DNA of 64,000 bases, from assembly GCA_001774495.1 (NCBI GenBank), contig MFAE01000006.1, forward strand, positions 69,356-133,355. Direction: 5' to 3'. This document shows, in pieces, positions 1-64,000 of the stretch. The position numbers were made by a program, and so were the translations under genes. The notes below the pieces were generated by a model. It worked only from the letters and a program-made list of their open reading frames with translations. It did not search any database and was not told where the DNA came from. Each line of letters opens with the position of its first letter. Position 1 is the first letter of the stretch. This DNA is from Candidatus Campbellbacteria bacterium RIFOXYC2_FULL_35_25. GTDB taxonomy: Bacteria; Patescibacteriota; Minisyncoccia; Phycocordibacterales; UBA12079.

Positions 1-707
1 GTTCCTCTTTTTTTAGCCGCATAGGCAACCGCATCTAAACGGACGACCTTTATTTTATTCTTTGCAAGATTATCAATAATTTTTTTAAATATTTTTTTAA
101 CCTTTAGGTTTTCTATGTCCCAATCAATTTGGTCGGGAGAAAAGGTACAATATAAAACAGACTTAGTTCCATCTTTTTTTTCAAAATCATAGAAAAGAGG
201 ATTTCGATGCCGACGATAAATTTTTCCTAAATCTATTTTATTAATACCATTTTTGTGAAAAATAAAATCGGATTGACTGATGTTATCAAAAATACTCAAG
301 ATAAAAGCTGGCAGTCTTTTTTCTAAGTACTTTAAATATTTAATACTATGGTTTTGATTAAACTTTTTTGGTGTTATAAAACAATCCTTATACTCAGATT
401 TATCACCTTTCTCAAGAAAATCTTGAAAATATTTGGAATGTCTTGAAATATGGTTAATAACGAGGTCGCTAGTTAAAGCATAATCGCTAGCCAACTTTTT
501 TACATCACCCCAAGTGCCAAAAGAAGATTCAACCTCAAAATAATCAACAGGCGAAAAACCACGGTCAGATGATGATGGAAAAAAAGGAAGCAAATGAACA
601 CCCCCTATCTCTTCTTTAAAAAACCTGTTTAAAATTGAGTGTAATTCTTCGATGTTTTTACCAAAAGAATTTGCATATGTAATTAATTGAATTTTATTTT
701 TAATCAT
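1..707 (-). CDS. GH13 sucrose phosphorylase-like glycosidase (partial; C-terminus lies beyond the window start)
   Basis: Minus-strand ORF from ATG at 707 running off the window edge. N-terminus MIKNKIQLITYANSFGK...GGVHLLPFFPSS...RLDAVAY resembles the sucrose phosphorylase N-terminus, including the catalytic RLDAV region. Not listed in the ORF track because it is unterminated. Confidence 0.55.
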   Translation of the reverse strand, partial: MIKNKIQLITYANSFGKNIEELHSILNRFFKEEIGGVHLLPFFPSSSDRGFSPVDYFEVESSFGTWGDVKKLASDYALTSDLVINHISRHSKYFQDFLEKGDKSEYKDCFITPKKFNQNHSIKYLKYLEKRLPAFILSIFDNISQSDFIFHKNGINKIDLGKIYRRHRNPLFYDFEKKDGTKSVLYCTFSPDQIDWDIENLKVKKIFKKIIDNLAKNKIKVVRLDAVAYAAKKRG

Positions 708-753
708 CTATTTTTTGTTTCTATAAACTACCTACTATCAACTATAGACTAAT

Positions 754-2535
754 TTATAGTCTCTCAGGACTTTCAATTCCCAAAAGATTCAAACCATTTT
801 TAATAATTTGAGCAACTGCTTCTGTAAGAGCTACTTTGTATGGAGCATTTTTGTCTGTTTTATCGGCAATTTTGTTGTTTCCATAGAAAGAGTTGAAGGT
901 TTGAGCCAATTCAAAAAGATAAGTAGCAATATAATGAGGCTCATATTCTTCCCCTGCTCTTTCTACAATTTCTGGGAAACGATAAAGCAACTTTTCTACC
1001 TCTGTTATTTCTTCATCTAAAAGTTGGTTGTCGGACAACCAACTTTTTATATTTTCTTGGTGGGCTTTTTCAATAACAGACTTTGCTCTGGCGTATGTGT
1101 ATTGCAAGTATGGTCCAGAGTTTCCTTCAACAGAAACTGATTTATCAAAATCAAAAATAATATCTTTTCCGCTCGCTGATCTCAAAACTGAATATTTGAT
1201 TGCGGACAAAACAACCTGGTTCACAACACTAATATCTTTAGATTCTTTAAATTTCTTTTCAACAACTTTTTCAACTTCTCCCAGCAATTCAATTGCCCCT
1301 TGAACATTCCCAGTACGAGAAGACATTTTTCCTTCAGGCAACCTTAGCATACCGTGAGAAATATGCTTGGTTTTTTTAGCTAACTCAGGATAAATAAATT
1401 CCATAGCTTTCAATAAGACCTGAAAGTATCCGTCTACTTCATTACCCGTAATAACGATAGACTTGTCATATTGGTATTCTTCAAATTTTATTTGGGCTAA
1501 ACCTAATTCTTTTGCTTCATAAGTGGGCAAATCTTCTGAATTAACAAAAACCCTCGTATGCAAACTAGATTTTTCTTCAGAAAAAATAATAGCTCCTTCA
1601 CTTTTTTCAAAAACTCCTTTTTCTAGATATTCCTCTACGATTTTTTTACCTAAAACACCTGTGTTACTCTCTAAATAATAAAAATCAAAATGTTTCCTGC
1701 TATCTATATCTTTACTATCAACAATCGGTTTCATACCTAGTTTGTCATAAATAACCTCAAAAAAGTTTAGACTCCATTTTTTTCCTACTTCATAAAAACT
1801 ATTTATTTCTTCATCAGATTTATCATAAATTTTTTTGTTTATCCGGACAATCTGTTTTTTCACTTCAACATCATCGTTGTATTTTTTATCTCCCAAAGCA
1901 TAGGCTTGCCCCAATAAACCGATCCTCAACCCTAGGTCTGTAACATTTTTTACACTACTATTTCTAAACTCCTCAAATTTCTCCCGTAAGGAAACATCAT
2001 CCATTAAACTATAAATAGTTTTGGCAACATGAATTCCAACATCACCTTGGTAAATAGCTCTCTTTACCTCTGCACCACTAAAATTAATGATTCTTGCAAT
2101 TGATTCCCCGATGGTGTTACTCATAAGATGCCCAATGTGGAATTGTTTAAAAGGATTAGGGTCAGTATATTCCACCATTATTTTTTTTCCTTTCAAATTT
2201 TCGTTACTTCCATACTTGTCGCCTGCTTTTAAAACTGTGCCAAGATTTTCTTCAAAAAACTTTTTGCTTAGATAAAAATTTATAAAGCCCGCACCTGCCA
2301 CCTCAACCTTCTCCAAGGACTCAGTTCCTGTGAATTTTATTCTTTCAACGATTTTTTCGGCGAGTTCTTTTGGATTTTGCCCAAATTGTTTTGAATAGAC
2401 CATAGCAACATTGGTTGAATAATCCCCCATAGCTAAATCAACGGGGTGTTCCATGTGAACAACGTCAGTCTCAACCCCCAATTCACCGAGAGCTTCTTTT
2501 GTTAATTTTTCTAATTCTTTTTTAATAGCAATCAT
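754..2535 (-). CDS. argS: arginyl-tRNA synthetase
   Basis: 593 aa with the class I HIGH motif (FHIGHLMS) and ArgRS-like N- and C-terminal anticodon-binding regions. Confidence 0.9.
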   Translation of the reverse strand: MIAIKKELEKLTKEALGELGVETDVVHMEHPVDLAMGDYSTNVAMVYSKQFGQNPKELAEKIVERIKFTGTESLEKVEVAGAGFINFYLSKKFFEENLGTVLKAGDKYGSNENLKGKKIMVEYTDPNPFKQFHIGHLMSNTIGESIARIINFSGAEVKRAIYQGDVGIHVAKTIYSLMDDVSLREKFEEFRNSSVKNVTDLGLRIGLLGQAYALGDKKYNDDVEVKKQIVRINKKIYDKSDEEINSFYEVGKKWSLNFFEVIYDKLGMKPIVDSKDIDSRKHFDFYYLESNTGVLGKKIVEEYLEKGVFEKSEGAIIFSEEKSSLHTRVFVNSEDLPTYEAKELGLAQIKFEEYQYDKSIVITGNEVDGYFQVLLKAMEFIYPELAKKTKHISHGMLRLPEGKMSSRTGNVQGAIELLGEVEKVVEKKFKESKDISVVNQVVLSAIKYSVLRSASGKDIIFDFDKSVSVEGNSGPYLQYTYARAKSVIEKAHQENIKSWLSDNQLLDEEITEVEKLLYRFPEIVERAGEEYEPHYIATYLFELAQTFNSFYGNNKIADKTDKNAPYKVALTEAVAQIIKNGLNLLGIESPERL

Positions 2536-2550
2536 TGTTCTTCATTATTT

Positions 2551-3165
2551 TTAAATAATATTTTGTATTTCTATTATATCATCTATTAAATAGTCCGGGT
2601 TTGATTTTGAAACTACATCCTTATGTTGAATCCCCCAAGTAATTGCAACCGTTTTAACCTGTGCCATTTTCCCGAATTCTACATCCCCACAAGTATCCCC
2701 TACATAAAAAGTATTGGCTCTATCAAGCCCGTATTCCTCGACCAAAGAAGCAATTGATTCTTCTTTGAGATGATTTCCTCCTCCGATGGTCTTTGTTATA
2801 AAATGAGAAATCCCAGATCTTTCAATTTCCGGCATTAATTTTGAAATTGGATCAGAGCTAACAATAAACAATTCAAAGCCATGCATTTTTAAATACTCAA
2901 CTACTTGTTGCACATTATAGAAAATATCCGGCTCACCAACTTGATGAATAAATTTTTCGTACAACTCCTCAGCTTTTTCTTTTGTTAAGTCAGGGAAATA
3001 TTTATTCCAAAATTTCATGTAAGGCATCGTAAAATTTATTTTTATCTCTTCTTCAGAAAGTAGAGTACCACCCTGATCTTCAAAGATAAGCCCACACACT
3101 TTATAAAAACAATGGAAATTGTCACTTAGAGTTCCTGACCAATCAAAAATGAAAGCTTTTTTCAT
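2551..3165 (-). CDS. HAD-superfamily hydrolase (phosphatase)
   Basis: N-terminal FDWSGTL (DxDGT-like motif I) and a C-terminal GDTxxD motif; 204 aa. Confidence 0.7.
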   Translation of the reverse strand: MKKAFIFDWSGTLSDNFHCFYKVCGLIFEDQGGTLLSEEEIKINFTMPYMKFWNKYFPDLTKEKAEELYEKFIHQVGEPDIFYNVQQVVEYLKMHGFELFIVSSDPISKLMPEIERSGISHFITKTIGGGNHLKEESIASLVEEYGLDRANTFYVGDTCGDVEFGKMAQVKTVAITWGIQHKDVVSKSNPDYLIDDIIEIQNII

Positions 3166-3210
3166 AATAAATTAAATACTACCACAGCAGGTAGTTTTTA
3201 TAAATATAAA

Positions 3211-3238
3211 AGCCCCGCATCGCAACGGGGCTTTCGGA
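3211..3238 (-). terminator. rho-independent-like hairpin
   Basis: aaagccccgcatcgcaacggggcttt stem-loop between the Nudix stop and the HAD start. Confidence 0.45.
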
Positions 3239-3250
3239 CGAGCAAAAAGC

Positions 3251-3649
3251 TCAATTTTGGGGAAGATGCCCTTGTTGTTGGAGAGCACTCACCACCTGCC
3301 TTGTGGCGCTACACAGAGGGAGACTCAGTGGGTCTTCGGCCAACATAGTACCTTTGGCGGAGTCGTCGGGACAAAAACCTTCCCCCTCGACCAGATAGAC
3401 GATGTCGCATACCTCTTGTGAAGAAAGAAGACTAGTCCCCCTTCGGAAACATTTGAAATACTCGAGACATGCAATATGCGAAGTTGGGCTACAAAACTTT
3501 CGGATAAGACATTGGATGTCAGTAGAATCACTTGCCTGTGGCATCCCGCTAGGCAATGTCCAAATCTTTCCTTCGCGGACCAACAGAAGCCGTCCACCCT
3601 GAATCACCGCTGCCTTGATAACCTCTTTTACTTCATTAATCTGCATCAA
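3251..3649 (-). CDS. Nudix-fold protein with degenerate Nudix box, lying in a GC-rich islet
   Basis: N-terminus AAVIQGGRLLLVREGKIWTLPSG is typical of the Nudix fold, but the REx2EE glutamates are missing. Local GC is visibly higher than the flanks. Confidence 0.4.
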   Translation of the reverse strand: MMQINEVKEVIKAAVIQGGRLLLVREGKIWTLPSGMPQASDSTDIQCLIRKFCSPTSHIACLEYFKCFRRGTSLLSSQEVCDIVYLVEGEGFCPDDSAKGTMLAEDPLSLPLCSATRQVVSALQQQGHLPQN

Positions 3650-3774
3650 AAGCCCCCCTCATTAAATTTTTTACCACTTTGATTAAGAACGCCAGAGGTA
3701 TTTTTAACACAAAAAAGTAAAAAAGAAAAGCTTTTATAAAAACAAAAATCGCCTGAGGCGATTTTTGTTTTAGA

Positions 3775-3905
3775 GTTCTTTTGTTTCTCTGTTCTTCTGT
3801 TTCTTTGTTCTTTGTTTCTTTGTTTCTTTGTTTCTTTGTTCTTTTGTTTCTCTGTTCTTCTGTTCTTCTGTTCTTTAGTTTCTATGTTCCTTCGTTTCTC
3901 TGTCT
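3775..3905. repeat. tandem 8-mer array (GTTTCTTT/GTTCTTCT, about 16 units)
   Basis: Direct reading of the sequence. The array lies between the dut stop (3909) and its terminator hairpin at 3741-3765. Confidence 0.85.
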
Positions 3906-3908
3906 TTA

Positions 3909-4331
3909 TTAAACCCCAGTACTTCCAAAACCACCATCGCCTCTTTCTGTCTCACCCAAAGAATCAGCAACTTCAATTTCTGGACTCTCAATTTTTTGAA
4001 TTAACATTTGAGCAATTTTTTGACCCTTTTTAATTTCAAAAGTTTTTTCACTAAGATTTTTTAAAACAATCAATATTTCTCCTCGGTAACCAGAATCAAT
4101 AACTCCCGCCATCGTCTTAACCCCATTATTAAAAGCCACTCCACTTTTATCCCAAACTAAACCAACATAACCATCTGGGATTTCCATTTTAATTCCAGCC
4201 GAAATTCTTTTCATTTCTCCTGGTGTAATTGCTTCATCAACCGAAGAATATATATCAAAACCAGCATCGCCCGCTTTTGCATAATTAGGAACAACCGCGT
4301 CCTCTGATATTTTTTGTATTTTTATTTTCAT
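3909..4331 (-). CDS. dut: dUTP diphosphatase
   Basis: 140 aa with conserved dUTPase motifs (AGFDI, GVIDSGYRGE). Confidence 0.9.
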   Translation of the reverse strand: MKIKIQKISEDAVVPNYAKAGDAGFDIYSSVDEAITPGEMKRISAGIKMEIPDGYVGLVWDKSGVAFNNGVKTMAGVIDSGYRGEILIVLKNLSEKTFEIKKGQKIAQMLIQKIESPEIEVADSLGETERGDGGFGSTGV

Positions 4332-4470
4332 ATTAGTAAATATGATAACAATAAAATAGTAAATTAAAAAGGATTTGATTGACTTTGGGTGCCTGTTTGT
4401 GTATAAATTCCATAGGAAGTAGGTTCATTGAAAGTAACCAAGATCAACATATACAAGAGGAGAAGAAACA

Positions 4471-5373
4471 ATGGAGAACGTCGCTTACAAACCTTACGAA
4501 GGAAGGACACCTGATTATCAATACCAAAACACGATCAAGCTCATACTTGAACAAGGGGTGAGATCCAAGAGTCAACCTGGTACAGATACCTTAACGGTTC
4601 TGTGTCCGCCAGCAAGCCACTACCGTCTTGATAATGGCTTCCCAATGATTACAGAAAGGAGTGTAAAATCATTTTGGGGACAACCCATCGGAGAAATCTG
4701 TGCATTTGTAAATGGAGTGAGAACACTCAAGGGACTGGAAGAATTTGGCTGTAAGTTTTGGTCACTTTGGGGTACACCTGAAAAATGTGCGAAACGAGGA
4801 TTGGAAGCTGGTGACCTAGGTCCCGGCTCTTATGGAGCAGGATTCCATGATTTTCCTACTGCTGATGGAGGAACTTTTAATCAGTTCCAACATATCATTG
4901 AGCAAATCAAGGAGATTCCTCATTTGAAAACCCATTTCGTCAGCCCTTGGATACCTCAGTTCATCGGCCGAGGCAAAGGAAAACAACAAAAGGTTGTTGT
5001 TGCCCCGTGTCATGGCTGGCTTTATTTCAAGGTGTATGGTGACGAACTCACTACAGTAATGGTTCAGCGTTCGGCTGATTTTCCTGTCGGAGTTCCATCC
5101 AATATGATTCAATATGCTGCTTTAACAATGATGATGGCCCATGCCACCGGGTTAAAGCCTGTTGAATTTATTCACCAACCAATAGATGCTCACGTCTATG
5201 TGGATCAAATTCCGAGAATGAAGGAACTCATCAAGCGAGAACCAAGACCCTTTCCAACAGTAACCATGAATACCGATGTTGATGACTTTTTTGGTTTCAG
5301 GAAAAAACACTTTACACTGGGCGACGATTACAATCCTCACCCAGCAATGAAAGATATTCCAGTAGCAATTTGA
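4471..5373 (+). CDS. thyA: thymidylate synthase (ThyA type)
   Basis: Catalytic PCH (VAPCHGW), REPRP and a C-terminal DYNPHPAMKDIPVAI that aligns with the E. coli ThyA terminus. Asn is present in the FNIASY-equivalent region, indicating dUMP specificity. GC-rich relative to the flanks. Confidence 0.9.
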   Translation: MENVAYKPYEGRTPDYQYQNTIKLILEQGVRSKSQPGTDTLTVLCPPASHYRLDNGFPMITERSVKSFWGQPIGEICAFVNGVRTLKGLEEFGCKFWSLWGTPEKCAKRGLEAGDLGPGSYGAGFHDFPTADGGTFNQFQHIIEQIKEIPHLKTHFVSPWIPQFIGRGKGKQQKVVVAPCHGWLYFKVYGDELTTVMVQRSADFPVGVPSNMIQYAALTMMMAHATGLKPVEFIHQPIDAHVYVDQIPRMKELIKREPRPFPTVTMNTDVDDFFGFRKKHFTLGDDYNPHPAMKDIPVAI

Positions 5374-5390
5374 TAACGGAGGTAAGGGAC

Positions 5391-6332
5391 ATGACCACAC
5401 AAGTATCTATAATTGTGGCCATGTCCCTTAACGGGGTTATAGGTCACAAAAATCAAATCCCATGGTACATACCAGATGACTTAAAATACTTTGCAAAAAT
5501 TACTACAGGACACACTGTGATAATGGGTCGTAAAACTTACGAATCCATAATACAAAAACTTGGTCACCCTCTCAAAGGTAGATTGAGTATAGTCCTCACT
5601 AAGAAAATAAATTACGAGGTGGGGGAAGGATGTTTTGTTGTTGAGTCTTTTGAAGAAGCTTTGAAAATCTCCAGTGGTGAAGTATTTGTCATAGGTGGTG
5701 AGCAAATATATGAATTAGCATTACCGTATGCTGACAAAATATATTTAACCATTGTTGAAGGACATTTCGATGGAGATGTATTTTTCCCAAAAATCAATAA
5801 AAATGACTGGGAAGAGATATGTATAGGCAAAGGGAAGTATGATAATATAAAATACAGTTTTATGAAACTTAAAAGGAAAAAATTTATAGATATCAATCAT
5901 TCCAGAACACCAGAACAAACTGCCATCATGAAAAAAATAGAAGCTGATGGTGTGTGTCCGTTTTGCATGGAAAATTTCAAAAAGTATCACACTAAACCGA
6001 TCATTAAAGAAGGGGTTTGGTGGATGTTGACCGAAAACTTTGTTCCGTACAAAGGAACAAAATTACACTTACTTATCGTCTACAAACATCATGCGGTTAA
6101 ACTTGAGGAAATTGACCCAAAGGCTGGGACAGAACTTGTTGAACTCCTGTCATGGATTGAAAAAAAATACAATCTTGATGGAGGTTCTTTGTTCATGAGA
6201 TTTGGTGAAACCGATTTAACTGGTTCTAGTGTTAACCACATCCACCTACAAATCATCGTCGGAGAAGTCGGTAGATCAAAAGAATCTTCTCCTTTAAGAA
6301 TAAAACTTGGTTACAAAAAAGCAAAAGATTAA
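5391..6332 (+). CDS. folA: dihydrofolate reductase fused to a HIT-superfamily (GalT/Ap4A-phosphorylase-like, HxHxQ) domain
   Basis: N-terminal ~165 aa is DHFR (IVAMSLNGVIG...GRKTYESI...VIGGEQIY). C-terminal ~150 aa carries NHIHLQII and an upstream CPFC. GGAGGT RBS 7 nt upstream of the ATG at 5391. The track ORF starts slightly upstream at 5370. Confidence 0.8.
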   Translation: MTTQVSIIVAMSLNGVIGHKNQIPWYIPDDLKYFAKITTGHTVIMGRKTYESIIQKLGHPLKGRLSIVLTKKINYEVGEGCFVVESFEEALKISSGEVFVIGGEQIYELALPYADKIYLTIVEGHFDGDVFFPKINKNDWEEICIGKGKYDNIKYSFMKLKRKKFIDINHSRTPEQTAIMKKIEADGVCPFCMENFKKYHTKPIIKEGVWWMLTENFVPYKGTKLHLLIVYKHHAVKLEEIDPKAGTELVELLSWIEKKYNLDGGSLFMRFGETDLTGSSVNHIHLQIIVGEVGRSKESSPLRIKLGYKKAKD

Positions 6333-6335
6333 ACC

Positions 6336-6372
6336 CCTCCAAACCTTTCGGCCGGAGGGGTTTCTTTTTTTT
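6336..6372 (+). terminator. rho-independent terminator
   Basis: cccctccaaacctttcggccggaggggtttc followed by a T-run. Confidence 0.7.
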
Positions 6373-6381
6373 CGAAATAAA

Positions 6382-7242
6382 CTACATTATTATCTGAATG
6401 ATCTCAACATTACGGTCTTTAAGTACCTCCTCGCCATCTAACATAGCGTATCCATTGATAAAATAACACTTTTTAATACCACTCCTGCCTACCAACTTTG
6501 CGCAAGGAGGACAAGGGAAGTCTGAGACAAAAAGATACGTTCCTTCGAGACAAATCCCCCTCTTTGCTGCCTCGGCAATGAGTATTGCTTCAGCATGTTC
6601 AGCGGTAGAAAGTTCAATATTAACGCCTTTGTTAAAAACAGCTCTCGGGTCACCGAAAATATAGGGGTTTTGTTCTTCTGGAAGATGTTGATTGTGAGCA
6701 ACTAACAAGATCTCTTCTCCTCTTGTAATTACTCCGCCAACCTGTCGCCACCAGTCCCAACTTTTCTGGGATTCATTTAGTACAACACCCACAACTTCTT
6801 TCTCAAAATTCGTCAAAGATATTCGATCACACGAAAGCTTTTTTGCCGCTGTTGTGTTTACTTTATTCCACCTTAAAAAAATCTGGTGAAAAATGACATC
6901 CTTGCCGAGAAAATATTTTTGTGAAATAGACCTTGAGACATCCTCGTCAGGCATGATAATTTGATCTCCACAAGAAACCAAAAACTGGATAGAATTCAAA
7001 TTTAATACATGCACGCTGTCGAAAATATTCCATGATCTTACCGCATCCATCACCATTTCTGGTGATATAGCTCTCAGAGAATCCTTCCTTGAAACATAAT
7101 CTAAATCAGGAATTAAGTTAATCAAATCATCCCCAATTATGTACAAGGTTTTCGCGCCACATTCGCAAAACAAATTCAGATAACCCTTGTGGAGAGCTGG
7201 AATGTAGGAAACGAGTATCTTACTCATTAGACTTCTCCTCAA
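6382..7242 (-). CDS. CMP/dCMP-deaminase-domain protein with N-terminal uncharacterised domain
   Basis: C-terminal zinc-binding HAE...PCxxC (HAEAILIAEAA...CPPCAKLV). The N-terminal ~150 aa has no domain I recognise. 4-nt overlap with the upstream gene. Confidence 0.55.
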   Translation of the reverse strand: MRRSLMSKILVSYIPALHKGYLNLFCECGAKTLYIIGDDLINLIPDLDYVSRKDSLRAISPEMVMDAVRSWNIFDSVHVLNLNSIQFLVSCGDQIIMPDEDVSRSISQKYFLGKDVIFHQIFLRWNKVNTTAAKKLSCDRISLTNFEKEVVGVVLNESQKSWDWWRQVGGVITRGEEILLVAHNQHLPEEQNPYIFGDPRAVFNKGVNIELSTAEHAEAILIAEAAKRGICLEGTYLFVSDFPCPPCAKLVGRSGIKKCYFINGYAMLDGEEVLKDRNVEIIQIIM

Positions 7243-7811
7243 AGGTTGTGGATTTCTTCTTGAAGAAGTTTTTCCAGTTTAGGAGCTAAATTTTCTGCAA
7301 ATTTTTTAGCTCCATCTACAAATAGCCTCCTTACCTTAGCAGTGGTACTTGTCGTAGATTGTGCCTCCAGAACATGAATGTGCCCACAAAAACTGCGCAT
7401 CTTATCGACTTTTTCGTTACTGTGTTTGGTTGTTTTAGAAATGACGAGAATGTCTGGTTTAACAGTTTTTATAAGTTCCATTGGCCCATCTTCAAGATCT
7501 TTTAGCACGATGAAATCAACAGGCCTAACAAACGACAATATGGCCGATCTTTCATCTTCAGACACAATAGGTCTATCAGGACCTTTTCTCTTTTTAACCT
7601 TGGCATCGCTATCCAAGCCGACTATTAAAACATCTCCCAAATCTTTTGCTTTTTGAAGATACTGGGCGTGTCCAATGTGAAAAAGATCGAAGGTACCAGA
7701 TGTAAGAACTATCTTCTTGCCTTGTCTTTTCAAATCAGAAATTAATTGACCGACCGATTGAGCAACTACACTAGATGATAAATTGTTTGAGGAAAAACTA
7801 CATAAACGCAT
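7239..7811 (-). CDS. cytidylyltransferase-family nucleotidyltransferase (HldE/RfaE domain II-like)
   Basis: TSGTFDLFHIGHAQYL matches the (H/T)xGH nucleotidyltransferase motif of ADP-heptose synthase-like enzymes. Confidence 0.6.
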   Translation of the reverse strand: MRLCSFSSNNLSSSVVAQSVGQLISDLKRQGKKIVLTSGTFDLFHIGHAQYLQKAKDLGDVLIVGLDSDAKVKKRKGPDRPIVSEDERSAILSFVRPVDFIVLKDLEDGPMELIKTVKPDILVISKTTKHSNEKVDKMRSFCGHIHVLEAQSTTSTTAKVRRLFVDGAKKFAENLAPKLEKLLQEEIHNL

Positions 7812-7859
7812 AATAACTACCTCCTATACTCTGTTTTATTTTAATACCGTAATATTTTT

Positions 7860-7909
7860 CAAACGACAAATCTGACTTGAGTATAGTTTTTTGTTCAATT
7901 GGAGTCAAG
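7860..7909 (-). promoter_or_regulatory. sigma70-like promoter (TTGACT-N17-TATACT) plus conserved 20-nt leader
   Basis: Minus-strand -35 at 7903-7908 and -10 at 7880-7885, followed by the leader CAAGTCAGATTTGTCGTTTG. A near-identical copy sits at 8644-8693 upstream of tmk. Confidence 0.55.
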
Positions 7910-7972
7910 AGAAAAAAGAAATCCCCGCCCAGCACAGAGGCCAGACGGGGAGAATCGAAAACAACAGAAAAA

Positions 7973-8608
7973 TTAAATGACCTGCTTCAACTTAAGGATT
8001 TTTTTGATTTCCTTAAAAACCCTATCCGAACTTAATGTTCCGTCGATAACTTTTACTCGACGAGGTTCGTTTTTCGCAATCTGCAAAAACCCCTCTCTAA
8101 TCCTGTTGTGAAAAGTCATCTTTTTCTTTTCAAAACGCGATTCATCATCTCCCCGATCCCCGTTCTTCACTTGAACAAATGTTCAAGGAAGCCCAATTTC
8201 TGGGGGGACGTCAAGCAAGATGGTTAAATCGGGCTTGAAGTTACTGAAAGCAACAGTGTGGAAAAGGTGAACGATTTTTAAACCCACCCTACCAACGACT
8301 CCTTGGTAAACAGCGGAGGAATCAAAAAAACGATCACACACGACAATCTTCCCAGATTTCAATGCCGGCATAATTACCGTTTCAAGATGCTGAGCTCTGT
8401 CAGCCATGTACAACAACAATTCTGCCTTAGGAACAATTTCCTCATTTTTTGGATTCAACAGAATAGCTCTGATTTGTTGGCCAATGGTTCCTTCGCCAGG
8501 TTCCCTTGTAAGAAGATACTCGATATTCCGAGCATCAAACAATGCAGAAATTCTTCTTATCTGGGTTGTTTTTCCAGAACCTTCTCCACCTTCAAGTGAT
8601 AAAAACAC
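7973..8608 (-). CDS. tmk: thymidylate kinase interrupted by a single in-frame TGA (pseudogene, readthrough or sequencing error)
   Basis: GTG start with GGAGG RBS. The P-loop GGEGSGKTT and DRxxxS LID region lie in the 141-aa ORF. The TGA sits at 8183-8185. The downstream 65 aa is in the same frame and is the Tmk C-terminus (FHNRIREGFLQIA). Confidence 0.7.
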
Positions 8609-8643
8609 GGCAAACCTCCATTAAGATGATTATATGTAACTTC

Positions 8644-8693
8644 CCAAACGACAAATCTGGCTTGAGTATAGTTTTTTGTAAAGTACGAGTCAA
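8644..8693 (-). promoter_or_regulatory. sigma70-like promoter plus conserved leader (second copy)
   Basis: TTGACT (8688-8693) - N17 - TATACT (8665-8670) on the minus strand, then CAAGCCAGATTTGTCGTTTG. Confidence 0.55.
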
Positions 8694-8699
8694 GTAAAA

Positions 8700-9248
8700 T
8701 TAATCTTTTTTAATTATATTATCGATTTGAGTATAAAATTCTTCTAAAGACCCATTGTTATCAACAACAAAATCTGCTTCATTTTTTAAACCTTTAATTT
8801 GGAGTTCTGTTTCTTTTTCGTGATCAATTTGGAATTGTTCAAATGTTTTTTGATTATCATCTGAATTTTCTCCTCTTCCAACAATTCTTTCGTAACGCTT
8901 TTTCATATTAGTATCTACATAAACTAGTTTGAAATAAGGAATTTCTTTGAGATACTTTATATCATCTATTCTTCGCACTCCATCTATCACAATAATATTC
9001 GCATCATTTTTTCTTACATCATCAGCCATAACTTTTGCCAAAAGATCTTCACCAAAAACACTCCTCAAAGAAGTAGAAAGTTTTTGCATATTATCTCTGC
9101 TTTGCTCAAAATATAATCGATCTAAAATATCACGAAGCATGGTTGAAAATCGAAGTGATGTGCCATCAAATTTTTCTACAATATATTTTGTCATTGCACC
9201 CTTTCCCCCTGCAATTTCTCCAGCTATTCCTAAAATAATTTTTTTCAT
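8700..9248 (-). CDS. deoxynucleoside monophosphate kinase, phage T4 gp1-like P-loop kinase
   Basis: GIAGEIAGGKG P-loop, IVIDGVRR and a C-terminal NNGSLEEFYTQI that resembles T4 dNMP kinase (DGSLEELFSKI). Confidence 0.5.
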   Translation of the reverse strand: MKKIILGIAGEIAGGKGAMTKYIVEKFDGTSLRFSTMLRDILDRLYFEQSRDNMQKLSTSLRSVFGEDLLAKVMADDVRKNDANIIVIDGVRRIDDIKYLKEIPYFKLVYVDTNMKKRYERIVGRGENSDDNQKTFEQFQIDHEKETELQIKGLKNEADFVVDNNGSLEEFYTQIDNIIKKD

Positions 9249-9272
9249 GGTTATTAATCTTATTTTTTAAAA

Positions 9273-9770
9273 TTACATATCATCGTAAGTCTGTATCTCA
9301 TTATTTACAAGTTCATATTCGACTTTCGCTTCTTCAAAAAGATTCTTACTTTTATCCCCTGCGTGGTAATCCAGATTGCAAACAACTTTATTTATTCCAG
9401 CGTTTACTATCATTTTTGCACAAGTATAACAAGGCGTCATATGACAATATAAAGTAGCCCCTTCAAGGGCAATGCCAAATCTTGCTGCGGCGGTAAGAGC
9501 ATTTTGTTCCGCATGGGTAGTCCTTATGCAGTGTCGAGCTTCTGTTCCGTCCTCATTTTTAACTGTATGCATTTCGTGACCAACATCATCACAATGTACA
9601 ATTCCTGCTGGAGATCCAACGTATCCGGTTGATAAGATTCTCTTATTTTTTGCAATTAAACAACCAGATCTACCTCTGTCGCAAGTACCTCTAGTTCCAA
9701 TAACTTCAATAATATCCAAAAAGTATTGATCCCAAGACTGTCTTTTATGATTTATTTTTTCTTTTTTCAT
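9273..9770 (-). CDS. dCMP deaminase
   Basis: HAEQNAL...PCYTCAK zinc-binding motifs; 165 aa. Confidence 0.8.
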   Translation of the reverse strand: MKKEKINHKRQSWDQYFLDIIEVIGTRGTCDRGRSGCLIAKNKRILSTGYVGSPAGIVHCDDVGHEMHTVKNEDGTEARHCIRTTHAEQNALTAAARFGIALEGATLYCHMTPCYTCAKMIVNAGINKVVCNLDYHAGDKSKNLFEEAKVEYELVNNEIQTYDDM

Positions 9771-9935
9771 AATTTTTCATTAAAAATTTTCTTAAATAAG
9801 AACTTTATTTATAAGGATATCACCTTAAACAAACTCAATCAAACCCAACTGGATGCCGCCCTGATAATAGCTTTTTGAAAGGAGTTACTTTTTAATTTAT
9901 TCCTTATTACTAGATTTAAGTAAAATAAATTAAAA

Positions 9936-9972
9936 AATCTCAGCCTAGGCTGAGATTTTTTAAAATGATTCA
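9936..9972. terminator. bidirectional hairpin terminator
   Basis: tctcagcctaggctgaga flanked by A- and T-runs, downstream of rplK. Confidence 0.55.
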
Positions 9973-10087
9973 AATTTAGATGCTGAACGAGGAGGTAAAG
10001 GAAAATTTTTTGAGACGTATTGCAATACGACGAAAAAAATTTTCCTGATACCAACAAAGTTCGGCGCTAAATTTGGATTATTTAAAT

Positions 10088-10510
10088 TTATTTTACATCG
10101 ATACCCATACTCTTCGCCGTCCCCTCAATAATCTTACATGCTGCCTCTATATCATTAGCACTTAGATCTTCCATTTTTTCTTCAGCGATTTCTCTTATTT
10201 GAGCTTTTGAAATAGTTCCTACTTTCTTAGTAGCATTTTTTTCTGAACCTTTTGCGATTCCTATTTTTTTCAGAATTAACCTTGATGCAGGAGATACCTT
10301 TAGGATAAAATCAAAGCTTCTATCTTCGTAAACAGAAATCACAACAGGAATTATATTTCCAACCTTATCTTTGGTTGCTTCGTTGAATTGGTTAACGAAC
10401 TCACCAATATTTATTCCAGCCTGTCCAAGTGCTGGTCCAATAGGAGGAGCTGGTGTCGCTTTACCTGCAGGAATTTGTAATTTTAATTTTTTTACTGGTT
10501 TTTTTGCCAT
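10088..10510 (-). CDS. rplK: 50S ribosomal protein L11
   Basis: [18 protein letters not shown] and canonical L11 length (140 aa). Confidence 0.92.
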
Positions 10511-10531
10511 ATTATTTTTATTAAGTTAATA

Positions 10532-11077
10532 TTATATTCTTTTAATTTGTAGAAAGTCTAATTCGACAGGAGTCTCTCTCCCGAACATGGAAACAAGAAC
10601 CTTGACCTTACCACTTTTTTCATCAACCTCGATAACCTTACCTTCTGTATCTTTAAATGGCCCGTCTACAATAATCACGGCGTCATCAACTAACAAGTCT
10701 ATCGCGTGCTTTGTTACGTCCAGATTCATTCTTTCTGTTAATTCTTTCATCTCGGCTTCACTAACAGGAACTGGGTTTACTCCAGCCCCAACGAAACCGG
10801 TCACTCTAGGCGTATTTCTAACAACGTGCCAAGAATCATCTGTAACTATCATATCTACAAGAATATACCCTGGGTAAATTCTTTCCATTTCTTCCACTCT
10901 TTTACCTCCTTTTATTTTTATTTTCTTTTCCATAGGAACAACAACATCAAAGATTAAATCTTTCATGTTAAGAGAATCTATTCTCTGTTTTAGGTTACGC
11001 ACAACAGCATTTTCATAACCAGCATAGGTATGAATAGCGTACCAATTTCTTCCTAAACTTTCATCTTGTTTTGCCAT
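10532..11077 (-). CDS. nusG: transcription termination/antitermination factor NusG
   Basis: N-terminal WYAIHTYAGYE NGN domain plus a C-terminal KOW motif; classic position in the secE-nusG-rplK cluster. Confidence 0.9.
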   Translation of the reverse strand: MAKQDESLGRNWYAIHTYAGYENAVVRNLKQRIDSLNMKDLIFDVVVPMEKKIKIKGGKRVEEMERIYPGYILVDMIVTDDSWHVVRNTPRVTGFVGAGVNPVPVSEAEMKELTERMNLDVTKHAIDLLVDDAVIIVDGPFKDTEGKVIEVDEKSGKVKVLVSMFGRETPVELDFLQIKRI

Positions 11078-11115
11078 AGTTTTAAGTAATAAGTATTAAA
11101 TAATAAAAAGTAAGT

Positions 11116-11295
11116 TTAAATGATAAATTTTTTCAACAACAATGAGAAAATAAAATCAAAGAAACCTAGAAAATAAGCTGTGAAAAGAGAAATAACAATA
11201 ACAATAATTGTAAACCAAACGGCTTGTTTTCTTGTTGGCCAACTTACGTGTTTTAACTCACCCCTTGTATCTTTTATATAATCAATTAATTTCAT
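11116..11295 (-). CDS. secE: preprotein translocase subunit SecE
   Basis: Single TM with KxVxWPxRxE-like motif (KHVSWPTRKQ), located upstream of nusG. Start chosen at the internal Met of the track ORF. Confidence 0.7.
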   Translation of the reverse strand: MKLIDYIKDTRGELKHVSWPTRKQAVWFTIIVIVISLFTAYFLGFFDFIFSLLLKKFII

Positions 11296-11514
11296 GTTCC
11301 AGTTTTTAGTTTTTAGTTGATAGTTTTTAGAAAACAATTTAAAAAATGGTTCTCTTTAAAACTTTTTATAATATGTTTGTTTGGATAGAAGCTTTGCTCA
11401 AGGCAAAACCAAACATTTTTAAAAACCCTTTCGGGCCTTATGTCAATATAATACTCTTTTAAATAAAGAAGTCAACAAACCACAAAAAACTTCTTATTCT
11501 ATCCTTCTCCGTCT

Positions 11515-11538
11515 TCTTTTGGGCGGCCACCGAGAATT
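11515..11538 (-). repeat. 24-nt direct duplicate of the tRNA-His 3' end
   Basis: ttttgggcggccaccgagaattg at 11515-11538 is identical to 11706-11729, which is the 3' end of the tRNA-His gene. Confidence 0.8.
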
Positions 11539-11711
11539 GCCTCCCAGTTCTAAATGAAATTTTCGTCCTGCGGACTCAATTTCATTAAGAACTCTTAGGC
11601 TCGTCGCTCGTATTTTTTCTGCGAAAAAATATACTTCGCTCTTTTCAATTCTCACTAGCCAGCACAAAAATATATTACACAAATACTACCGTATTTATTG
11701 CATTATTTTTG

Positions 11712-11783
11712 GGCGGCCACCGAGAATTGAACTCGGATTGAGGGATCCACAAACCCTAGTGTTACCATTACACCATGGCCGCC
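11712..11783 (-). tRNA. tRNA-His (GTG) with encoded G-1
   Basis: Manual fold: G-1:C73, acceptor GCGGCCA/TGGCCGC, D-stem GTGT/ACAC, anticodon loop TTGTGGA, T-arm CCGAG-TTCAATT-CTCGG. Confidence 0.75.
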
Positions 11784-11896
11784 ATATTAATTTTTTAGCT
11801 AACAGCTCACAGTTCACAGCCAACAGCTACAAACCCCAAACAATTAACAACAAGCTAATTTATAACAATTTATACCGAATTAGTCTAGTTTTTATT

Positions 11897-12550
11897 TTAT
11901 TTTACCAAAAATTTATATCCTTCTGGCAAAACTAAAGACTCCCTATTTTTTCCATCCCACTTAATTTCTTCGTGGATTACCAAGTTTGTGATATAAGACT
12001 GCCAACCATGTTCGATTTTATTTACTCTCTGCGCAAGAGTTTCTGGTGTATCGTCTTTTCTTATCCAAACAGGATATTCAAAAAAAGCAGGGCCATCATC
12101 ATAAATTTCGGTAACAAAATGCATTGTCACTGCTGAATATTCTACTTCTCCTCTTTTGTAAGCATCGATGGTTGCTTCATGAACAAAATGTCCATACATT
12201 CCATTTCCACCAAATTGAGGAATTCTCCCAGGATGAATATTAATTGTTCTTTGTGGGTCCAAACCAAGAGCAAGCTTTAACCAGCCCGAAAGTGACACCC
12301 ATTCTACCCCAGTTTCTTTTATAATTTTCTGATATTCTTCAGCGACATAAGGGCCTTTGAATAAAATAAATTTAATTCTATATTCATCAGCTATTTTCCT
12401 TACCCCACCATTTTCGTGGTTAGAAACTACCGCGACAATTTCCGCATCCAGAACACCTGTCTTATTATTTTCAACAAGTTCTCTAAGTCCAGAACCGCCT
12501 CCATCTTTAGAACCGGAAGCAAAAATTATCAGTTTAGGTTTATTTTTCAT
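11897..12550 (-). CDS. purN: phosphoribosylglycinamide formyltransferase (PurN-like)
   Basis: LIIFASGS, NIHPGRIP and HFVTEIYDDGP align with PurN motifs. The track ORF's N-terminal 43 aa overlaps the tRNA-Leu gene and is excluded. Confidence 0.7.
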   Translation of the reverse strand: MKNKPKLIIFASGSKDGGGSGLRELVENNKTGVLDAEIVAVVSNHENGGVRKIADEYRIKFILFKGPYVAEEYQKIIKETGVEWVSLSGWLKLALGLDPQRTINIHPGRIPQFGGNGMYGHFVHEATIDAYKRGEVEYSAVTMHFVTEIYDDGPAFFEYPVWIRKDDTPETLAQRVNKIEHGWQSYITNLVIHEEIKWDGKNRESLVLPEGYKFLVK

Positions 12551-12560
12551 ATTTTTATTG

Positions 12561-12645
12561 TGCCCAGAACTGGATTTGAACCAGCACGGATATAATATCC
12601 ACAGCCCCCTCAAGGCTGCGCGTCTACCAATTTCGCCACCTGAGC
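12561..12645 (-). tRNA. tRNA-Leu (GAG), type II with long variable arm
   Basis: Manual fold: acceptor GCTCAGG/TCTGGGC with wobble pairs, D-loop AAATTGGTAGA, anticodon loop TTGAGGG, variable-arm hairpin GGATAT/ATATCC, T-loop TTCAAAT. Confidence 0.7.
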
Positions 12646-12685
12646 AACATAACAACAAGTATAAAGTAGTAAGTATCAAGTATCA
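12646..12685 (-). promoter_or_regulatory. promoter TTGATA-N17-TATACT for tRNA-Leu
   Basis: Reverse complement reads caacTTGATActtgatacttactacttTATACTtg, ending about 10 nt before the tRNA 5' end. The same motif precedes mscL and ruvA. Confidence 0.55.
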
Positions 12686-12744
12686 AGTTGTTGAAGGTAA
12701 AAAAATCAGGAACAAAGTTCCTGATTTTTTTTATTTTTATTAGT

Positions 12745-13311
12745 TTAAGCCTGCTTCTCTTCTTCCTTAACTTCCTCTTTAGGAGCTTCCTCTGTTTCCT
12801 CAGCTTCAACAGGAGTTTCTTCGGTAACTTCAACTTCTGTCTCTACTACTACTTTTGCTTCCTCTTCTGCTTTCGCTGTTGCTTCTGTTTCTTCTTTAGC
12901 TATTCTAGTTTCTTCCTCAGAATCGCTCAATGAAGAAATATTTGTTGTCTTCATTTTTCTCATCTGTCGTTTAATTTCACGAGCAACTTTTTCACGAATA
13001 TGATAAAGTTTTGATCTTCTAACGCTAACTCTTTTTACGATTTCTATTTTATCAATACTTGGTGAATATAGCGGAAAGATTCTTTCAATACCAACTCCGT
13101 TTGAAACTTTTCTTACAGTAAAAGTAGCCCCTGGTTCTGATCCATGCTTTCTAGCCAATACCAAACCTTCAAAAGCCTGCAAACGAGTCTTCCCTTTTTC
13201 TTGAATTTTTACCCAAACACGCACAGTATCCCCGGCTTTAATTCCAAGCTTTTTTCTATCTTCAATATTTACGGGAGAAATATTTACTTTACTTATAATA
13301 TCCGTATTCAT
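12745..13311 (-). CDS. rplS: 50S ribosomal protein L19 with acidic C-terminal extension
   Basis: L19 core ([25 protein letters not shown]) followed by about 70 aa of E-rich tail. Confidence 0.8.
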
Positions 13312-13450
13312 AATGAACAATAGATTATCATATATAGTCCTATTTCGCAACAAATTATAATTAGTTTGGTTGTCTAATATAAAAAACTACGGTATATTCT
13401 AGGTAGATTTGTTATTTATTCAACCTTTAACAAGAATAAAGGAGTAACTT

Positions 13451-13669
13451 ATGAATAATCTACATCCAGAATTTTTAAAAACTTGCCTTGGATTGATTTT
13501 AGGTTTTATAGCGATAAACTCTCTAACAATTGCCATTAAAACTTTTTTATCATCAGGCAGTGATTATAAAAGAAGAAGCGGTTCTTGTGTTAAGATAAAT
13601 AAAAAAACTAAAATGTGGAGTATAAAAAAAGTAAGCTCAGATGAAGATATTGAAAGAATTTTAGGGTAG
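13451..13669 (+). CDS. small hypothetical membrane protein
   Basis: AAGGAG RBS upstream, one predicted TM, and a strong terminator hairpin immediately downstream at 13677-13716. Confidence 0.35.
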   Translation: MNNLHPEFLKTCLGLILGFIAINSLTIAIKTFLSSGSDYKRRSGSCVKINKKTKMWSIKKVSSDEDIERILG

Positions 13670-13742
13670 CTATACAAAAACCGTTGGTGATGAGATTCGT
13701 CACCAACGGTTTTTTTAATTTTAAAGAATCTAAATTTATATT

Positions 13743-14495
13743 TTAATTTTTAAAATTTTTTAGAGCTGTTTGAAAATCGCTAGGTAATTCAGCCTCAAAA
13801 ATCATTTTAGTGCCATTCAGTAGCGAGATTTCTAAAGAATAAGCATGCAAAGCTAATCTCTCAAACCCTAAGGCGCATTCTTGTTTTGGAGCATAAAGTT
13901 TATCGCAAACAATTGGGTAATTGATAGCTTTAAAGTGAACACGAATTTGATGGGTCCTTCCTGTCTTGGGATTTACCTCAACATAAGAAAAACCTCCCCC
14001 TCTCTTCAAAACCTTATACTCGGTTACCGCTTCTCTCATCTTTCCTCTTGCCCCTCTTTGCGCTGACCATTTTCTAAAATCGCTTGAACTTCTCCCAATG
14101 GGACGGTCAATGGTCCATTCATCATTTTTTATTTCTCCGTAAACAAAAGCTCGATAACTTTTTTTTGTTTCTCTATTCTGAAATTGATTTTTTAAGTGAA
14201 GGAATGATTCTTGATTTTTGGCAATAACCAAGATGCCAGAAGTTTCTTTATCCAAGCGGTGAACAATACCAGGGCGTTTTATAATTTCCCCAGAAGACAA
14301 AACCAGAGGCTCCCCAACATTCTCAGTTTCTGGATAATTTTTCAAAACCCAATCTACTAAAGTTTTTTCTTTTGTTCTTCCATCCCTATCCCCATTTTTT
14401 GGAAAATGAGTTGGACGAGCAGGGTGAACCACCAAACCAACAGGCTTGTTTATTACAACGATATTTTCATCTTCATAAATTATTGGTATTTGCAT
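13743..14495 (-). CDS. RluA-family pseudouridine synthase
   Basis: Catalytic HRLDKETSG motif; 250 aa. Confidence 0.8.
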   Translation of the reverse strand: MQIPIIYEDENIVVINKPVGLVVHPARPTHFPKNGDRDGRTKEKTLVDWVLKNYPETENVGEPLVLSSGEIIKRPGIVHRLDKETSGILVIAKNQESFLHLKNQFQNRETKKSYRAFVYGEIKNDEWTIDRPIGRSSSDFRKWSAQRGARGKMREAVTEYKVLKRGGGFSYVEVNPKTGRTHQIRVHFKAINYPIVCDKLYAPKQECALGFERLALHAYSLEISLLNGTKMIFEAELPSDFQTALKNFKN

Positions 14496-14622
14496 TGTTA
14501 TTAGTATAGCAAAAAATTACCCCGACTATCTATTTTATTTAAAATCATTGACTTCTTTGTTTTTAAGTATTACTATTCAATTTAGAAAGTGACTGTTTCT
14601 TAGATTTTTTAATCTTAAAGAG

Positions 14623-15038
14623 GTGCGTGGAATGAAAAAAACACCAAGGGAAATAATGATTCTTGTTGTTGAGAGCTTTCCTGGAATGGCTTTACTCTGG
14701 GAGAGAAGGCTTGGAAATCTCTGGGGAAACGACGTAAGAATTATCTCGGCTGAATCCGAGTCCGAAACACTGAAAATTTTGAAGGAGATGCCGGCTATTG
14801 ATATCATCATCACTAACGCTGTTCTCGGTCGGTACCCTCTTGGGTCAAAAAGAAGGGCGGACGCTATACCGTTGGTAAAAAAATTCGCGAAACCTACCCT
14901 AATACGCCAATGGTGGCAATATCGACAAACCCGGAATTCAGGGACAAAATGATGAAAGCAGGATGTAACCATCAATGCAACAAAACATGGGAAGATCTCA
15001 GACAGAAAATGAAAGAATTGATAGAAATGGTACAGTAA
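14623..15038 (+). CDS. stand-alone CheY-like pseudo-receiver domain protein, frameshifted at an A7 run
   Basis: GTG start with AAGAGG RBS. ILVVES...IIITNAVL (acceptor Asp replaced by Asn; DD pair replaced by ES). After the A-run at 14877-14883 the -1 frame continues as IRETYPNTPMVAISTN...KAGCN, a typical receiver C-terminus. Terminator at 15061-15095. Confidence 0.5.
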
Positions 15039-15234
15039 CAACACACTTGCCCTAATTGTTGAAATGGCCCACGCGCGAACGTGGGCCATTCTTTTATTTA
15101 CAATGAACTTTAAATAAGATAATATATAAGGTGTTCAATATTTGATTGGATGATTAACTTCCTCCAGAGGCGGACAGGCAGTTTCATTTAGGATTTGAAA
15201 ATTAAATATAATATCCAAGTATACAATAATATTT

Positions 15235-15308
15235 GGGCGATTAGCTCAGTTGGTTAGAGCAACCCGTTTACACCGGGTAGGCCGGGGGTTCGAATCCCTC
15301 ATCGCCCA
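15235..15308 (+). tRNA. tRNA-Val (TAC)
   Basis: Manual fold: acceptor GGGCGAT/ATCGCCC, D-arm GCTCAGTTGGTTAGAGC, anticodon loop TTTACAC, T-loop TTCGAAT. Confidence 0.85.
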
Positions 15309-15580
15309 CACAAACAAAAAACAGCACCCGTTAAGGTGCTGTTTTTTGTTTGTGTGGGCGATGAAGAAAAGTCCCTGCGGACTTTTCGTGGGATTCGAAC
15401 AGGCGGAGACATGTTTTGCGAAGCAAAACAGTCGAGCCAAGCCTACGAACACTTTGGTTTTTTAGAGTCTGTAACGAAGTGAAAGATTCTAAAAAAACTT
15501 AGTGATTCGGAGGTCGAATCTGTCGCCCACAAAATCTTAGACCCCGGAACGTTAGTTCTGGGGTCTTTGATTTTGTAGGG
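15309..15580 (+). repeat. tRNA 3'-flank module copy a2 (plus orientation), downstream of tRNA-Val
   Basis: 29-bp perfect palindrome that includes the tRNA 3' end, followed by the hairpin GAAAAGTCC-CTGC-GGACTTTTC, the inverted T-arm fragment GGGATTCGAAC and the hairpin GTTTTGC-GAA-GCAAAAC. A degenerate direct copy of the Val 3' end (ggtcgaatctgtcgcccaca) sits at ~15529-15548. Confidence 0.6.
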
Positions 15581-15589
15581 CGATGAGGG

Positions 15590-15818
15590 ATTCGAACGGC
15601 GCAGGAAAGCAGGAATCGTCCCGCGATTACTAAGTAAATTTTTCACAAGCTCAAATTTACAAAGTATCGCTGGACGTGGCTTGGTTTTTTTCTTCGCTAT
15701 GCTACGTAAAATATGCCTCCGCCATCCGATTCCTAACGAAGAGTGCGTAGGCACTTTTCTCCGAGGGCACAAAACGAAACAAAACCGAAGCTAATAGCTT
15801 CGGTTTTGTTTCGTTTTG
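15590..15818 (-). repeat. tRNA 3'-flank module copy a, downstream of tRNA-Arg(TCT)
   Basis: 27-bp palindrome including the tRNA 3' acceptor, then the conserved GGAGAAAAGTGCC..GCACT.TTCG hairpin and the conserved core GTCCAGCGATACTTTGTAAATTT..TTAGTAATCGCGGGACGATTC. It ends in GCAGGAATCG, duplicating the tRNA 3' end. Confidence 0.7.
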
Positions 15819-15890
15819 TGCCCTCGGCAGGAATCGAACCTACATTAACGGCTTAGAAGTCCGCAGTTCTATCCATTGAACTACGAGGGC
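15819..15890 (-). tRNA. tRNA-Arg (TCT)
   Basis: Manual fold: acceptor GCCCTCG/CGAGGGC, D-arm GTTCAATGGATAGAAC, anticodon loop CTTCTAA, T-arm GTAGG-TTCGATT-CCTGC. Confidence 0.8.
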
Positions 15891-15935
15891 AACTATTAAA
15901 CTTTCAGTAAATTTGGATGAATACAATATACCAGA

Positions 15936-16262
15936 TTATAAAACTTGGTCAATGATAACCTTTTCATTTTTTAGATTTTCGAATGTTTCTGCTCTTTTTT
16001 CAAAATCTAAAATCACTTTTAATAGGTCACTTTTGTTAATTTCATCAAACTTAAATATCTCCTCAGTTTTTTCCTTTACCTCAAAAAAAGTGCCTTTATC
16101 TATCCCTTGGTATAAGTAATGACTAAAAAATACTACCCAAACATTCAAGAAAAGAAATAAAATTATTATAGCAAGCCATCCATGTAAAGATGTGATACCA
16201 AAACCAATGGCTTCTTTCAAGCTTAAAATGTTTTTTATTTCTTTTAAAATATCTTTAAACAT
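15936..16262 (-). CDS. hypothetical membrane protein in pilus gene cluster
   Basis: One TM segment, downstream of the pilO-like gene; function unknown. Confidence 0.3.
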   Translation of the reverse strand: MFKDILKEIKNILSLKEAIGFGITSLHGWLAIIILFLFLNVWVVFFSHYLYQGIDKGTFFEVKEKTEEIFKFDEINKSDLLKVILDFEKRAETFENLKNEKVIIDQVL

Positions 16263-16269
16263 ATTTATG

Positions 16270-16845
16270 TTAACTTTTTAGTTTTAGAATCGTTAGATCA
16301 AATTTCCCATCCCAACTATCCAAAGGAGCCAGGCCTTCCTCCATTACTTCTATTTCTTTCTTTTCAATAGAAACCCTGTCTATATACAACTTGTATGGCA
16401 GGAGTTCAAGAAATTTGAGAAAATAAACTATATCTGAATAGCTTCCATTGACATCTAAGTTTAATTTCATGTTCTCAATTAAGCTCGCATTATTTTTTTC
16501 ATCTAAATTTTGGTTTGATAATAAAATAGACTTTACATCTAAAGAGAGGTTAGAATATTTAGCTAAATATTCTATTTTTTCTATAAACTGAACAACACCA
16601 AAACTATTGTTTTGAATAAAGAAAGTATCCAATTTATTTCTTTCCCCTTCGGTATTTGCCAAATTATCTAAAACCGCCTCAAACTTTTTTTCTTTTGTAG
16701 TCTGACTCTTTATGTCCCCCAACGAAGACAGAGCAAACTCATTCTTTTTTTTGATTTCCAAAAACAGAAAAGTGTAAGCAGCCAGAGCTACAACATTCAA
16801 AAAAAGAATAGTGAGAAATATTTTTTTAGGAAATGATTTATTCAT
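16270..16845 (-). CDS. pilO: type IV pilus assembly protein PilO-like
   Basis: N-terminal TM plus a periplasmic domain, positioned after pilM and pilN. Confidence 0.5.
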   Translation of the reverse strand: MNKSFPKKIFLTILFLNVVALAAYTFLFLEIKKKNEFALSSLGDIKSQTTKEKKFEAVLDNLANTEGERNKLDTFFIQNNSFGVVQFIEKIEYLAKYSNLSLDVKSILLSNQNLDEKNNASLIENMKLNLDVNGSYSDIVYFLKFLELLPYKLYIDRVSIEKKEIEVMEEGLAPLDSWDGKFDLTILKLKS

Positions 16846-17398
16846 AATTAGCCTTAACTAAAATTTTTAAAGAAAAATCAACTTCATCATCTTTTACCAA
16901 ACTAGACACGGGAAAATCTATCTCAACAAAATTGTTATTTTCCTTGAGCAGGTTAACAAAATCAATCAAAGTGCTTCTTTTTTGAGCTACGCCGTTGACG
17001 ACCAATGTTATGCTACCTTTCTCTGTCTTTGATTCATCTTTTTTCTCGTAAAAAAAACTTCTTATTTCAACATTTTCTGGCTTGGTAACAACTATTTCAT
17101 TTATTATTTCGCTAGCATCAATTTCATTCTTTTTATTCAATAAATCCAATTTTATTTTTTCATTTATTAAAATATTTCGGTAAAAATCTTCGTCTTTTTC
17201 TCCGTTGGCCTTTTGTAATAAGGATATTTTTGTGATAGCGTCAGATTCTTTAAAATTAGATAAAAAGTAAGAAGGCATTAATAAAATGAAAGCAACACAA
17301 ATTGAAAAAAAGGAAAAAAAGAAAAAAACTATTATTAATCTTAAAATAAATTCGTAAAAAATAGTCTTCTTTTTTTCTTCTGGTAGTAAATTAATCAT
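16838..17398 (-). CDS. pilN: type IV pilus assembly protein PilN
   Basis: N-terminal MINLLP motif followed by a TM segment; overlaps the pilM stop. Confidence 0.6.
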   Translation of the reverse strand: MINLLPEEKKKTIFYEFILRLIIVFFFFSFFSICVAFILLMPSYFLSNFKESDAITKISLLQKANGEKDEDFYRNILINEKIKLDLLNKKNEIDASEIINEIVVTKPENVEIRSFFYEKKDESKTEKGSITLVVNGVAQKRSTLIDFVNLLKENNNFVEIDFPVSSLVKDDEVDFSLKILVKANYE

Positions 17399-17399
17399 T

Positions 17400-18521
17400 T
17401 TATCTAATTTTCGGAGGGTACAAAAAAATCCTCTCATCGGTCCTCATAGCCAAACCTATGGATGGGGCATATTCTAAAGAATCTTCAAAACTTATCTCTG
17501 GGACAATATCGTCAAAAGAAAAAAGATTTCCCCAAACATTCGCTTTTTCAACACTTAGCCCAATACTCAAAGAAAGATAATCATCCAAACCCCTCAAAGA
17601 ACCTCCGGACCCACACAAAATTATCTCCTGAACTTTGTTTAAAATTTTTCCTCCCCTTACATTATCACGGTGGGTATGCCAATAAATTAAATACTTATTT
17701 ATTTCATCTTTAAGAACTGTTAAAGGGGCAACCGCTGAATAAAGAAAATTCTCTTCTTTTTTTATTTTTTCTGAACCTTGTCCCTTTTTTGTTTTTTGAG
17801 CCTCTTCCAAGGAAGCCCCTGAATAATTTTCAATAGCGTTACTTAAATCATTTTCGTCAATATCTAGTGTTGCTGTAAATCTAACAACCCCAGACTTAAC
17901 AATTGATAACCCCGCTCTTCGTCTTCTCAAGTCAACAACCATAAATGTTTCATTACTTTTTGAACTCACGACAGCTCTTGCTACAGCTTGGGCCTCAACC
18001 TCAAAAGAAAGTGGCTTTAGACCGGCTTTTTCGAAAACTACAATAAATTGTTCCACGATATTTTTAGGCAGAGCTGAAACCACAATATCTAAATCATGAA
18101 GATTTATTTTAGTAACGTCAAAATCAAAAATTGTTTCTTCAGATTTAATGGGAACATTTTCTTCCATCTTAAAACCTAAACTCCCCCGTATCTCCCCAGC
18201 GCTCATATTCTCTTTCTTAGTGATAGTCGTTTTGAAAATATAAGAGTTTCTTTCTGTTAAAGAGGCTCTTATAAAATTAAATTTATGTTCTTTTTTTATT
18301 GATTTAAGAATTTCTACCAATTTCTCTTCATTCTTTACTTCCCCAGAAACAACGACGTCCTCAGGCAACGGAACTTTTCCAAATTTTCCCAAAATTTTAT
18401 TGCATCCGTCATCAACAATCTCTACAAACCTAATATACTCATCAGAAATATCAATACCAACCGATGGCATTTTTAAAAAATTCGGAGTAGGGAAACAATT
18501 TAAAAACCAATTTTTCTTCAT
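17400..18521 (-). CDS. pilM: type IV pilus assembly protein PilM (actin-like ATPase fold)
   Basis: GIDISDEYIRFVE N-terminus, 373 aa, upstream of pilN/pilO. Confidence 0.75.
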   Translation of the reverse strand: MKKNWFLNCFPTPNFLKMPSVGIDISDEYIRFVEIVDDGCNKILGKFGKVPLPEDVVVSGEVKNEEKLVEILKSIKKEHKFNFIRASLTERNSYIFKTTITKKENMSAGEIRGSLGFKMEENVPIKSEETIFDFDVTKINLHDLDIVVSALPKNIVEQFIVVFEKAGLKPLSFEVEAQAVARAVVSSKSNETFMVVDLRRRRAGLSIVKSGVVRFTATLDIDENDLSNAIENYSGASLEEAQKTKKGQGSEKIKKEENFLYSAVAPLTVLKDEINKYLIYWHTHRDNVRGGKILNKVQEIILCGSGGSLRGLDDYLSLSIGLSVEKANVWGNLFSFDDIVPEISFEDSLEYAPSIGLAMRTDERIFLYPPKIR

Positions 18522-18574
18522 TAGTAGATATTATAACCTGTTTTTCAAAAAAAATATTGTGGATTTGTGTAGTA

Positions 18575-19165
18575 TTAAACAAGAACAAACCAAGCCACAA
18601 TAAGAACAACGATTATTATCGAAACAACATTAAAGTATTTAAAGAAATAATTAGTTAATTTTTCTCCATATTTCTTCATAACAAAACCAACAGTAAAAAA
18701 TCTCATCCCCCTTCCCAAAAGAGATGCCACCATAAAGTTAATAAAATTAATCTTGAAAAAACCAGCAGAAATAGTGAATATTTTATAAGGAACAGGAGTA
18801 AAAGCAGAAACAAAAACTGCCCAAAAAGCATTATCCGCAAACTTCTCAGAAACATACGCCATTTGACTTTGAAGATTATATAGAGAAATTAAATGCTCCC
18901 CGACGACATCGAAAAACAAAAAGCCTATCAAATAACCAAGAATTCCGCCCAAAACAGAGAAAACGGTTGTAAGAGATGAATAATAAATCCATCTCCTAGC
19001 ATTAGCTCCTAAAATTGCTATAAGTAAAACATCAGGGGGGATTAAAAAGAAAGAAGCTTCAGAAAAAGAAAAGGTGGCAAGCCAAAATTCCGCTTTTTTC
19101 CCATGAAGACGCGATACAGACCAGTTTGTAATTTTAATTTTTAATTCGTTAATTAAGTTTTTCAT
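18575..19165 (-). CDS. DedA/YqaA-family membrane protein
   Basis: FSEASFFLIPPDVLL motif and multiple TM segments. Confidence 0.65.
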   Translation of the reverse strand: MKNLINELKIKITNWSVSRLHGKKAEFWLATFSFSEASFFLIPPDVLLIAILGANARRWIYYSSLTTVFSVLGGILGYLIGFLFFDVVGEHLISLYNLQSQMAYVSEKFADNAFWAVFVSAFTPVPYKIFTISAGFFKINFINFMVASLLGRGMRFFTVGFVMKKYGEKLTNYFFKYFNVVSIIIVVLIVAWFVLV

Positions 19166-19209
19166 TTTCTAAAAAAGTTCTTAAACCAGATTCATTCTAC
19201 CTAAAGGTA

Positions 19210-19536
19210 TTATTTAACCACTGACCCATTCCCCATTTCCTTGTTGGGCTCAAGCGTGGTTAGGTCTTTACCATCCGAGACATACAAAATCATTCCCTGG
19301 CTCTCATAACCCATAATTTTCCTTGGCTCAAGATTCATCAAAACGGGAATCTTTTTCCCGATAAGAGCTTCTGGGCTATCAAAATATTCAGCTACACCAG
19401 AAACAATTTGTCTCTCCACTTTCTCCCCCACATCAACCTTACAAAGAAAAAGCCTGTCGGACTTTTCAACTTTTTCGGCTGATTTTATTTCTCCAATTCT
19501 TATATCTATTTTTGCAAAATCATCAAAATTTATCAT
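19210..19536 (-). CDS. tRNA-binding protein (CsaA/Trbp111, Myf domain)
   Basis: 108 aa OB-fold tRNA-binding domain pattern (DIRIGEIKSAEKVEKSDRLFLCKVDVGE). Confidence 0.7.
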   Translation of the reverse strand: MINFDDFAKIDIRIGEIKSAEKVEKSDRLFLCKVDVGEKVERQIVSGVAEYFDSPEALIGKKIPVLMNLEPRKIMGYESQGMILYVSDGKDLTTLEPNKEMGNGSVVK

Positions 19537-19698
19537 AATAAATGTAAAGTTAAAATCTCAAAATGAAAAATGACAATAAAAAATCTTAAAATCTTACGAA
19601 AATTTCTTCTCGAAATTTTCGTTATTATTTTATATTTTACACTGTTATTTTTCATTTTGAGATTTACATTTTAATTAGTAAAGCTATTCTTTTTACCC

Positions 19699-20136
19699 TT
19701 AACTGTCTCCCATAGTAGCATCCAAGTAACTACGCAAAATCAATGCTGCAGCGGAGGCGTCGTTCTTTTTTAAAGAAACTGTTTTCTCTTTTCTTTCGCC
19801 CTTTCTAATGTTTCTCAAATTTTGTCCCTGAGTTCTTTCCGCTTCTGCACTCGTAAATAATTCCTTTTGAAAATAAGTTGGTAAAGTAGTTTCTTTTTCT
19901 AATTTTTCTTTAAAGGAAATTATTTGTTTCATTATGGGGTTTAGTTCTCCTTTAAAATTTAAAGATTCGCCAATAACAATCCCCCCCACTTTTTCTTCTT
20001 CACAAATTTGTTTTATTTTGCTAAACAAATTTTCGTCATTGTCTAAAACGACTTTCGGGAAAGCCATTTTACCACCCTCATCAGAGATAGCAATGCCAAC
20101 ATTTTTTAACCCATAGTCTATTCCTAAATATTTCAT
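19699..20136 (-). CDS. ruvX: Holliday-junction resolvase-like YqgF/RuvX
   Basis: MKYLGIDYGLKNVGIAISDE N-terminus is typical of YqgF. Confidence 0.8.
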   Translation of the reverse strand: MKYLGIDYGLKNVGIAISDEGGKMAFPKVVLDNDENLFSKIKQICEEEKVGGIVIGESLNFKGELNPIMKQIISFKEKLEKETTLPTYFQKELFTSAEAERTQGQNLRNIRKGERKEKTVSLKKNDASAAALILRSYLDATMGDS

Positions 20137-20145
20137 AATTACTTA

Positions 20146-20652
20146 CTATAATTTATTTTCTAAGTTTTTTAAAATAAATTCGACGCTATCTTTTATGTCA
20201 TTGTTATTATCAACAAACACCTCTTCTTCATTTTTTATTTTATCCAAACTATTTTGCAAACTTTTAAAATCTTCGATTGTATTTTTTATTTTTCTTTCTC
20301 TTTGATGCTCAGTCTCCAAAAGTTTTTCGAAATCTCGTTGTATATAAAACCAGAAAATTTCAATGTTACTTTCTTTACAAAAACTTTTTACCCTTCCAAC
20401 AAATTCTTTGTTATCAAAAAGCTCATCAACAACAACTAATTTTTCCTTTTGGTCAAAATATCTCTCAATTTCCTCAGTTATTTTATCATAACTATACAGA
20501 TAAACCTCTTCATTTTTGAAATCAGAATTGGCTATCATGAACTCTCTCTTAAAAGAATCGCCATAAATAACCTGACTATTTAATTTATTAGATAATTCTT
20601 CTGCTATTGTTGATTTACCACAACCAGGTAGACCTCTCAAAATAACTAGTTT
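20146..20652 (-). CDS. P-loop kinase resembling the T4 polynucleotide kinase (Pnk) kinase domain
   Basis: VILRGLPGCGKST compared with T4 Pnk ILTIGCPGSGKST. Start taken at the internal Met of the track ORF. Confidence 0.5.
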   Translation of the reverse strand, partial: KLVILRGLPGCGKSTIAEELSNKLNSQVIYGDSFKREFMIANSDFKNEEVYLYSYDKITEEIERYFDQKEKLVVVDELFDNKEFVGRVKSFCKESNIEIFWFYIQRDFEKLLETEHQRERKIKNTIEDFKSLQNSLDKIKNEEEVFVDNNNDIKDSVEFILKNLENKL

Positions 20653-20707
20653 CATAATTAAAATTGTATCACAAGAATTAAAGAAGGGAGCGACAAAAGT
20701 CGCTCCC

Positions 20708-21052
20708 TTAGGCGGTGGGATTGACGGACTTGTCATCAACAAGAACGTCAAATTTCATTTTTCCAAATTGAAGTGAATGGTATTTCACTCCATACTTCTC
20801 AAGCAGAGAAGTGGTTTCGAAAAAATCTTCTACCCTCCTCGAGGTGTACAGGACTATAGCCAAAGAGTCATCCTTGAACAACTCGTTCACTACAGCGATG
20901 TTGTCCCAAATAGGTTTAGGTTCTTCGTCCGAATCCATTGGAACAAAATCCCAAAGAGTTTCATCTAAATCAAAAGCAATAACGTATTTATTTCTTTTTA
21001 CTTTTGATTTTTCAATCTGCTCTCTAATGGAGAGCAACAATTTTGTATTCAT
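20708..21052 (-). CDS. HAD phosphatase resembling the T4 Pnk 3'-phosphatase domain
   Basis: VIAFDLDETLWDF (DxDxT motif I) plus motif II (T), III (K) and IV (DD); 114 aa. Confidence 0.5.
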   Translation of the reverse strand: MNTKLLLSIREQIEKSKVKRNKYVIAFDLDETLWDFVPMDSDEEPKPIWDNIAVVNELFKDDSLAIVLYTSRRVEDFFETTSLLEKYGVKYHSLQFGKMKFDVLVDDKSVNPTA

Positions 21053-21147
21053 TCTGCTCCCCCTTAGATTTTTTCAATGTTTTGGAATCGAGCAAACCTC
21101 AACTCCACTTTATATATTATAGTATAAATAATAGCAAAAGTCAATGA

Positions 21148-22389
21148 CTAGAACACTAGTAAATTAGGGGCGAAAATGAGTAAAGCTCCTAAAATTATCA
21201 TGAGAACCCCTCCTACTAGAGATGAAAGATTTGAGTACTTCTGCCCTACTGTGTAGAACTTATCAAAGCCATATAATGCCAATCCAAAGACCACAAAATC
21301 ATCAACCATGTAAAATAGAGTGTAGATTAAGATATAAAATTGCTGAGAGAGAGTACTTAGATTATTTATCTCCAAAATTTTTGTAAAAGCTTGGGGAATA
21401 CCAATAGAACAAGCAAACTCGATAATATTAACAGAAAACGCTACCCCCATAATCCCGAGTGCGGTCAAAATTGTTAAAGGAGAACTGATTAAATTTTTTA
21501 TCTTATTCTCAGTTTTAGATTTACTCTGATAATCAGTAACATCACAAACTAATTCATTCCTGTGTTTAAAATATCTTTGTAAAAAATATATTCCCCCTCC
21601 GATTGCCAAAATACCCACTGCCGGAGTTACGATTCTGTCTAACCCAACAAAATCCCAAGCTCCAAACCAAAAATTTAGAATCAACCAATACATTATCGTT
21701 TCAGCAAAAATAAACAAGCCGGCAACTTGTAACATCTTCTTCTTGTTTCCTATCTGCCAAAGAATTAACAGAAATGTTAGCAACACCCACATTGCACACG
21801 GGTTAAAGCCGTCTATGAATCCAAGGATTACCGACATCGAAAACAAAGAAAAGTCTTTCAAATCAATTACACCAAAGAAAGGAACTTTTATTTCTGTATT
21901 TTCTTGAACAGAAACGGAACAAGTGACGGAATTTTCTGTATCACAAACAGCACTAGAAGTAGACAAGTTTCTGTCTCCTTCTAAGTAATCCTCAATCGTT
22001 AGATTAGCTTTTCCTTTATGAGCTTCGATTGCAGATAAAATATCCTTTCCTGTAACTTCCGCAGAATTAAAACCTTGAATTATTGAGTCCCCCACAAGGG
22101 TAATAGGGGTCGCTTTAGTTAAATTATATTTTTCTGTAAGAAGAGTAAATTGTTCTTTTGTTTTTTTATCAGTTACATCCAATTTGATTAAATTGAAATC
22201 CATCCCTTCTGAAATTTGAGCATCCAAAAAACTTTCCTCTAACTGGCAAAAAGTGCAGTCTTCTCTCCCAAATACATAGACATTCACTTTCTCCTCTGCA
22301 AAAGTTACAGGAAAAATACTCACAAAAACAAAAAAAGAAACAAGGAAAATTTTAAAAAAATTACTCATATATAGGGAAAAGGATACCAT
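21148..22389 (-). CDS. thiol-disulfide oxidoreductase membrane protein (thioredoxin/glutaredoxin-like CxxC domain fused to a DsbD/CcdA-like TM domain)
   Basis: Signal peptide, CTFC redox motif and a GFNPCAMW membrane motif. The upstream part of the track ORF overlaps a terminator hairpin and is excluded. Confidence 0.5.
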   Translation of the reverse strand: MVSFSLYMSNFFKIFLVSFFVFVSIFPVTFAEEKVNVYVFGREDCTFCQLEESFLDAQISEGMDFNLIKLDVTDKKTKEQFTLLTEKYNLTKATPITLVGDSIIQGFNSAEVTGKDILSAIEAHKGKANLTIEDYLEGDRNLSTSSAVCDTENSVTCSVSVQENTEIKVPFFGVIDLKDFSLFSMSVILGFIDGFNPCAMWVLLTFLLILWQIGNKKKMLQVAGLFIFAETIMYWLILNFWFGAWDFVGLDRIVTPAVGILAIGGGIYFLQRYFKHRNELVCDVTDYQSKSKTENKIKNLISSPLTILTALGIMGVAFSVNIIEFACSIGIPQAFTKILEINNLSTLSQQFYILIYTLFYMVDDFVVFGLALYGFDKFYTVGQKYSNLSSLVGGVLMIILGALLIFAPNLLVF

Positions 22390-22638
22390 AAAATAAAGAA
22401 ACGGAGAAACATAAAAACAGCCCCGACAAGTCGGGGCTTCTTCCACAAAAATTTCAGAAACGAAGAGTACTGGCGGCAGCTCTTTTATTGGCTTTTTCCA
22501 TTTTCCGGAGAAACAACAAAACCTGCCGATGAACCTTCTGCCTTAAGAACCAGAGATCTAGCCTAGCCAAAAAATTATCTAGCTCCCCTTGCTTCTCCTT
22601 CATGGTTGGAAAAAAAATCACCATTCCCTTTGCTTTCA

Positions 22639-22902
22639 TTAGGAAACCTCCTGTCCGATAGTATTCGAGGTTATATAACACTCTTGGCAAAAAGGACCTA
22701 CGTTTTTTTCTTCCCCGCAACCAGGACACTGAGGACAACCGCATCTTTCCTTTGTGGTTATGTAATTGCACTCCAGAATTCCTTTAATAATTTTTTTACA
22801 ACCCCTGCCAATGCAGGGTTGCTCTTTAAACAGATCTTGGGGAATTGAAGGTTTAGCCTTACCCCCTTTGTCCGTTTTCATAAAAGGTCCTCCTCTTGTC
22901 AC
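22639..22902 (-). CDS. Cys-rich small protein (possible zinc-binding), in a GC-rich islet
   Basis: CxxxGC...C...CGCPQCPGCG...CxxC. A possible frameshifted continuation reads into 22454-22650. Confidence 0.3.
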   Translation of the reverse strand: MTRGGPFMKTDKGGKAKPSIPQDLFKEQPCIGRGCKKIIKGILECNYITTKERCGCPQCPGCGEEKNVGPFCQECYITSNTIGQEVS

Positions 22903-22990
22903 TAGAAACCTCTTGGCCTAGCAGACTTCCACAAAAGAAATCTGCTAGACCCTCTCGTAGAATTTCTGTTCTCTTTCCTTTTTGATCACT

Positions 22991-23242
22991 TTATTTGAGA
23001 AACGAATCGGGGACAAAAGCCCTTATCCCTCTGACATTCACAGCAATCCATCGCCCTCCTGAATTTCGGCAAAACCTTTCAACCCCACTTGAGGGTGATT
23101 CCTTTGTGTATCTCTGCCATACTTCAAAATTGGTGTCACAGGGATAGAAAAAATCACTTGAAGAGTCATGTTTTACCTCTTGGGCAATACTTGATATGCT
23201 AATCAAAACAAAAAACAAAGCCCATAATATTTTTTTCGCCAT
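22991..23242 (-). CDS. small secreted Cys-containing protein (paralog 1)
   Basis: Signal peptide; PCDTNFEVWQRY...ERFCRNSGGRWIAV. Paralogous to the downstream gene. Confidence 0.4.
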   Translation of the reverse strand: MAKKILWALFFVLISISSIAQEVKHDSSSDFFYPCDTNFEVWQRYTKESPSSGVERFCRNSGGRWIAVNVRGIRAFVPDSFLK

Positions 23243-23263
23243 AAAGACTTCCTCCTCTCATAA

Positions 23264-23605
23264 TCAGAAACTTATGCGCCATGGGGCAGGAGAGATTTGG
23301 TCCCCCGGTGGAATTTCCACGCGTTTCTCTGTTTTGCCCTTTGGTTTAGGTAATGAATAGGAAACGAAAGCTTTCATGTAACCAGTGCTAATGGCCACCC
23401 AGGGTCCCTTGGGATGCTGGCAAAACCTTTCCGAGGTACTTCCACTAAGGGTTTCATAGATATACCTTTGGCCTGCCTTAAACTGAGTGTTACAAGGTGA
23501 CGGAAAAGGTTTCTCTGGTAACTGATACTTCCTTGCTCCTCCATAGCAAATTGATGCGCAGAAAAAGACAAAAAACAGAGACACTGTGATTATTTTTACT
23601 TTCAT
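23264..23605 (-). CDS. small secreted Cys-containing protein (paralog 2)
   Basis: Signal peptide; PCNTQFKAGQRY...ERFCQHPKGPWVAI. Confidence 0.4.
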   Translation of the reverse strand: MKVKIITVSLFFVFFCASICYGGARKYQLPEKPFPSPCNTQFKAGQRYIYETLSGSTSERFCQHPKGPWVAISTGYMKAFVSYSLPKPKGKTEKRVEIPPGDQISPAPWRISF

Positions 23606-23726
23606 GGAAACCCTCCTTTTTTTGAAGAATTCTTAGCAAAAAACTATCCTAATTCAAGGTTAGCAAACTTTCCATAAAAAAGAAAGGTTCGTTGAATCTA
23701 AACCTTTCTATTGATATACTCTACTT

Positions 23727-23951
23727 ATGCAAATACAACAAATACAAGCTTTGCAAGAAACAAACCCAGAGCTATTTATTTTAATAATTATTTTAATCGC
23801 TCTCTGGGTTCTTCCTTGGAAGGGTTATGCTTTATGGAGAGCTTCAAAAAATGGCCACTCAAAATGGTTTGTTGCTATTTTTCTTATAAACACAATGGCA
23901 ATCTTAGACATCATCTACATATTCTTTGTTGATAAAAAGAAAAGAAAATAA
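23727..23951 (+). CDS. small membrane protein (2 TM)
   Basis: Two hydrophobic helices and a C-terminal KKKRK. Confidence 0.3.
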   Translation: MQIQQIQALQETNPELFILIIILIALWVLPWKGYALWRASKNGHSKWFVAIFLINTMAILDIIYIFFVDKKKRK

Positions 23952-23958
23952 ACTTAAA

Positions 23959-24405
23959 ATGAAAGCTAAAATTATATTTATAATTGCTCTCTTAATTGCG
24001 ACCTCTCTTTTATATTTATTTGGGATTTTTAATAAAAAAGATTCAAATCAATTTGATACAGCTGTAATAAATAATTCTTCATTTAGAATATCTATTGCCG
24101 ACACAGCATTAGAGAGAGCCAGGGGTCTTTCTAATAAAATTTCACTACCAAAAGAAGAAGGGTTGCTTTTCGTCTTTAACGAAATTGGTGTCTACCATTT
24201 TTGGATGAAAGATATGAATTTCCCGATTGATATAATTTGGATAGGAGAAGACTACAAAATTGTTTATATAAAAGAAAATGCCCTTCCCGAATCTTATCCC
24301 GAAAAATTTAACCCCAACCAGCCGGCTTTGTATGTTCTGGAAATAAACGCAGGGATGGTTTCAGAAAACGAAATAAAAATAGAGGATTTTGTTTTTTTGG
24401 AGTAA
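23959..24405 (+). CDS. DUF192-domain protein
   Basis: N-terminal TM, then GLLFVF...FWMKDMNFPIDIIWI...YVLEINAG, the DUF192 signature. Confidence 0.55.
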   Translation: MKAKIIFIIALLIATSLLYLFGIFNKKDSNQFDTAVINNSSFRISIADTALERARGLSNKISLPKEEGLLFVFNEIGVYHFWMKDMNFPIDIIWIGEDYKIVYIKENALPESYPEKFNPNQPALYVLEINAGMVSENEIKIEDFVFLE

Positions 24406-24543
24406 GCTTGGTTTTTAAATATTTCGTTTAAGAAAAAACTCTTTGCAGGTACTAAAAATCAAACGTATTAAAAATAAAACGCTTTTAATTTCACTCTGGT
24501 AATTTCAATTTTGAAACAACATCCTTCCTTAACTAAATTCGAG

Positions 24544-25155
24544 CTATTCTTTGTCAGTAAGTATGACAAGTCGCTCGGAATGGGTTTTTTCCACCTGATT
24601 CCAATCTCCCATGCAAGTTATGAGGTTAAGGTGCGCCTTGCCATCGTCTGATTCAAACACACCCAATGCCACATCATCTTTGTCATAGATTCGGATTTCA
24701 CGCACAATAAAAGTGGTGGTCACCCCTTTTTCATCTTCAACAGATATCCTTTCCCCTTCTCTTAATTTGTGTAAATTATCGAATACCGCCGGTATGTTAT
24801 TTTTCCAACCGTAGTGTCCGTTAATAACAGCACTGCCACTTTCACCAGGGCGCGGTCCAAGATTAAACCATGCTACATCAGTAGGGTCTTTTGGTACATC
24901 CATTGCTCCGTCGGACGTAAGCCCCACAGAAATAACCGCTGAATCAACTCCAATCGCCGGAATCTTAAGACGCACCGGTAGTCCAACGCTTGCGTATTCT
25001 TGATTTGGAAGAGTGGCAACATTTTCAATGAGCAATGCCGAACTACCTTGAATTGGGTTTTTTAGAATAAAATTAAAAAGAAGTATTGCAAAAAGAATGA
25101 ACCCTAAAAGGATAATACCCAACAACATTCGTTTTGATAAGATTTTTGATTGCAT
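24544..25155 (-). CDS. sortase (class E/F-like)
   Basis: N-terminal TM, conserved His (VINGHYG) and the catalytic LITCMG cysteine motif. Confidence 0.75.
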   Translation of the reverse strand: MQSKILSKRMLLGIILLGFILFAILLFNFILKNPIQGSSALLIENVATLPNQEYASVGLPVRLKIPAIGVDSAVISVGLTSDGAMDVPKDPTDVAWFNLGPRPGESGSAVINGHYGWKNNIPAVFDNLHKLREGERISVEDEKGVTTTFIVREIRIYDKDDVALGVFESDDGKAHLNLITCMGDWNQVEKTHSERLVILTDKE

Positions 25156-25242
25156 AAATTTTGTAAAAAGTTTTTAAACACAAATGCCAAACAAAAATTT
25201 GTTTGGCATTTGCTTGCTAATAATTTTCCTTGATAATTAAGA

Positions 25243-26735
25243 CTAAACTATTTGCTTTCTTTGAGCAAAATAGAATAGAGCCAAAACAGCAAAGATGCCG
25301 ACTGGGGCAACAATATTCCAAGGAATACTATTATCGCTAGGAGGAAGCCCTGTGTTAGGTAATTTAGGAATAGTGACATTCACAACAACAGTAGCGACGG
25401 CAGAGTCTCTAGCAGTCAGACCGTTAGCTTCTCCGCTAGCAGTAACTGTGTTCTCTGTAGTTTTAGTAAGTGTTGCTTGGCAGGAGTAGAACCATGTTTC
25501 GGTGGTATCAAGCTTTGAATTACTATTAGTGTCACCAGAAATATATTTTACCGGACTGCATTTATCATCAGATAGAAGGACATTGTTCAATGCGACCGTT
25601 CCTGGATTAGTAACTTGGTTAATGTAGGTGACCGTTCCCCCTCCAGCAAGGAGTGCTAGTGGGCTTGGAACTTTTGTCACGTGGATCAAGGCAACGCTGG
25701 CAATAATTGGTGCAATATCATCTTAATGATGGTACAAGTTTTAGTCTCGCCATTCACAATTGTCCCCGAACAACCTACAGAACTAGACTGTGAGTAACCC
25801 GGAAGATTAATTTCCGTTACTTCGTAAGAACCAGTATTTAGTGTAACATCCACACCGGAAGCAGAGCCGGCAAAAGAACTCGAGGAAACATTCGTGCCAG
25901 CGATGTTAATCATGAAATTAGAGGGAATTGCCAACCCGCCATTATCATTGATCACCAACTTAACTACACGAAGTGTAGCGGTAGAAAACACGCGACCGTC
26001 AGAGGAAGAGGAAGAGGCAGAGGAAGTGGAAGTGGAAGGCACACATGTCGGTCCCGAAATAGTATTATTGATCAAGGTTACATCACCTCCCAATGCCAAA
26101 GCCCTTCCGTTCAAAACTACGCCACTGCCAAAATGAACACCTGTTCCTGCGATGATTGTTCCGACAAAAGAACTACCATTAATAGTTGCCAAAGTGTTAA
26201 CTTTCCAATATACATCACAAGCTCTTGCCCCATTGATTAAATTAATAGAACCAGATGATATTAAATCACTTGATGCTCTTAAAATGTATACACCAGGACC
26301 ATCAAGCGTAAGCACACCACCATTTAACCGTCCAGCTCCGATATCATAAACACCAGTAGTGAGAGCCAGACCATCAAGAGCTGGGCCAATACTTGCGGTT
26401 GAACCCTGCGCGGTTATGTTGTCATTCGCAGTTGAAAGATTGGTTTGAACAGCAGAATCTAAAGTTGCCAAACCTGGGGACATTCCATCTGTGGAATATA
26501 TTGTGCCACCCACATCTCCGGCAGTTAATGTGGAAATCCCGGCACCAGTACTATTTATCCCAACATTCCCAGATATAGTTCCTGTCCCTGTAATCGCGGT
26601 TTGTGCAACAATAGAAAAAGTGGCAGACGCGCCCAATCCTGGGTCCGTTGCCGCAAATACGATGGTCGCTCCGGCTATACCAAGTATAAGCATAATACTC
26701 AATATAATTATTGAAACTTTGTTAATTTTTTTCAT
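25243..26735 (-). CDS. LPXTG-anchored surface protein split by a frameshift near 25686-25720
   Basis: The 349-aa part has a signal peptide and a Gly/Thr-rich beta-helix-like region plus a prealbumin-like domain. The 148-aa part has no signal peptide or ATG, contains a DUF11-like domain, and ends in LPNTG-TM-RKQ. The upstream frame of the second part is open for 12 codons overlapping the first. Confidence 0.55.
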
Positions 26736-26884
26736 ATTATTTATTTTTTAATTAATTTTTTTATTTTAAAATAGGCAATTTTCTGATTCACGACCTTTGC
26801 CACTTAATAATACGCTATTTTTGATATTCCACGTTAAAAAAGACTAACAACTTTTAAGTACACCGAGACCTCTCTGTTGAGAGG

Positions 26885-27071
26885 GTGGGATTCGTCCCGC
26901 AGTTACTAAATAAAATCTTTCGCTTCGCTCAGATTTTATCAAGTACTGCTGGACGCGGTTCACCGAGTCACTTCGCTTCGCTCAGCGTCGGCTCCGCCGT
27001 TCGAATTCCACCCTCACTCCGTTAGCAAATAAAAAAACAACCCCTTGGTCGGGGTTGTTTTTTTATTTGTG
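26885..27071 (-). repeat. tRNA 3'-flank module copy e, downstream of tRNA-Ser
   Basis: 19-bp palindrome (caaataaaaaaacaacccc/ggggttgtttttttatttg) and a diverged conserved core in which the stem ataaaatct/agattttat compensates for the gtaaatttt/aaaatttac stem of other copies. Ends in a 16-nt direct repeat of the tRNA 3' end (gagagggtgggattcg). Confidence 0.65.
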
Positions 27072-27158
27072 CGGAGAGGGTGGGATTCGAACCCACGGCA
27101 CGGTTTCCCGCGCTCCGGTTTTCAAGACCGGTGCATTCGACCTCTCTGCCACCTCTCC
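27072..27158 (-). tRNA. tRNA-Ser (TGA), type II
   Basis: Manual fold: acceptor GGAGAGG/CCTCTCC, anticodon loop CTTGAAA, long variable arm, T-arm GTGGG-TTCGAAT-CCCAC. Confidence 0.8.
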
Positions 27159-27199
27159 ATTGTTTATTCAGTTTTTTACTATACTACATTATCAGATAA

Positions 27200-27300
27200 A
27201 TGACATTTTTACCAAGAGAGGTCGAATATTCGTCCTCCTCCCTTCAGTCGGATTCGAAACAAAATCTTTTGTTTCTCATCCTCTCTGCCACCTCTCCTTT
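27200..27300 (-). repeat. pseudo-tRNA fragment carrying an 18-nt copy of the tRNA-Ser 5' end
   Basis: cctctctgccacctctcc at 27280-27297 duplicates 27141-27158. Contains the inverted T-arm-like GGATTCGAAAC and a hairpin, but no complete cloverleaf. Confidence 0.6.
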
Positions 27301-27420
27301 TCTATATTCGATTTTCAAGCCTTAACTTTAGCTTTTTTTAACTAATTTTTCAAGTAAAAACAAAGCTATTGCCCCCTCCCCTCAAAATTTATACCCAAAG
27401 CAATAAAAAACGTTGTAAAC

Positions 27421-27449
27421 TTGATACTTGATACTTACTACTTTATACT
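27421..27449 (+). promoter_or_regulatory. promoter TTGATA-N17-TATACT (leaderless mscL)
   Basis: -35 at 27421-27426 and -10 at 27444-27449; the ATG at 27457 is only 7 nt downstream. Confidence 0.55.
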
Positions 27450-27456
27450 TATTTAT

Positions 27457-27849
27457 ATGTTAAAAGAATTTAAAGAATTCGCTATAAAAGGTAATGTTAT
27501 CGATATGGCGGTAGGTATCGTAATTGGTACTGCTTTTGGCAAGATTGTCAGCTCTTTTGTGTCTGACATCATAATGCCACCTATTGGCGTGTTAACTGGG
27601 GGAGTAGATTTTTCTAACCTAGTTATTACACTAAAAAAAGCATCTGAGGGAATCGAAGCTGTAACAATTAATTATGGTATGTTTATTAATACCGTTATCG
27701 ATTTTGCAATAATAGCTTTTGCTATTTTCATGGTTATAAAACAACTTAACCGCCTAAAGAAAAAAGAAGAAGCAAAACCAGAGGAAGCACCAAAAACACC
27801 AGAAGATATTTTGCTTCTAAGAGAAATCAGAGATTCTTTGAGTAAATAA
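27457..27849 (+). CDS. mscL: large-conductance mechanosensitive channel
   Basis: [24 protein letters not shown] is the MscL signature; 130 aa. Confidence 0.88.
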
Positions 27850-27873
27850 ATTTTTAATCTCAAAAAAAACAAA

Positions 27874-27898
27874 AAGTTGGGTGTCGGACACCCAACTT
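27874..27898. repeat. 25-bp perfect palindrome AAGTTGGGTGTCGGACACCCAACTT (also acts as the mscL terminator)
   Basis: 12-bp stem with 1-nt centre, followed by a T-run. Near-identical copies sit inside argS (1021-1045) and ppaC (50550-50574). Confidence 0.8.
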
Positions 27899-27982
27899 TT
27901 TGTTTTTTCTTCATTTTATGTATAATGAAATTAGAAACAATGAACCTTAGAAAATTAACCATACTTGAAGGAGGGAATCACC

Positions 27983-28177
27983 ATGAATAGTATGACGATA
28001 TTTGATGACATGAGGACGATGGAAACCGCTTTAGGGGAGAACAATCGCTGTGGAAATTGCAGGTCAACATTTACTGGAGAAAGTTGCCCAAAATGTGGGT
28101 CTCACTTCTCCGCTAAGGTTACCAATCCCACAAAAAAGAAAGAAACTAGTAATTCTGATTTGCCCAAGTCCCTTTAA
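27983..28177 (+). CDS. small zinc-ribbon protein
   Basis: GGAGGG RBS; CGNC...CPKCG four-Cys ribbon. Confidence 0.4.
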   Translation: MNSMTIFDDMRTMETALGENNRCGNCRSTFTGESCPKCGSHFSAKVTNPTKKKETSNSDLPKSL

Positions 28178-28195
28178 GGGGCTTTTTGTTTTTAA

Positions 28196-28262
28196 TGTTT
28201 TTTATCTCTTCGTTTTTCTTTTATTATGTTCTTCTGTTCTTCTGTTTCTTTGCTATAATATA
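28196..28262. repeat. tandem 8-mer array (GTTCTTCT/GTTTCTTT), second locus
   Basis: Same unit as the array at 3775-3905. Immediately followed by a TATAAT -10 box and the ATG at 28266. Confidence 0.7.
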
Positions 28263-28265
28263 TCC

Positions 28266-28727
28266 ATGGAAACGGAAACTGAAGATGCTATTCAATGGCA
28301 AACACAAGAACATGAACACTACGAAAAAACTCCAGATTGGTTTTGGGGGTTATGGGTATTTGGTATTGCAATAATTGTTCTTTTGGCAATGACCAACAAA
28401 ATCTCCACTGCAATTTTAGTTTTTGTAATAATGGTGACTTTAACTATTCAATCAACAAAAAAACCAAGAACAATAAAATGCATTGTGGATTCAAAAGGAA
28501 TTGTTATCTATGGTAAAAAATACCTTTTTAAAAATATAGAATCTTTTTGTATCCTAGAAGATGAATTTCCTAGAATACTTTTGAAATCGAAAAAGAAGTA
28601 TATGCCTTTTATAACAATCCCTGTTGGGGATGCAGACACTGAGGAAATAGAGAAATTCCTACTCAATCACCTAAAAAAAGAGGAGCACTCTGAACCGATT
28701 TCGTATAAATTGATGAGGTATTTTTAA
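28266..28727 (+). CDS. hypothetical membrane protein
   Basis: 153 aa with two or three TM segments; no recognisable domain. Confidence 0.4.
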   Translation: METETEDAIQWQTQEHEHYEKTPDWFWGLWVFGIAIIVLLAMTNKISTAILVFVIMVTLTIQSTKKPRTIKCIVDSKGIVIYGKKYLFKNIESFCILEDEFPRILLKSKKKYMPFITIPVGDADTEEIEKFLLNHLKKEEHSEPISYKLMRYF

Positions 28728-28740
28728 TAAACTCGAAGAG

Positions 28741-28979
28741 ATAGAATCGTCCCACGATTACTAAGTAAATTTTTTCGTGCCTCAAAATTTACAAAGTATC
28801 GCTGGACATATTTCTTTCGTTTCAGCTTTTTTTATTAAGGTTGAAATCAAAAGCCCGCTGTCTCGCTTCGCTCGACATGCCCCGTCTTTCGATTCCTGAC
28901 GAAAAGTGCGCAGGCACTTTTCTCCGAGAGGACAAAATTAAAAGAACAGATTGAAAACCAATCTGTTCTTTTAATTTTG
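28741..28979 (-). repeat. tRNA 3'-flank module copy b, downstream of tRNA-Arg(GCG)
   Basis: 28-bp palindrome including the tRNA acceptor 3' strand, the hairpin GAAAAGTGC-CTGC-GCACTTTTC, and the conserved core ...GTCCAGCGATACTTTGTAAATTTTGAGGCACGAAAAAATTTACTTAGTAATCGTGGGACGATTC. Confidence 0.7.
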
Positions 28980-29051
28980 TCCTCTCGGCAAGAATCGAAC
29001 TTGCGTCGTGGCTTCCGCAAAGCCATGTTCTATCCACTGAACTACGAGAGG
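28980..29051 (-). tRNA. tRNA-Arg (anticodon reads GCG; C1:G72)
   Basis: Manual fold: acceptor CCTCTCG/CGAGAGG, D-arm GTTCAGTGGATAGAAC, anticodon stem TGGCT/AGCCA with loop TTGCGGA, T-arm GCAAG-TTCGATT-CTTGC. Confidence 0.65.
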
Positions 29052-29120
29052 GGTCAACTGTTATATTATCACAAAAATTGTTACTTAAACAAAAAAGATT
29101 TTGCCAAAGGCAAAATCTTT

Positions 29121-29182
29121 TTTCTTAATTCTTAATACTTAATACTTAATACTTAATACTTAATACTTAATACTTAATACTT
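29121..29182. repeat. tandem heptamer (TAATACT) x8
   Basis: Direct reading. Located between the rpsT stop and the rpsT terminator hairpin. Confidence 0.85.
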
Positions 29183-29443
29183 CTATATTTTTGCAATCAT
29201 CTTTGCTAATCTTGATTTCTTTCTAGAAGCAGTATTCTTTTTGATAACTCCCCTCTTTGAGGCCTTATCAATTGCTTTATAAGCTTCTGACAATTTAGCT
29301 TCTGCTTCTTTCTTATCCTTGGCTATAGTTAATTTAGAAATTTGTTTTACAGAATCCTTTAGTGTCCTTTTTACACGAATATTAAAAACTCTCTTTTTTT
29401 CAGAGCCACGAAGTGCTTTTTTTGCTGATCTTGTTATAGGCAT
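29183..29443 (-). CDS. rpsT: 30S ribosomal protein S20
   Basis: MPITRSAKKALRGSEKKR and lysine-rich throughout; 86 aa. Confidence 0.85.
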   Translation of the reverse strand: MPITRSAKKALRGSEKKRVFNIRVKRTLKDSVKQISKLTIAKDKKEAEAKLSEAYKAIDKASKRGVIKKNTASRKKSRLAKMIAKI

Positions 29444-29539
29444 ATGTGGAAAGATTACCTTACTTTGATTTAAAAATCAAGTAATCTAAATGGGTTTATT
29501 CTTGCTACTTGATACTGGCTACTTTATACTTATAAATAT

Positions 29540-30118
29540 ATGATTTCACAGCTTACTGGCAAAATAACATACAAAGGAGACAACTTCATTATAATTGATG
29601 CTTCAAGTGTTGGTTATAAAGTATTCGTACCCAACGACACAATCAAAGAAATAGATAAACTTAACACCAGTGACAAGAAAACGACTCTCTGGACACATTT
29701 AGCTGTAAGAGAAAATTCTATGGATTTGTTCGGTTTTCTAACAAAGGAAGATCTAGATTTTTTTGAATTACTAATTTCTATTTCGGGAATTGGACCCAAA
29801 ACTGCTTTGGGGATACTAAATGTTGCCACCACAGAAACGCTTATCTCAGCAGTTTCAACAGGAGATACTTCTTACTTAACAAAAGTTTCTGGTATCGGTG
29901 CTAAAAATGCTCAAAAGATTGTTTTGGAATTAAAAAACAAAGTAGCGAAAATTGAACAAACCCCAACTGGAATCAGAGAAGAAATCGATGTTATTGAAGC
30001 ATTAAAATCGCTGGGTTATTCCGCTCGAGAAGCTAGTGACGCTCTTAAAAAAATTGATAAAGAAATAATTGGAACCAGCAATAAAGTTAGAGAAGCTCTA
30101 AAAATTTTAAGTAAATAG
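29540..30118 (+). CDS. ruvA: Holliday junction DNA helicase RuvA
   Basis: MISQLTGKI N-terminus and two helix-hairpin-helix (GIGPKTA, GIGAKNA) motifs. Promoter TTGCTA-N17-TATACT ends 9 nt before the ATG. Confidence 0.85.
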   Translation: MISQLTGKITYKGDNFIIIDASSVGYKVFVPNDTIKEIDKLNTSDKKTTLWTHLAVRENSMDLFGFLTKEDLDFFELLISISGIGPKTALGILNVATTETLISAVSTGDTSYLTKVSGIGAKNAQKIVLELKNKVAKIEQTPTGIREEIDVIEALKSLGYSAREASDALKKIDKEIIGTSNKVREALKILSK

Positions 30119-30352
30119 AAAAATAAGGCTGCCCGACAGCCTTATTTTTCTAAAATCTGGTTCTAGATTGCTTCGCTCTCGCTAACAAAGAGCTCTCGTT
30201 AGCAAGAACGTTGGGACAAATTTTGCGGAGCAAAATTTGTCCCAACGTTCTTAGTTTTTTATTATTAATCCCGAATCCCTGATTCATGGTTCTTGATTCA
30301 TTATTCTTAACTCATGATTTATAATTCTGCCTAATTCTGATAGAATTAAGCT

Positions 30353-31618
30353 ATGTTAGACGATCTTCTCTACAAAATAAAAAGTTACATTCCCACTAAT
30401 TTATTTAAGAAAATTCAGCCTGCTTATCATTACTCGCTTTCCCTATTAGGGGCCCTTATCTACCGCTTCCCTTCAAGAAAAATATTTGTAATCGGGGTAA
30501 CTGGGACAAAAGGAAAAACCAGTACCACAGAATTAATCAGTGCAATGCTTGAAGAAGCCGGTTTTAAAACAGCTCTCCTTGGGACAATGCGCTTTAAGTT
30601 GGATGAGGAGTCAGAAATGAACAAACAAAAAATGACCATGCCAGGAAGATTTTTTGTTCAACAATTTATAAAAAAAGCTGTAAAAAAACAATGTGATTAT
30701 ATTATTATAGAAATGACTTCACAAGGTGTTTTGCAGTTCCGCCACAAATTTATTCAAATGAACGCTCTTATTTTCACAAATTTGTCTCCTGAACATATTG
30801 AGTCACACGGTTCTTATGAAAATTATGTACAGGCAAAACTTAAGATTGCCGAGGCTCTAGAAAAATCTAACAAAGAAAGAAAACTTATTGTGGTGAATAC
30901 AGATGACGCAGAATCTGCTAGATTCTTAAAGAATAACATAAAAGAGCAATATAAATACTCGGTAACCGATGCCGAACCATATCAATTAGCTAAGCAGGGT
31001 CTCGTCCTAACTTTTGGAGGAACGAAAATAAATTCTAGTCTGTCTGGAAAATTCAATATTTATAACATTTTAGCGGCGGCAACATTTGCCAAAAGTCAAA
31101 GCATTAGTAACGAAACCATAAAAAATGCTATCCAAAAATTTAAAGGAATTCGAGGTAGAGTAGAAAGAATAGATGAAGACCAAGATTTTGTTGTAGTTGT
31201 AGATTATGCTCACACAGCTGATTCTTTAGAAAAACTTTACGAGGCTTTCCCCAACTCAAAAAGAATTTGCGTGCTCGGCAACACAGGAGGAGGGCGTGAT
31301 AAATGGAAAAGAAAAATTATGGGTTCAATTGCAGATAAATATTGCTCTCATATTATTTTAACCAACGAGGACCCTTATGACGAAGACCCAAGAAAAATAT
31401 TAGAGGAAATGACTGAGGGAATAGAAAAACCAAATTATGAAATAATAATGGATAGAAGAGAGGCTATAAACAAAGCCTTGTCATCCGCCGAAACTGGTGA
31501 TACTGTTTTGATATCTGGAAAAGGAACTGATCCTTATATTATGGGCCCAAATAACACCAAACTACCTTGGGACGATGCCAGAGTCACAAGAGAAGAACTT
31601 AACAGATTAAAAAAGTAA
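30353..31618 (+). CDS. murE: Mur ligase family protein, MurE-like
   Basis: P-loop GVTGTKGKTSTT plus the DYAHTADSLEKL motif. Confidence 0.6.
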   Translation: MLDDLLYKIKSYIPTNLFKKIQPAYHYSLSLLGALIYRFPSRKIFVIGVTGTKGKTSTTELISAMLEEAGFKTALLGTMRFKLDEESEMNKQKMTMPGRFFVQQFIKKAVKKQCDYIIIEMTSQGVLQFRHKFIQMNALIFTNLSPEHIESHGSYENYVQAKLKIAEALEKSNKERKLIVVNTDDAESARFLKNNIKEQYKYSVTDAEPYQLAKQGLVLTFGGTKINSSLSGKFNIYNILAAATFAKSQSISNETIKNAIQKFKGIRGRVERIDEDQDFVVVVDYAHTADSLEKLYEAFPNSKRICVLGNTGGGRDKWKRKIMGSIADKYCSHIILTNEDPYDEDPRKILEEMTEGIEKPNYEIIMDRREAINKALSSAETGDTVLISGKGTDPYIMGPNNTKLPWDDARVTREELNRLKK

Positions 31619-31667
31619 TTTCCGCCAAAGGCGGATCCGCCTTTGGCGGAAAATTTAATAAACAATA

Positions 31668-32621
31668 ATGACTGGGGGAGAATTTTTTAAATGGATAGTG
31701 TTCGCTTTTATAGGGCTTTTCGTGCTCTGGTTTCTTTCTGGTGGCCCTGATCGAGGGGCCACCCAGCAAGGAGGGGCGGCGGCGACAACCTCCCCCTCAT
31801 CCGGTATTGCCGGTTATTTTAGCGCCTACACCAATAACCAAAGCGGTTCCACAGAAACAGTGCTTAGAAGCCCAAGAGTAAGGCCTGAGATAAAAAATCC
31901 ACTAGAAAAAGAATCGGAACAAACACAAGAGACAAAAAAAATCTCTCTTTATCAAGATAAAATTTCAATAGAAAGAGGGACTGCTACTTATACCGACCCT
32001 TCTGCTGAATATTTAGTATTAACCAACGACAGAAAAAACAAAGAAAAAATTAATATCTCTGGTTGGTCGATAACAAGTTCAGCTACAGGGAAAAACATTA
32101 CTATAGGTGAGGCTTCCTATCTGCCCTACACGTCTAAAACTAACCCCCAACAGCCAATTTTCTTGTCTCCTGGAGACAAAGCTTATGTAACAACGGGAAG
32201 GTCTCCAATAGGAACTTCCTTTAGAACAAATCTTTGCACGGGGTATTTTGAACAATTTCAAGATTTTAAGCCCTCTCTAAAAAATGAATGTCCAAGGATA
32301 GTAAATGAGGAAAACTTTAAAATAAAAATATCCGGCCCAAATGCCTTAAATGATGCTTGCATTGATTTTATTGAAAGAATGAGAACATGTACGATAAACG
32401 CAAAACCACTACCACTAACAATGCAATACGAGTGTTCTTCTTTCATAAACTCGGAAATCAATTATCAAACCTGCGTAACGAACCACAAAAATGAAGAAGA
32501 TTTCTATAAATCTGAATGGAGAATTTTCTTAAACAGAGATGAAGAATTGTGGAAAGCTAAAAGAGAAACAATAAGACTTTTAGATGCTGATGGAAAAGTA
32601 ATTGATAGTTTGAGTTATTAA
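31668..32621 (+). CDS. secreted/membrane-anchored protein with lamin-tail-domain-like region and Cys-rich C-terminus
   Basis: N-terminal TM, YLVLTN...ISGWSITS...GDKAYV (LTD-like), and 8 Cys in the C-terminal third. Confidence 0.4.
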   Translation: MTGGEFFKWIVFAFIGLFVLWFLSGGPDRGATQQGGAAATTSPSSGIAGYFSAYTNNQSGSTETVLRSPRVRPEIKNPLEKESEQTQETKKISLYQDKISIERGTATYTDPSAEYLVLTNDRKNKEKINISGWSITSSATGKNITIGEASYLPYTSKTNPQQPIFLSPGDKAYVTTGRSPIGTSFRTNLCTGYFEQFQDFKPSLKNECPRIVNEENFKIKISGPNALNDACIDFIERMRTCTINAKPLPLTMQYECSSFINSEINYQTCVTNHKNEEDFYKSEWRIFLNRDEELWKAKRETIRLLDADGKVIDSLSY

Positions 32622-32677
32622 AAAAATTAAAACAGAGCCAGTAGGCTCTGTTTAAAAAATAAATATAGATTATTATT

Positions 32678-33685
32678 TTATTTCACACATCGATACTTAT
32701 AAGTACTACTTGTTCTTGTGCCAGTTACAGTAGTAAACATAGTACCGTCAGCTAATTTATAAACAACCTGTCGAGGAAAAGTTATGGCGTCAGAGTTTAC
32801 ACTTGAAACATCACTGCTCCATATCAGCGCTTGAGAGCCCACATTTGAAACAATTTTCGATCCTGGATATAAGATGTCGTGCCAATATACATATTCCAAA
32901 TCATGGGTACTTGGGAGCCTCCAACATTTTTCCTCCCCCCCAGTATTCATAGCCATACATCCAGCATAGGCATTTTGCAATAAAACAGAAGATGCCGACT
33001 CATTACTTATTTGTGTAGGGATACTTGAGCATGTTGCGATAGATGCCGCCGAAACACAATTAAGACCATTTTGGTCACAATATTCTGTTGCACCAACTTT
33101 CCCCTCTACATCAAGTTTCAGCCCTGCATCTGGAGTAAAATCCCCTATTCCTACTTGCCCATCACTTTCTATAGTTAAATAATTGTTCCAATTAGTATTT
33201 CCTCCAAAAGCCCAATTATTGGTCGTTGCTACTTTATAACCTATTGAGAAACTATTATTTCCTGCAGATCCCCAATGGTTTAAGGACCAGTGAATACCAT
33301 CTTCATCAGAAAAAAGAAGGTGAGAATCCCCTGAGCCACCAATAATTTGCAATGCCGCGCTCAAATCTTCAATGATGACATCAGCAATGTCTGCTTTTGC
33401 TGCAGCTTGGTCTACATTTTTCACGTGAAGTTGAGCTTCCGGGCTAACAGTTCCAACACCCACATTGTTGCTAACATAAGCGGTTCCAAAAACTGCCAAA
33501 GCATCAAGGCTCAATCCCGCTCCTTTAACTTGAGAGGTTGGACCTACATTCAAAGGAGCAGCAACATTCCCCTCAGTGGGAGGGAGTGAGGGAGCGGTCC
33601 AAGCGGCGAAAGCATAGTTTACCCCCACGGACAACACTAGCGCCAAAATAATTATTTTTATTGCTTGAATAATATCTTTTTTCAT
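32678..33685 (-). CDS. membrane-anchored protein with phage tail-fibre/endosialidase-chaperone-like motif
   Basis: Signal/TM segment, then NVGVGTVSPEAQLHVKN, resembling the Peptidase_S74 start motif. Shares the 116-bp leader with the next gene. Confidence 0.4.
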   Translation of the reverse strand: MKKDIIQAIKIIILALVLSVGVNYAFAAWTAPSLPPTEGNVAAPLNVGPTSQVKGAGLSLDALAVFGTAYVSNNVGVGTVSPEAQLHVKNVDQAAAKADIADVIIEDLSAALQIIGGSGDSHLLFSDEDGIHWSLNHWGSAGNNSFSIGYKVATTNNWAFGGNTNWNNYLTIESDGQVGIGDFTPDAGLKLDVEGKVGATEYCDQNGLNCVSAASIATCSSIPTQISNESASSVLLQNAYAGCMAMNTGGEEKCWRLPSTHDLEYVYWHDILYPGSKIVSNVGSQALIWSSDVSSVNSDAITFPRQVVYKLADGTMFTTVTGTRTSSTYKYRCVK

Positions 33686-33695
33686 AATTTTATTA

Positions 33696-33811
33696 TAATA
33701 ATTAATGATTAGTTTATAAAAAATTCTCCAAAGAAAATATCTCAAAGAATTTGTCTTTGTTTCTTCTAATTATATCCCTTTAATCTTTTTGTGTATATTC
33801 TTAACTGTGGA
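33696..33811. repeat. exact 116-bp repeat (copy 1) forming the 5' leader/promoter region
   Basis: Identical to 38426-38541. Both copies are preceded by similar terminator hairpins (aaaggttttttgtt...). Confidence 0.85.
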
Positions 33812-33894
33812 CTAATAAGTTGCCCGAAACAAAACAAAGAACCTTTGCTTGATTTCAGACAAAGGTTTTTTGTTTTGTTTTTAATAATAGATTT

Positions 33895-36800
33895 TTAGAA
33901 TTCTCCTCCGTTGATAGGACAATCCGTAGGACAATTGAATGGGGTTTCTCCTTTTTCACAAGAGTAGTTGATGCAGAAAGCATTTTCGGTAGTAGGAGTG
34001 CCGTCAGTACAGCTGTCGTCTAGACCATCAATAAGACCGTCACCATCGTTGTCTAGCCCGTCGTTGCATTCGGTAATTATAGGGGTTTCTGTGTTATCAG
34101 CGACATTGCTACAGTCAGGATCTCCTGTTCCGTCGGTTTTGTAATCTATTTTCCCGTCAAAATCATTATCAATACCATCGCTACATTGTGTGGATCCGTC
34201 AGACTCATCATTGTCTAAATAGGAAGTACAACCGGAGTCAGCTCCATAATCTTTATTTCCGTCACTGTCATTATCGACGCCATCACTACATTGGGTAATA
34301 CCAATACTACCAACTGTTATTATAGACTCTTTGGTTACCCCACTCGTTGCTTTTAACTTTTCTTTTCCTGGCGCTTTTGGAGTAATTACTCGATTAGGAC
34401 CAACCATTGCTGAGTCAAAAGCATCATTGGTAACGATTGTGCTTGTCCAAGTAACAGAAGAAGTAACATCTCCAGTACTATCACCGCATCCTAGATCTGC
34501 GTTAAAACAAGCTCGAACATTGATAGGCACTCCGATAACCGCAACCTGATCTCCTTCAAACAAAATACCCGAGTTGCAAGAATCTTTACATATTTTCAAG
34601 GTGTTGGATGCTGGGACGGAATCAAACCAAACACAAACCGGTTCGATACTGTTGCCTGCTGTACTTTGTGCAGTCGCTGGATCCGCGTAAGCATTGTGAA
34701 AGGCCTCAACATAATTTACGCCTGCTGGTACAACAAAATTAGTGTTAACAACTCCTGACCAAGATGCCTCATTTACACCGTCGAGTAAGTCGAGAAGGGT
34801 GGGGTTCGTTTGTGCTAACAATCCTGTAGGAGGGAAAATCGTGGTGTTGTTAGATCTTAGGTTAACATGAAATTTTTCCCAAAATTGCCCAATGTTGGAT
34901 GAGCGGGTAAGGCCTCCATCATAAATCATCAAGCTTACGTTGTAATTTCCTGGAGGGACTGCACGAGAAATAATTTCACTAGCACTGTACACAGAACCGG
35001 AGGAACTAGCTCCTTGGAGGAAATCGACCACAACATCACCAGGCCCAGCAACGAAAGGACAGGCCGGTTTAGTGTATGCGCTTTCATGGTCATCCAAAGA
35101 ATTCGTACAATCAGGGTCCCCCGTTCCGTTAGATTTGTAATCTATTTTCCCGTCAGGGAACAATTCATTATCAATACCGTCATCGCATTCTACCGTGGGG
35201 TTTTGTTCGCTGGTATCTCCAGGACCAGAGCACCCTGGGTCGGCTAGGTCAGTTAAACCATCTCCGTCGTCATCAACACCATTATTACATTGGGTGCTTC
35301 CGACAATAGCAACTTCCACTGTTTTGTATGGGGTAGATTCACCCTGAGTATTTAAACACTTTAAGCCATAAGTTGTCGTAACAACAGGGGAAACAACTTC
35401 GGAATAACTCGTCCCTAGCATAGTCGCAACTGGACCAATCCATCCTGTATAAGTACATATAAGCATGGAGTCCGTAGTATCGATTTTCCACCTCAAATTA
35501 GCACTGCCCCCCGCAACAATAGGGCTATCAGTGGTCCAAAAACTTACATCAGGAGTAGTTTCATTCCCATCCCAAACACTTTTACACCCCGGATCGGTTG
35601 GATAATCTACTTTACCATCACCATCGTCATCCAAACCATTATCACACGCTGGGCCTGAAGCATTTTTCTCGCTAGGGTCTGTCGTGGCGGAACAACCCGG
35701 GTCACGTAACGCAGGAACAATATTGTAATCGGTTAAACCATCTCCATCGTTATCGATGCCGTCGCTACATTCCGTGGCAGATACAATAGTGACATCAATA
35801 GCACTACTTGCGTTGCTAGTGCTGTTTGCTACATTATAGACGATAGTAGCAGTACACCCAAGATACTGAGCTTGTGCAAGTTCCACTACGCTGTTTCCTG
35901 GACTGTTTTGAGCGGGAGTCCAAACTCCACCTGTGCCAGCGCCAGGACATGTGCCAGAAAGATAATATGTAGCACCCCACGATGTACCGCCGGTCGAGCT
36001 CCATTGTTTAGTATTACTTTGTCCAACAACAAGCGTTTTGCTCTTTAATCCGTCAATAGTAATAGAAGCAGTAACCGGAACAGGAGCAGTACATGTATTT
36101 GTATTTTTGCTCCACACCCCATTCACGCACGAATAACTACACGATCCACTATAACCAGAAGTACAAGTACCAACAGAACCAGAAGAGACTGAGGGAAGAA
36201 CACAACTACTGAGTGAAGTGGCTGGGCAGAAAACAGGAGGGGGTGGAGGATTTTGAGCTTTTACCCGTATTGAATCAATAAGTTTCGTTGACCCATCCCA
36301 TAATTCATAATAAGTTCCACAAGTCGAATCTACATTGTTATCCACGTAACTTCCGCCCAACTTACCTGTTGCTACAAAAAACAAATCAGGATATACACGC
36401 TCTAGAACACCAAGATTAGAAGCATTATATTCCCACGAAAGGGTGGATGAACAAACGGTATTGCCACCAACAAGAGTACATGGATTGGGGGTGGCTTTAA
36501 GAATTCCCTTATTTAATGTAGGAGCGGTACAATAATTTGGATTAACCGTACAAGTCTTGTATTTAGCGGATCCTGTAAACCCGCTAAGTGTACAGGTTCG
36601 AGTTTCGGTCTCACAAGGAGTTCCAAAATTAACAAACCAATCTTTATAGGGTGCTATTGTCCCTCCAAGTCCGCGATGTAAAGTACCGCCTGTTGGACCA
36701 TAAGTAAAAACACATTGAAAATAGCGCACTTCATATGGCACAAGAATTGATTTACCATTACCAGTAAAGGTAGCCTCAAAATATTTTCCACTACCATAAC

Positions 36801-38415
36801 CAGGAGCACCATCGAGATTCATTGGTGCCGGTATATAAACTCTTTTATAAACATTCGTACCGCCCCATAGAGATTGATGTACCAATATATCCTTTGTCTG
36901 TCCATTGGCGGTTACGCTCAAGTTTATATCGCCAGAATAAAGATTACTACACCAGTTTGCAGTAGCATTCCCATATATCTCCATAGTGTCTCCTTGAGTA
37001 TAAGGTCCGCCCATACTAACTGAATATGTCACTTCCCCATTAGTAAAGGTGTCTGCCTGCACCAAACTTCCGCTCGATAAGAAAATCCCGCCAGCCAGCA
37101 AAAGAAAGATTGCGACCGATAATCCTTTTCTTTTTTTGAAAAATATCATCATAAGAAAAAAAATCACAAAAATAATGACAAGAATGATGCCATATTTAAA
37201 AAATTGGCTTAACTGAGATTGCCCCGCTGGGACATTTTGACTTTCAATAGTAAAATCTTTTTTGTCCAAAATATTACCTTTATCATCCTGAATCGCAACG
37301 GCTATATTTGGATTTTGACAATTTACATTTATAGGCAATTCATAATCAACCGCGAATGAAGCTTGGTCCATTTCTTTTTGTACAGTCGCGCAGACTTTAT
37401 TTTGCGTATTTTTAATAGCAATATTAATCAACATCTTGCCATTATCTGTTTCCCCTAATCTAGAATCAGGGAAATTGTCGGCTGAAGAGGCCCAGAGTAA
37501 CGAGACTTTGGCTATGTCGCCTTTTTGATAATAGTCTTTGTCTAGGCGTAAATTTTGAATAGTGGCACTCAATCCACGAAGCACATAATGAAAAGTAACT
37601 TTATTAGAAATGTTTTGATTTTGGTCATTTACAAACTCTAAAACGACCTCATAAGCTTGAGGAGCTTTCGCTTTGGGTAGGTTAAAAGAAAGCTGTTTTT
37701 TTTCTTTCTTACCCAACGTCACAGTTGGTTGATTTTCCAAATTAGTGTTCACCTCTTGACCAAAAGTAGTACGCCAATAGGTTTTGAACTGTGGAGTAAT
37801 AGTAATTGGATTGTCGGCGTGATTTGTTGCGTCGCAAATAGCAATGAGTGTTTCTTCTGATGTGATGTCCACCCCTTGGCTTGATGTGTATTTTTTATAT
37901 CCGGCCTCTCCTTTCACAGTTAGATAACAAGAATTTTGGTCTATTTCTACATACTGATTATTTCCGTTAAGAATTGCTTTGCCGGGGTTAGTTAAAGCCA
38001 ACATGAGTCCATTTTTATTTTTGGCAACCAGCCAGATTTCAAACTCTCCACTTAGATAACTGGGAGCATTATAGTCAATTTCTTTATGCACAGTTTGATT
38101 TTCATTCAGTGTAACTGATTCATCATAAATTTTTTCATCCACAATAACTTGTGACCCCGCTACATTTTTAATCAATTGAACAGCATATGCTACATCCGGC
38201 TGAACATTAACACGATTGGAAAGATCAAAAGACAACTTAAAAGAATTTCCCTCTTGAGAAACTATCTGAGCACTGTAGATATTAACTGTCGCCACCACAA
38301 CGAATTCTTGCGAGTCTGGATTTAAGGGAGGAGTTTCCTCTACTTGTGCAGAGGCAAAGGATGTTAAGCCTAGAACAATTATGGAAAAGGCTACAATTAA
38401 TTTTAATTTCTTCAT
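33895..38415 (-). CDS. giant (1506 aa) Cys-rich surface protein with Ca-binding CxDGxDNDxDG repeats
   Basis: Signal peptide. An internal TM and a signal-peptide-like segment follow at about residue 410-450. Multiple CSDGIDNDGDGLTDY repeats. Ends in ...NCPTDCPINGGEF. Paralogous domains are shared with the next gene. Confidence 0.6.
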   Translation of the reverse strand: MKKLKLIVAFSIIVLGLTSFASAQVEETPPLNPDSQEFVVVATVNIYSAQIVSQEGNSFKLSFDLSNRVNVQPDVAYAVQLIKNVAGSQVIVDEKIYDESVTLNENQTVHKEIDYNAPSYLSGEFEIWLVAKNKNGLMLALTNPGKAILNGNNQYVEIDQNSCYLTVKGEAGYKKYTSSQGVDITSEETLIAICDATNHADNPITITPQFKTYWRTTFGQEVNTNLENQPTVTLGKKEKKQLSFNLPKAKAPQAYEVVLEFVNDQNQNISNKVTFHYVLRGLSATIQNLRLDKDYYQKGDIAKVSLLWASSADNFPDSRLGETDNGKMLINIAIKNTQNKVCATVQKEMDQASFAVDYELPINVNCQNPNIAVAIQDDKGNILDKKDFTIESQNVPAGQSQLSQFFKYGIILVIIFVIFFLMMIFFKKRKGLSVAIFLLLAGGIFLSSGSLVQADTFTNGEVTYSVSMGGPYTQGDTMEIYGNATANWCSNLYSGDINLSVTANGQTKDILVHQSLWGGTNVYKRVYIPAPMNLDGAPGYGSGKYFEATFTGNGKSILVPYEVRYFQCVFTYGPTGGTLHRGLGGTIAPYKDWFVNFGTPCETETRTCTLSGFTGSAKYKTCTVNPNYCTAPTLNKGILKATPNPCTLVGGNTVCSSTLSWEYNASNLGVLERVYPDLFFVATGKLGGSYVDNNVDSTCGTYYELWDGSTKLIDSIRVKAQNPPPPPVFCPATSLSSCVLPSVSSGSVGTCTSGYSGSCSYSCVNGVWSKNTNTCTAPVPVTASITIDGLKSKTLVVGQSNTKQWSSTGGTSWGATYYLSGTCPGAGTGGVWTPAQNSPGNSVVELAQAQYLGCTATIVYNVANSTSNASSAIDVTIVSATECSDGIDNDGDGLTDYNIVPALRDPGCSATTDPSEKNASGPACDNGLDDDGDGKVDYPTDPGCKSVWDGNETTPDVSFWTTDSPIVAGGSANLRWKIDTTDSMLICTYTGWIGPVATMLGTSYSEVVSPVVTTTYGLKCLNTQGESTPYKTVEVAIVGSTQCNNGVDDDGDGLTDLADPGCSGPGDTSEQNPTVECDDGIDNELFPDGKIDYKSNGTGDPDCTNSLDDHESAYTKPACPFVAGPGDVVVDFLQGASSSGSVYSASEIISRAVPPGNYNVSLMIYDGGLTRSSNIGQFWEKFHVNLRSNNTTIFPPTGLLAQTNPTLLDLLDGVNEASWSGVVNTNFVVPAGVNYVEAFHNAYADPATAQSTAGNSIEPVCVWFDSVPASNTLKICKDSCNSGILFEGDQVAVIGVPINVRACFNADLGCGDSTGDVTSSVTWTSTIVTNDAFDSAMVGPNRVITPKAPGKEKLKATSGVTKESIITVGSIGITQCSDGVDNDSDGNKDYGADSGCTSYLDNDESDGSTQCSDGIDNDFDGKIDYKTDGTGDPDCSNVADNTETPIITECNDGLDNDGDGLIDGLDDSCTDGTPTTENAFCINYSCEKGETPFNCPTDCPINGGEF

Positions 38416-38425
38416 GATTTTGTTT

Positions 38426-38541
38426 TAATAATTAATGATTAGTTTATAAAAAATTCTCCAAAGAAAATATCTCAAAGAATTTGTCTTTGTTTCTTCTAAT
38501 TATATCCCTTTAATCTTTTTGTGTATATTCTTAACTGTGGA
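38426..38541. repeat. exact 116-bp repeat (copy 2)
   Basis: See copy 1. Confidence 0.85.
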
Positions 38542-38615
38542 ATAAAAAATTCTCACAGAAATAACAAAAAACCTTTGTCTTACTTCAGACAAAGGTTTTT
38601 TGTTTAAATAATTTT

Positions 38616-41600
38616 TTAGAATTCTCCAAATAATGTAAAGCAGTCGGTGAAACAATTAAGGAAGTTTTCTCCTGCTTCACAAATATTGTTTCCACAAACA
38701 CTTGGTGGGGGGGCGCAGGTTGTGGCTGTGCAGTCGGAGGCACATCCGCCAGGAGGAACACATGTGGCTCCGTTGTTTACTCCTAGGTCGCATTCTTCTG
38801 TCCCTTGTTTAATACCGTCTCCGCACTGGTAAAGACCTAGCATATAAATCTCACCACCAAGAGAATAATCAGAACTAACATTGTCCTCCAATATATAAAA
38901 GGAAAAATCACCGAATTCATTATAAGCAGTATTGGTATATCTTATTTTCTGAATGCCTCCATCATTTATAACGGATGTCGTCCCATAATGAGCTGGCGTT
39001 GCAGTAATGGTGACCCCAGTTGTGTGATTGTAGATGTCATTTGCTAATACATTGATATCAATTGTTTCTCCTTCGTTTATATAAACGACATCTGGGAGGG
39101 CCTTAACATTTGGTGACTCTTTATCATCAGTAGGAGAATCACAATCAGAGTCTTGCATGTCATACAATCCATCTTCATCATCATCAATTCCGTTATCACA
39201 TTGAAGATTACTCAACTCACTATCGTCGGTGGACGATGAACAACCTGGATCAATTGCTTTAAATAAAGCACAGATTGGGATAACGCTGTTAGCACTTGAA
39301 GTATCAAGATAAGCTGTATGAATAGACCTAATATTGGTTATTCCGTCAGGAACAGAGAAATTAGTATTAACTGTTCCTATCCAAATATCGCTAACAACAT
39401 TATCGGCTAAGTCTGGAGTGCTGGCGGTTGTTTTTACTTGCCCACTATCATTTCTTAAGGAAACATAAAACTTTTCATTGGGTTGAGTGACGCTTACACG
39501 AGTACTGTAACCATCGTAAGACATTAATTTAACATTATAATTACCTGAGGGGATGGCTTTAACAACTTGTTCATAGTAAGGAATAGTATCAGACCGGAGT
39601 CCTTTTGTGAAATTAAAAAGAACGTCCTTACTCCCAGCCACAAAAGGACAAGCTGGTTTAACAGGAGGATCGGGAGGAACAACTACGGGATCAGCATCTA
39701 CCTTAAAATCAGTGTACCCATCTCCGTCGTTATCTATACCGTCATTACACTGAGTGGGTACTGTGATATTGGCTTCTTTCGGTGTTCCGCCATTAGACAC
39801 TGTTAATTTTTCTGTTCCTACCGCATTAACTGTAATTACTTCATTAGGAGAAACTGTAGCAGAATCAAAAACATCATTAGGATTAACTTGGCTTCCCCAA
39901 ATAGCAGAAGTTGTTGTAATATCACCAGTAGCACTACCGCACCCAGAATCAAGATTAAAACAAGCTCGAACATTTATAGGTGTTCCAATTGTTGCTGTTT
40001 GGTTTCCTTCAAACAAAATCCCCGAGTCACAAGAATTTTTACATATCTTTAATGTGTTTACAGCAGTGGAACAAGTAGCACATTTTGGATTTTTAGAGTC
40101 AGATGGGTTTTCACCAAATTTTAACCAACCAATAACATCGCCCCCCCAAGCATACCCAAAAATATCTTTAGTATCATCATCAAAATAAACACCATAAGGC
40201 TTGGGAACAGCTTCTGTAGTTTCCCCACTAAATTTTATCCAACCGTCCCAGCCGTTAAGAGAACCGGATTTCCCAACCATAGAATAAATATCGGAGGACT
40301 TCTCTCCTCGATTTAAACAATTACCAAACGTATCACATGATATAAATTCGCCACTGTCTAAGCCAATCCACAGTTCGTCATCTAAAACAGCCATAGAATA
40401 CATCCCTCTGTTTGTTTCTTTTGTGCCAAGATTGGTACAGTTTCCAGATAAATTACAAGAAAGTAAACCATCATACAGCATCCCGAGCCATAATTTATTA
40501 TCAAATACTTCCATCGACTTAACAGAGTCTCCTTTGTCTCCAGCATTGACGCAACTCCCCAAGGAATCACATGATTGAAGAACTCCATCACCCATACCAA
40601 TCCATAATTTATTATTAAATACTGCCATATTCTCGATGGTGCTTACCCCCTTACTTCCATGATTAACACAGTTCCCGGATGAATCACAAGACAGCAAAAC
40701 CCCACCAAAAGATCCAAGCCATAACTTGTTTGCAAACACTTTCATTCCGAGTATATTTCCTCCTTTAGATCCATGGTTCACACAGATTCCCGATGAATCA
40801 CAGGACCTTAGTGTGCCATCTGCCCCACCTACCCAAACCTTGTTATTAAACAATTCTATTCTACCAACGGCATTAACTGTATTTATGTACGAGACACAAT
40901 GCCCAAACATATCACAAGAATATAACTTACCGCCCACAGGTACCGCCGCCCAAATCTTATTGTCAAAAATTTTTATATCTTTCATAGAAGAACCCCCCAC
41001 AAGGTATTCCTCGCACCCACCTAAAAAGTTACACTTTCTCAATGTTCCGTTCCCCTGTGCTGTCCACAACTCACCAACAAAAGGAGAAACCTCAACAACA
41101 ACATCAATAGAATTTCCTTTGTCGCCATGATTAGTACAGCTTCCTAGTGAGTTGCATGATTGTAAAGTTCCATCACTGTGACCAAGCCATAATTTGTTGT
41201 TAAACTCTGACACATTATTTATACGGGAACCCTTAATTCCATGATTAGTGCAGACTCCGGATGAGTTACACGACCGTAGCTCCCCAGAATCCTGGCCAAG
41301 CCATAATTTATTATCAAAAACCTCCAAAGAAGTTATAGGACTTCCTTGAAGAGTGTCATTAGCATTTGTAATTTCTTCCTCAAACTCAGTATACGACCGT
41401 AACCGGCCATCCTCTTGCCCTATCCATAATTTATTATCAAAAATCTCTATTGCGTTAATTGATGCCCCTCTATCGCCTAAGTTAAGGCAGGAACCGTCAT
41501 TATAACATAACTGCAAAATACCATCAGATTGCCCGAGCCAAAGATAATTCTTAAACACTTTCATAGCCTTAATTGCCACTCCTTTATCGCCGTAATTTAC

Positions 41601-42317
41601 ACAATTTCCCAATCTATCACAACCCAATAAACTACCATCACTCTGTCCAACCCATAACTTTCCATTATACTCTAGTAAACTACTGGCGGAAGAACCAAGA
41701 TATCCATAGCTAGTAAGCCCACCTAATGTACCAATAGATTCGAAGTGCCCTGTTTTAAGACCTACCCATATTCTGTTATTAAATATTTTGGCGCTATCTG
41801 GACTTCCTACTAAAGATTCAAAAAAAGTACATGACCCTGTGGAGTCACATTTTTGTATAATTCCTCCCTCTTGGATAATCCAAAGTTTATCTCCACCCCA
41901 ATCACCAGCAAAAGCAGCAGTCTCGGTTCCGATTGGGTCACCAGCTACAGCCCTCGCCCAACCAGTCAACCTACCGTCGGACTCAAGCCAAACCCCATGC
42001 TGTGGATTTTCTGGAAAACCAAAACCACCATCACTTGGGTTAAGATCAATCCAACCAATGTTACTGCTCCAAGCATAAGAACCAGGAGACACTTCCCCCA
42101 CCTTTAAATTCATTCCGTAATCTGTCGCAGTTACTTCACTGCTGGAATTAAGACTAACCCAACCAATATTGCCACTCCATGCAAAACCAGTGGTATTTTG
42201 GGAAGAACCAGCATCAACATTTAAAACATGACTTGTAAAATTAAAGAAAAAAACAAAAACGGCTACAAAAATAAAAGCCTTTAATATTTTATTATTTTTC
42301 AAATTTTTAATTAACAC
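38616..42317 (-). CDS. giant (1233 aa) surface protein with about 12 beta-propeller-like repeats and Ca-binding repeats
   Basis: Signal peptide; repeated FDNKLWLGxxDGxLxSCxxxGxCxNxGxKG units; CNDGIDNDGDG motif. C-terminus ...NCFTDCFTLFGEF is homologous to the C-terminus of the 1506-aa protein. Confidence 0.6.
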   Translation of the reverse strand: MLIKNLKNNKILKAFIFVAVFVFFFNFTSHVLNVDAGSSQNTTGFAWSGNIGWVSLNSSSEVTATDYGMNLKVGEVSPGSYAWSSNIGWIDLNPSDGGFGFPENPQHGVWLESDGRLTGWARAVAGDPIGTETAAFAGDWGGDKLWIIQEGGIIQKCDSTGSCTFFESLVGSPDSAKIFNNRIWVGLKTGHFESIGTLGGLTSYGYLGSSASSLLEYNGKLWVGQSDGSLLGCDRLGNCVNYGDKGVAIKAMKVFKNYLWLGQSDGILQLCYNDGSCLNLGDRGASINAIEIFDNKLWIGQEDGRLRSYTEFEEEITNANDTLQGSPITSLEVFDNKLWLGQDSGELRSCNSSGVCTNHGIKGSRINNVSEFNNKLWLGHSDGTLQSCNSLGSCTNHGDKGNSIDVVVEVSPFVGELWTAQGNGTLRKCNFLGGCEEYLVGGSSMKDIKIFDNKIWAAVPVGGKLYSCDMFGHCVSYINTVNAVGRIELFNNKVWVGGADGTLRSCDSSGICVNHGSKGGNILGMKVFANKLWLGSFGGVLLSCDSSGNCVNHGSKGVSTIENMAVFNNKLWIGMGDGVLQSCDSLGSCVNAGDKGDSVKSMEVFDNKLWLGMLYDGLLSCNLSGNCTNLGTKETNRGMYSMAVLDDELWIGLDSGEFISCDTFGNCLNRGEKSSDIYSMVGKSGSLNGWDGWIKFSGETTEAVPKPYGVYFDDDTKDIFGYAWGGDVIGWLKFGENPSDSKNPKCATCSTAVNTLKICKNSCDSGILFEGNQTATIGTPINVRACFNLDSGCGSATGDITTTSAIWGSQVNPNDVFDSATVSPNEVITVNAVGTEKLTVSNGGTPKEANITVPTQCNDGIDNDGDGYTDFKVDADPVVVPPDPPVKPACPFVAGSKDVLFNFTKGLRSDTIPYYEQVVKAIPSGNYNVKLMSYDGYSTRVSVTQPNEKFYVSLRNDSGQVKTTASTPDLADNVVSDIWIGTVNTNFSVPDGITNIRSIHTAYLDTSSANSVIPICALFKAIDPGCSSSTDDSELSNLQCDNGIDDDEDGLYDMQDSDCDSPTDDKESPNVKALPDVVYINEGETIDINVLANDIYNHTTGVTITATPAHYGTTSVINDGGIQKIRYTNTAYNEFGDFSFYILEDNVSSDYSLGGEIYMLGLYQCGDGIKQGTEECDLGVNNGATCVPPGGCASDCTATTCAPPPSVCGNNICEAGENFLNCFTDCFTLFGEF

Positions 42318-42321
42318 AAGA

Positions 42322-42609
42322 TTAATTTTTTAGATTATTGATAATTTCTAGTTTCTCTTCGTTAGAAAGATTTTGTTCTGATGAAAGTTCACGAATAGTT
42401 TTGCCCTTCTGTTCTGAGTTAGCTTCACTAGTATCCTTGAGTAATGCATCTATTATTTCCATCTTCTGTTCTTCTGTTATGGGTTTCTCAACAGTCTGTT
42501 TTTGGGGTAGTAAAATAAGTACTATTAAAACAATAAAAAGAAAAATTCCAATGCTAATAAAAATCTTTTTTCCTTTTGATAAATCTTCAATAATATTATT
42601 TATTGACAT
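42322..42609 (-). CDS. small membrane-anchored hypothetical protein
   Basis: One TM segment; sits immediately upstream of the giant protein gene (4-nt gap). Confidence 0.35.
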   Translation of the reverse strand: MSINNIIEDLSKGKKIFISIGIFLFIVLIVLILLPQKQTVEKPITEEQKMEIIDALLKDTSEANSEQKGKTIRELSSEQNLSNEEKLEIINNLKN

Positions 42610-42752
42610 GCCTAAAGTATATCTTTATAAACTTTTTATGTAAATTGAAAACTGTGAATTGATTCTTTTTAAATAATATGTTAGTATTGTTTTTGTAAAA
42701 GATTCGCCCGTGACGGCGGATTATTTTTTTAAAAACTTTTAACAAAACTTAT

Positions 42753-44021
42753 ATGTTTGATTTAAAAACAATAAATGCTGTCCTAGAGCAACTAGAACAG
42801 GAAAAAGGAATACCTAGGGAAAAAATCATCGAAGCGATAGGGATGGCTCTTGCGAGTGCTTACAAAAAAGAATACGGGCAAAAAGGCCAAATTATAAAGG
42901 CAGATTTTGACATAAATACAGGAACAGCCAATTTTTCACAAATAAAAATAGTGGTTGATGATTCTATTGTTCGGCTAGAAGGAGAAGATGAGGATGAAGA
43001 AGAAATTGAAGAAGATGAGGAAGGGGAAGAAAAAAAACCACGTTTCAACCCAGAACAGCACATCATGATAGAGGATGCTCAAAAAATAAAAAAGAATGCA
43101 GAATTAGAAGAAGAAATTGTTTTCCCGCTAGAACCAAAAGATGATTTTGGTAGAATTGCTGCTCAAACCGCTAAACAAACAATCATCCAAAAAATAAGAG
43201 AGGCTGAAAAGTCTTCTGTTTTTCATGAATTTGGAGGAAAACAAGAAGAAATCATAAGTGGGACAGTTCAGAGAATAGAAAGAGGTAATATTTTCGTAGA
43301 CTTAGGAAGAGCCACTGGAATTCTTCCTTATGAAGAACAAATCCGAAGTGAAAAATACAAGCAAGGAGAAAGAGTTAGGGCTTATCTTTATTCGGTAGAA
43401 GAAACCCCTAAGGGAATATTTTTAAGACTATCCCGAACTCACCCTCAATTTCTAAAAAAACTTTTTGAAATAGAAGCTCCAGAAATAGCCAGTGGAATAG
43501 TAGAAATAAAAGCAATTGTAAGAGAAGCTGGTTCTCGTTCTAAAATTGCCGTATTTTCACACGATGAACACATCGACCCGATTGGTTCACTAGTTGGTCA
43601 AAGAGGAGTTCGTGTTTCAACAATAGTGAGCGAACTTGGTGGAGAAAAAATTGACATAATTGAATGGTCAGAGGATATCAAGAAATTCATAGAAGATGCT
43701 CTGTCCCCTGCTAAAATAGTAAGCATTACACTAAATGAGGATGAAAAAACTGCTTTCGTGGAAGTTTCTGAGGACCAACAATCATTAGCTATTGGAAAAG
43801 GAGGGCAAAATGTTAGATTGGCTGCTAGGCTAACTGGATGGAAGATTGATATAAAAGGGATTGGCGGTAAAGAAACTGGTGAAGAAAACAAAGAGGACTC
43901 AACAAAAGGTGAAGAAGAAGAAATTTCAGAAGAGGTAGTTTCTAATGAGGAAATTAAGGAAGATGAGGTAAAGATTTCAAAGGAAAGTGCTACTGATAAA
44001 AAAGAAGAAGAAACTCTTTAA
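42753..44021 (+). CDS. nusA: transcription termination/antitermination protein NusA, with acidic insertion and tail
   Basis: N-terminal domain, S1 domain and two KH domains (GQRGVRVS, GKGGQNVRLA). E/D-rich insertion at about residues 75-100. Confidence 0.9.
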   Translation: MFDLKTINAVLEQLEQEKGIPREKIIEAIGMALASAYKKEYGQKGQIIKADFDINTGTANFSQIKIVVDDSIVRLEGEDEDEEEIEEDEEGEEKKPRFNPEQHIMIEDAQKIKKNAELEEEIVFPLEPKDDFGRIAAQTAKQTIIQKIREAEKSSVFHEFGGKQEEIISGTVQRIERGNIFVDLGRATGILPYEEQIRSEKYKQGERVRAYLYSVEETPKGIFLRLSRTHPQFLKKLFEIEAPEIASGIVEIKAIVREAGSRSKIAVFSHDEHIDPIGSLVGQRGVRVSTIVSELGGEKIDIIEWSEDIKKFIEDALSPAKIVSITLNEDEKTAFVEVSEDQQSLAIGKGGQNVRLAARLTGWKIDIKGIGGKETGEENKEDSTKGEEEEISEEVVSNEEIKEDEVKISKESATDKKEEETL

Positions 44022-44297
44022 TAAAAACATCTGGAGAAAGGCCAAGCACTAGGTGTTTGGCCTTTTTCTATAAAATTTAAGAATAATTTAGACTATCTCT
44101 ATCAACAGCAAATTTTTGTTAAAAATTTTTTTGGTGTATAATTAAAGATAGTTAGAAAACAAAGGCTTTTTTATTCTGATTAGATTGATCGTTGAAAATT
44201 AAAAACCCAAAAATTACATCTTAAGTTTATTTAAAATAATAAAATATAAAAATAAATAAAACTCTTTACTTATTTTTATTCGTCCTCACTTAAAATT

Positions 44298-45053
44298 ATG
44301 AAAAAAATATTAACACCATTACTAATCTTTACCTTTCTTTTTTCTGGAATTGTAATTGCATCAGCTGATGAAGACATTGCTTCAACAACAGAAGGAACTA
44401 CTGCCACAACGAAAAGAGAAGAGATTCAAAATAGAAACATAGAAAAAAGAGACGGAGTAAGAGAAAAATATGAAGAAAGACTAAGCGAGATAAAAGAAAA
44501 ACAACAAGAAAAGAAAGAAGAAATTCAAAACAGAATCGCCTCAACCACAGAAAAAATGGCTGAGAAAAAAGAGCAAATTGAAACTAGAAAAGCATCAACC
44601 ACAGAAAAAATTGCAGAAAGAAAAGAAAAATTAAAAGAAAAACAACGCGAGATAGTTCAAAATCATGTAAATAGAATAGTTGATAGGTTCAACAAATTCT
44701 TAGAAAATCTTGGAAAAGTTAATGAGAAACTAGCAGCGAGAATAGAAAAAATGGAAGAAAAAGGATTTGATATGGCAAACTCTAAATCATTAATGACAGA
44801 AGTACCCACAAAGGTTACCCAAGCTCAAGAAGAAATTGCGATACTAAAAGAATCTCTAGAAACAGCACTGGACTCCGATGAACCAAAAAATCTTTTCGAA
44901 ATCTCTAAAGAATTTATAGAATCAGCAAGAGACAGTATAAAAGAAGTACATGCAAGTTTGGTTGAGGTCATAAAAGCAATAAAAGCTTCTACAAAAACAA
45001 ACCAAGGGACAACTGAATCTGAAGAAACAGCTACAACAACAGAGTCTAATTAA
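44298..45053 (+). CDS. secreted coiled-coil protein
   Basis: Signal peptide followed by heptad-rich, K/E-rich sequence. Confidence 0.4.
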   Translation: MKKILTPLLIFTFLFSGIVIASADEDIASTTEGTTATTKREEIQNRNIEKRDGVREKYEERLSEIKEKQQEKKEEIQNRIASTTEKMAEKKEQIETRKASTTEKIAERKEKLKEKQREIVQNHVNRIVDRFNKFLENLGKVNEKLAARIEKMEEKGFDMANSKSLMTEVPTKVTQAQEEIAILKESLETALDSDEPKNLFEISKEFIESARDSIKEVHASLVEVIKAIKASTKTNQGTTESEETATTTESN

Positions 45054-45081
45054 AAATATTAATCATTAATTAAAAAATATT

Positions 45082-45396
45082 ATGGAAGAAACAAATATGG
45101 ACATGGGAAATCCTACAGAATCAACACAGGAAAATCCTGTAGAAAAAACAGAAAAATCAACAGGATCAATCGTAGGAATAATTATCGTTGTTATTATTCT
45201 TCTTTTAGGAGCATTTTACTTCTGGGGACAAAGATTGGATAAAGTAGAGAATGGAGGAGAAGAGACAACAACAGTAATAATAGACACAACAGCAGACGAA
45301 GTTGTTGACATTGAAGCAGACTTGGGAAATTTAGAAAATAATGTTGATGATTTAGGCGCTGAAATAGATGCAATACAAGCAGAATTGAACCAATAA
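45082..45396 (+). CDS. small membrane protein
   Basis: One TM segment (IVGIIIVVIILLLGAFYFW) and an acidic C-terminus. Terminator at 45414-45452. Confidence 0.35.
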   Translation: MEETNMDMGNPTESTQENPVEKTEKSTGSIVGIIIVVIILLLGAFYFWGQRLDKVENGGEETTTVIIDTTADEVVDIEADLGNLENNVDDLGAEIDAIQAELNQ

Positions 45397-45479
45397 TTCT
45401 CTGTGTAGTATAAAATAAAAGACCGTGTATTCTATACACGGCCTTTTATTTTACTTATTTAGTGTTATTGGACTTTTAA

Positions 45480-46260
45480 GCATTACCCGAGTACCCGAGG
45501 CAAGGCCTCGAGGCCTTGCCTCGGGTGAATAAAACTATATAATATAAACATGGGAATTAGAAATATAATATTTTCGGAAGGAGAATTTTATCATATTTAT
45601 AATAGGGGTACTGATAAAAGAATTATTTTTGACGAGAAAAGAGATTATCTTCGCTTTATAACCTTACTTTATCTTTGTAATAATACTGAAAAAATCCACA
45701 TAAATGAGTATGCTAAAAAAGGGTTTAATTTACTGTCTCTTTTAAAAGTACAGAAGGAAAACACATTAGTCGAAATCGGGGCCTATTGCTTAATGCCGAA
45801 CCACTTTCATTTATTAATTCGTGAAAAAGTTGAAGGTGGTATTAGTAATTTTATGCAAAAATTAGCAACAGCTTATTCTATGTATTACAACAGTAAGTAT
45901 CAAAGAACGGGTTCTTTGTTTGAAGGAAAATTTAAAGCTACTCATGTGGCTAAAGATAATTATTTAGAATATCTATTTGCATATATACATTTAAACCCTG
46001 TTAAACTAATTGATTCTAAATGGAAAGAAAATGGAATTAAAGATAAAAAGAAAACCAAAAAATTTTTAGAAAATTATGAATACTCCAGTTATTTAGATTT
46101 TATTGGTAAAAACAATAGAATTGAAGAGAAAATATTAGACGGAAAAAACTTTCCCAATTATTTTGAAACTTTCGAGGAATTTAATAAGTTTGTAGATGAG
46201 TGGTTGAGTTTTGAAGAAGAAAAGTAAGGCAAGGCCTTACAAATTAGTACGGTCCCCCTT
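45480..46260 (+). mobile_element. tnpA: IS200/IS605-family-like element (RAYT/Y1 HUH transposase) flanked by GC-rich hairpins
   Basis: CDS 45550-46227 (225 aa) carries HFHLLI (HUH) and catalytic-Tyr-region YIHLNPV motifs. Left hairpin cccgaggcaaggcc-tcga-ggccttgcctcggg at 45496-45527. Right hairpin aaggcaaggcctt at 46229-46244. Confidence 0.65.
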
Positions 46261-46532
46261 TACAAACTATTTGATATAATATATGATTTCACAAGAATTA
46301 TTGTTTTAAGACAAGGCTTTCTCAACCTTAACATGGAGAAATCGCATGCATGAATTAATAAGTATCGTAGCTATGAAATGACTAAGGGTAACCCAGCAAT
46401 AAATGTGGGTGATTCTACCCTCACACTTTTGTTTGCCACCATCGGAGGAATTACGGCTGTGTATGGGCTTGCTTTTTGTAGTTATCTACATAGAATTATC
46501 TCTCTATCAAAAAGAAACTGAGGTGAAAACAG

Positions 46533-46796
46533 GTGATAAATTCTATTCATGTTGAACATAAAAGGGTAAATTCTATTCATGTCGAACGTAAAGATGATGG
46601 GACTCATTACTCTTGGAAAAGTTCTCAGTTTTCAAAAGAGAAAGGAAAAGGAAATTATCTTCTCGAAGAAATGATTGATGATGCATTGTTCAGCCTTATT
46701 CAAGGTGAAGATGAAACTGAGTCTGCTTTTGAAAAGCGAGCCCAGCAAGAAGCCAGGAGCCGTGGCATCAAACATGTTCAAGGCCTTGATGATTAA
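46533..46796 (+). CDS. hypothetical protein in a GC-rich islet (contains a 27-nt tandem duplication)
   Basis: GTG start. INSIHVEHKR/VNSIHVERK is a direct repeat at both protein and DNA level. Terminator at 46800-46845. A possible additional 47-codon ORF lies at 46377-46520. Confidence 0.3.
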   Translation: MINSIHVEHKRVNSIHVERKDDGTHYSWKSSQFSKEKGKGNYLLEEMIDDALFSLIQGEDETESAFEKRAQQEARSRGIKHVQGLDD

Positions 46797-47034
46797 ACAG
46801 CCCGCCAATGAGGAAGCCCCTCGTTGAGCGGGTTTTCTTATTTAATCATTACACATTTTTTAGCTGAATTTTATTGTTCAAAGTAAGCTTAGCATATTTC
46901 ATTTCTACCAACTACTCACTACAAACTATCAACTAGGAATGGACTTTTAATTATGTTTTGTATAGTATGTAACTTATATTGCTAGATTAAACACTTTGAA
47001 TTATAGAGTTGTAATTCAAAATAAATAATAAAAT

Positions 47035-48120
47035 ATGGATAAAAAAATAGACGTAAAAATAGAAAAATTAAAAAATTCAGAGGTAGAAATAACCGGAGCA
47101 ATTCCTTTTGAAGAATTGGAAAAACATAGGGCTGAATCTATGAAAAGACTCGGTGAAAATATTTCAGTTGATGGATTCAGAAAAGGGCATGTACCAGAAA
47201 AAGTTATTGTAGAAAAAGTGGGAGAAATGTCGATTTTAAACGAAATGGCTGAAAAAGCTCTCCAAGCTTCTTATCTAGACATTCTTTTAATAAACAAAAT
47301 TGATGCTATTACCTCACCAGAAATAACAATAACAAAGTTGGCTCCTAATAACCCATTAGAATTTAAAATCAAAGTGGCTGTTATGCCAGAGATTAAACTA
47401 CCTGATTACAAAAAAATTGCTTTGAAGGAAAATAGTAAGAAAGAAGAAAAAATAGAAGTAACCGAGGAAGAAATCGCAAAAACAATCGAGCAAGTTATAA
47501 AAAACCAAAAACATATCAAACACGAACATGCTGAAGGAGAGGTTTGCGAAGAAGATGAAGAACAGGAAAACAAAGAGACGGAGAAACAAAAGAACACAGA
47601 AACAGAAGAACTGACTGATGAAATGGTAAAAAAACTAGGTGATTTTAAGGACGTGGAAGACTTTAAAGTTAAACTTAAAGAAAACATGTTGCAGGAAAAA
47701 ACTCGCCAGCAATCAGAGAAAAGAAGATTGGGCACACTAAGCGCAATTCAAAAAGAATCACAAATAGAATTACCAGAGATTCTTATAGAAGGCGAACTAA
47801 GAAAAATGTTAGCTGAAATGAGTGACAATATCTCAAGAATGGGACTTCAATTTGATAAGTATCTAGAACACATCAAAAAAACTGAGGATGATTTGAAAAA
47901 AGAATGGAGACCTGATGCAGAAAATAGAGTAAAAGGACAATTAGTCTTAAATGAAATATCAAAAGAAGAAAAAATACTCCCTAATGAAGAAGAGGCGAAG
48001 AAAAATATTGATGTTCTCATGAGCCAATATGAAAACGCAAAAAGAGAGAATGTCGAAATATATGTAAAAATGATGATGTCGAATGAAATGGTTTTTAAAT
48101 TACTAGAAGAACAAAAATAA
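47035..48120 (+). CDS. tig: trigger factor (short form)
   Basis: GFRKGHVP ribosome-binding motif; located upstream of clpP. Confidence 0.75.
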   Translation: MDKKIDVKIEKLKNSEVEITGAIPFEELEKHRAESMKRLGENISVDGFRKGHVPEKVIVEKVGEMSILNEMAEKALQASYLDILLINKIDAITSPEITITKLAPNNPLEFKIKVAVMPEIKLPDYKKIALKENSKKEEKIEVTEEEIAKTIEQVIKNQKHIKHEHAEGEVCEEDEEQENKETEKQKNTETEELTDEMVKKLGDFKDVEDFKVKLKENMLQEKTRQQSEKRRLGTLSAIQKESQIELPEILIEGELRKMLAEMSDNISRMGLQFDKYLEHIKKTEDDLKKEWRPDAENRVKGQLVLNEISKEEKILPNEEEAKKNIDVLMSQYENAKRENVEIYVKMMMSNEMVFKLLEEQK

Positions 48121-48408
48121 TTTTTCTTTACAATAAGAGTAGATTAACCTAGAAAAACACAAGCTCGAAAACACAAAAACCAAACAAAACACAAAAGCAA
48201 AAATCACCTCTCGGGGTGATTTTTGAATTAAAATTTAAATGGCTCACATATGTGAGCCCTTTAGGTGGCTTAAAATAAGGAGTTTTTAGGGTAAATTTAA
48301 TAATAAAGAAAACCCGCAAGGAACTGCCTTTGCAGGTTTTCCTTGCGGGTTTATAAAAATTAGAAACAGAAAAGTTATCAAAACCTTTTCCAAAATTTTA
48401 CAAATTTC

Positions 48409-48819
48409 TTAAATTTTCTTTAGTTTTTCTTTTTTTAAAAAATCTCTAATCGAGCTCGCCGAAAAAAACACCTTTTCCCTTACTGACTCAACCTTAATTC
48501 CAAGCCTTGGGAGCCAATCCGAGACGACGTGAGCAAAACTACTGTGGACAATTATCTTATTACCGGCAACGCCCACCTTTTGTCCCTGATTATCTCGATA
48601 ATAAAGATTCTCAAAACAAATAGTTCCCTCTATTTGATTATGCCGAACAACGCCATAACGGTTTTGTCCGCCTAAAGGCACAGAGGCCCTTAGATTTATT
48701 AACTTATCAAATATAGTAACCTCATCAGAGTCTGTTAAAAAAACAAACATAGTAATCGTTTCCATAGCCTTCCTCCCTTTGTTAAAAAAATAATTAAACC
48801 TGGTGGTTGAAAATTCCAC
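48409..48819 (-). CDS. hypothetical protein
   Basis: Track ORF only; no recognisable motif and start uncertain. Confidence 0.3.
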   Translation of the reverse strand: MEFSTTRFNYFFNKGRKAMETITMFVFLTDSDEVTIFDKLINLRASVPLGGQNRYGVVRHNQIEGTICFENLYYRDNQGQKVGVAGNKIIVHSSFAHVVSDWLPRLGIKVESVREKVFFSASSIRDFLKKEKLKKI

Positions 48820-48993
48820 TTTTAAGAATAATACAACAACACCAATAAGTCAAGTCTTTATAAAACACCTCAAAACTGTTATATTTCTACTATCATTATT
48901 AAAGATTCTGGATTGCTTCACTTCGTTCGCAAAGACGACTCACAAAAAAAATTCGTTACTTTCAACTTTATAAACTTTTAACTTTAAACTATT

Positions 48994-49581
48994 ATGCTTA
49001 TTCCAACAGTTATAGAAAAATCACAATTTGGAGAAAGAGCTTATGATATCTACTCTCGCCTGCTTCGAGACCGTATTATTTTTGTCGGAGGTCCAATTGA
49101 TGACTACATGGCAAATATTGTTATTGCTCAACTTCTTTTCCTTGAGTCAGAAGATGCAAAGAAAGATATTACTCTTTATGTAAATTCCCCAGGAGGTCAA
49201 ATTCAAGCAGGGTTGGCTATTATCGACGCAATGAACCATATTAAACCGGATGTTGCCACTGTGTGTATGGGTATGTCTGCTTCAATGGGAGCTGTGATAC
49301 TTTCTCAGGGAACAAAAGGAAAAAGATATATCCTACCAAACGCTGAGGTAATGATTCATCAACCTCTTACTGGTGTTGAAGGACAAGCATCAGATATTGA
49401 GATTACAGCTAAACACATTATCTCCTTAAAAAATAAACTTTATGAAATAATGGCAAAGGCAACAGGAAAAACCAAGGATCAAATTGAAAAAGATGGCGAT
49501 AGAGATTACTGGATGTCAGCTGATGAGGCAAAGAAATACGGGATTGTTGACCAAGTCCTAAAACCGAAGCCAAAAAAATAA
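48994..49581 (+). CDS. clpP: ATP-dependent Clp protease proteolytic subunit
   Basis: Catalytic region [11 protein letters not shown] and IHQP. Terminator at 49590-49620. Confidence 0.92.
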
Positions 49582-49735
49582 ACTAAAAAGCATCGCCCAG
49601 GCGATGCTTTTTTAGTTTACTTTTTTGACTTAGTTTTTAGTCTTTAGTTTATAGTTTTTAGGAAAACAAAAAGAAAAACCGTTGCTGTAAAATACCAGCA
49701 ACGGCTTTTACGATGGACAATAACAGCGACGACCA

Positions 49736-49999
49736 CTATCTTTTAAATTTATACCTTACAAAGATGTAAACTAAAGAAAAAAGAAAACCTATAGGGAAAT
49801 AAGGCGCTAACAAATGAATATCCGAACTGCGAGATACAAAAGCCTTTGCTCCAACCGTAAAAATTCCACCAATAAACGCAATCAGGAAAAGTTCCAGAAC
49901 CCTACCTACAATTCTATTTATATTGATCATAAAAAATCTCCTCAAAATTAAATTCTTAATGAATTTATGATCCCCTCTTTCTAGTAGAAAATTTAACAT
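49736..49999 (-). CDS. small hypothetical membrane protein
   Basis: Two TM segments. Terminator hairpin at 49676-49712. Confidence 0.3.
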   Translation of the reverse strand: MLNFLLERGDHKFIKNLILRRFFMININRIVGRVLELFLIAFIGGIFTVGAKAFVSRSSDIHLLAPYFPIGFLFSLVYIFVRYKFKR

Positions 50000-50174
50000 A
50001 AATATAAATACAATGTCAACCCTTTATACTTCCCTTTAAAATTGGTAAGATTTTGATTAGTTATTATTAACTGGATTGCTTCGCTTAACAGCCCACAAAG
50101 ACTAATTTTAACTTCGTTAAAATTAGTTCATCGTTGCTGTAAACTGTAAGCTGTTAGCTATAAACTCAAAAAAT

Positions 50175-51110
50175 ATGAAATATATTATTGGTCACACTAA
50201 CCCCGACACTGATACCATCTGCTCCGCAATTGTCTATCAAGACTTTTTAAGTCAGAAAGGTGTTGAATCTAAAGCCCTCTCCTTAGGTCATTTGAACAAC
50301 GAAACAAAATTTATTTTTGAAAAATTTGGTATTACTGCGCCAGACCATGTCCACGAACTTCCCCATGGCTCTGAAATTATTCTTCTTGACCACAACGAAG
50401 AAAAACAAAGTATCAAAAATATTAACGATTTAGATATTGTTGAGATTATTGACCATCATAAAGTAAAAATTGAAACGGACAAACCTATTTCCATCTTGGT
50501 TAAACCACTCGGATCATCATGTTCAATTATTGCAGAAAAATATTTTGAAAAGTTGGGTGTCGGACACCCAACTTTATTAAAAACTAATGCGATTCTACTT
50601 ATTGCTGGAATACTTTCCGACACTTTGTTTTTCCGCTCACCCACCACAACTCAAACAGATAAAGACCTGGTTGAAAAATTAAATGAAATTGCTCAAATAG
50701 AAGATTTAGAAAAATTTAGTTTAGAAATGTTTAATGCTAAAAGCGATTTAGGAGAAATGCCTATTGAAGAAGTCATAAAATTGGATTACAAGGTTTTTGA
50801 TTTTGGCGGTAAAAATTACGGAATCGGGGTAATGGAAACTACCCATAAAGACTACGGAATAAATAGAAAAGAAGAAATCGTCGCAAAGATGAAAGAAATT
50901 AAAGAAAAAGACGCTTTGGCAGGAATTTTCTTTTCAATTATTGATATTTTAAATGAAGAGAATTACACGATTACTCCAGGGGAGGAAGAATCTGCATTAT
51001 TTACAAAAATCTTCAACGCAGAAAACCAAAACGGTATTTTGTTTGTAGACAATCTAATCTCAAGAAAAAAACAAATTGTACCGAAGTTTGAGGAATATTT
51101 CAAAAATTAA
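50175..51110 (+). CDS. ppaC: manganese-dependent inorganic pyrophosphatase (family II, DHH-DHHA2)
   Basis: GHTNPDTDTICSAIVY, LDHNE, IIDHH and SRKKQIVPKF align closely with Bacillus PpaC. Confidence 0.85.
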   Translation: MKYIIGHTNPDTDTICSAIVYQDFLSQKGVESKALSLGHLNNETKFIFEKFGITAPDHVHELPHGSEIILLDHNEEKQSIKNINDLDIVEIIDHHKVKIETDKPISILVKPLGSSCSIIAEKYFEKLGVGHPTLLKTNAILLIAGILSDTLFFRSPTTTQTDKDLVEKLNEIAQIEDLEKFSLEMFNAKSDLGEMPIEEVIKLDYKVFDFGGKNYGIGVMETTHKDYGINRKEEIVAKMKEIKEKDALAGIFFSIIDILNEENYTITPGEEESALFTKIFNAENQNGILFVDNLISRKKQIVPKFEEYFKN

Positions 51111-51419
51111 ATTAAAAAAGGAAAGGAGAGGTAAGTTATTTTAATACTTCGATGTAAAAACAGTAGGTTTTGGTTAGCAAATCCACTGTTTTTTAAATCC
51201 TAATTCTTGAATCTTGAATCTTTTCAAAAATTGGACAATTTTTGAGCGAAAGTGTATTATTTAATTATTATTGAAAAATTAATTAAATAATCCTGTTTAA
51301 GTAGAGTTTGATTGAATTTACGGAATAAACTATGATAAAAAATACTATATTAAAGAATAAAGATATAAATATTTTGGGGAACCTCTAAAAAACCTCTATT
51401 TTAAGCGGGCTAAACGCTT

Positions 51420-52952
51420 ATGGGACAATTACAAATATTAGTACTTTTCACGGGGCTGGCAGGTCTTGTGGGGATTGCTTTAGGGTATTTTATAAGATGG
51501 GCACTTACTTTTGGAAAAAAGGGCTCGGCTGAACTAAAAATTCAGCAAATGTTATTAGACGGAGAAAAAGACGCAAAAAAGATACTTGTTGAAGCAGAAA
51601 AAAAAGTAGAAGAAATAAGAGTAAAAGCAAAAGAAGAAGAAAAAGAGAAGGAAATCCAGTCAAAGAAAACAGAAGAAAGATTGATAAAAAAAGAAGAATT
51701 GTTGGATAAGAGGCAGATTGATATAAAGAAAGAAGAAGAGGAAGTGAAGAAAATAAAAGAAGAACTAGAAAAAAACAAAGAAGAATTAGAGAAAACCAAA
51801 AAAGAAGAAGAAGAAAAATTACAAAAAATAGCCGGGTTAAACAAAGAAGACGCTAAGAATCTTCTTTTAGAAACAATCGAAAAAAATAGTGAGGAAGACC
51901 TTGCTGTTAGAATCCAAAAGCTAGAAATTTTTGGAGAAGAAAAGCTCGAGAGAAAAGCTCGGGATATTCTGGTTTCAGCCATTCATAGAATGGGTAATTC
52001 TGTTGCCTCAGATGTTCTTTCAACAACTATTTCTATTCCTTCAGATGATATTAAAGGAAAAATTATTGGTAAAGAAGGAAAAAATATTCGAGCTTTTGAA
52101 AAAGAGACTGGGGTTGAGTTGATTGTTGATGATACGCCTGGCGCTATTACTATATCTTCTTTTGACCCGATACGTCGTCAAATAGCCAGAATTGCACTAG
52201 AAGACTTAATCATAGACGGAAGAATACAACCAGCCAGAATCGAAAAATTTGTTGAAGACGCAAAAGAAAAAGTAAACAAAACAATTAAAGAAAAAGGTGA
52301 ACAGGCTGTATATGAATGTGGTATTTATAACCTTGATCCTAGAATTATTTCTATTTTAGGGAGACTTCATTTCAGAACAAGTTATGGGCAAAATGTATTG
52401 CAACACTCCATAGAAATGTCACATATTGCTGGTATTTTGGCTCAAGAGCTTGGAGCTAATGTTGAAATAGCAAAGACCGGAGCCTTGGTGCACGATATAG
52501 GAAAAGCTGTTGATCATGAAATACAAGGAACCCACGCAGAAATAGGAAAAAGGATTCTTCAAAAATTTGGATCAAACGAAGATATTATCAAAGCGATGGA
52601 ATCTCACCACGGAGAAACTCCTTTCCAAAGTATTGAGGCAGTAATCGTTCAAGTAGCTGATTCTATTTCAGGAGGACGCCCAGGAGCGAGAAGAGATACT
52701 GTAGAAAACTACCTAAAGAGATTAGAAGAATTAGAGTCAATCGCCAACTCTTTTGAAGGAATAGACAAAGCTTATGCCCTACAAGCAGGGAGAGAAATAA
52801 GAATCTTTGTTAGACCTGATGATATTTCGGACGTTGAGGCTAAAAAACTAGCTCGTGAAATTGCCTTGAAGATAGAAAAGGATTTGAAGTATCCGGGGGA
52901 GATTAAGGTTAATGTAATTCGTGAGACTAAAGTCATAGAATACGCTAGGTAA
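51420..52952 (+). CDS. rny: ribonuclease Y
   Basis: N-terminal TM, coiled coil, KH domain (GKIIGKEGKNIRAFE) and HD domain (LVHDIGKA). Confidence 0.88.
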   Translation: MGQLQILVLFTGLAGLVGIALGYFIRWALTFGKKGSAELKIQQMLLDGEKDAKKILVEAEKKVEEIRVKAKEEEKEKEIQSKKTEERLIKKEELLDKRQIDIKKEEEEVKKIKEELEKNKEELEKTKKEEEEKLQKIAGLNKEDAKNLLLETIEKNSEEDLAVRIQKLEIFGEEKLERKARDILVSAIHRMGNSVASDVLSTTISIPSDDIKGKIIGKEGKNIRAFEKETGVELIVDDTPGAITISSFDPIRRQIARIALEDLIIDGRIQPARIEKFVEDAKEKVNKTIKEKGEQAVYECGIYNLDPRIISILGRLHFRTSYGQNVLQHSIEMSHIAGILAQELGANVEIAKTGALVHDIGKAVDHEIQGTHAEIGKRILQKFGSNEDIIKAMESHHGETPFQSIEAVIVQVADSISGGRPGARRDTVENYLKRLEELESIANSFEGIDKAYALQAGREIRIFVRPDDISDVEAKKLAREIALKIEKDLKYPGEIKVNVIRETKVIEYAR

Positions 52953-53091
52953 TTTTAAATTTGACGCGTAACTTCGTCGATTTCCAAAAAATCCCTCTCG
53001 CCGTAACAGATTTACGGCTCAAGGGATTTTTTGTTATCTCCTTGTTCTGCATTCAAATTTTAAATCACCTATTAGTATTAATAGGGAAAAG

Positions 53092-53200
53092 CCGGTTTGC
53101 CTTAGCAAACCGGCTTTTTAATAAAAAAATCCCCGAACAGATAAACAAATCTGTTCGGGGATTTGGGCAAGAAGGGTTTAAATCTTCTTGCCCAAATTTT
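53092..53200. terminator. cluster of three hairpins after rny
   Basis: ccggtttgc-cttag-gcaaaccgg; tccccgaacagat-aaacaa-atctgttcgggga; gggcaagaag-ggtttaaa-tcttcttgccc. Confidence 0.5.
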
Positions 53201-53550
53201 TACAACTCTACATTAATCATTTCAACTAATTTTTGAGTAATTTCTTCCGCGTATTCTTCCGTGATCCAAGGGCTCTTATTTGTTTTTTTTGCCAACTCAG
53301 TAATCATATTGTAATTAATCTGAAACGATCCCTTATAACAACCCTTGGAAGAAAGATGCACACGAATTTGAATATCTCGAGGGAAAGAAGGGACACAAGA
53401 TCTTAATCCACCCCTTCTTTTTGCGGCAAAGAATTCTATGAATTCTTCTCCCTTGAGACTCTCTTCTTTTGACCTATTATCTATTTCAACAACTAAAACT
53501 CCAGTGCCAAGACAATAGCATTCTTTAATTTCGCTTTTTTCGGTGCTCAT
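53200..53550 (-). CDS. hypothetical protein
   Basis: Track ORF of 116 aa, flanked by near-identical gggcaagaag...cttcttgccc hairpins at 53169-53200 and 53632-53662. Confidence 0.3.
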   Translation of the reverse strand: MSTEKSEIKECYCLGTGVLVVEIDNRSKEESLKGEEFIEFFAAKRRGGLRSCVPSFPRDIQIRVHLSSKGCYKGSFQINYNMITELAKKTNKSPWITEEYAEEITQKLVEMINVEL

Positions 53551-53679
53551 CTTTTCTCTCCTCTTTTAAATGATTAAATTTTAAAGAAATAAACTTCTAC
53601 AAAACTACAAATCATTTATAGTCTTGATTGAAGGGGCAAGAAGGTTTTTAATCTTCTTGCCCTTAAACTACTTAATCAA

Positions 53680-53952
53680 TCATGCATTAAGCAGATTCTT
53701 GATGGCTGCAAGCTCATCAAGGGTAAGAATTAATGTTTGATTTGGAGTAATTATCCGGACCATTGCTTCCCCGTGACCGTGACTTTTACTCCAATTTCTC
53801 CAGTGGTCCAAATTCTCCAAATACGCAGCGCCTATCTCCCTTGACGGCCGACCAATAAGTCCAATAAGAGCATCTAATTGAATCTTCATAATATTCTCCT
53901 TGTTTTTTAATGATTGATTAAGTTTCAAAGGACTCCTTAACTTTCTAAACAT
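53680..53952 (-). CDS. hypothetical small protein
   Basis: Track ORF; likely starts at the internal MKIQLD. Confidence 0.3.
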   Translation of the reverse strand: MFRKLRSPLKLNQSLKNKENIMKIQLDALIGLIGRPSREIGAAYLENLDHWRNWSKSHGHGEAMVRIITPNQTLILTLDELAAIKNLLNA

Positions 53953-54038
53953 AGTTTAGCATATGTTGAATAATTTGTCAAGCTTTTTGTCGTAATTATA
54001 TATTATCTTATCTTTTTTCTAAGCCAAATTGTAATTTA

Positions 54039-54086
54039 GTTGTCAAAATTATTGACAACACTTTTTCAAATTGCTATACTACCCTT
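54039..54086 (+). promoter_or_regulatory. promoter TTGACA-N17-TATACT overlapped by a 21-bp palindromic operator
   Basis: GTTGTCAAAATTATTGACAAC at 54039-54059; -35 at 54052-54057; -10 at 54075-54080; ATG at 54087, so the transcript is leaderless. Confidence 0.55.
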
Positions 54087-54809
54087 ATGAAATTAGAAGA
54101 AGCTTTAAAAGAAATAGGTTTAAACGAAAAAGAGGCCAAAATATATTTGGCTGTATTAGAAATTGGCAGAGGAACAGTTCAATCAATTTCACAGAAAGCT
54201 GAAACAAAAAGACCTAATACATATGTAGTCTTAGAAGATCTAAGGAAGAAAGGTTTGGTGTCATTAATTAACGAATCAGAAAAAGTAACCTACACAGCTG
54301 AATCCCCTAAAAAAATATTAGAAGCCCAGCAAAAGAAAGAAAAAATTATGAAAGAGAATCTCCCTGAACTATTAGCCATTTTTAATACGCAAAAAGAAAA
54401 ACCTAAGGTTAGATTTTATGAAAGCGAAGATAGACTTGTTGACTTGTATGATGATATTTTCAAAAGTAAAAAGGTAGATATATTTGGTTCAATTAATTCT
54501 ATTAGTGCTAGTATATTAGATAAAATTTGGTGGAGCTTAGAAAAAGTAAGAAAAAATAAAATTGAAGTTAGAGAGGTTTTACAAGCAGATAAAGAATCGA
54601 TTGATTATGCAAAGAAATACTCCTCAGAAAACCATAAAATAAAAATTGCCCCAGAAAGTGTTATTTTTCCAAGTGATAACATTCTTTACGAAAACAAACT
54701 GGTTATCTTCTCTTATAAAGACATCCCAATGGCTGTAGTTATCGAAAGCGATGATGTCGCAACTACCTATAAAAGCATGTTCGAAATAATGTGGGGGAAT
54801 TTGGAGTAA
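54087..54809 (+). CDS. TrmB-family transcriptional regulator
   Basis: N-terminal winged HTH (LGLNEKEAKIYLAVLEIGRGTVQSISQKA) plus a C-terminal sugar-binding-like domain. Confidence 0.6.
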   Translation: MKLEEALKEIGLNEKEAKIYLAVLEIGRGTVQSISQKAETKRPNTYVVLEDLRKKGLVSLINESEKVTYTAESPKKILEAQQKKEKIMKENLPELLAIFNTQKEKPKVRFYESEDRLVDLYDDIFKSKKVDIFGSINSISASILDKIWWSLEKVRKNKIEVREVLQADKESIDYAKKYSSENHKIKIAPESVIFPSDNILYENKLVIFSYKDIPMAVVIESDDVATTYKSMFEIMWGNLE

Positions 54810-55006
54810 CTAAAAGGGGGGAAGTAAAATTTTGCGAATCACGACAAAGAAGATCGTCAAATTTGCTGTTATTAATAGGGTATTGCACAAAAAACGGTGT
54901 AATATATAATAGTTAGTATATTAGCTTATTAATAGGTCGTTTTTTATCAAAAATAAACTACTCTGAATTTTTTAAAAACTTAGAGTAATAATCAAAAATA
55001 AATAAT

Positions 55007-55282
55007 ATGAATAAACAAGCAATAGTAGAAGTATTAAGCGAAAAATTAGGAACAACAAAAGCTGAAGCAGAAAGAGCTGTTGAAACAGTATTTGATACAA
55101 TCGCAGGTTCTTTAATAAAAGGAGAGGATGTATCGGTTGCGGGATTCGGAATTTTTTCAGCAAAAATGAGAGCAGCTAGAACAGCTAGAAACCCAAGAAC
55201 AGGTGAGGCTATCCAAGTTGCAGCAATGAAAGTACCTAAATTTAAAGCTGGCAAAGCTTTGAAGGATGCAGTAAGAGGTTAA
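55007..55282 (+). CDS. hup: DNA-binding protein HU
   Basis: MNKQAIVE...GFGIFSAKMRAARTARNPRTGEAIQVAAMKVPKFKAGKALKDAV. Terminator at 55290-55335. Confidence 0.88.
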   Translation: MNKQAIVEVLSEKLGTTKAEAERAVETVFDTIAGSLIKGEDVSVAGFGIFSAKMRAARTARNPRTGEAIQVAAMKVPKFKAGKALKDAVRG

Positions 55283-55372
55283 TCTTTTTACAAAAAAAAC
55301 AAAAACCGCTATCAAAATTTGATAGCGGTTTTTGTTTTTTTAAAGCCCTACCAATCTCGCGATTAGCAGGGC

Positions 55373-55780
55373 TTAATGGGAAAATATTCCCAAACGTTCT
55401 ATCTTCATTTGCAGGATCTCCCCTTCCTTCAAGTCAAAAGTATTTCCTGTAAAATACAGGATCACTTTGGATGAAATTTTTTTAGGAGAAACTACTCTTG
55501 GATCAGCAGAATAGACAAAAGTTCCGAGCCCATCCTTTAAAACCCAAACAAAAATTCCTTGGGGCCGGGTGTCTAAAAAAATACTGATAAATAGACACTT
55601 CCCTTTCTTCAAAGTAAAAAGATTCTGAAACGAGTTGGTAACAACACTAAACCTGCTGAGATCACCGCCAACCCAACACCCTTTTTGTTTTACTGGTTTT
55701 TCTGAGAAAATTAATATTTTGTCGGAACGTTTTTTCCTCTCCCTAGCCACCCAAAAACATCTTTTTTTTTCTCTATTCAT
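55373..55780 (-). CDS. hypothetical protein (weak PilZ-like features)
   Basis: N-terminal R-rich segment and DLSRFSV; domain assignment uncertain. Confidence 0.25.
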   Translation of the reverse strand: MNREKKRCFWVARERKKRSDKILIFSEKPVKQKGCWVGGDLSRFSVVTNSFQNLFTLKKGKCLFISIFLDTRPQGIFVWVLKDGLGTFVYSADPRVVSPKKISSKVILYFTGNTFDLKEGEILQMKIERLGIFSH

Positions 55781-56019
55781 AGGAAAGACTCCTTATGTTT
55801 TTTATTGTCTGCTAGAACACCTACAAAAACAGTAGCATAAATTTAAACACTTTGTAAATAAAGGTTATTAGGTTTATTTAAAGTTGAAAAACAACCAAAA
55901 ATAAATTATACTTAGCTCAGTTTTTAGTTGATAGTGAGTAGTTTGTAGTAATGAATTTTTGCGAAGCAAAAATTCATTTATCTAAAAACTAAAAACTATC
56001 GACTAAAAACTTAAAAATC

Positions 56020-56090
56020 GCGGGTATAGTTTAGTGGTATGACACGTCCTTGCCAAGGATGAGACGGGAGTCCGATTCTCCCTACCCGCA
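56020..56090 (+). tRNA. tRNA-Gly (GCC)
   Basis: Manual fold: acceptor GCGGGTA/TACCCGC, anticodon stem CGTCC/GGATG with loop TTGCCAA, T-arm GGGAG-TCCGATT-CTCCC. Confidence 0.75.
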
Positions 56091-56440
56091 CAAAAATGTA
56101 AAACCGGAGCGACTAGCTCCGGTTTTACATTTTTGTGCGGGTAGGGAGAATCGGAAGACGGAGGCGGTATACAAGATAAATTTTATGGAGCGTAGCGAAA
56201 TAAAATTTAGGCTTGTCGCCGAGTCCGGGGAGGAAGTTCTTAACAAAAATGAGTCCATAGGACGAAATTTTTGTTTAGAAACTTGACCCCGATTCTACCT
56301 GCGTACTTTTCGTGGAGAATCGGAAGGCGGAGTCATGTTTTGCGAAGCAAAACAGACGAGCCGGGGCCGAAGGTTCTTAATATTTTAAAGCCCATAGGGC
56401 GAATAAAATATTTAGAAACCTGTGGACGATTCTCCCCACC
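56091..56440 (+). repeat. tRNA 3'-flank module copy f (plus orientation), extended form
   Basis: 26-bp palindrome including the tRNA 3' end, two GAGAATCGGAAG(A/G)CGGAG units, CTGCGTACTTTTCGTGGAGAATCG and the hairpin GTTTTGCGAAGCAAAAC. Ends in GACGATTCTCCCCACC, similar to the tRNA 3' end. Confidence 0.65.
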
Positions 56441-56486
56441 AAAGCGAATAGCTCTTTTTTTGTTTTCTATTTCTTGTTCCTCCCAA

Positions 56487-57533
56487 CTAAGAAACATTTT
56501 TCATATAAACAGTCCTTGTTGGATACGCCATATCAATCCCCTCTTTCTCAAACTTCTCAACTATCTCGAAATTAATTTCCTGCTGAACGTCCATATAAAG
56601 AGTATAGTCACCGGAGTCAACAAAATAAATCACTTCATAAGTAAGAGCTGAATCATCAAATTTGTTAAAATGAGCCCTATCAAAGCGAACTCCCTCCAAA
56701 GACCCAACTATAGCCGTAATGTAGCTAGGAATAGCTCTCAGCTTGTCTGAGGGTGTTTCATAAGTAACACCAAACGTAAACGAACACCTCCTTTCTTGCA
56801 TCTTTTTAAAATTCTGAATTCTAGCCGAAGTTAACTCTTGATTAGAAATTACCAACTCTTCACCTTGAAGAGTTTTCAAACGAGAAGTTTTAATACCAAT
56901 CTTTTCAACAACCCCCTTGTCTGTACCAATCACAATAAAATCTCCCACCTTGAAAGGCTTATCAAAATAAATAGCAAAGGAGCTAAACAAATCAGCCAAA
57001 ATATTTTGCAAAGCAAAAGCAATAGCGATACCCCCCACACCAAGCCCAGCAACTAAAGAAGTAATATTTACACCAAGGTTAGAAAGTATGAGCAACAACC
57101 CCAATACCCATAAAATAAATTTTGCTATTTTGCTAATACTGTTAATTGCTGTTCTAGAATCACTATCACCATCTTTGTTTTTAAGACTCTTTTCTAAAAC
57201 ATAATCAATGAAAATTTGAACCACAAGAATAACTTGATACACAATCAAAAATAATAGAATACCCTCTGAAATCTTTTTAAATAAATCACTAACGACAATA
57301 GAATATGTGGCTAAATAAAAAGCGAGAAAATAATAAAAAGAGGGTTTCAAACTTTTAATAATTCCTATCAAAGTATCGTCTATATCTGTTTTGGTTTTTT
57401 TAGCTAATTTTTCTAATCTTCTTAGTATAAAAAATTGAAATATTCTGAAAGCAAAAAAAAGCACAAGGAAAATCCCCAGTGCGTAGCTGTAATCTAATAA
57501 AGTATTTCCTAGTATAATAGTTTCTGAATTCAT
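56487..57533 (-). CDS. mscS: small-conductance mechanosensitive channel (MscS family)
   Basis: Three-plus TM segments and the MscS beta-domain (FKVGDFIVIGTDKGVVEKIGIKTSRLKTLQGEELVISN). Confidence 0.8.
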   Translation of the reverse strand: MNSETIILGNTLLDYSYALGIFLVLFFAFRIFQFFILRRLEKLAKKTKTDIDDTLIGIIKSLKPSFYYFLAFYLATYSIVVSDLFKKISEGILLFLIVYQVILVVQIFIDYVLEKSLKNKDGDSDSRTAINSISKIAKFILWVLGLLLILSNLGVNITSLVAGLGVGGIAIAFALQNILADLFSSFAIYFDKPFKVGDFIVIGTDKGVVEKIGIKTSRLKTLQGEELVISNQELTSARIQNFKKMQERRCSFTFGVTYETPSDKLRAIPSYITAIVGSLEGVRFDRAHFNKFDDSALTYEVIYFVDSGDYTLYMDVQQEINFEIVEKFEKEGIDMAYPTRTVYMKNVS

Positions 57534-57634
57534 ATTTTTATTTTTTTAACTTACTTTTCATAGGTTATCATAAAATAAAAATTATGGTAAATTTCCGAAA
57601 AGCTGTTATAATACAATCTGTAATTTTATAATAT

Positions 57635-57707
57635 CGGAGTGTAGTGTAACGGCTAACATTCTCGCTTTGGGAGCGAGCGACTCCGGGTTCGAATCCCGGC
57701 ACTCCGA
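57635..57707 (+). tRNA. tRNA-Pro (TGG), C1:G72
   Basis: Manual fold: acceptor CGGAGTG/CACTCCG, D-stem GTGT/ACAT, anticodon stem CTCGC/GCGAG with loop TTTGGGA, T-arm CCGGG-TTCGAAT-CCCGG. Confidence 0.8.
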
Positions 57708-57887
57708 CAAAAAGAGAAAGGGCACCAATTATTTGGTGTTTTTTCTTTTTTTTAGGAGTGCCGGGATTCGAACGGAACTTTTGCGCCAATGGTCTGAGCA
57801 AAAGTCCGTGGCTCTGGAGGAAAATATTTTCTATATCGCTCTGCGATTGAAAATATTTGGGGGAAGAGGAATCCCGGCACTCCGACA
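57708..57887 (+). repeat. tRNA 3'-flank module copy g (short form)
   Basis: Terminator hairpin, the inverted T-arm fragment GGGATTCGAACGG, and a terminal 18-nt direct repeat of the tRNA-Pro 3' end (aatcccggcactccgaca). Confidence 0.7.
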
Positions 57888-57904
57888 ATCTTTGATTATA
57901 AAAG

Positions 57905-58115
57905 ACACACTATAAACCCCCACACCTTTTATTACTTTATTATCCACAAAATCATCTTCATAAAAATAATTAGCAAGATTATCTCATAAAGGACAACAAA
58001 AGGTGTGGGGGTAAAGGACATTTCTATAAACCCCCACACCTTTCATTTTACTGTCCTTTAAACTCTCCTACTCTAAAATAAAAAGTGGGGGGTTAAAGAC
58101 ACCTTTTATTATAAA
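57905..58115. repeat. G-rich iteron cluster (ACCCCCACACCTTT in direct and inverted copies)
   Basis: ctataaacccccacacctttt at 57910-57932 and 58024-58046. Inverted aaaaggtgtgggggtaaagg at 57989-58008 and gtggggggtt at 58085-58094. Confidence 0.75.
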
Positions 58116-58663
58116 ACAACATCTTCTATATATTTCACTCTGGCTAACTTATTTTTTGTATCTAAATAAACAATTGCAACATCAAACTGCCATTCTTTTT
58201 CTTCATTGGTGTTATTCTCCATCAAATAAGTCTGGATTACCTTTGATAATCTCTTTAATTTCCACGGGTGTAGATTATCTTCGGCCTGGTATTGATCATT
58301 TTCTTCATTATTATTACTATTTCCATCAGTTATTGTTTCACGAATAACACTATTTTCACCCTTTTTTGTTTCACGAATAACATCTTTTTTACCATTCTTA
58401 GCCATATTTTGTGTTTCACGAATAACATCCTGCTGTTTACCCAACTCAAAATCAAACAAATCCCGAGAAACAGTCTTAACTTCTATGAAATGAATTATTT
58501 CTTTTCCTCGCCCGAACAGAGGTTTTGGGTTCTCAGCAATAATATCTATCTCCCCCCAAGGTTTCAAATAATTTATACCTATTATTTTAAATCCCTTATC
58601 TTGTAGATAGTTACACGTGACACCTTCTCCAAGATCACCTATTATTTGCTTCTGAGTTTTCAT
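58109..58663 (-). CDS. yraN: YraN/UPF0102-family endonuclease-like protein with internal (D)VIRET x3 repeat insertion
   Basis: GEIDIIA...EVK core; about 60 aa of inserted repeats (DVIRETQN / DVIRETKK / VIRETITD). Confidence 0.6.
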   Translation of the reverse strand: MKTQKQIIGDLGEGVTCNYLQDKGFKIIGINYLKPWGEIDIIAENPKPLFGRGKEIIHFIEVKTVSRDLFDFELGKQQDVIRETQNMAKNGKKDVIRETKKGENSVIRETITDGNSNNNEENDQYQAEDNLHPWKLKRLSKVIQTYLMENNTNEEKEWQFDVAIVYLDTKNKLARVKYIEDVVL

Positions 58664-59268
58664 TTTTTACTTTAGTGATTTTACAATTTAAAAAATAAAT
58701 AATATTAAATATAATAACATACCAAAAAATGTTTTAAACAACCACAAGTTAACTTAGTACAAAATTTTCTAATAAAAAGTGTCACGTGTAACTTAACCAA
58801 ACTCAACGAGAAATACAAAATTTTTAATAATTTTTAATCAAAAATTAAAGAAAAAATACCAAAAACATTTCACGTGAAACACCAAAAAGGTTTCTACGAA
58901 ACCTTTTTGGTGTTTTTATAAACTTTTTTCACGGAAAATACTGTCTTTAACTGTGTCTTTTTCCTAAATAAGCTTATTTTAAGCCCTATTTACAAGAAAA
59001 AAACTAATTCTAAAAGACAGAAATAGTCTGTTTTAATGGACAAGTTATCCTTTCTATACACAGAGTTATCCACAGTTTTGCACAAAATTAGCTATATTTT
59101 GGGTAAAAATATCTAAAATAATAGGGTGAATATCTATAAATAAGGGTTATTTAGGGTGGGGATAATCGATTGCAAGCCATTAATCACTTAGGCAGAGAAT
59201 CGGCCACAAATCGCCAAGTCTTTTGTTTACAAGAGAAAAGAATCAACCCCAGTTCTAAATTCAGATGT

Positions 59269-59517
59269 GCGGGTGGGGAGAATCGTCCCGCGATTACTAA
59301 GTAAATTTTTTCGTACCTCAAAATTTACAAAGTATCGCTGGACATATTTCTTTCGTTTCAGCTTTTTTTATTAAGGTTGAAATCGAAAGCTCGCTGTCTC
59401 GCTTCGCTCGGCATGCTCCGCTGTTCGATTCTCCACGAAAAGTACGCAGGTACTTTTCTCCACCTCGCACTAAAAACCAAAAAAGAACCTTGAAGAAAAG
59501 GTTCTTTTTTGGTTTTG
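59269..59517 (-). repeat. tRNA 3'-flank module copy c, downstream of tRNA-Gly(TCC)
   Basis: Palindrome including the tRNA 3' end, the hairpin GAAAAGTAC-CTGC-GTACTTTTC, and the conserved core. Ends in GGGACGATTCTCCCCACCCGCAC, a direct duplicate of the tRNA 3' 17 nt with one mismatch. Confidence 0.7.
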
Positions 59518-59588
59518 TGCGGGTGGAGAGAATCGAACTCTCGCCCCAACCTTGGAAGGGTCGTATTCTACCACTAAACCACACCCGC
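59518..59588 (-). tRNA. tRNA-Gly (TCC)
   Basis: Manual fold: acceptor GCGGGTG/CACCCGC, anticodon stem CGACC/GGTTG with loop CTTCCAA, T-arm GAGAG-TTCGATT-CTCTC. Confidence 0.8.
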
Positions 59589-59590
59589 AT

Positions 59591-60256
59591 TTATTTTTCA
59601 CCTAAGACAATTTTCATCCAATAGTTTATTCTACGGAACAAAAAAACACCTAACTCTTTCCTCCCATTACTCTTTACTGTTAAGTGTATGGTTCCATGAG
59701 GTAATTTGCCTCTTTTGGATTCTTTTTTCTTTCTTTTATCAACCTGAACTTTCCCAAACTGACTTATAGGTATTTTAGTGTATTTTGACCAAAAACTCAA
59801 GCATTCTTTCTTATTATTATCTGGATAAATATGCAACCCCACAGAAAAATTTTCTTTTTTTAGGCCACAAATAACTTCAAACCATTTAATTGACAAATTT
59901 ATTACTGCCGGATTTGCATTTATTACCCTTATAATATCATGACTTTTAGAACCTTCTCCTATATATAACCCTAATCCTAACATAAATAAATCCCTTTCAT
60001 TTATTTCCCCAATATCATCAATCGCGATTTCTTTTGCTTTCAAAAAAGTTTTCTTCTTTTCTTCTTTTTTGTACTCAATCATTTTTAGGCGAGATTCTTT
60101 TATTCTTATTTCTGTTTCTTGATTAGGGGTATAAGGAATATCAGACAACCAATAACTCAATGTTCCTTTTGCAATATTAAGTTGCTCTGAAATATAGCTA
60201 TATGAATAACCTTTTTTTCTTAGTTTTATAGACTCTTCTTTTTCTTCTTTTCTCAT
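59591..60256 (-). CDS. free-standing LAGLIDADG-family homing endonuclease-like protein with N-terminal HTH
   Basis: Single LGLGLYIGEGS motif and an N-terminal HTH-like GYSYSYISEQLNIAKGTLSYWL. The stop lies 2 nt from the tRNA-Gly 5' end. Confidence 0.55.
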   Translation of the reverse strand: MRKEEKEESIKLRKKGYSYSYISEQLNIAKGTLSYWLSDIPYTPNQETEIRIKESRLKMIEYKKEEKKKTFLKAKEIAIDDIGEINERDLFMLGLGLYIGEGSKSHDIIRVINANPAVINLSIKWFEVICGLKKENFSVGLHIYPDNNKKECLSFWSKYTKIPISQFGKVQVDKRKKKESKRGKLPHGTIHLTVKSNGRKELGVFLFRRINYWMKIVLGEK

Positions 60257-60384
60257 ATCATTTATATGATAACATACGATTATATAAAGTGCGAATATAA
60301 TTTATAGTTTAATAATTTAATATTAACACCAAATTTTAAAAATATTATGATACAATTTAAAAATTAAAAGTAATTTATATTAAC

Positions 60385-60663
60385 ATGGAAAATAAGCAAA
60401 TGTTCAAAGGGGACTGGAAGTGTAGTGGCTGTGGTAAATCTATAACAGAACTACCTTTTGAGCCTAAAAATACAAGCAATTTAACCTGTAGAGACTGTTA
60501 TTCTTCGGGCAAGGTTGTAAAAAAGCCCCTAGGAGAAAAGAAAATATTCCAAGGGAATTGGAAGTGCAATACCTGTGGAGGAGAGATAAACCAACTTCCT
60601 TTTGAACCAAAGAGTACGAACAATCTTACTTGCCGAGAATGTTATATGAAGACTAGGGGGTAG
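60385..60663 (+). CDS. double zinc-ribbon small protein
   Basis: Two repeats of WKCxxCG..I..LPFEPK.T.NLTCR(D/E)CY. Confidence 0.4.
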   Translation: MENKQMFKGDWKCSGCGKSITELPFEPKNTSNLTCRDCYSSGKVVKKPLGEKKIFQGNWKCNTCGGEINQLPFEPKSTNNLTCRECYMKTRG

Positions 60664-60810
60664 AGAAGAGCCCACAGCTTATAGTTTACAGCTCACAGCC
60701 GATAGCTGTAAACTAATTAAATAAATTTTAACCTAAAGACTCGGCCCTCCAAGTCACTAAGTATATCTTCGTGCTTCGCACTCCAAAAACTTAAGTGTCT
60801 GTAGAAGGAT

Positions 60811-61001
60811 TCGTCCCGCGGTTACTAAGTAAATTTTTTCGTGCCTCAAAATTTACAAAGTATCGCTGGACGCGGCGCGGCGACAAGCCTAAATTTTCCT
60901 TAGAAAATTTATCTTATATACCACCTTGCGCCGTTCGAATCCCTCTAAGGACTACAAAAATATACAAAACCAGAGCTATTCGCTCTGATTTTGTATTTTT
61001 G
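60811..61001 (-). repeat. tRNA 3'-flank module copy d, downstream of tRNA-Arg(TCG)
   Basis: Palindrome ggactacaaaaatatacaaaaccagagc/gctctgattttgtatttttgtgtcc including the tRNA 3' end, plus the conserved core ...GTCCAGCGATACTTTGTAAATTTTGAGGCACGAAAAAATTTACTTAGTAACCGCGGGACGAATCC. Confidence 0.7.
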
Positions 61002-61073
61002 TGTCCTTAGAGGGATTCGAACCCCCAACGACGGTTCCGAAGACCGTTGTGATATCCATTTCACCATAAGGAC
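61002..61073 (-). tRNA. tRNA-Arg (TCG)
   Basis: Manual fold: acceptor GTCCTTA/TAAGGAC, D-stem GTGA/TCAC, anticodon stem ACGGT/ACCGT with loop CTTCGGA, T-arm GGGGG-TTCGAAT-CCCTC. Confidence 0.75.
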
Positions 61074-61178
61074 GTATATCACAAATTGAATTATACATTA
61101 AAAAGTTCAAAAATCTATCAAAAACAAAAAGAGATGCATATGCACCTCTTTTTGTTTTTGTAATTATTTTGAATAAAT

Positions 61179-61559
61179 TTATTTTTTTTCTTCAAAAATT
61201 TTATTTATCTTCTCAACAATTTCGTCTAAATCAAGATAAGCTTTTATCCAAAAATCTTTTGCCCCCAAAGAAAAGGCTTTATCTTTATCTTCTTTTTGAC
61301 CAAGGTTACTTAAAATAACAACTGGGATAGCCTCGTTTGATTTGTCACTCTTAATCTTTTCAAGAATTTGAAAGCCATCAAGACCGGGTAACATAACATC
61401 CAAAAGGATAAGGTCTGGCTTTTCTTTTTCCAAGAGAGTAAAAACTCCAACAGAGTCGACAGCTACATTTAAAGCGAATCCATCATCTGTTAATTTTGAT
61501 CCGACTAATTGTCTTAAAAAGTCATCATCTTCTACCAATAAAACTTTTTTATTATTCAT
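61179..61559 (-). CDS. response regulator receiver protein (CheY-like, stand-alone)
   Basis: LLVEDDD, DLILLDVMLPGLDG and a conserved Lys region; 126 aa. Confidence 0.8.
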   Translation of the reverse strand: MNNKKVLLVEDDDFLRQLVGSKLTDDGFALNVAVDSVGVFTLLEKEKPDLILLDVMLPGLDGFQILEKIKSDKSNEAIPVVILSNLGQKEDKDKAFSLGAKDFWIKAYLDLDEIVEKINKIFEEKK

Positions 61560-61588
61560 GTTGTATATAATAATCAATAAAAACTAAT

Positions 61589-63385
61589 TTATCCAGCGAT
61601 TACTTCATCTTCTTTGTGGATAAAATTCTTGTTTAACGGCAAACCAAGGGTAAAAGTCGATCCTTCTCCCTCCTTTGAAACAAAATTAATGAAACCTTCG
61701 TGTTTGTCAACAACATTTTTTGCAATAAACAAACCTAAACCAGAACCAGAAGTTGATATTTTCATAACATTTTTGGCTCTAAAAAACTTCGTAAACATCC
61801 TATCTAGTTGGTTTTCTGGGATTCCTATCCCAGTGTCGGTTATTTCTATATTAACGTAATCATCTTTTTCAAATAACTTTATCGTAATAAAGCCATTAAC
61901 TGGAGTATATTTTATGGCGTTGTCTATAAGATTTTGAATGGCTAAAGATATCTTGTTTTCATCAAAAATAAAAGGCTTGAAACTTTTTGAATTTCTAAAA
62001 ATAATTTTTATTTTTTTCTCTTTTGCAACTATCTCTGAGTTAGAAATAATCGAAGAAATTAAGTCTTCAATATTATTCTTTTTAAATTCATAACCAAACC
62101 TGCCTTCCTCGATTCTGGCCACATTTAACAAATCACCAACGAGATTAATCATTCTGTTGTTTGTCTCAAGACTCTTATTTAGTAAGTCTCTTTGTTTATC
62201 ATCAATTTTCTTATCTTGTATCAAGGTTTGGAGTGCCCATTTTATTCCAGAAAGTGGGGTTCTAAGTTGATGAGCTGCTATTGAAATAAACTCACTCTTG
62301 CTCTTAGAAATAATTTTTTCTCTGGTTATATCCCTGATTATCTTAATGAAACCTATGTTCTTTTTACTCGGTAAATTCGAAAAGATAGGAACGGTGGAAA
62401 TATTAAGATCTCTCTCTATCGGATAATTGGTACTTATCTCTCTTGAGCTTTTTTCTTTCCCTAAATAATTCTTTATACCCTTACTTGGTTTAGGGCCAAT
62501 AACCTCTACCAAGGAAGCCAAAGTAGGGTCTTTCCCTTCAAAATTAATTTTTTTACCAACGACGGCTTTTCTCTCCACTCCCAAAAGAGCCTCAGCAGTT
62601 CTGTTTATTCTGACTAATTGATAATCATTATCAAATTCAAGAAGACCATTAGTCAAATTTTCAATGATAGTTTCTATGTGAAGCTTGGACTGATTTAATT
62701 CTCTTGTTTTCTCTTTTACCTGTTTTTCTAATTCTTTAGAATATTTTTCGGTTAATTTTCTTTTCTCGCTTTCCGCTGCAAAAACAGCTGTCATTTTTTC
62801 TTGCTCACTTTCCCTCCTTGTTTTTTCCAATTCCTCCAAGTCATCCATCATAAGGTTTAGCCCCACAAAAAGTTCGGTAAACTCATCTTCTTTAGAAGGA
62901 ACATTTACTCTAACATCTAAATTCCCTATTGATGTCTTTTGCAATACTGGAGTAAGTCTAGCCAACCTTTTGGCTGTGTTTAATTTGTAATTTTCCAATT
63001 CTTTCTCCGTTGTGATGTCCCTAAAGATTAAAACTCCTCCCAAACTATCACCCAAACCTATAGTTGATCCAATAGACTTAGCTGAAATAAAAACAGGAAA
63101 TATCCTACCCCCCCTTGATTTAAAAGAAACTACTTTTCCTGGTGGAGTATTAAAGGCTTTCCCTTCTTTAAAAATAACCTCTGTGATTGTATTTTTACCT
63201 ATCTTTGTTTTGTTAATGTAAATATCAACAACATTGCAAAGTTTTTTACCCAATAGCTCACCGCTAGTATAATCTAATAATAAAGTAGCGTGAGGATTAA
63301 CCAAGGTTATTAACCCATTTTTATCAAACAAAATAAGTCCTTCTGCAATAAAAGACAAAAGGGTTGAGATTTCCTTTTTTTTCAT
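61589..63385 (-). CDS. sensor histidine kinase with PAS domains
   Basis: H-box AAHQLRTPLSGI, an N/G1/G2 HATPase (DTGIGIPENQL, GSGLGLFIAKNVV) and N-terminal PAS-like regions. Confidence 0.85.
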   Translation of the reverse strand: MKKKEISTLLSFIAEGLILFDKNGLITLVNPHATLLLDYTSGELLGKKLCNVVDIYINKTKIGKNTITEVIFKEGKAFNTPPGKVVSFKSRGGRIFPVFISAKSIGSTIGLGDSLGGVLIFRDITTEKELENYKLNTAKRLARLTPVLQKTSIGNLDVRVNVPSKEDEFTELFVGLNLMMDDLEELEKTRRESEQEKMTAVFAAESEKRKLTEKYSKELEKQVKEKTRELNQSKLHIETIIENLTNGLLEFDNDYQLVRINRTAEALLGVERKAVVGKKINFEGKDPTLASLVEVIGPKPSKGIKNYLGKEKSSREISTNYPIERDLNISTVPIFSNLPSKKNIGFIKIIRDITREKIISKSKSEFISIAAHQLRTPLSGIKWALQTLIQDKKIDDKQRDLLNKSLETNNRMINLVGDLLNVARIEEGRFGYEFKKNNIEDLISSIISNSEIVAKEKKIKIIFRNSKSFKPFIFDENKISLAIQNLIDNAIKYTPVNGFITIKLFEKDDYVNIEITDTGIGIPENQLDRMFTKFFRAKNVMKISTSGSGLGLFIAKNVVDKHEGFINFVSKEGEGSTFTLGLPLNKNFIHKEDEVIAG

Positions 63386-63402
63386 AAATTAATTAAAAAA
63401 AA

Positions 63403-63636
63403 TTATTTTTTTACCTCATTCCCATTCTCATCCAAATAAATTCCTCTAAGTGCGAGGGCACATTTTTTCATAATATTTGGAGGAATAATAGGCAAATTAT
63501 GTTCAGCCGCTGCATGGACAGAAGCTTTCTTCATAATCTCTTCAAAATCTTTTCCTATAAACTCAACATCACAGTCAACCCCCACATCATGACATGTTAA
63601 CTTAAATGCTTCCTTTAACTCTTTGTTTTCACTCAT
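63403..63636 (-). CDS. DUF1059-family small metal-binding protein
   Basis: LTCHDVGVDCDVEF motif; 77 aa. Confidence 0.55.
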   Translation of the reverse strand: MSENKELKEAFKLTCHDVGVDCDVEFIGKDFEEIMKKASVHAAAEHNLPIIPPNIMKKCALALRGIYLDENGNEVKK

Positions 63637-63670
63637 ATTTTTATTTTATTAATTACTAATTGTTAATAAT

Positions 63671-64000
63671 TTACTTTCCCAATAACCATTCTAAAGCCTT
63701 ATCCTTCTCACTAAAAAATTTTATATTTTTCTTACCGGTAGCGGCAATAACAAATGATGCCAGTGTCCGAACGACCACATTTCCACCAAACATTGCTACC
63801 CGTTTTATATTCTCATTCTGTAAAAATCTAACCCAGATTTTTCTGGCTGACGAAGAGAATTTGCTGGATTGTTTCTGAAGACCAATTAAAACATAAGAAG
63901 CTTGACCACTATTAATATAACTTCCCCCTATATCATTCAGAAGAATTGCCTCTTGTTCATCTACTTCAGTAGACAGAATATAGTAGACAATATTCTCTTC
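63671..64000 (-). CDS. STAS-domain-like protein (anti-sigma-factor antagonist-like), partial
   Basis: Hand-translated minus-strand ORF running off the window end: ...ARKIWVRFLQNENIKRVAMFGGNVVVRTLASFVIAATGKKNIKFFSEKDKALEWLLGK*. Confidence 0.35.
   Translation of the reverse strand, partial: EENIVYYILSTEVDEQEAILLNDIGGSYINSGQASYVLIGLQKQSSKFSSSARKIWVRFLQNENIKRVAMFGGNVVVRTLASFVIAATGKKNIKFFSEKDKALEWLLGK

Follow-up and report, generated by a model that had tools for sequence, protein, structure and literature searches.

The window, by which is meant the entire 64-kb stretch of DNA analysed here, has a G+C content of 35% and contains ten tRNA genes. One of these, a tRNA-Gly(UCC) gene with an Rfam score of 68 bits, is preceded on its own strand by an intact open reading frame (ORF), and exactly 2 nt (59589-59590) separate the stop codon of the ORF from position 1 of the tRNA (Table 1). 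An earlier note on this DNA had described a 221-aa ORF stopping at this distance from the 5′ end of the tRNA, and both the coordinates and the reading frame were verified. Upstream of the ORF lies a promoter-like site, proposed from its match to the consensus, and sequences resembling it also precede the ORF at two homologous loci, L016 and L058. No clear separate promoter for the tRNA was found in the window. At some loci, a strong TGTATAAT-type -10 element separates the stop codon of the ORF from the tRNA, and the two genes therefore need not be co-transcribed. Downstream of the tRNA are a terminator-like hairpin and a repeat module. An Rfam scan of the window returned no families other than tRNAs, and neither a paralogue of the ORF nor a GIY-YIG gene was found within its 64 kb.

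Table 1. Features at the tRNA-Gly(UCC) locus and within the protein encoded upstream of it, in window coordinates
Feature	Position	Strand	Remarks
ORF, 221 aa	59591..60256	minus	ATG start, TAA stop, intact; member of an unannotated HTH + LAGLIDADG-like family, in the subfamily tied to tRNA-Gly(UCC)
tRNA-Gly(UCC)	59517..59588	minus	A73 discriminator, CCA unencoded; conserved partner of the ORF's subfamily
Promoter-like site TTCGCA-18-TATCAT with upstream TG	60266..60295	minus	9 nt from the ATG; basis is consensus match only
N-terminal helix-turn-helix, homeodomain-like/transposase type, residues ~5-38	60143..60244	minus	Pfam HTH_28/HTH_23; AF2 helices 2-14, 19-26 and 30-36
Single long helix, residues 46-82	60011..60121	minus	AF2 model, pLDDT 89-95 there; bridges HTH and C-terminal domain
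C-terminal alpha/beta domain, residues 87-218	59603..59998	minus	No Pfam match; basic insertion ~147-188
LAGLIDADG-type motif LGLGLYIGEGSK, residues 93-104	59945..59980	minus	E101 and K104 align to I-DmoI E117 and K120
Palindromic terminator-like hairpin, directly 3′ of the tRNA	59472..59516	minus	12-nt perfect arms
3′-flank module	59262..59471	minus	Inverted copy of the tRNA 3′ end, shared repeat core, direct copy of the tRNA 3′ end; separate from the ORF

In the sources, members of the protein family bear only the names 'hypothetical' or 'HTH domain-containing'. The close homologues all come from Patescibacteria (CPR) assemblies, mostly Paceibacteria/Parcubacteria, and the family is large, comprising 1,081 clusters (50% identity) at E<1e-10 in a whole-library search. 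Its N-terminal helix-turn-helix (HTH) is weak in the window sequence alone (Pfam HTH_28, E=0.0044, sub-threshold) and clear at the family level, where HTH_23 matches 77 of 84 diverse members with a best E of 8e-11. Members also match further HTH families, which are typical of transposases, resolvases and the small subunits of terminases. Matches to PHROGs are confined to the same region, and RecA matches in the first PDB search proved to be an artefact of concatenated RecA chains matching it. Pfam detected neither a recombinase nor a GIY-YIG domain in the ORF. An AF2 model built from 30 homologues (pLDDT 88) consists of a three-helix HTH, a 37-residue helix and an alpha/beta C-terminal domain; the latter modelled on its own fares worse than in the full-length protein (pLDDT 74). 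Judging from the model, the 37-residue helix may serve as a linker or as a dimerisation element.

The LAGLIDADG-type motif at the start of the C-terminal domain, LGLGLYIGEGS, spans residues 93-103 (nt 59948-59980). In an alignment of 30 homologues at ~50% pairwise identity, 37 positions are invariant. At and just after the motif these are G94, G100, E101, G102 and K104, with L95/G96 conserved in at least 90%; among the 84 diverse family members, G100, E101 and G102 are still conserved in at least 90%. The invariant residues of the C-terminal domain further include R88, D89, N113, Y144-P145-D146, D173, R175, K177 and H191. The earlier description of a free-standing ORF with an N-terminal HTH and a LAGLIDADG-type motif is upheld.

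Three profile comparisons connect the C-terminal domain to homing endonucleases. When the family profile was searched against all PDB sequences, the best match was the HTH protein Cgl2762 (E=0.0013), accompanied by a weak match to the SinR HTH, a match to I-DmoI (E=0.014-0.03) and nothing else. The I-DmoI match covers the second LAGLIDADG motif and the ~35 residues that follow. In hhalign, a broad family profile (93 sequences) aligned with I-DmoI over 46 columns at 91% probability and a narrower one at 63% probability. The broad alignment places E101/K104 on E117/K120, residues with catalytic roles in I-DmoI. Residues 96-145 of the I-DmoI sequence used for hhalign agree with the alignment from the PDB search. 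Lastly, the PADLOC 'HEase' (homing endonuclease) model matches the same stretch (E=0.004). Though weak, the three matches are mutually consistent, all falling on the second motif of I-DmoI with the catalytic Glu and Lys aligned.

Other searches returned no LAGLIDADG relative. The Pfam models LAGLIDADG_1, LAGLIDADG_2, LAGLIDADG_3 and WhiA gave no match to the ORF at E up to 10, and no Pfam LAGLIDADG model was among the 25 most-matched of the 135 families matched by the 84 members. A canonical LAGLIDADG_3 protein encoded next to a homologue in L073 scores 9.8e-14 with Pfam; hhalign detected no similarity of the family to this protein or to I-CreI. Foldseek returned no LAGLIDADG structure and nothing significant, both for the full and C-domain models against the PDB and for the full model against BFVD; its best matches, OmpA-like and IspF folds at TM 0.3-0.4, were regarded as noise. 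On our reading, the order of the modelled elements is compatible with a LAGLIDADG core bearing a basic insertion of ~40 residues in its second hairpin. The LAGLIDADG fold proposed in the earlier note, together with a profile and structure check, thus stands in part: sub-threshold matches of the I-DmoI type in the profile search, in hhalign and in PADLOC speak for it, whereas the lack of a Pfam LAGLIDADG match and an AF2 model without a LAGLIDADG neighbour in Foldseek speak against it. The domain is here termed LAGLIDADG-like, membership in the LAGLIDADG family proper not being established.

The most constant property of the family is its genomic position. Homologous loci were gathered via the protein alone from species-representative genomes, and ARAGORN was run on all of them. 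A co-oriented tRNA-Gly(UCC) gene is present in 63 of 68 loci (at least 36% protein identity), starting between -23 and +69 nt from the ORF stop. The loci that deviate comprise two at contig ends, one with a local inversion (L054) and others in which a stop or an assembly gap breaks the ORF. In about one third of the loci, the ORF ends inside the first 1-23 nt of the tRNA, which implies a shared transcript. The flanking genes otherwise vary between homologous loci, so the constant partner is the tRNA. The adjacency of ORF and tRNA is far beyond chance, and the check set beforehand, whether homologues in other genomes also neighbour tRNA genes, came out positive.

Running a profile of diverse members on the six-frame ORFs of every locus collected yielded 106 family ORFs. 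Most abut tRNA-Gly(UCC) (80 ORFs), and others abut tRNA-Gly(GCC) (12), tRNA-Arg(UCG) (four) or tRNA-Met(CAU) (one); two lie at contig ends, and seven, mostly interrupted copies, have no abutting tRNA. Every abutting ORF lies on the strand of its tRNA with a gap of -21 to +38 nt. Some genomes contain two or three paralogues, each ahead of its own tRNA (e.g. L019). Subfamilies sort by tRNA partner, with 43-49% identity within groups and 23-27% between them; for 89 of 92 members, the closest sequence is one that shares the tRNA partner. Five very distant representatives were looked up, and all five are at or beside tRNA genes: one, only 29% identical to the window protein, abuts Gly(UCC), a second abuts Lys(CUU), a third abuts Glu(CUC), a fourth sits in a tandem pair with tRNA-Pro on one side and tRNA-Gly(UCC) on the other, and the fifth is found downstream of tRNA-Met at a distance of 125 nt. 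In L069, L072 and L073, a small subfamily is arranged head-to-head with a tRNA(CAU) gene that holds a group I intron, and in L073 the canonical LAGLIDADG_3 ORF abuts tRNA-Asp. A viral contig of 252 kb holds one homologue within its tRNA array, placed between tRNA genes and encoded on the opposite strand.

Such proximity could reflect an RNA-level factor, namely a LAGLIDADG-maturase-like chaperone or a processing/stability factor for the pre-tRNA that follows on the same transcript. The location of the ORF on the tRNA's strand, its frequent termination within the first nucleotides of the tRNA and the subfamily beside an intron-bearing tRNA(CAU) would all agree with this role. However, the partner tRNAs of the main subfamilies are intron-less, very similar tRNAs exist in ORF-less relatives, co-orientation with the tRNA is missing both for the viral homologue and for the subfamily linked to an intron, and the HTH is of the DNA-binding type. 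On balance, an RNA-level function appears very improbable.

The opposite flank of the tRNA has a different distribution. In the window, the inverted copy of the tRNA 3′ end lies at ~59457-59470 and the direct copy at 59267-59280 (13 of 14 bases), and the shared module core of ~190 nt is present in three exact copies against 0 expected. As RNA, the module has a highly stable predicted fold of -77 kcal/mol (z = -7.8). Matches to miRNA families over 59439-59550 only reflect the long hairpin that the terminator forms with the tRNA 3′ end on one side and the inverted copy on the other. The 3′-flank module with an att-like duplication that had been reported for this tRNA is real, then, and consists of the terminator and of inverted and direct copies of the tRNA 3′ end. 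The functional link drawn from it, in which the ORF product nicks tRNA genes and so seeds module insertion, fared differently. The ORF and a well-preserved module do flank the same tRNA in the window, but modules follow nine of the ten window tRNAs, while the ORF precedes only one and has no paralogue there. Elsewhere, tRNAs with a duplicated 3′ end include those for Pro, Gly(GCC) and Gly(UCC); such duplications are present at ORF-less Pro and Gly(gcc) tRNAs and at only ~8 of ~65 ORF-linked tRNA-Gly(UCC) genes. Since modules are so widespread in the window and most ORF-linked tRNAs elsewhere do without them, a link between nuclease and module is not supported. In our reading, the module is a passenger on this tRNA with no relation to the ORF, and module seeding by the ORF product, already largely refuted by these distributions, is extremely improbable. 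Where a 3′ flank holds a protein gene at all, it is a small GIY-YIG gene: in L075, a 90-aa GIY-YIG gene has tRNA-Gly(UCC) on one side and a copy of the tRNA 3′ end on the other, and in L073 a GIY-YIG gene follows tRNA-Asp. These proteins are distinct from the ORF family, and if any nuclease seeds 3′-flank insertions, GIY-YIG is a better candidate than the ORF.

The distribution of the ORF itself is patchy. A degenerate tRNA-Gly(UCC) pattern was used to sample 120 metagenomic loci, 92 of which have at least 700 nt upstream; the ORF is present in ~10 of these 92, and as the sample carries no taxonomy, other lineages account for some of the 90% absence. Many ORF-less loci also possess the conserved Arg(UCG)-Gly(GCC)-Pro(UGG)-Gly(UCC) cluster. 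Between Pro and Gly(UCC), the spacer measures 3-53 nt in the ORF-less loci examined versus 752-884 nt in occupied ones (e.g. L016, L058). The gene for the CCA-adding enzyme, chosen because it is syntenic with the tRNA cluster, served as a marker of host relatedness. Pairing occupied and empty loci by tRNA identity alone is uninformative, identical tRNAs being found in unalignable flanks. Among twelve genomes whose CCA-adding enzymes are 78-87% identical, the ORF is found at both Gly tRNAs, at either one or at neither. The loci L048 (both ORFs) and L109 (neither), with enzymes 87% identical, are colinear except for two insertions. This presence and absence among close relatives fits the fallback of the earlier note, an independently mobile locus.

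Intact copies have dN/dS values of 0.04-0.19 and are under strong purifying selection. Decayed copies also exist: L023 and L051 have single in-frame stops, and L064 and L071 have lost the N-terminal part. The stop in L051 falls on an invariant Trp156 position, which raised the prospect of TGA recoding; a nonsense mutation is likelier, stops or truncations also occurring in L023, L064 and L071. Three syntenic pairs of loci show a divergence of the ORF similar to that of the genes around it, so descent within lineages looks largely vertical. No near-identical ORFs in unrelated contexts were seen among the loci compared, and no recent horizontal transfer was caught.

These properties bear on the main rival explanation, that of a domesticated DNA-binding protein, with a LAGLIDADG-derived domain and HTH as in WhiA, which would regulate or insulate the downstream tRNA gene and be co-transcribed with it. 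The HTH, the low dN/dS, a divergence like that of syntenic housekeeping neighbours, the constant orientation with near-zero spacing, a promoter-like site at the ORF with no clear separate one for the tRNA in the window, and the lack of visible transfer are all as expected of such a protein. However, close relatives with the same cluster manage without the ORF in all combinations, and pseudogenised copies exist. Furthermore, domesticated LAGLIDADG proteins typically lose residues of the catalytic Glu/Lys type, and these are kept here. The homologue that is encoded against the strand of its surrounding tRNA genes in a virus and the TGTATAAT-type -10 between ORF stop and tRNA in some loci also argue against a regulator serving the tRNA behind it, and we regard this explanation as unlikely, though the first to be weighed.

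The neighbouring tRNA gene is itself unusual at occupied sites. Within the same clade, tRNA identity is 0.79 for ORF-linked against 0.87 for ORF-less genes, with 0.92 for a tRNA-Pro control, the pairs in this comparison not being independent. The commonest anticodon-stem variants also differ between ORF-linked and ORF-less tRNA-Gly(UCC). The identities of ORF and tRNA correlate weakly (Spearman 0.33). The difference in tRNA variants would fit hitch-hiking of a tRNA allele with the ORF, or immunity of the site; because the pairs are not independent, it is only suggestive.

A patchy gene at a fixed site might alternatively be a one-gene element inserted at tRNA 5′ ends by a site-specific transposase or recombinase, composed of a transposase-type HTH and a novel catalytic domain. 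The N-terminal region of the ORF protein resembles HTHs known from IS630/Tc1, resolvase/invertase and Sleeping Beauty transposases, and its C-terminal domain has no significant structural neighbour, both in keeping with this idea. Insertion by such an enzyme would nevertheless sit poorly with the boundaries of the element: a search for terminal inverted repeats or a target duplication around the cassette in the window (59480-60480) found low-complexity repeats only, and in none of 72 loci is the tRNA 5′ end repeated ahead of the ORF. In addition, multi-copy near-identical insertions within a genome are absent, and the sole sequence similarity of the C-terminal domain is to a homing endonuclease. 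A transposase or recombinase is consequently considered decidedly improbable.

We favour, with a little over even confidence, the explanation that the ORF is selfish, a free-standing gene of the homing-endonuclease-like kind that has the 5′ flank of the tRNA-Gly(UCC) gene as its site. Its cassette of ~750-880 bp, comprising a putative promoter of its own and the ORF, lies where ORF-less loci have a 3-53 nt spacer ahead of tRNA-Gly(UCC) in the conserved tRNA cluster. With a single motif per chain, the protein would form a homodimer, as single-motif enzymes do, dimerising through its LAGLIDADG-like domain. Its HTH and basic loops would then read the 5′ part of the tRNA gene, and ORF-less alleles would be cut at the 5′ end of the tRNA or a short way upstream, presumably via a site built on the invariant Glu101 and Lys104. 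Recombinational repair would copy the cassette into the broken allele, sometimes dragging the adjacent tRNA allele along. Nuclease activity, the target site and homing itself are what we infer.

Several lines of evidence lead to this reading. The cassette has a fixed site without duplication, carries its own promoter-like sequence, is dispensable and decays sporadically. Its product retains catalytic-type residues, paralogues have been retargeted to other tRNAs, and a homologue resides in a phage tRNA array. Moreover, group I introns, canonical LAGLIDADG genes and GIY-YIG genes occur at neighbouring tRNAs. This set of features is unlike that of a transposon, an integrase island or a housekeeping factor. 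Two considerations run the other way. A patchy distribution would also result if an old gene had been lost repeatedly, and purifying selection, constant co-orientation and abutment are equally expected of a host-function gene co-transcribed with the tRNA.

On a wider scale, and with somewhat less than even confidence, the superfamily may be a hitherto unrecognised class of LAGLIDADG-like homing endonucleases, HTH-tethered and with a single motif, for which chromosomal tRNA genes serve as homing sites. Co-evolution would have bound each subfamily to one tRNA gene (Gly-UCC, Gly-GCC, Arg-UCG, Lys-CUU, Glu-CUC or Met-CAU), and homing would drag tRNA alleles along, causing gene conversion and divergence of tRNAs in Patescibacteria and their phages. 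If this reading is true, a large 'hypothetical' family of Patescibacteria could be assigned a function, along with a simple rule for recognition ("abuts the 5′ end of tRNA X"). The chromosomal tRNA clusters of these tiny genomes would be colonised at both ends, by the ORF family at the 5′ end and by GIY-YIG genes and repeat modules at the 3′ end. The family would also constitute a natural series of small nucleases (~220 aa) whose subfamilies have been retargeted to different known, highly conserved sequences, useful for studies of specificity evolution and possibly for engineering. Annotators would be warned, too, that elements of this kind may leave overlaps of ORFs with tRNAs, as well as tRNA alleles of unusual divergence, as by-products in these genomes.

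The family was compared with known systems. Like I-DmoI, the ORF protein has a motif helix that ends in G-E-G-x-K, with its Glu and Lys aligned to E117/K120. I-CreI has a single motif per chain and functions as a homodimer, and the ORF protein resembles this type in having one motif per chain. In contrast to both enzymes, it gives no Pfam LAGLIDADG match, no Foldseek LAGLIDADG match and no hhalign match to I-CreI, and it adds an N-terminal HTH and a 37-residue helix; its gene also lies outside any intron or intein. If the fold is indeed LAGLIDADG, an insertion of ~40 residues at the would-be beta3-beta4 hairpin would be a further difference. WhiA possesses two degenerate LAGLIDADG domains without catalytic acids and a C-terminal HTH, and is near-universal in its clades. 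The ORF family shares with it the combination of a putatively LAGLIDADG-derived domain with an HTH, a chromosomal location, vertical inheritance and purifying selection. Unlike WhiA, the ORF protein has one domain, an invariant acidic residue, an N-terminal HTH and a patchy presence, and no Pfam LAGLIDADG-type model is among the 25 families most often matched by its relatives.

Among mobile elements, integrative elements that target tRNA genes differ from the ORF cassette, which encodes no recombinase domain, is inserted at the tRNA 5′ end and has no copy of that end upstream (the 72 loci above). IS-type elements likewise differ from it, as no terminal inverted repeats and no target-site duplication surround the ORF. 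In CPR genomes, homing endonuclease genes have been described in rRNA operon spacers and group I introns in tRNAs (PMC8172020). The ORF is similarly a nuclease-type gene lodged between structural RNA genes, whereas the rRNA-spacer enzymes are canonical LAGLIDADG proteins described for rRNA spacers and introns. In the literature searched, no description was found of the ORF family, of its rule of abutting tRNA 5′ ends or of tRNA-specific subfamilies.

Phage tRNA gene clusters also host free-standing homing endonuclease genes. The closest functional analogue is T4 SegB, a free-standing nuclease gene amid tRNA genes that causes preferred inheritance of the adjacent tRNA region (PMC2330249). Like SegB, the ORF family resides in a tRNA cluster, is dispensable and is tied to unusually divergent tRNA alleles, and one member lies in a viral tRNA array. 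SegB is a phage GIY-YIG enzyme, and the ORF, which lacks the GIY-YIG catalytic domain of SegB-type enzymes, combines an HTH with a LAGLIDADG-like domain and is chromosomal in Patescibacteria. Unlike SegB, the family is also fixed at the tRNA 5′ end in one orientation, with separate subfamilies for each tRNA.

The tRNA genes Arg(UCG)-Gly(GCC)-Pro(UGG)-Gly(UCC), the last of which abuts the 221-aa ORF, form a cluster recurrently neighboured by the gene for the CCA-adding enzyme (L018, L075, L076 and L198), which served well as a linked phylogenetic marker. U73 is the usual discriminator of bacterial tRNA-Gly. The window tRNA-Gly(UCC) (59517-59588) and most tRNA-Gly(UCC) genes of the fetched loci instead carry A73, and CCA is not encoded in most of them; U73 with an encoded CCA occurs in a minority of loci (Saccharimonadia-like). 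Upstream of the ORF lies a divergently oriented zinc-ribbon protein gene, a neighbour retained by the closest relatives, L075, L076 and L077, and matched by Pfam zf_Tbcl_2 in the latter two. The 184-aa ORF of the window contains a short internal repeat of three "...VIRET..." units, and a similar spot is held by UPF0102 genes (Pfam PF02021) in L198 and L201.

Further members of the HTH/LAGLIDADG-like family, to which the 221-aa ORF belongs, were found in comparison loci. One, on a 252-kb IMG/VR contig (L199) from a putative large phage, is flanked by tRNA-Gln and tRNA-Glu within an array of six tRNAs. Two members from different subfamilies stand in tandem in L201, which suggests successive insertions into one spacer. 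The copy in L051 is intact except for one in-frame stop (about 3451-3453) located precisely at the codon of the invariant Trp156. This stop probably arose by mutation of TGG; recoding is the less likely alternative.

Nuclease genes and introns also occur at tRNA genes. L069, L072 and L073 each have a tRNA(CAU) gene, missed by ARAGORN, whose anticodon loop is split by a group I intron (Rfam, 60-73 bits), and a family member begins 40-320 nt away on the opposite strand. In L073, the end of a canonical two-motif LAGLIDADG_3 gene overlaps the 5′ end of tRNA-Asp, and an unrelated nuclease gene therefore sits in the position typical of the family.

Features at and around tRNA genes in the window and comparison loci
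Feature	Locus	Position	Strand	Remark
CCA-adding enzyme	L018	268-1827
CCA-adding enzyme	L075	2284-3750
CCA-adding enzyme	L076	3336-4802
CCA-adding enzyme	L198	1-1442
92-aa protein	window	60385-60663	+	two CxxC...CxxC zinc-ribbon units
184-aa ORF	window	58109-58663	-	between tRNA-Pro and tRNA-Gly(UCC)
Module-bearing tRNAs	window	11711, 15309, 15818, 27071, 28979, 56091, 57708, 59517, 61001		module downstream of each
Example module	window	59262-59471		behind tRNA at 59517
Family homologue	L199	about 2990-3650	opposite to tRNAs	28% identity
Tandem family members	L201	1681-2376, 2366-3097		between tRNA-Pro and tRNA-Gly(UCC)
Group I intron	L072	2636-2899	-	Rfam
Group I intron	L073	2659-2871	-	Rfam
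Group I intron	L069	2158-2422	-	Rfam
LAGLIDADG_3 protein	L073	3814-4485		Pfam 9.8e-14
Small GIY-YIG gene	L075	6768-7040		immediately 3′ of tRNA
Small GIY-YIG gene	L073	4637-4864		immediately 3′ of tRNA
Small GIY-YIG gene	L060	about 4156-4377		immediately 3′ of tRNA

On the 3′ side, tRNA genes of L060, L073 and L075 are directly followed by a small GIY-YIG gene (75-90 aa). The L075 gene is bounded by the tRNA 3′ end on one side and, on the other, by a GTGCGGGT-CC-ACCCGCAC hairpin repeating that end. The 3′-flank modules, which lack an ORF, may have their autonomous counterpart in these genes. Behind nine of the ten window tRNA genes, a terminator palindrome is followed by an inverted copy of the tRNA's own 3′ end, and in most modules a direct copy of that end recurs ~180-240 nt further on. 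The core enclosed by these copies is partly common to the window modules, with an exact 27-mer at 28780, 59316 and 60844. The copy at tRNA-Gly(UCC), for which Rfam gives no match, has a folding energy of -77 kcal/mol (z = -7.8). In each case the module arms correspond to the respective host tRNA, an odd property for an ordinary MITE.
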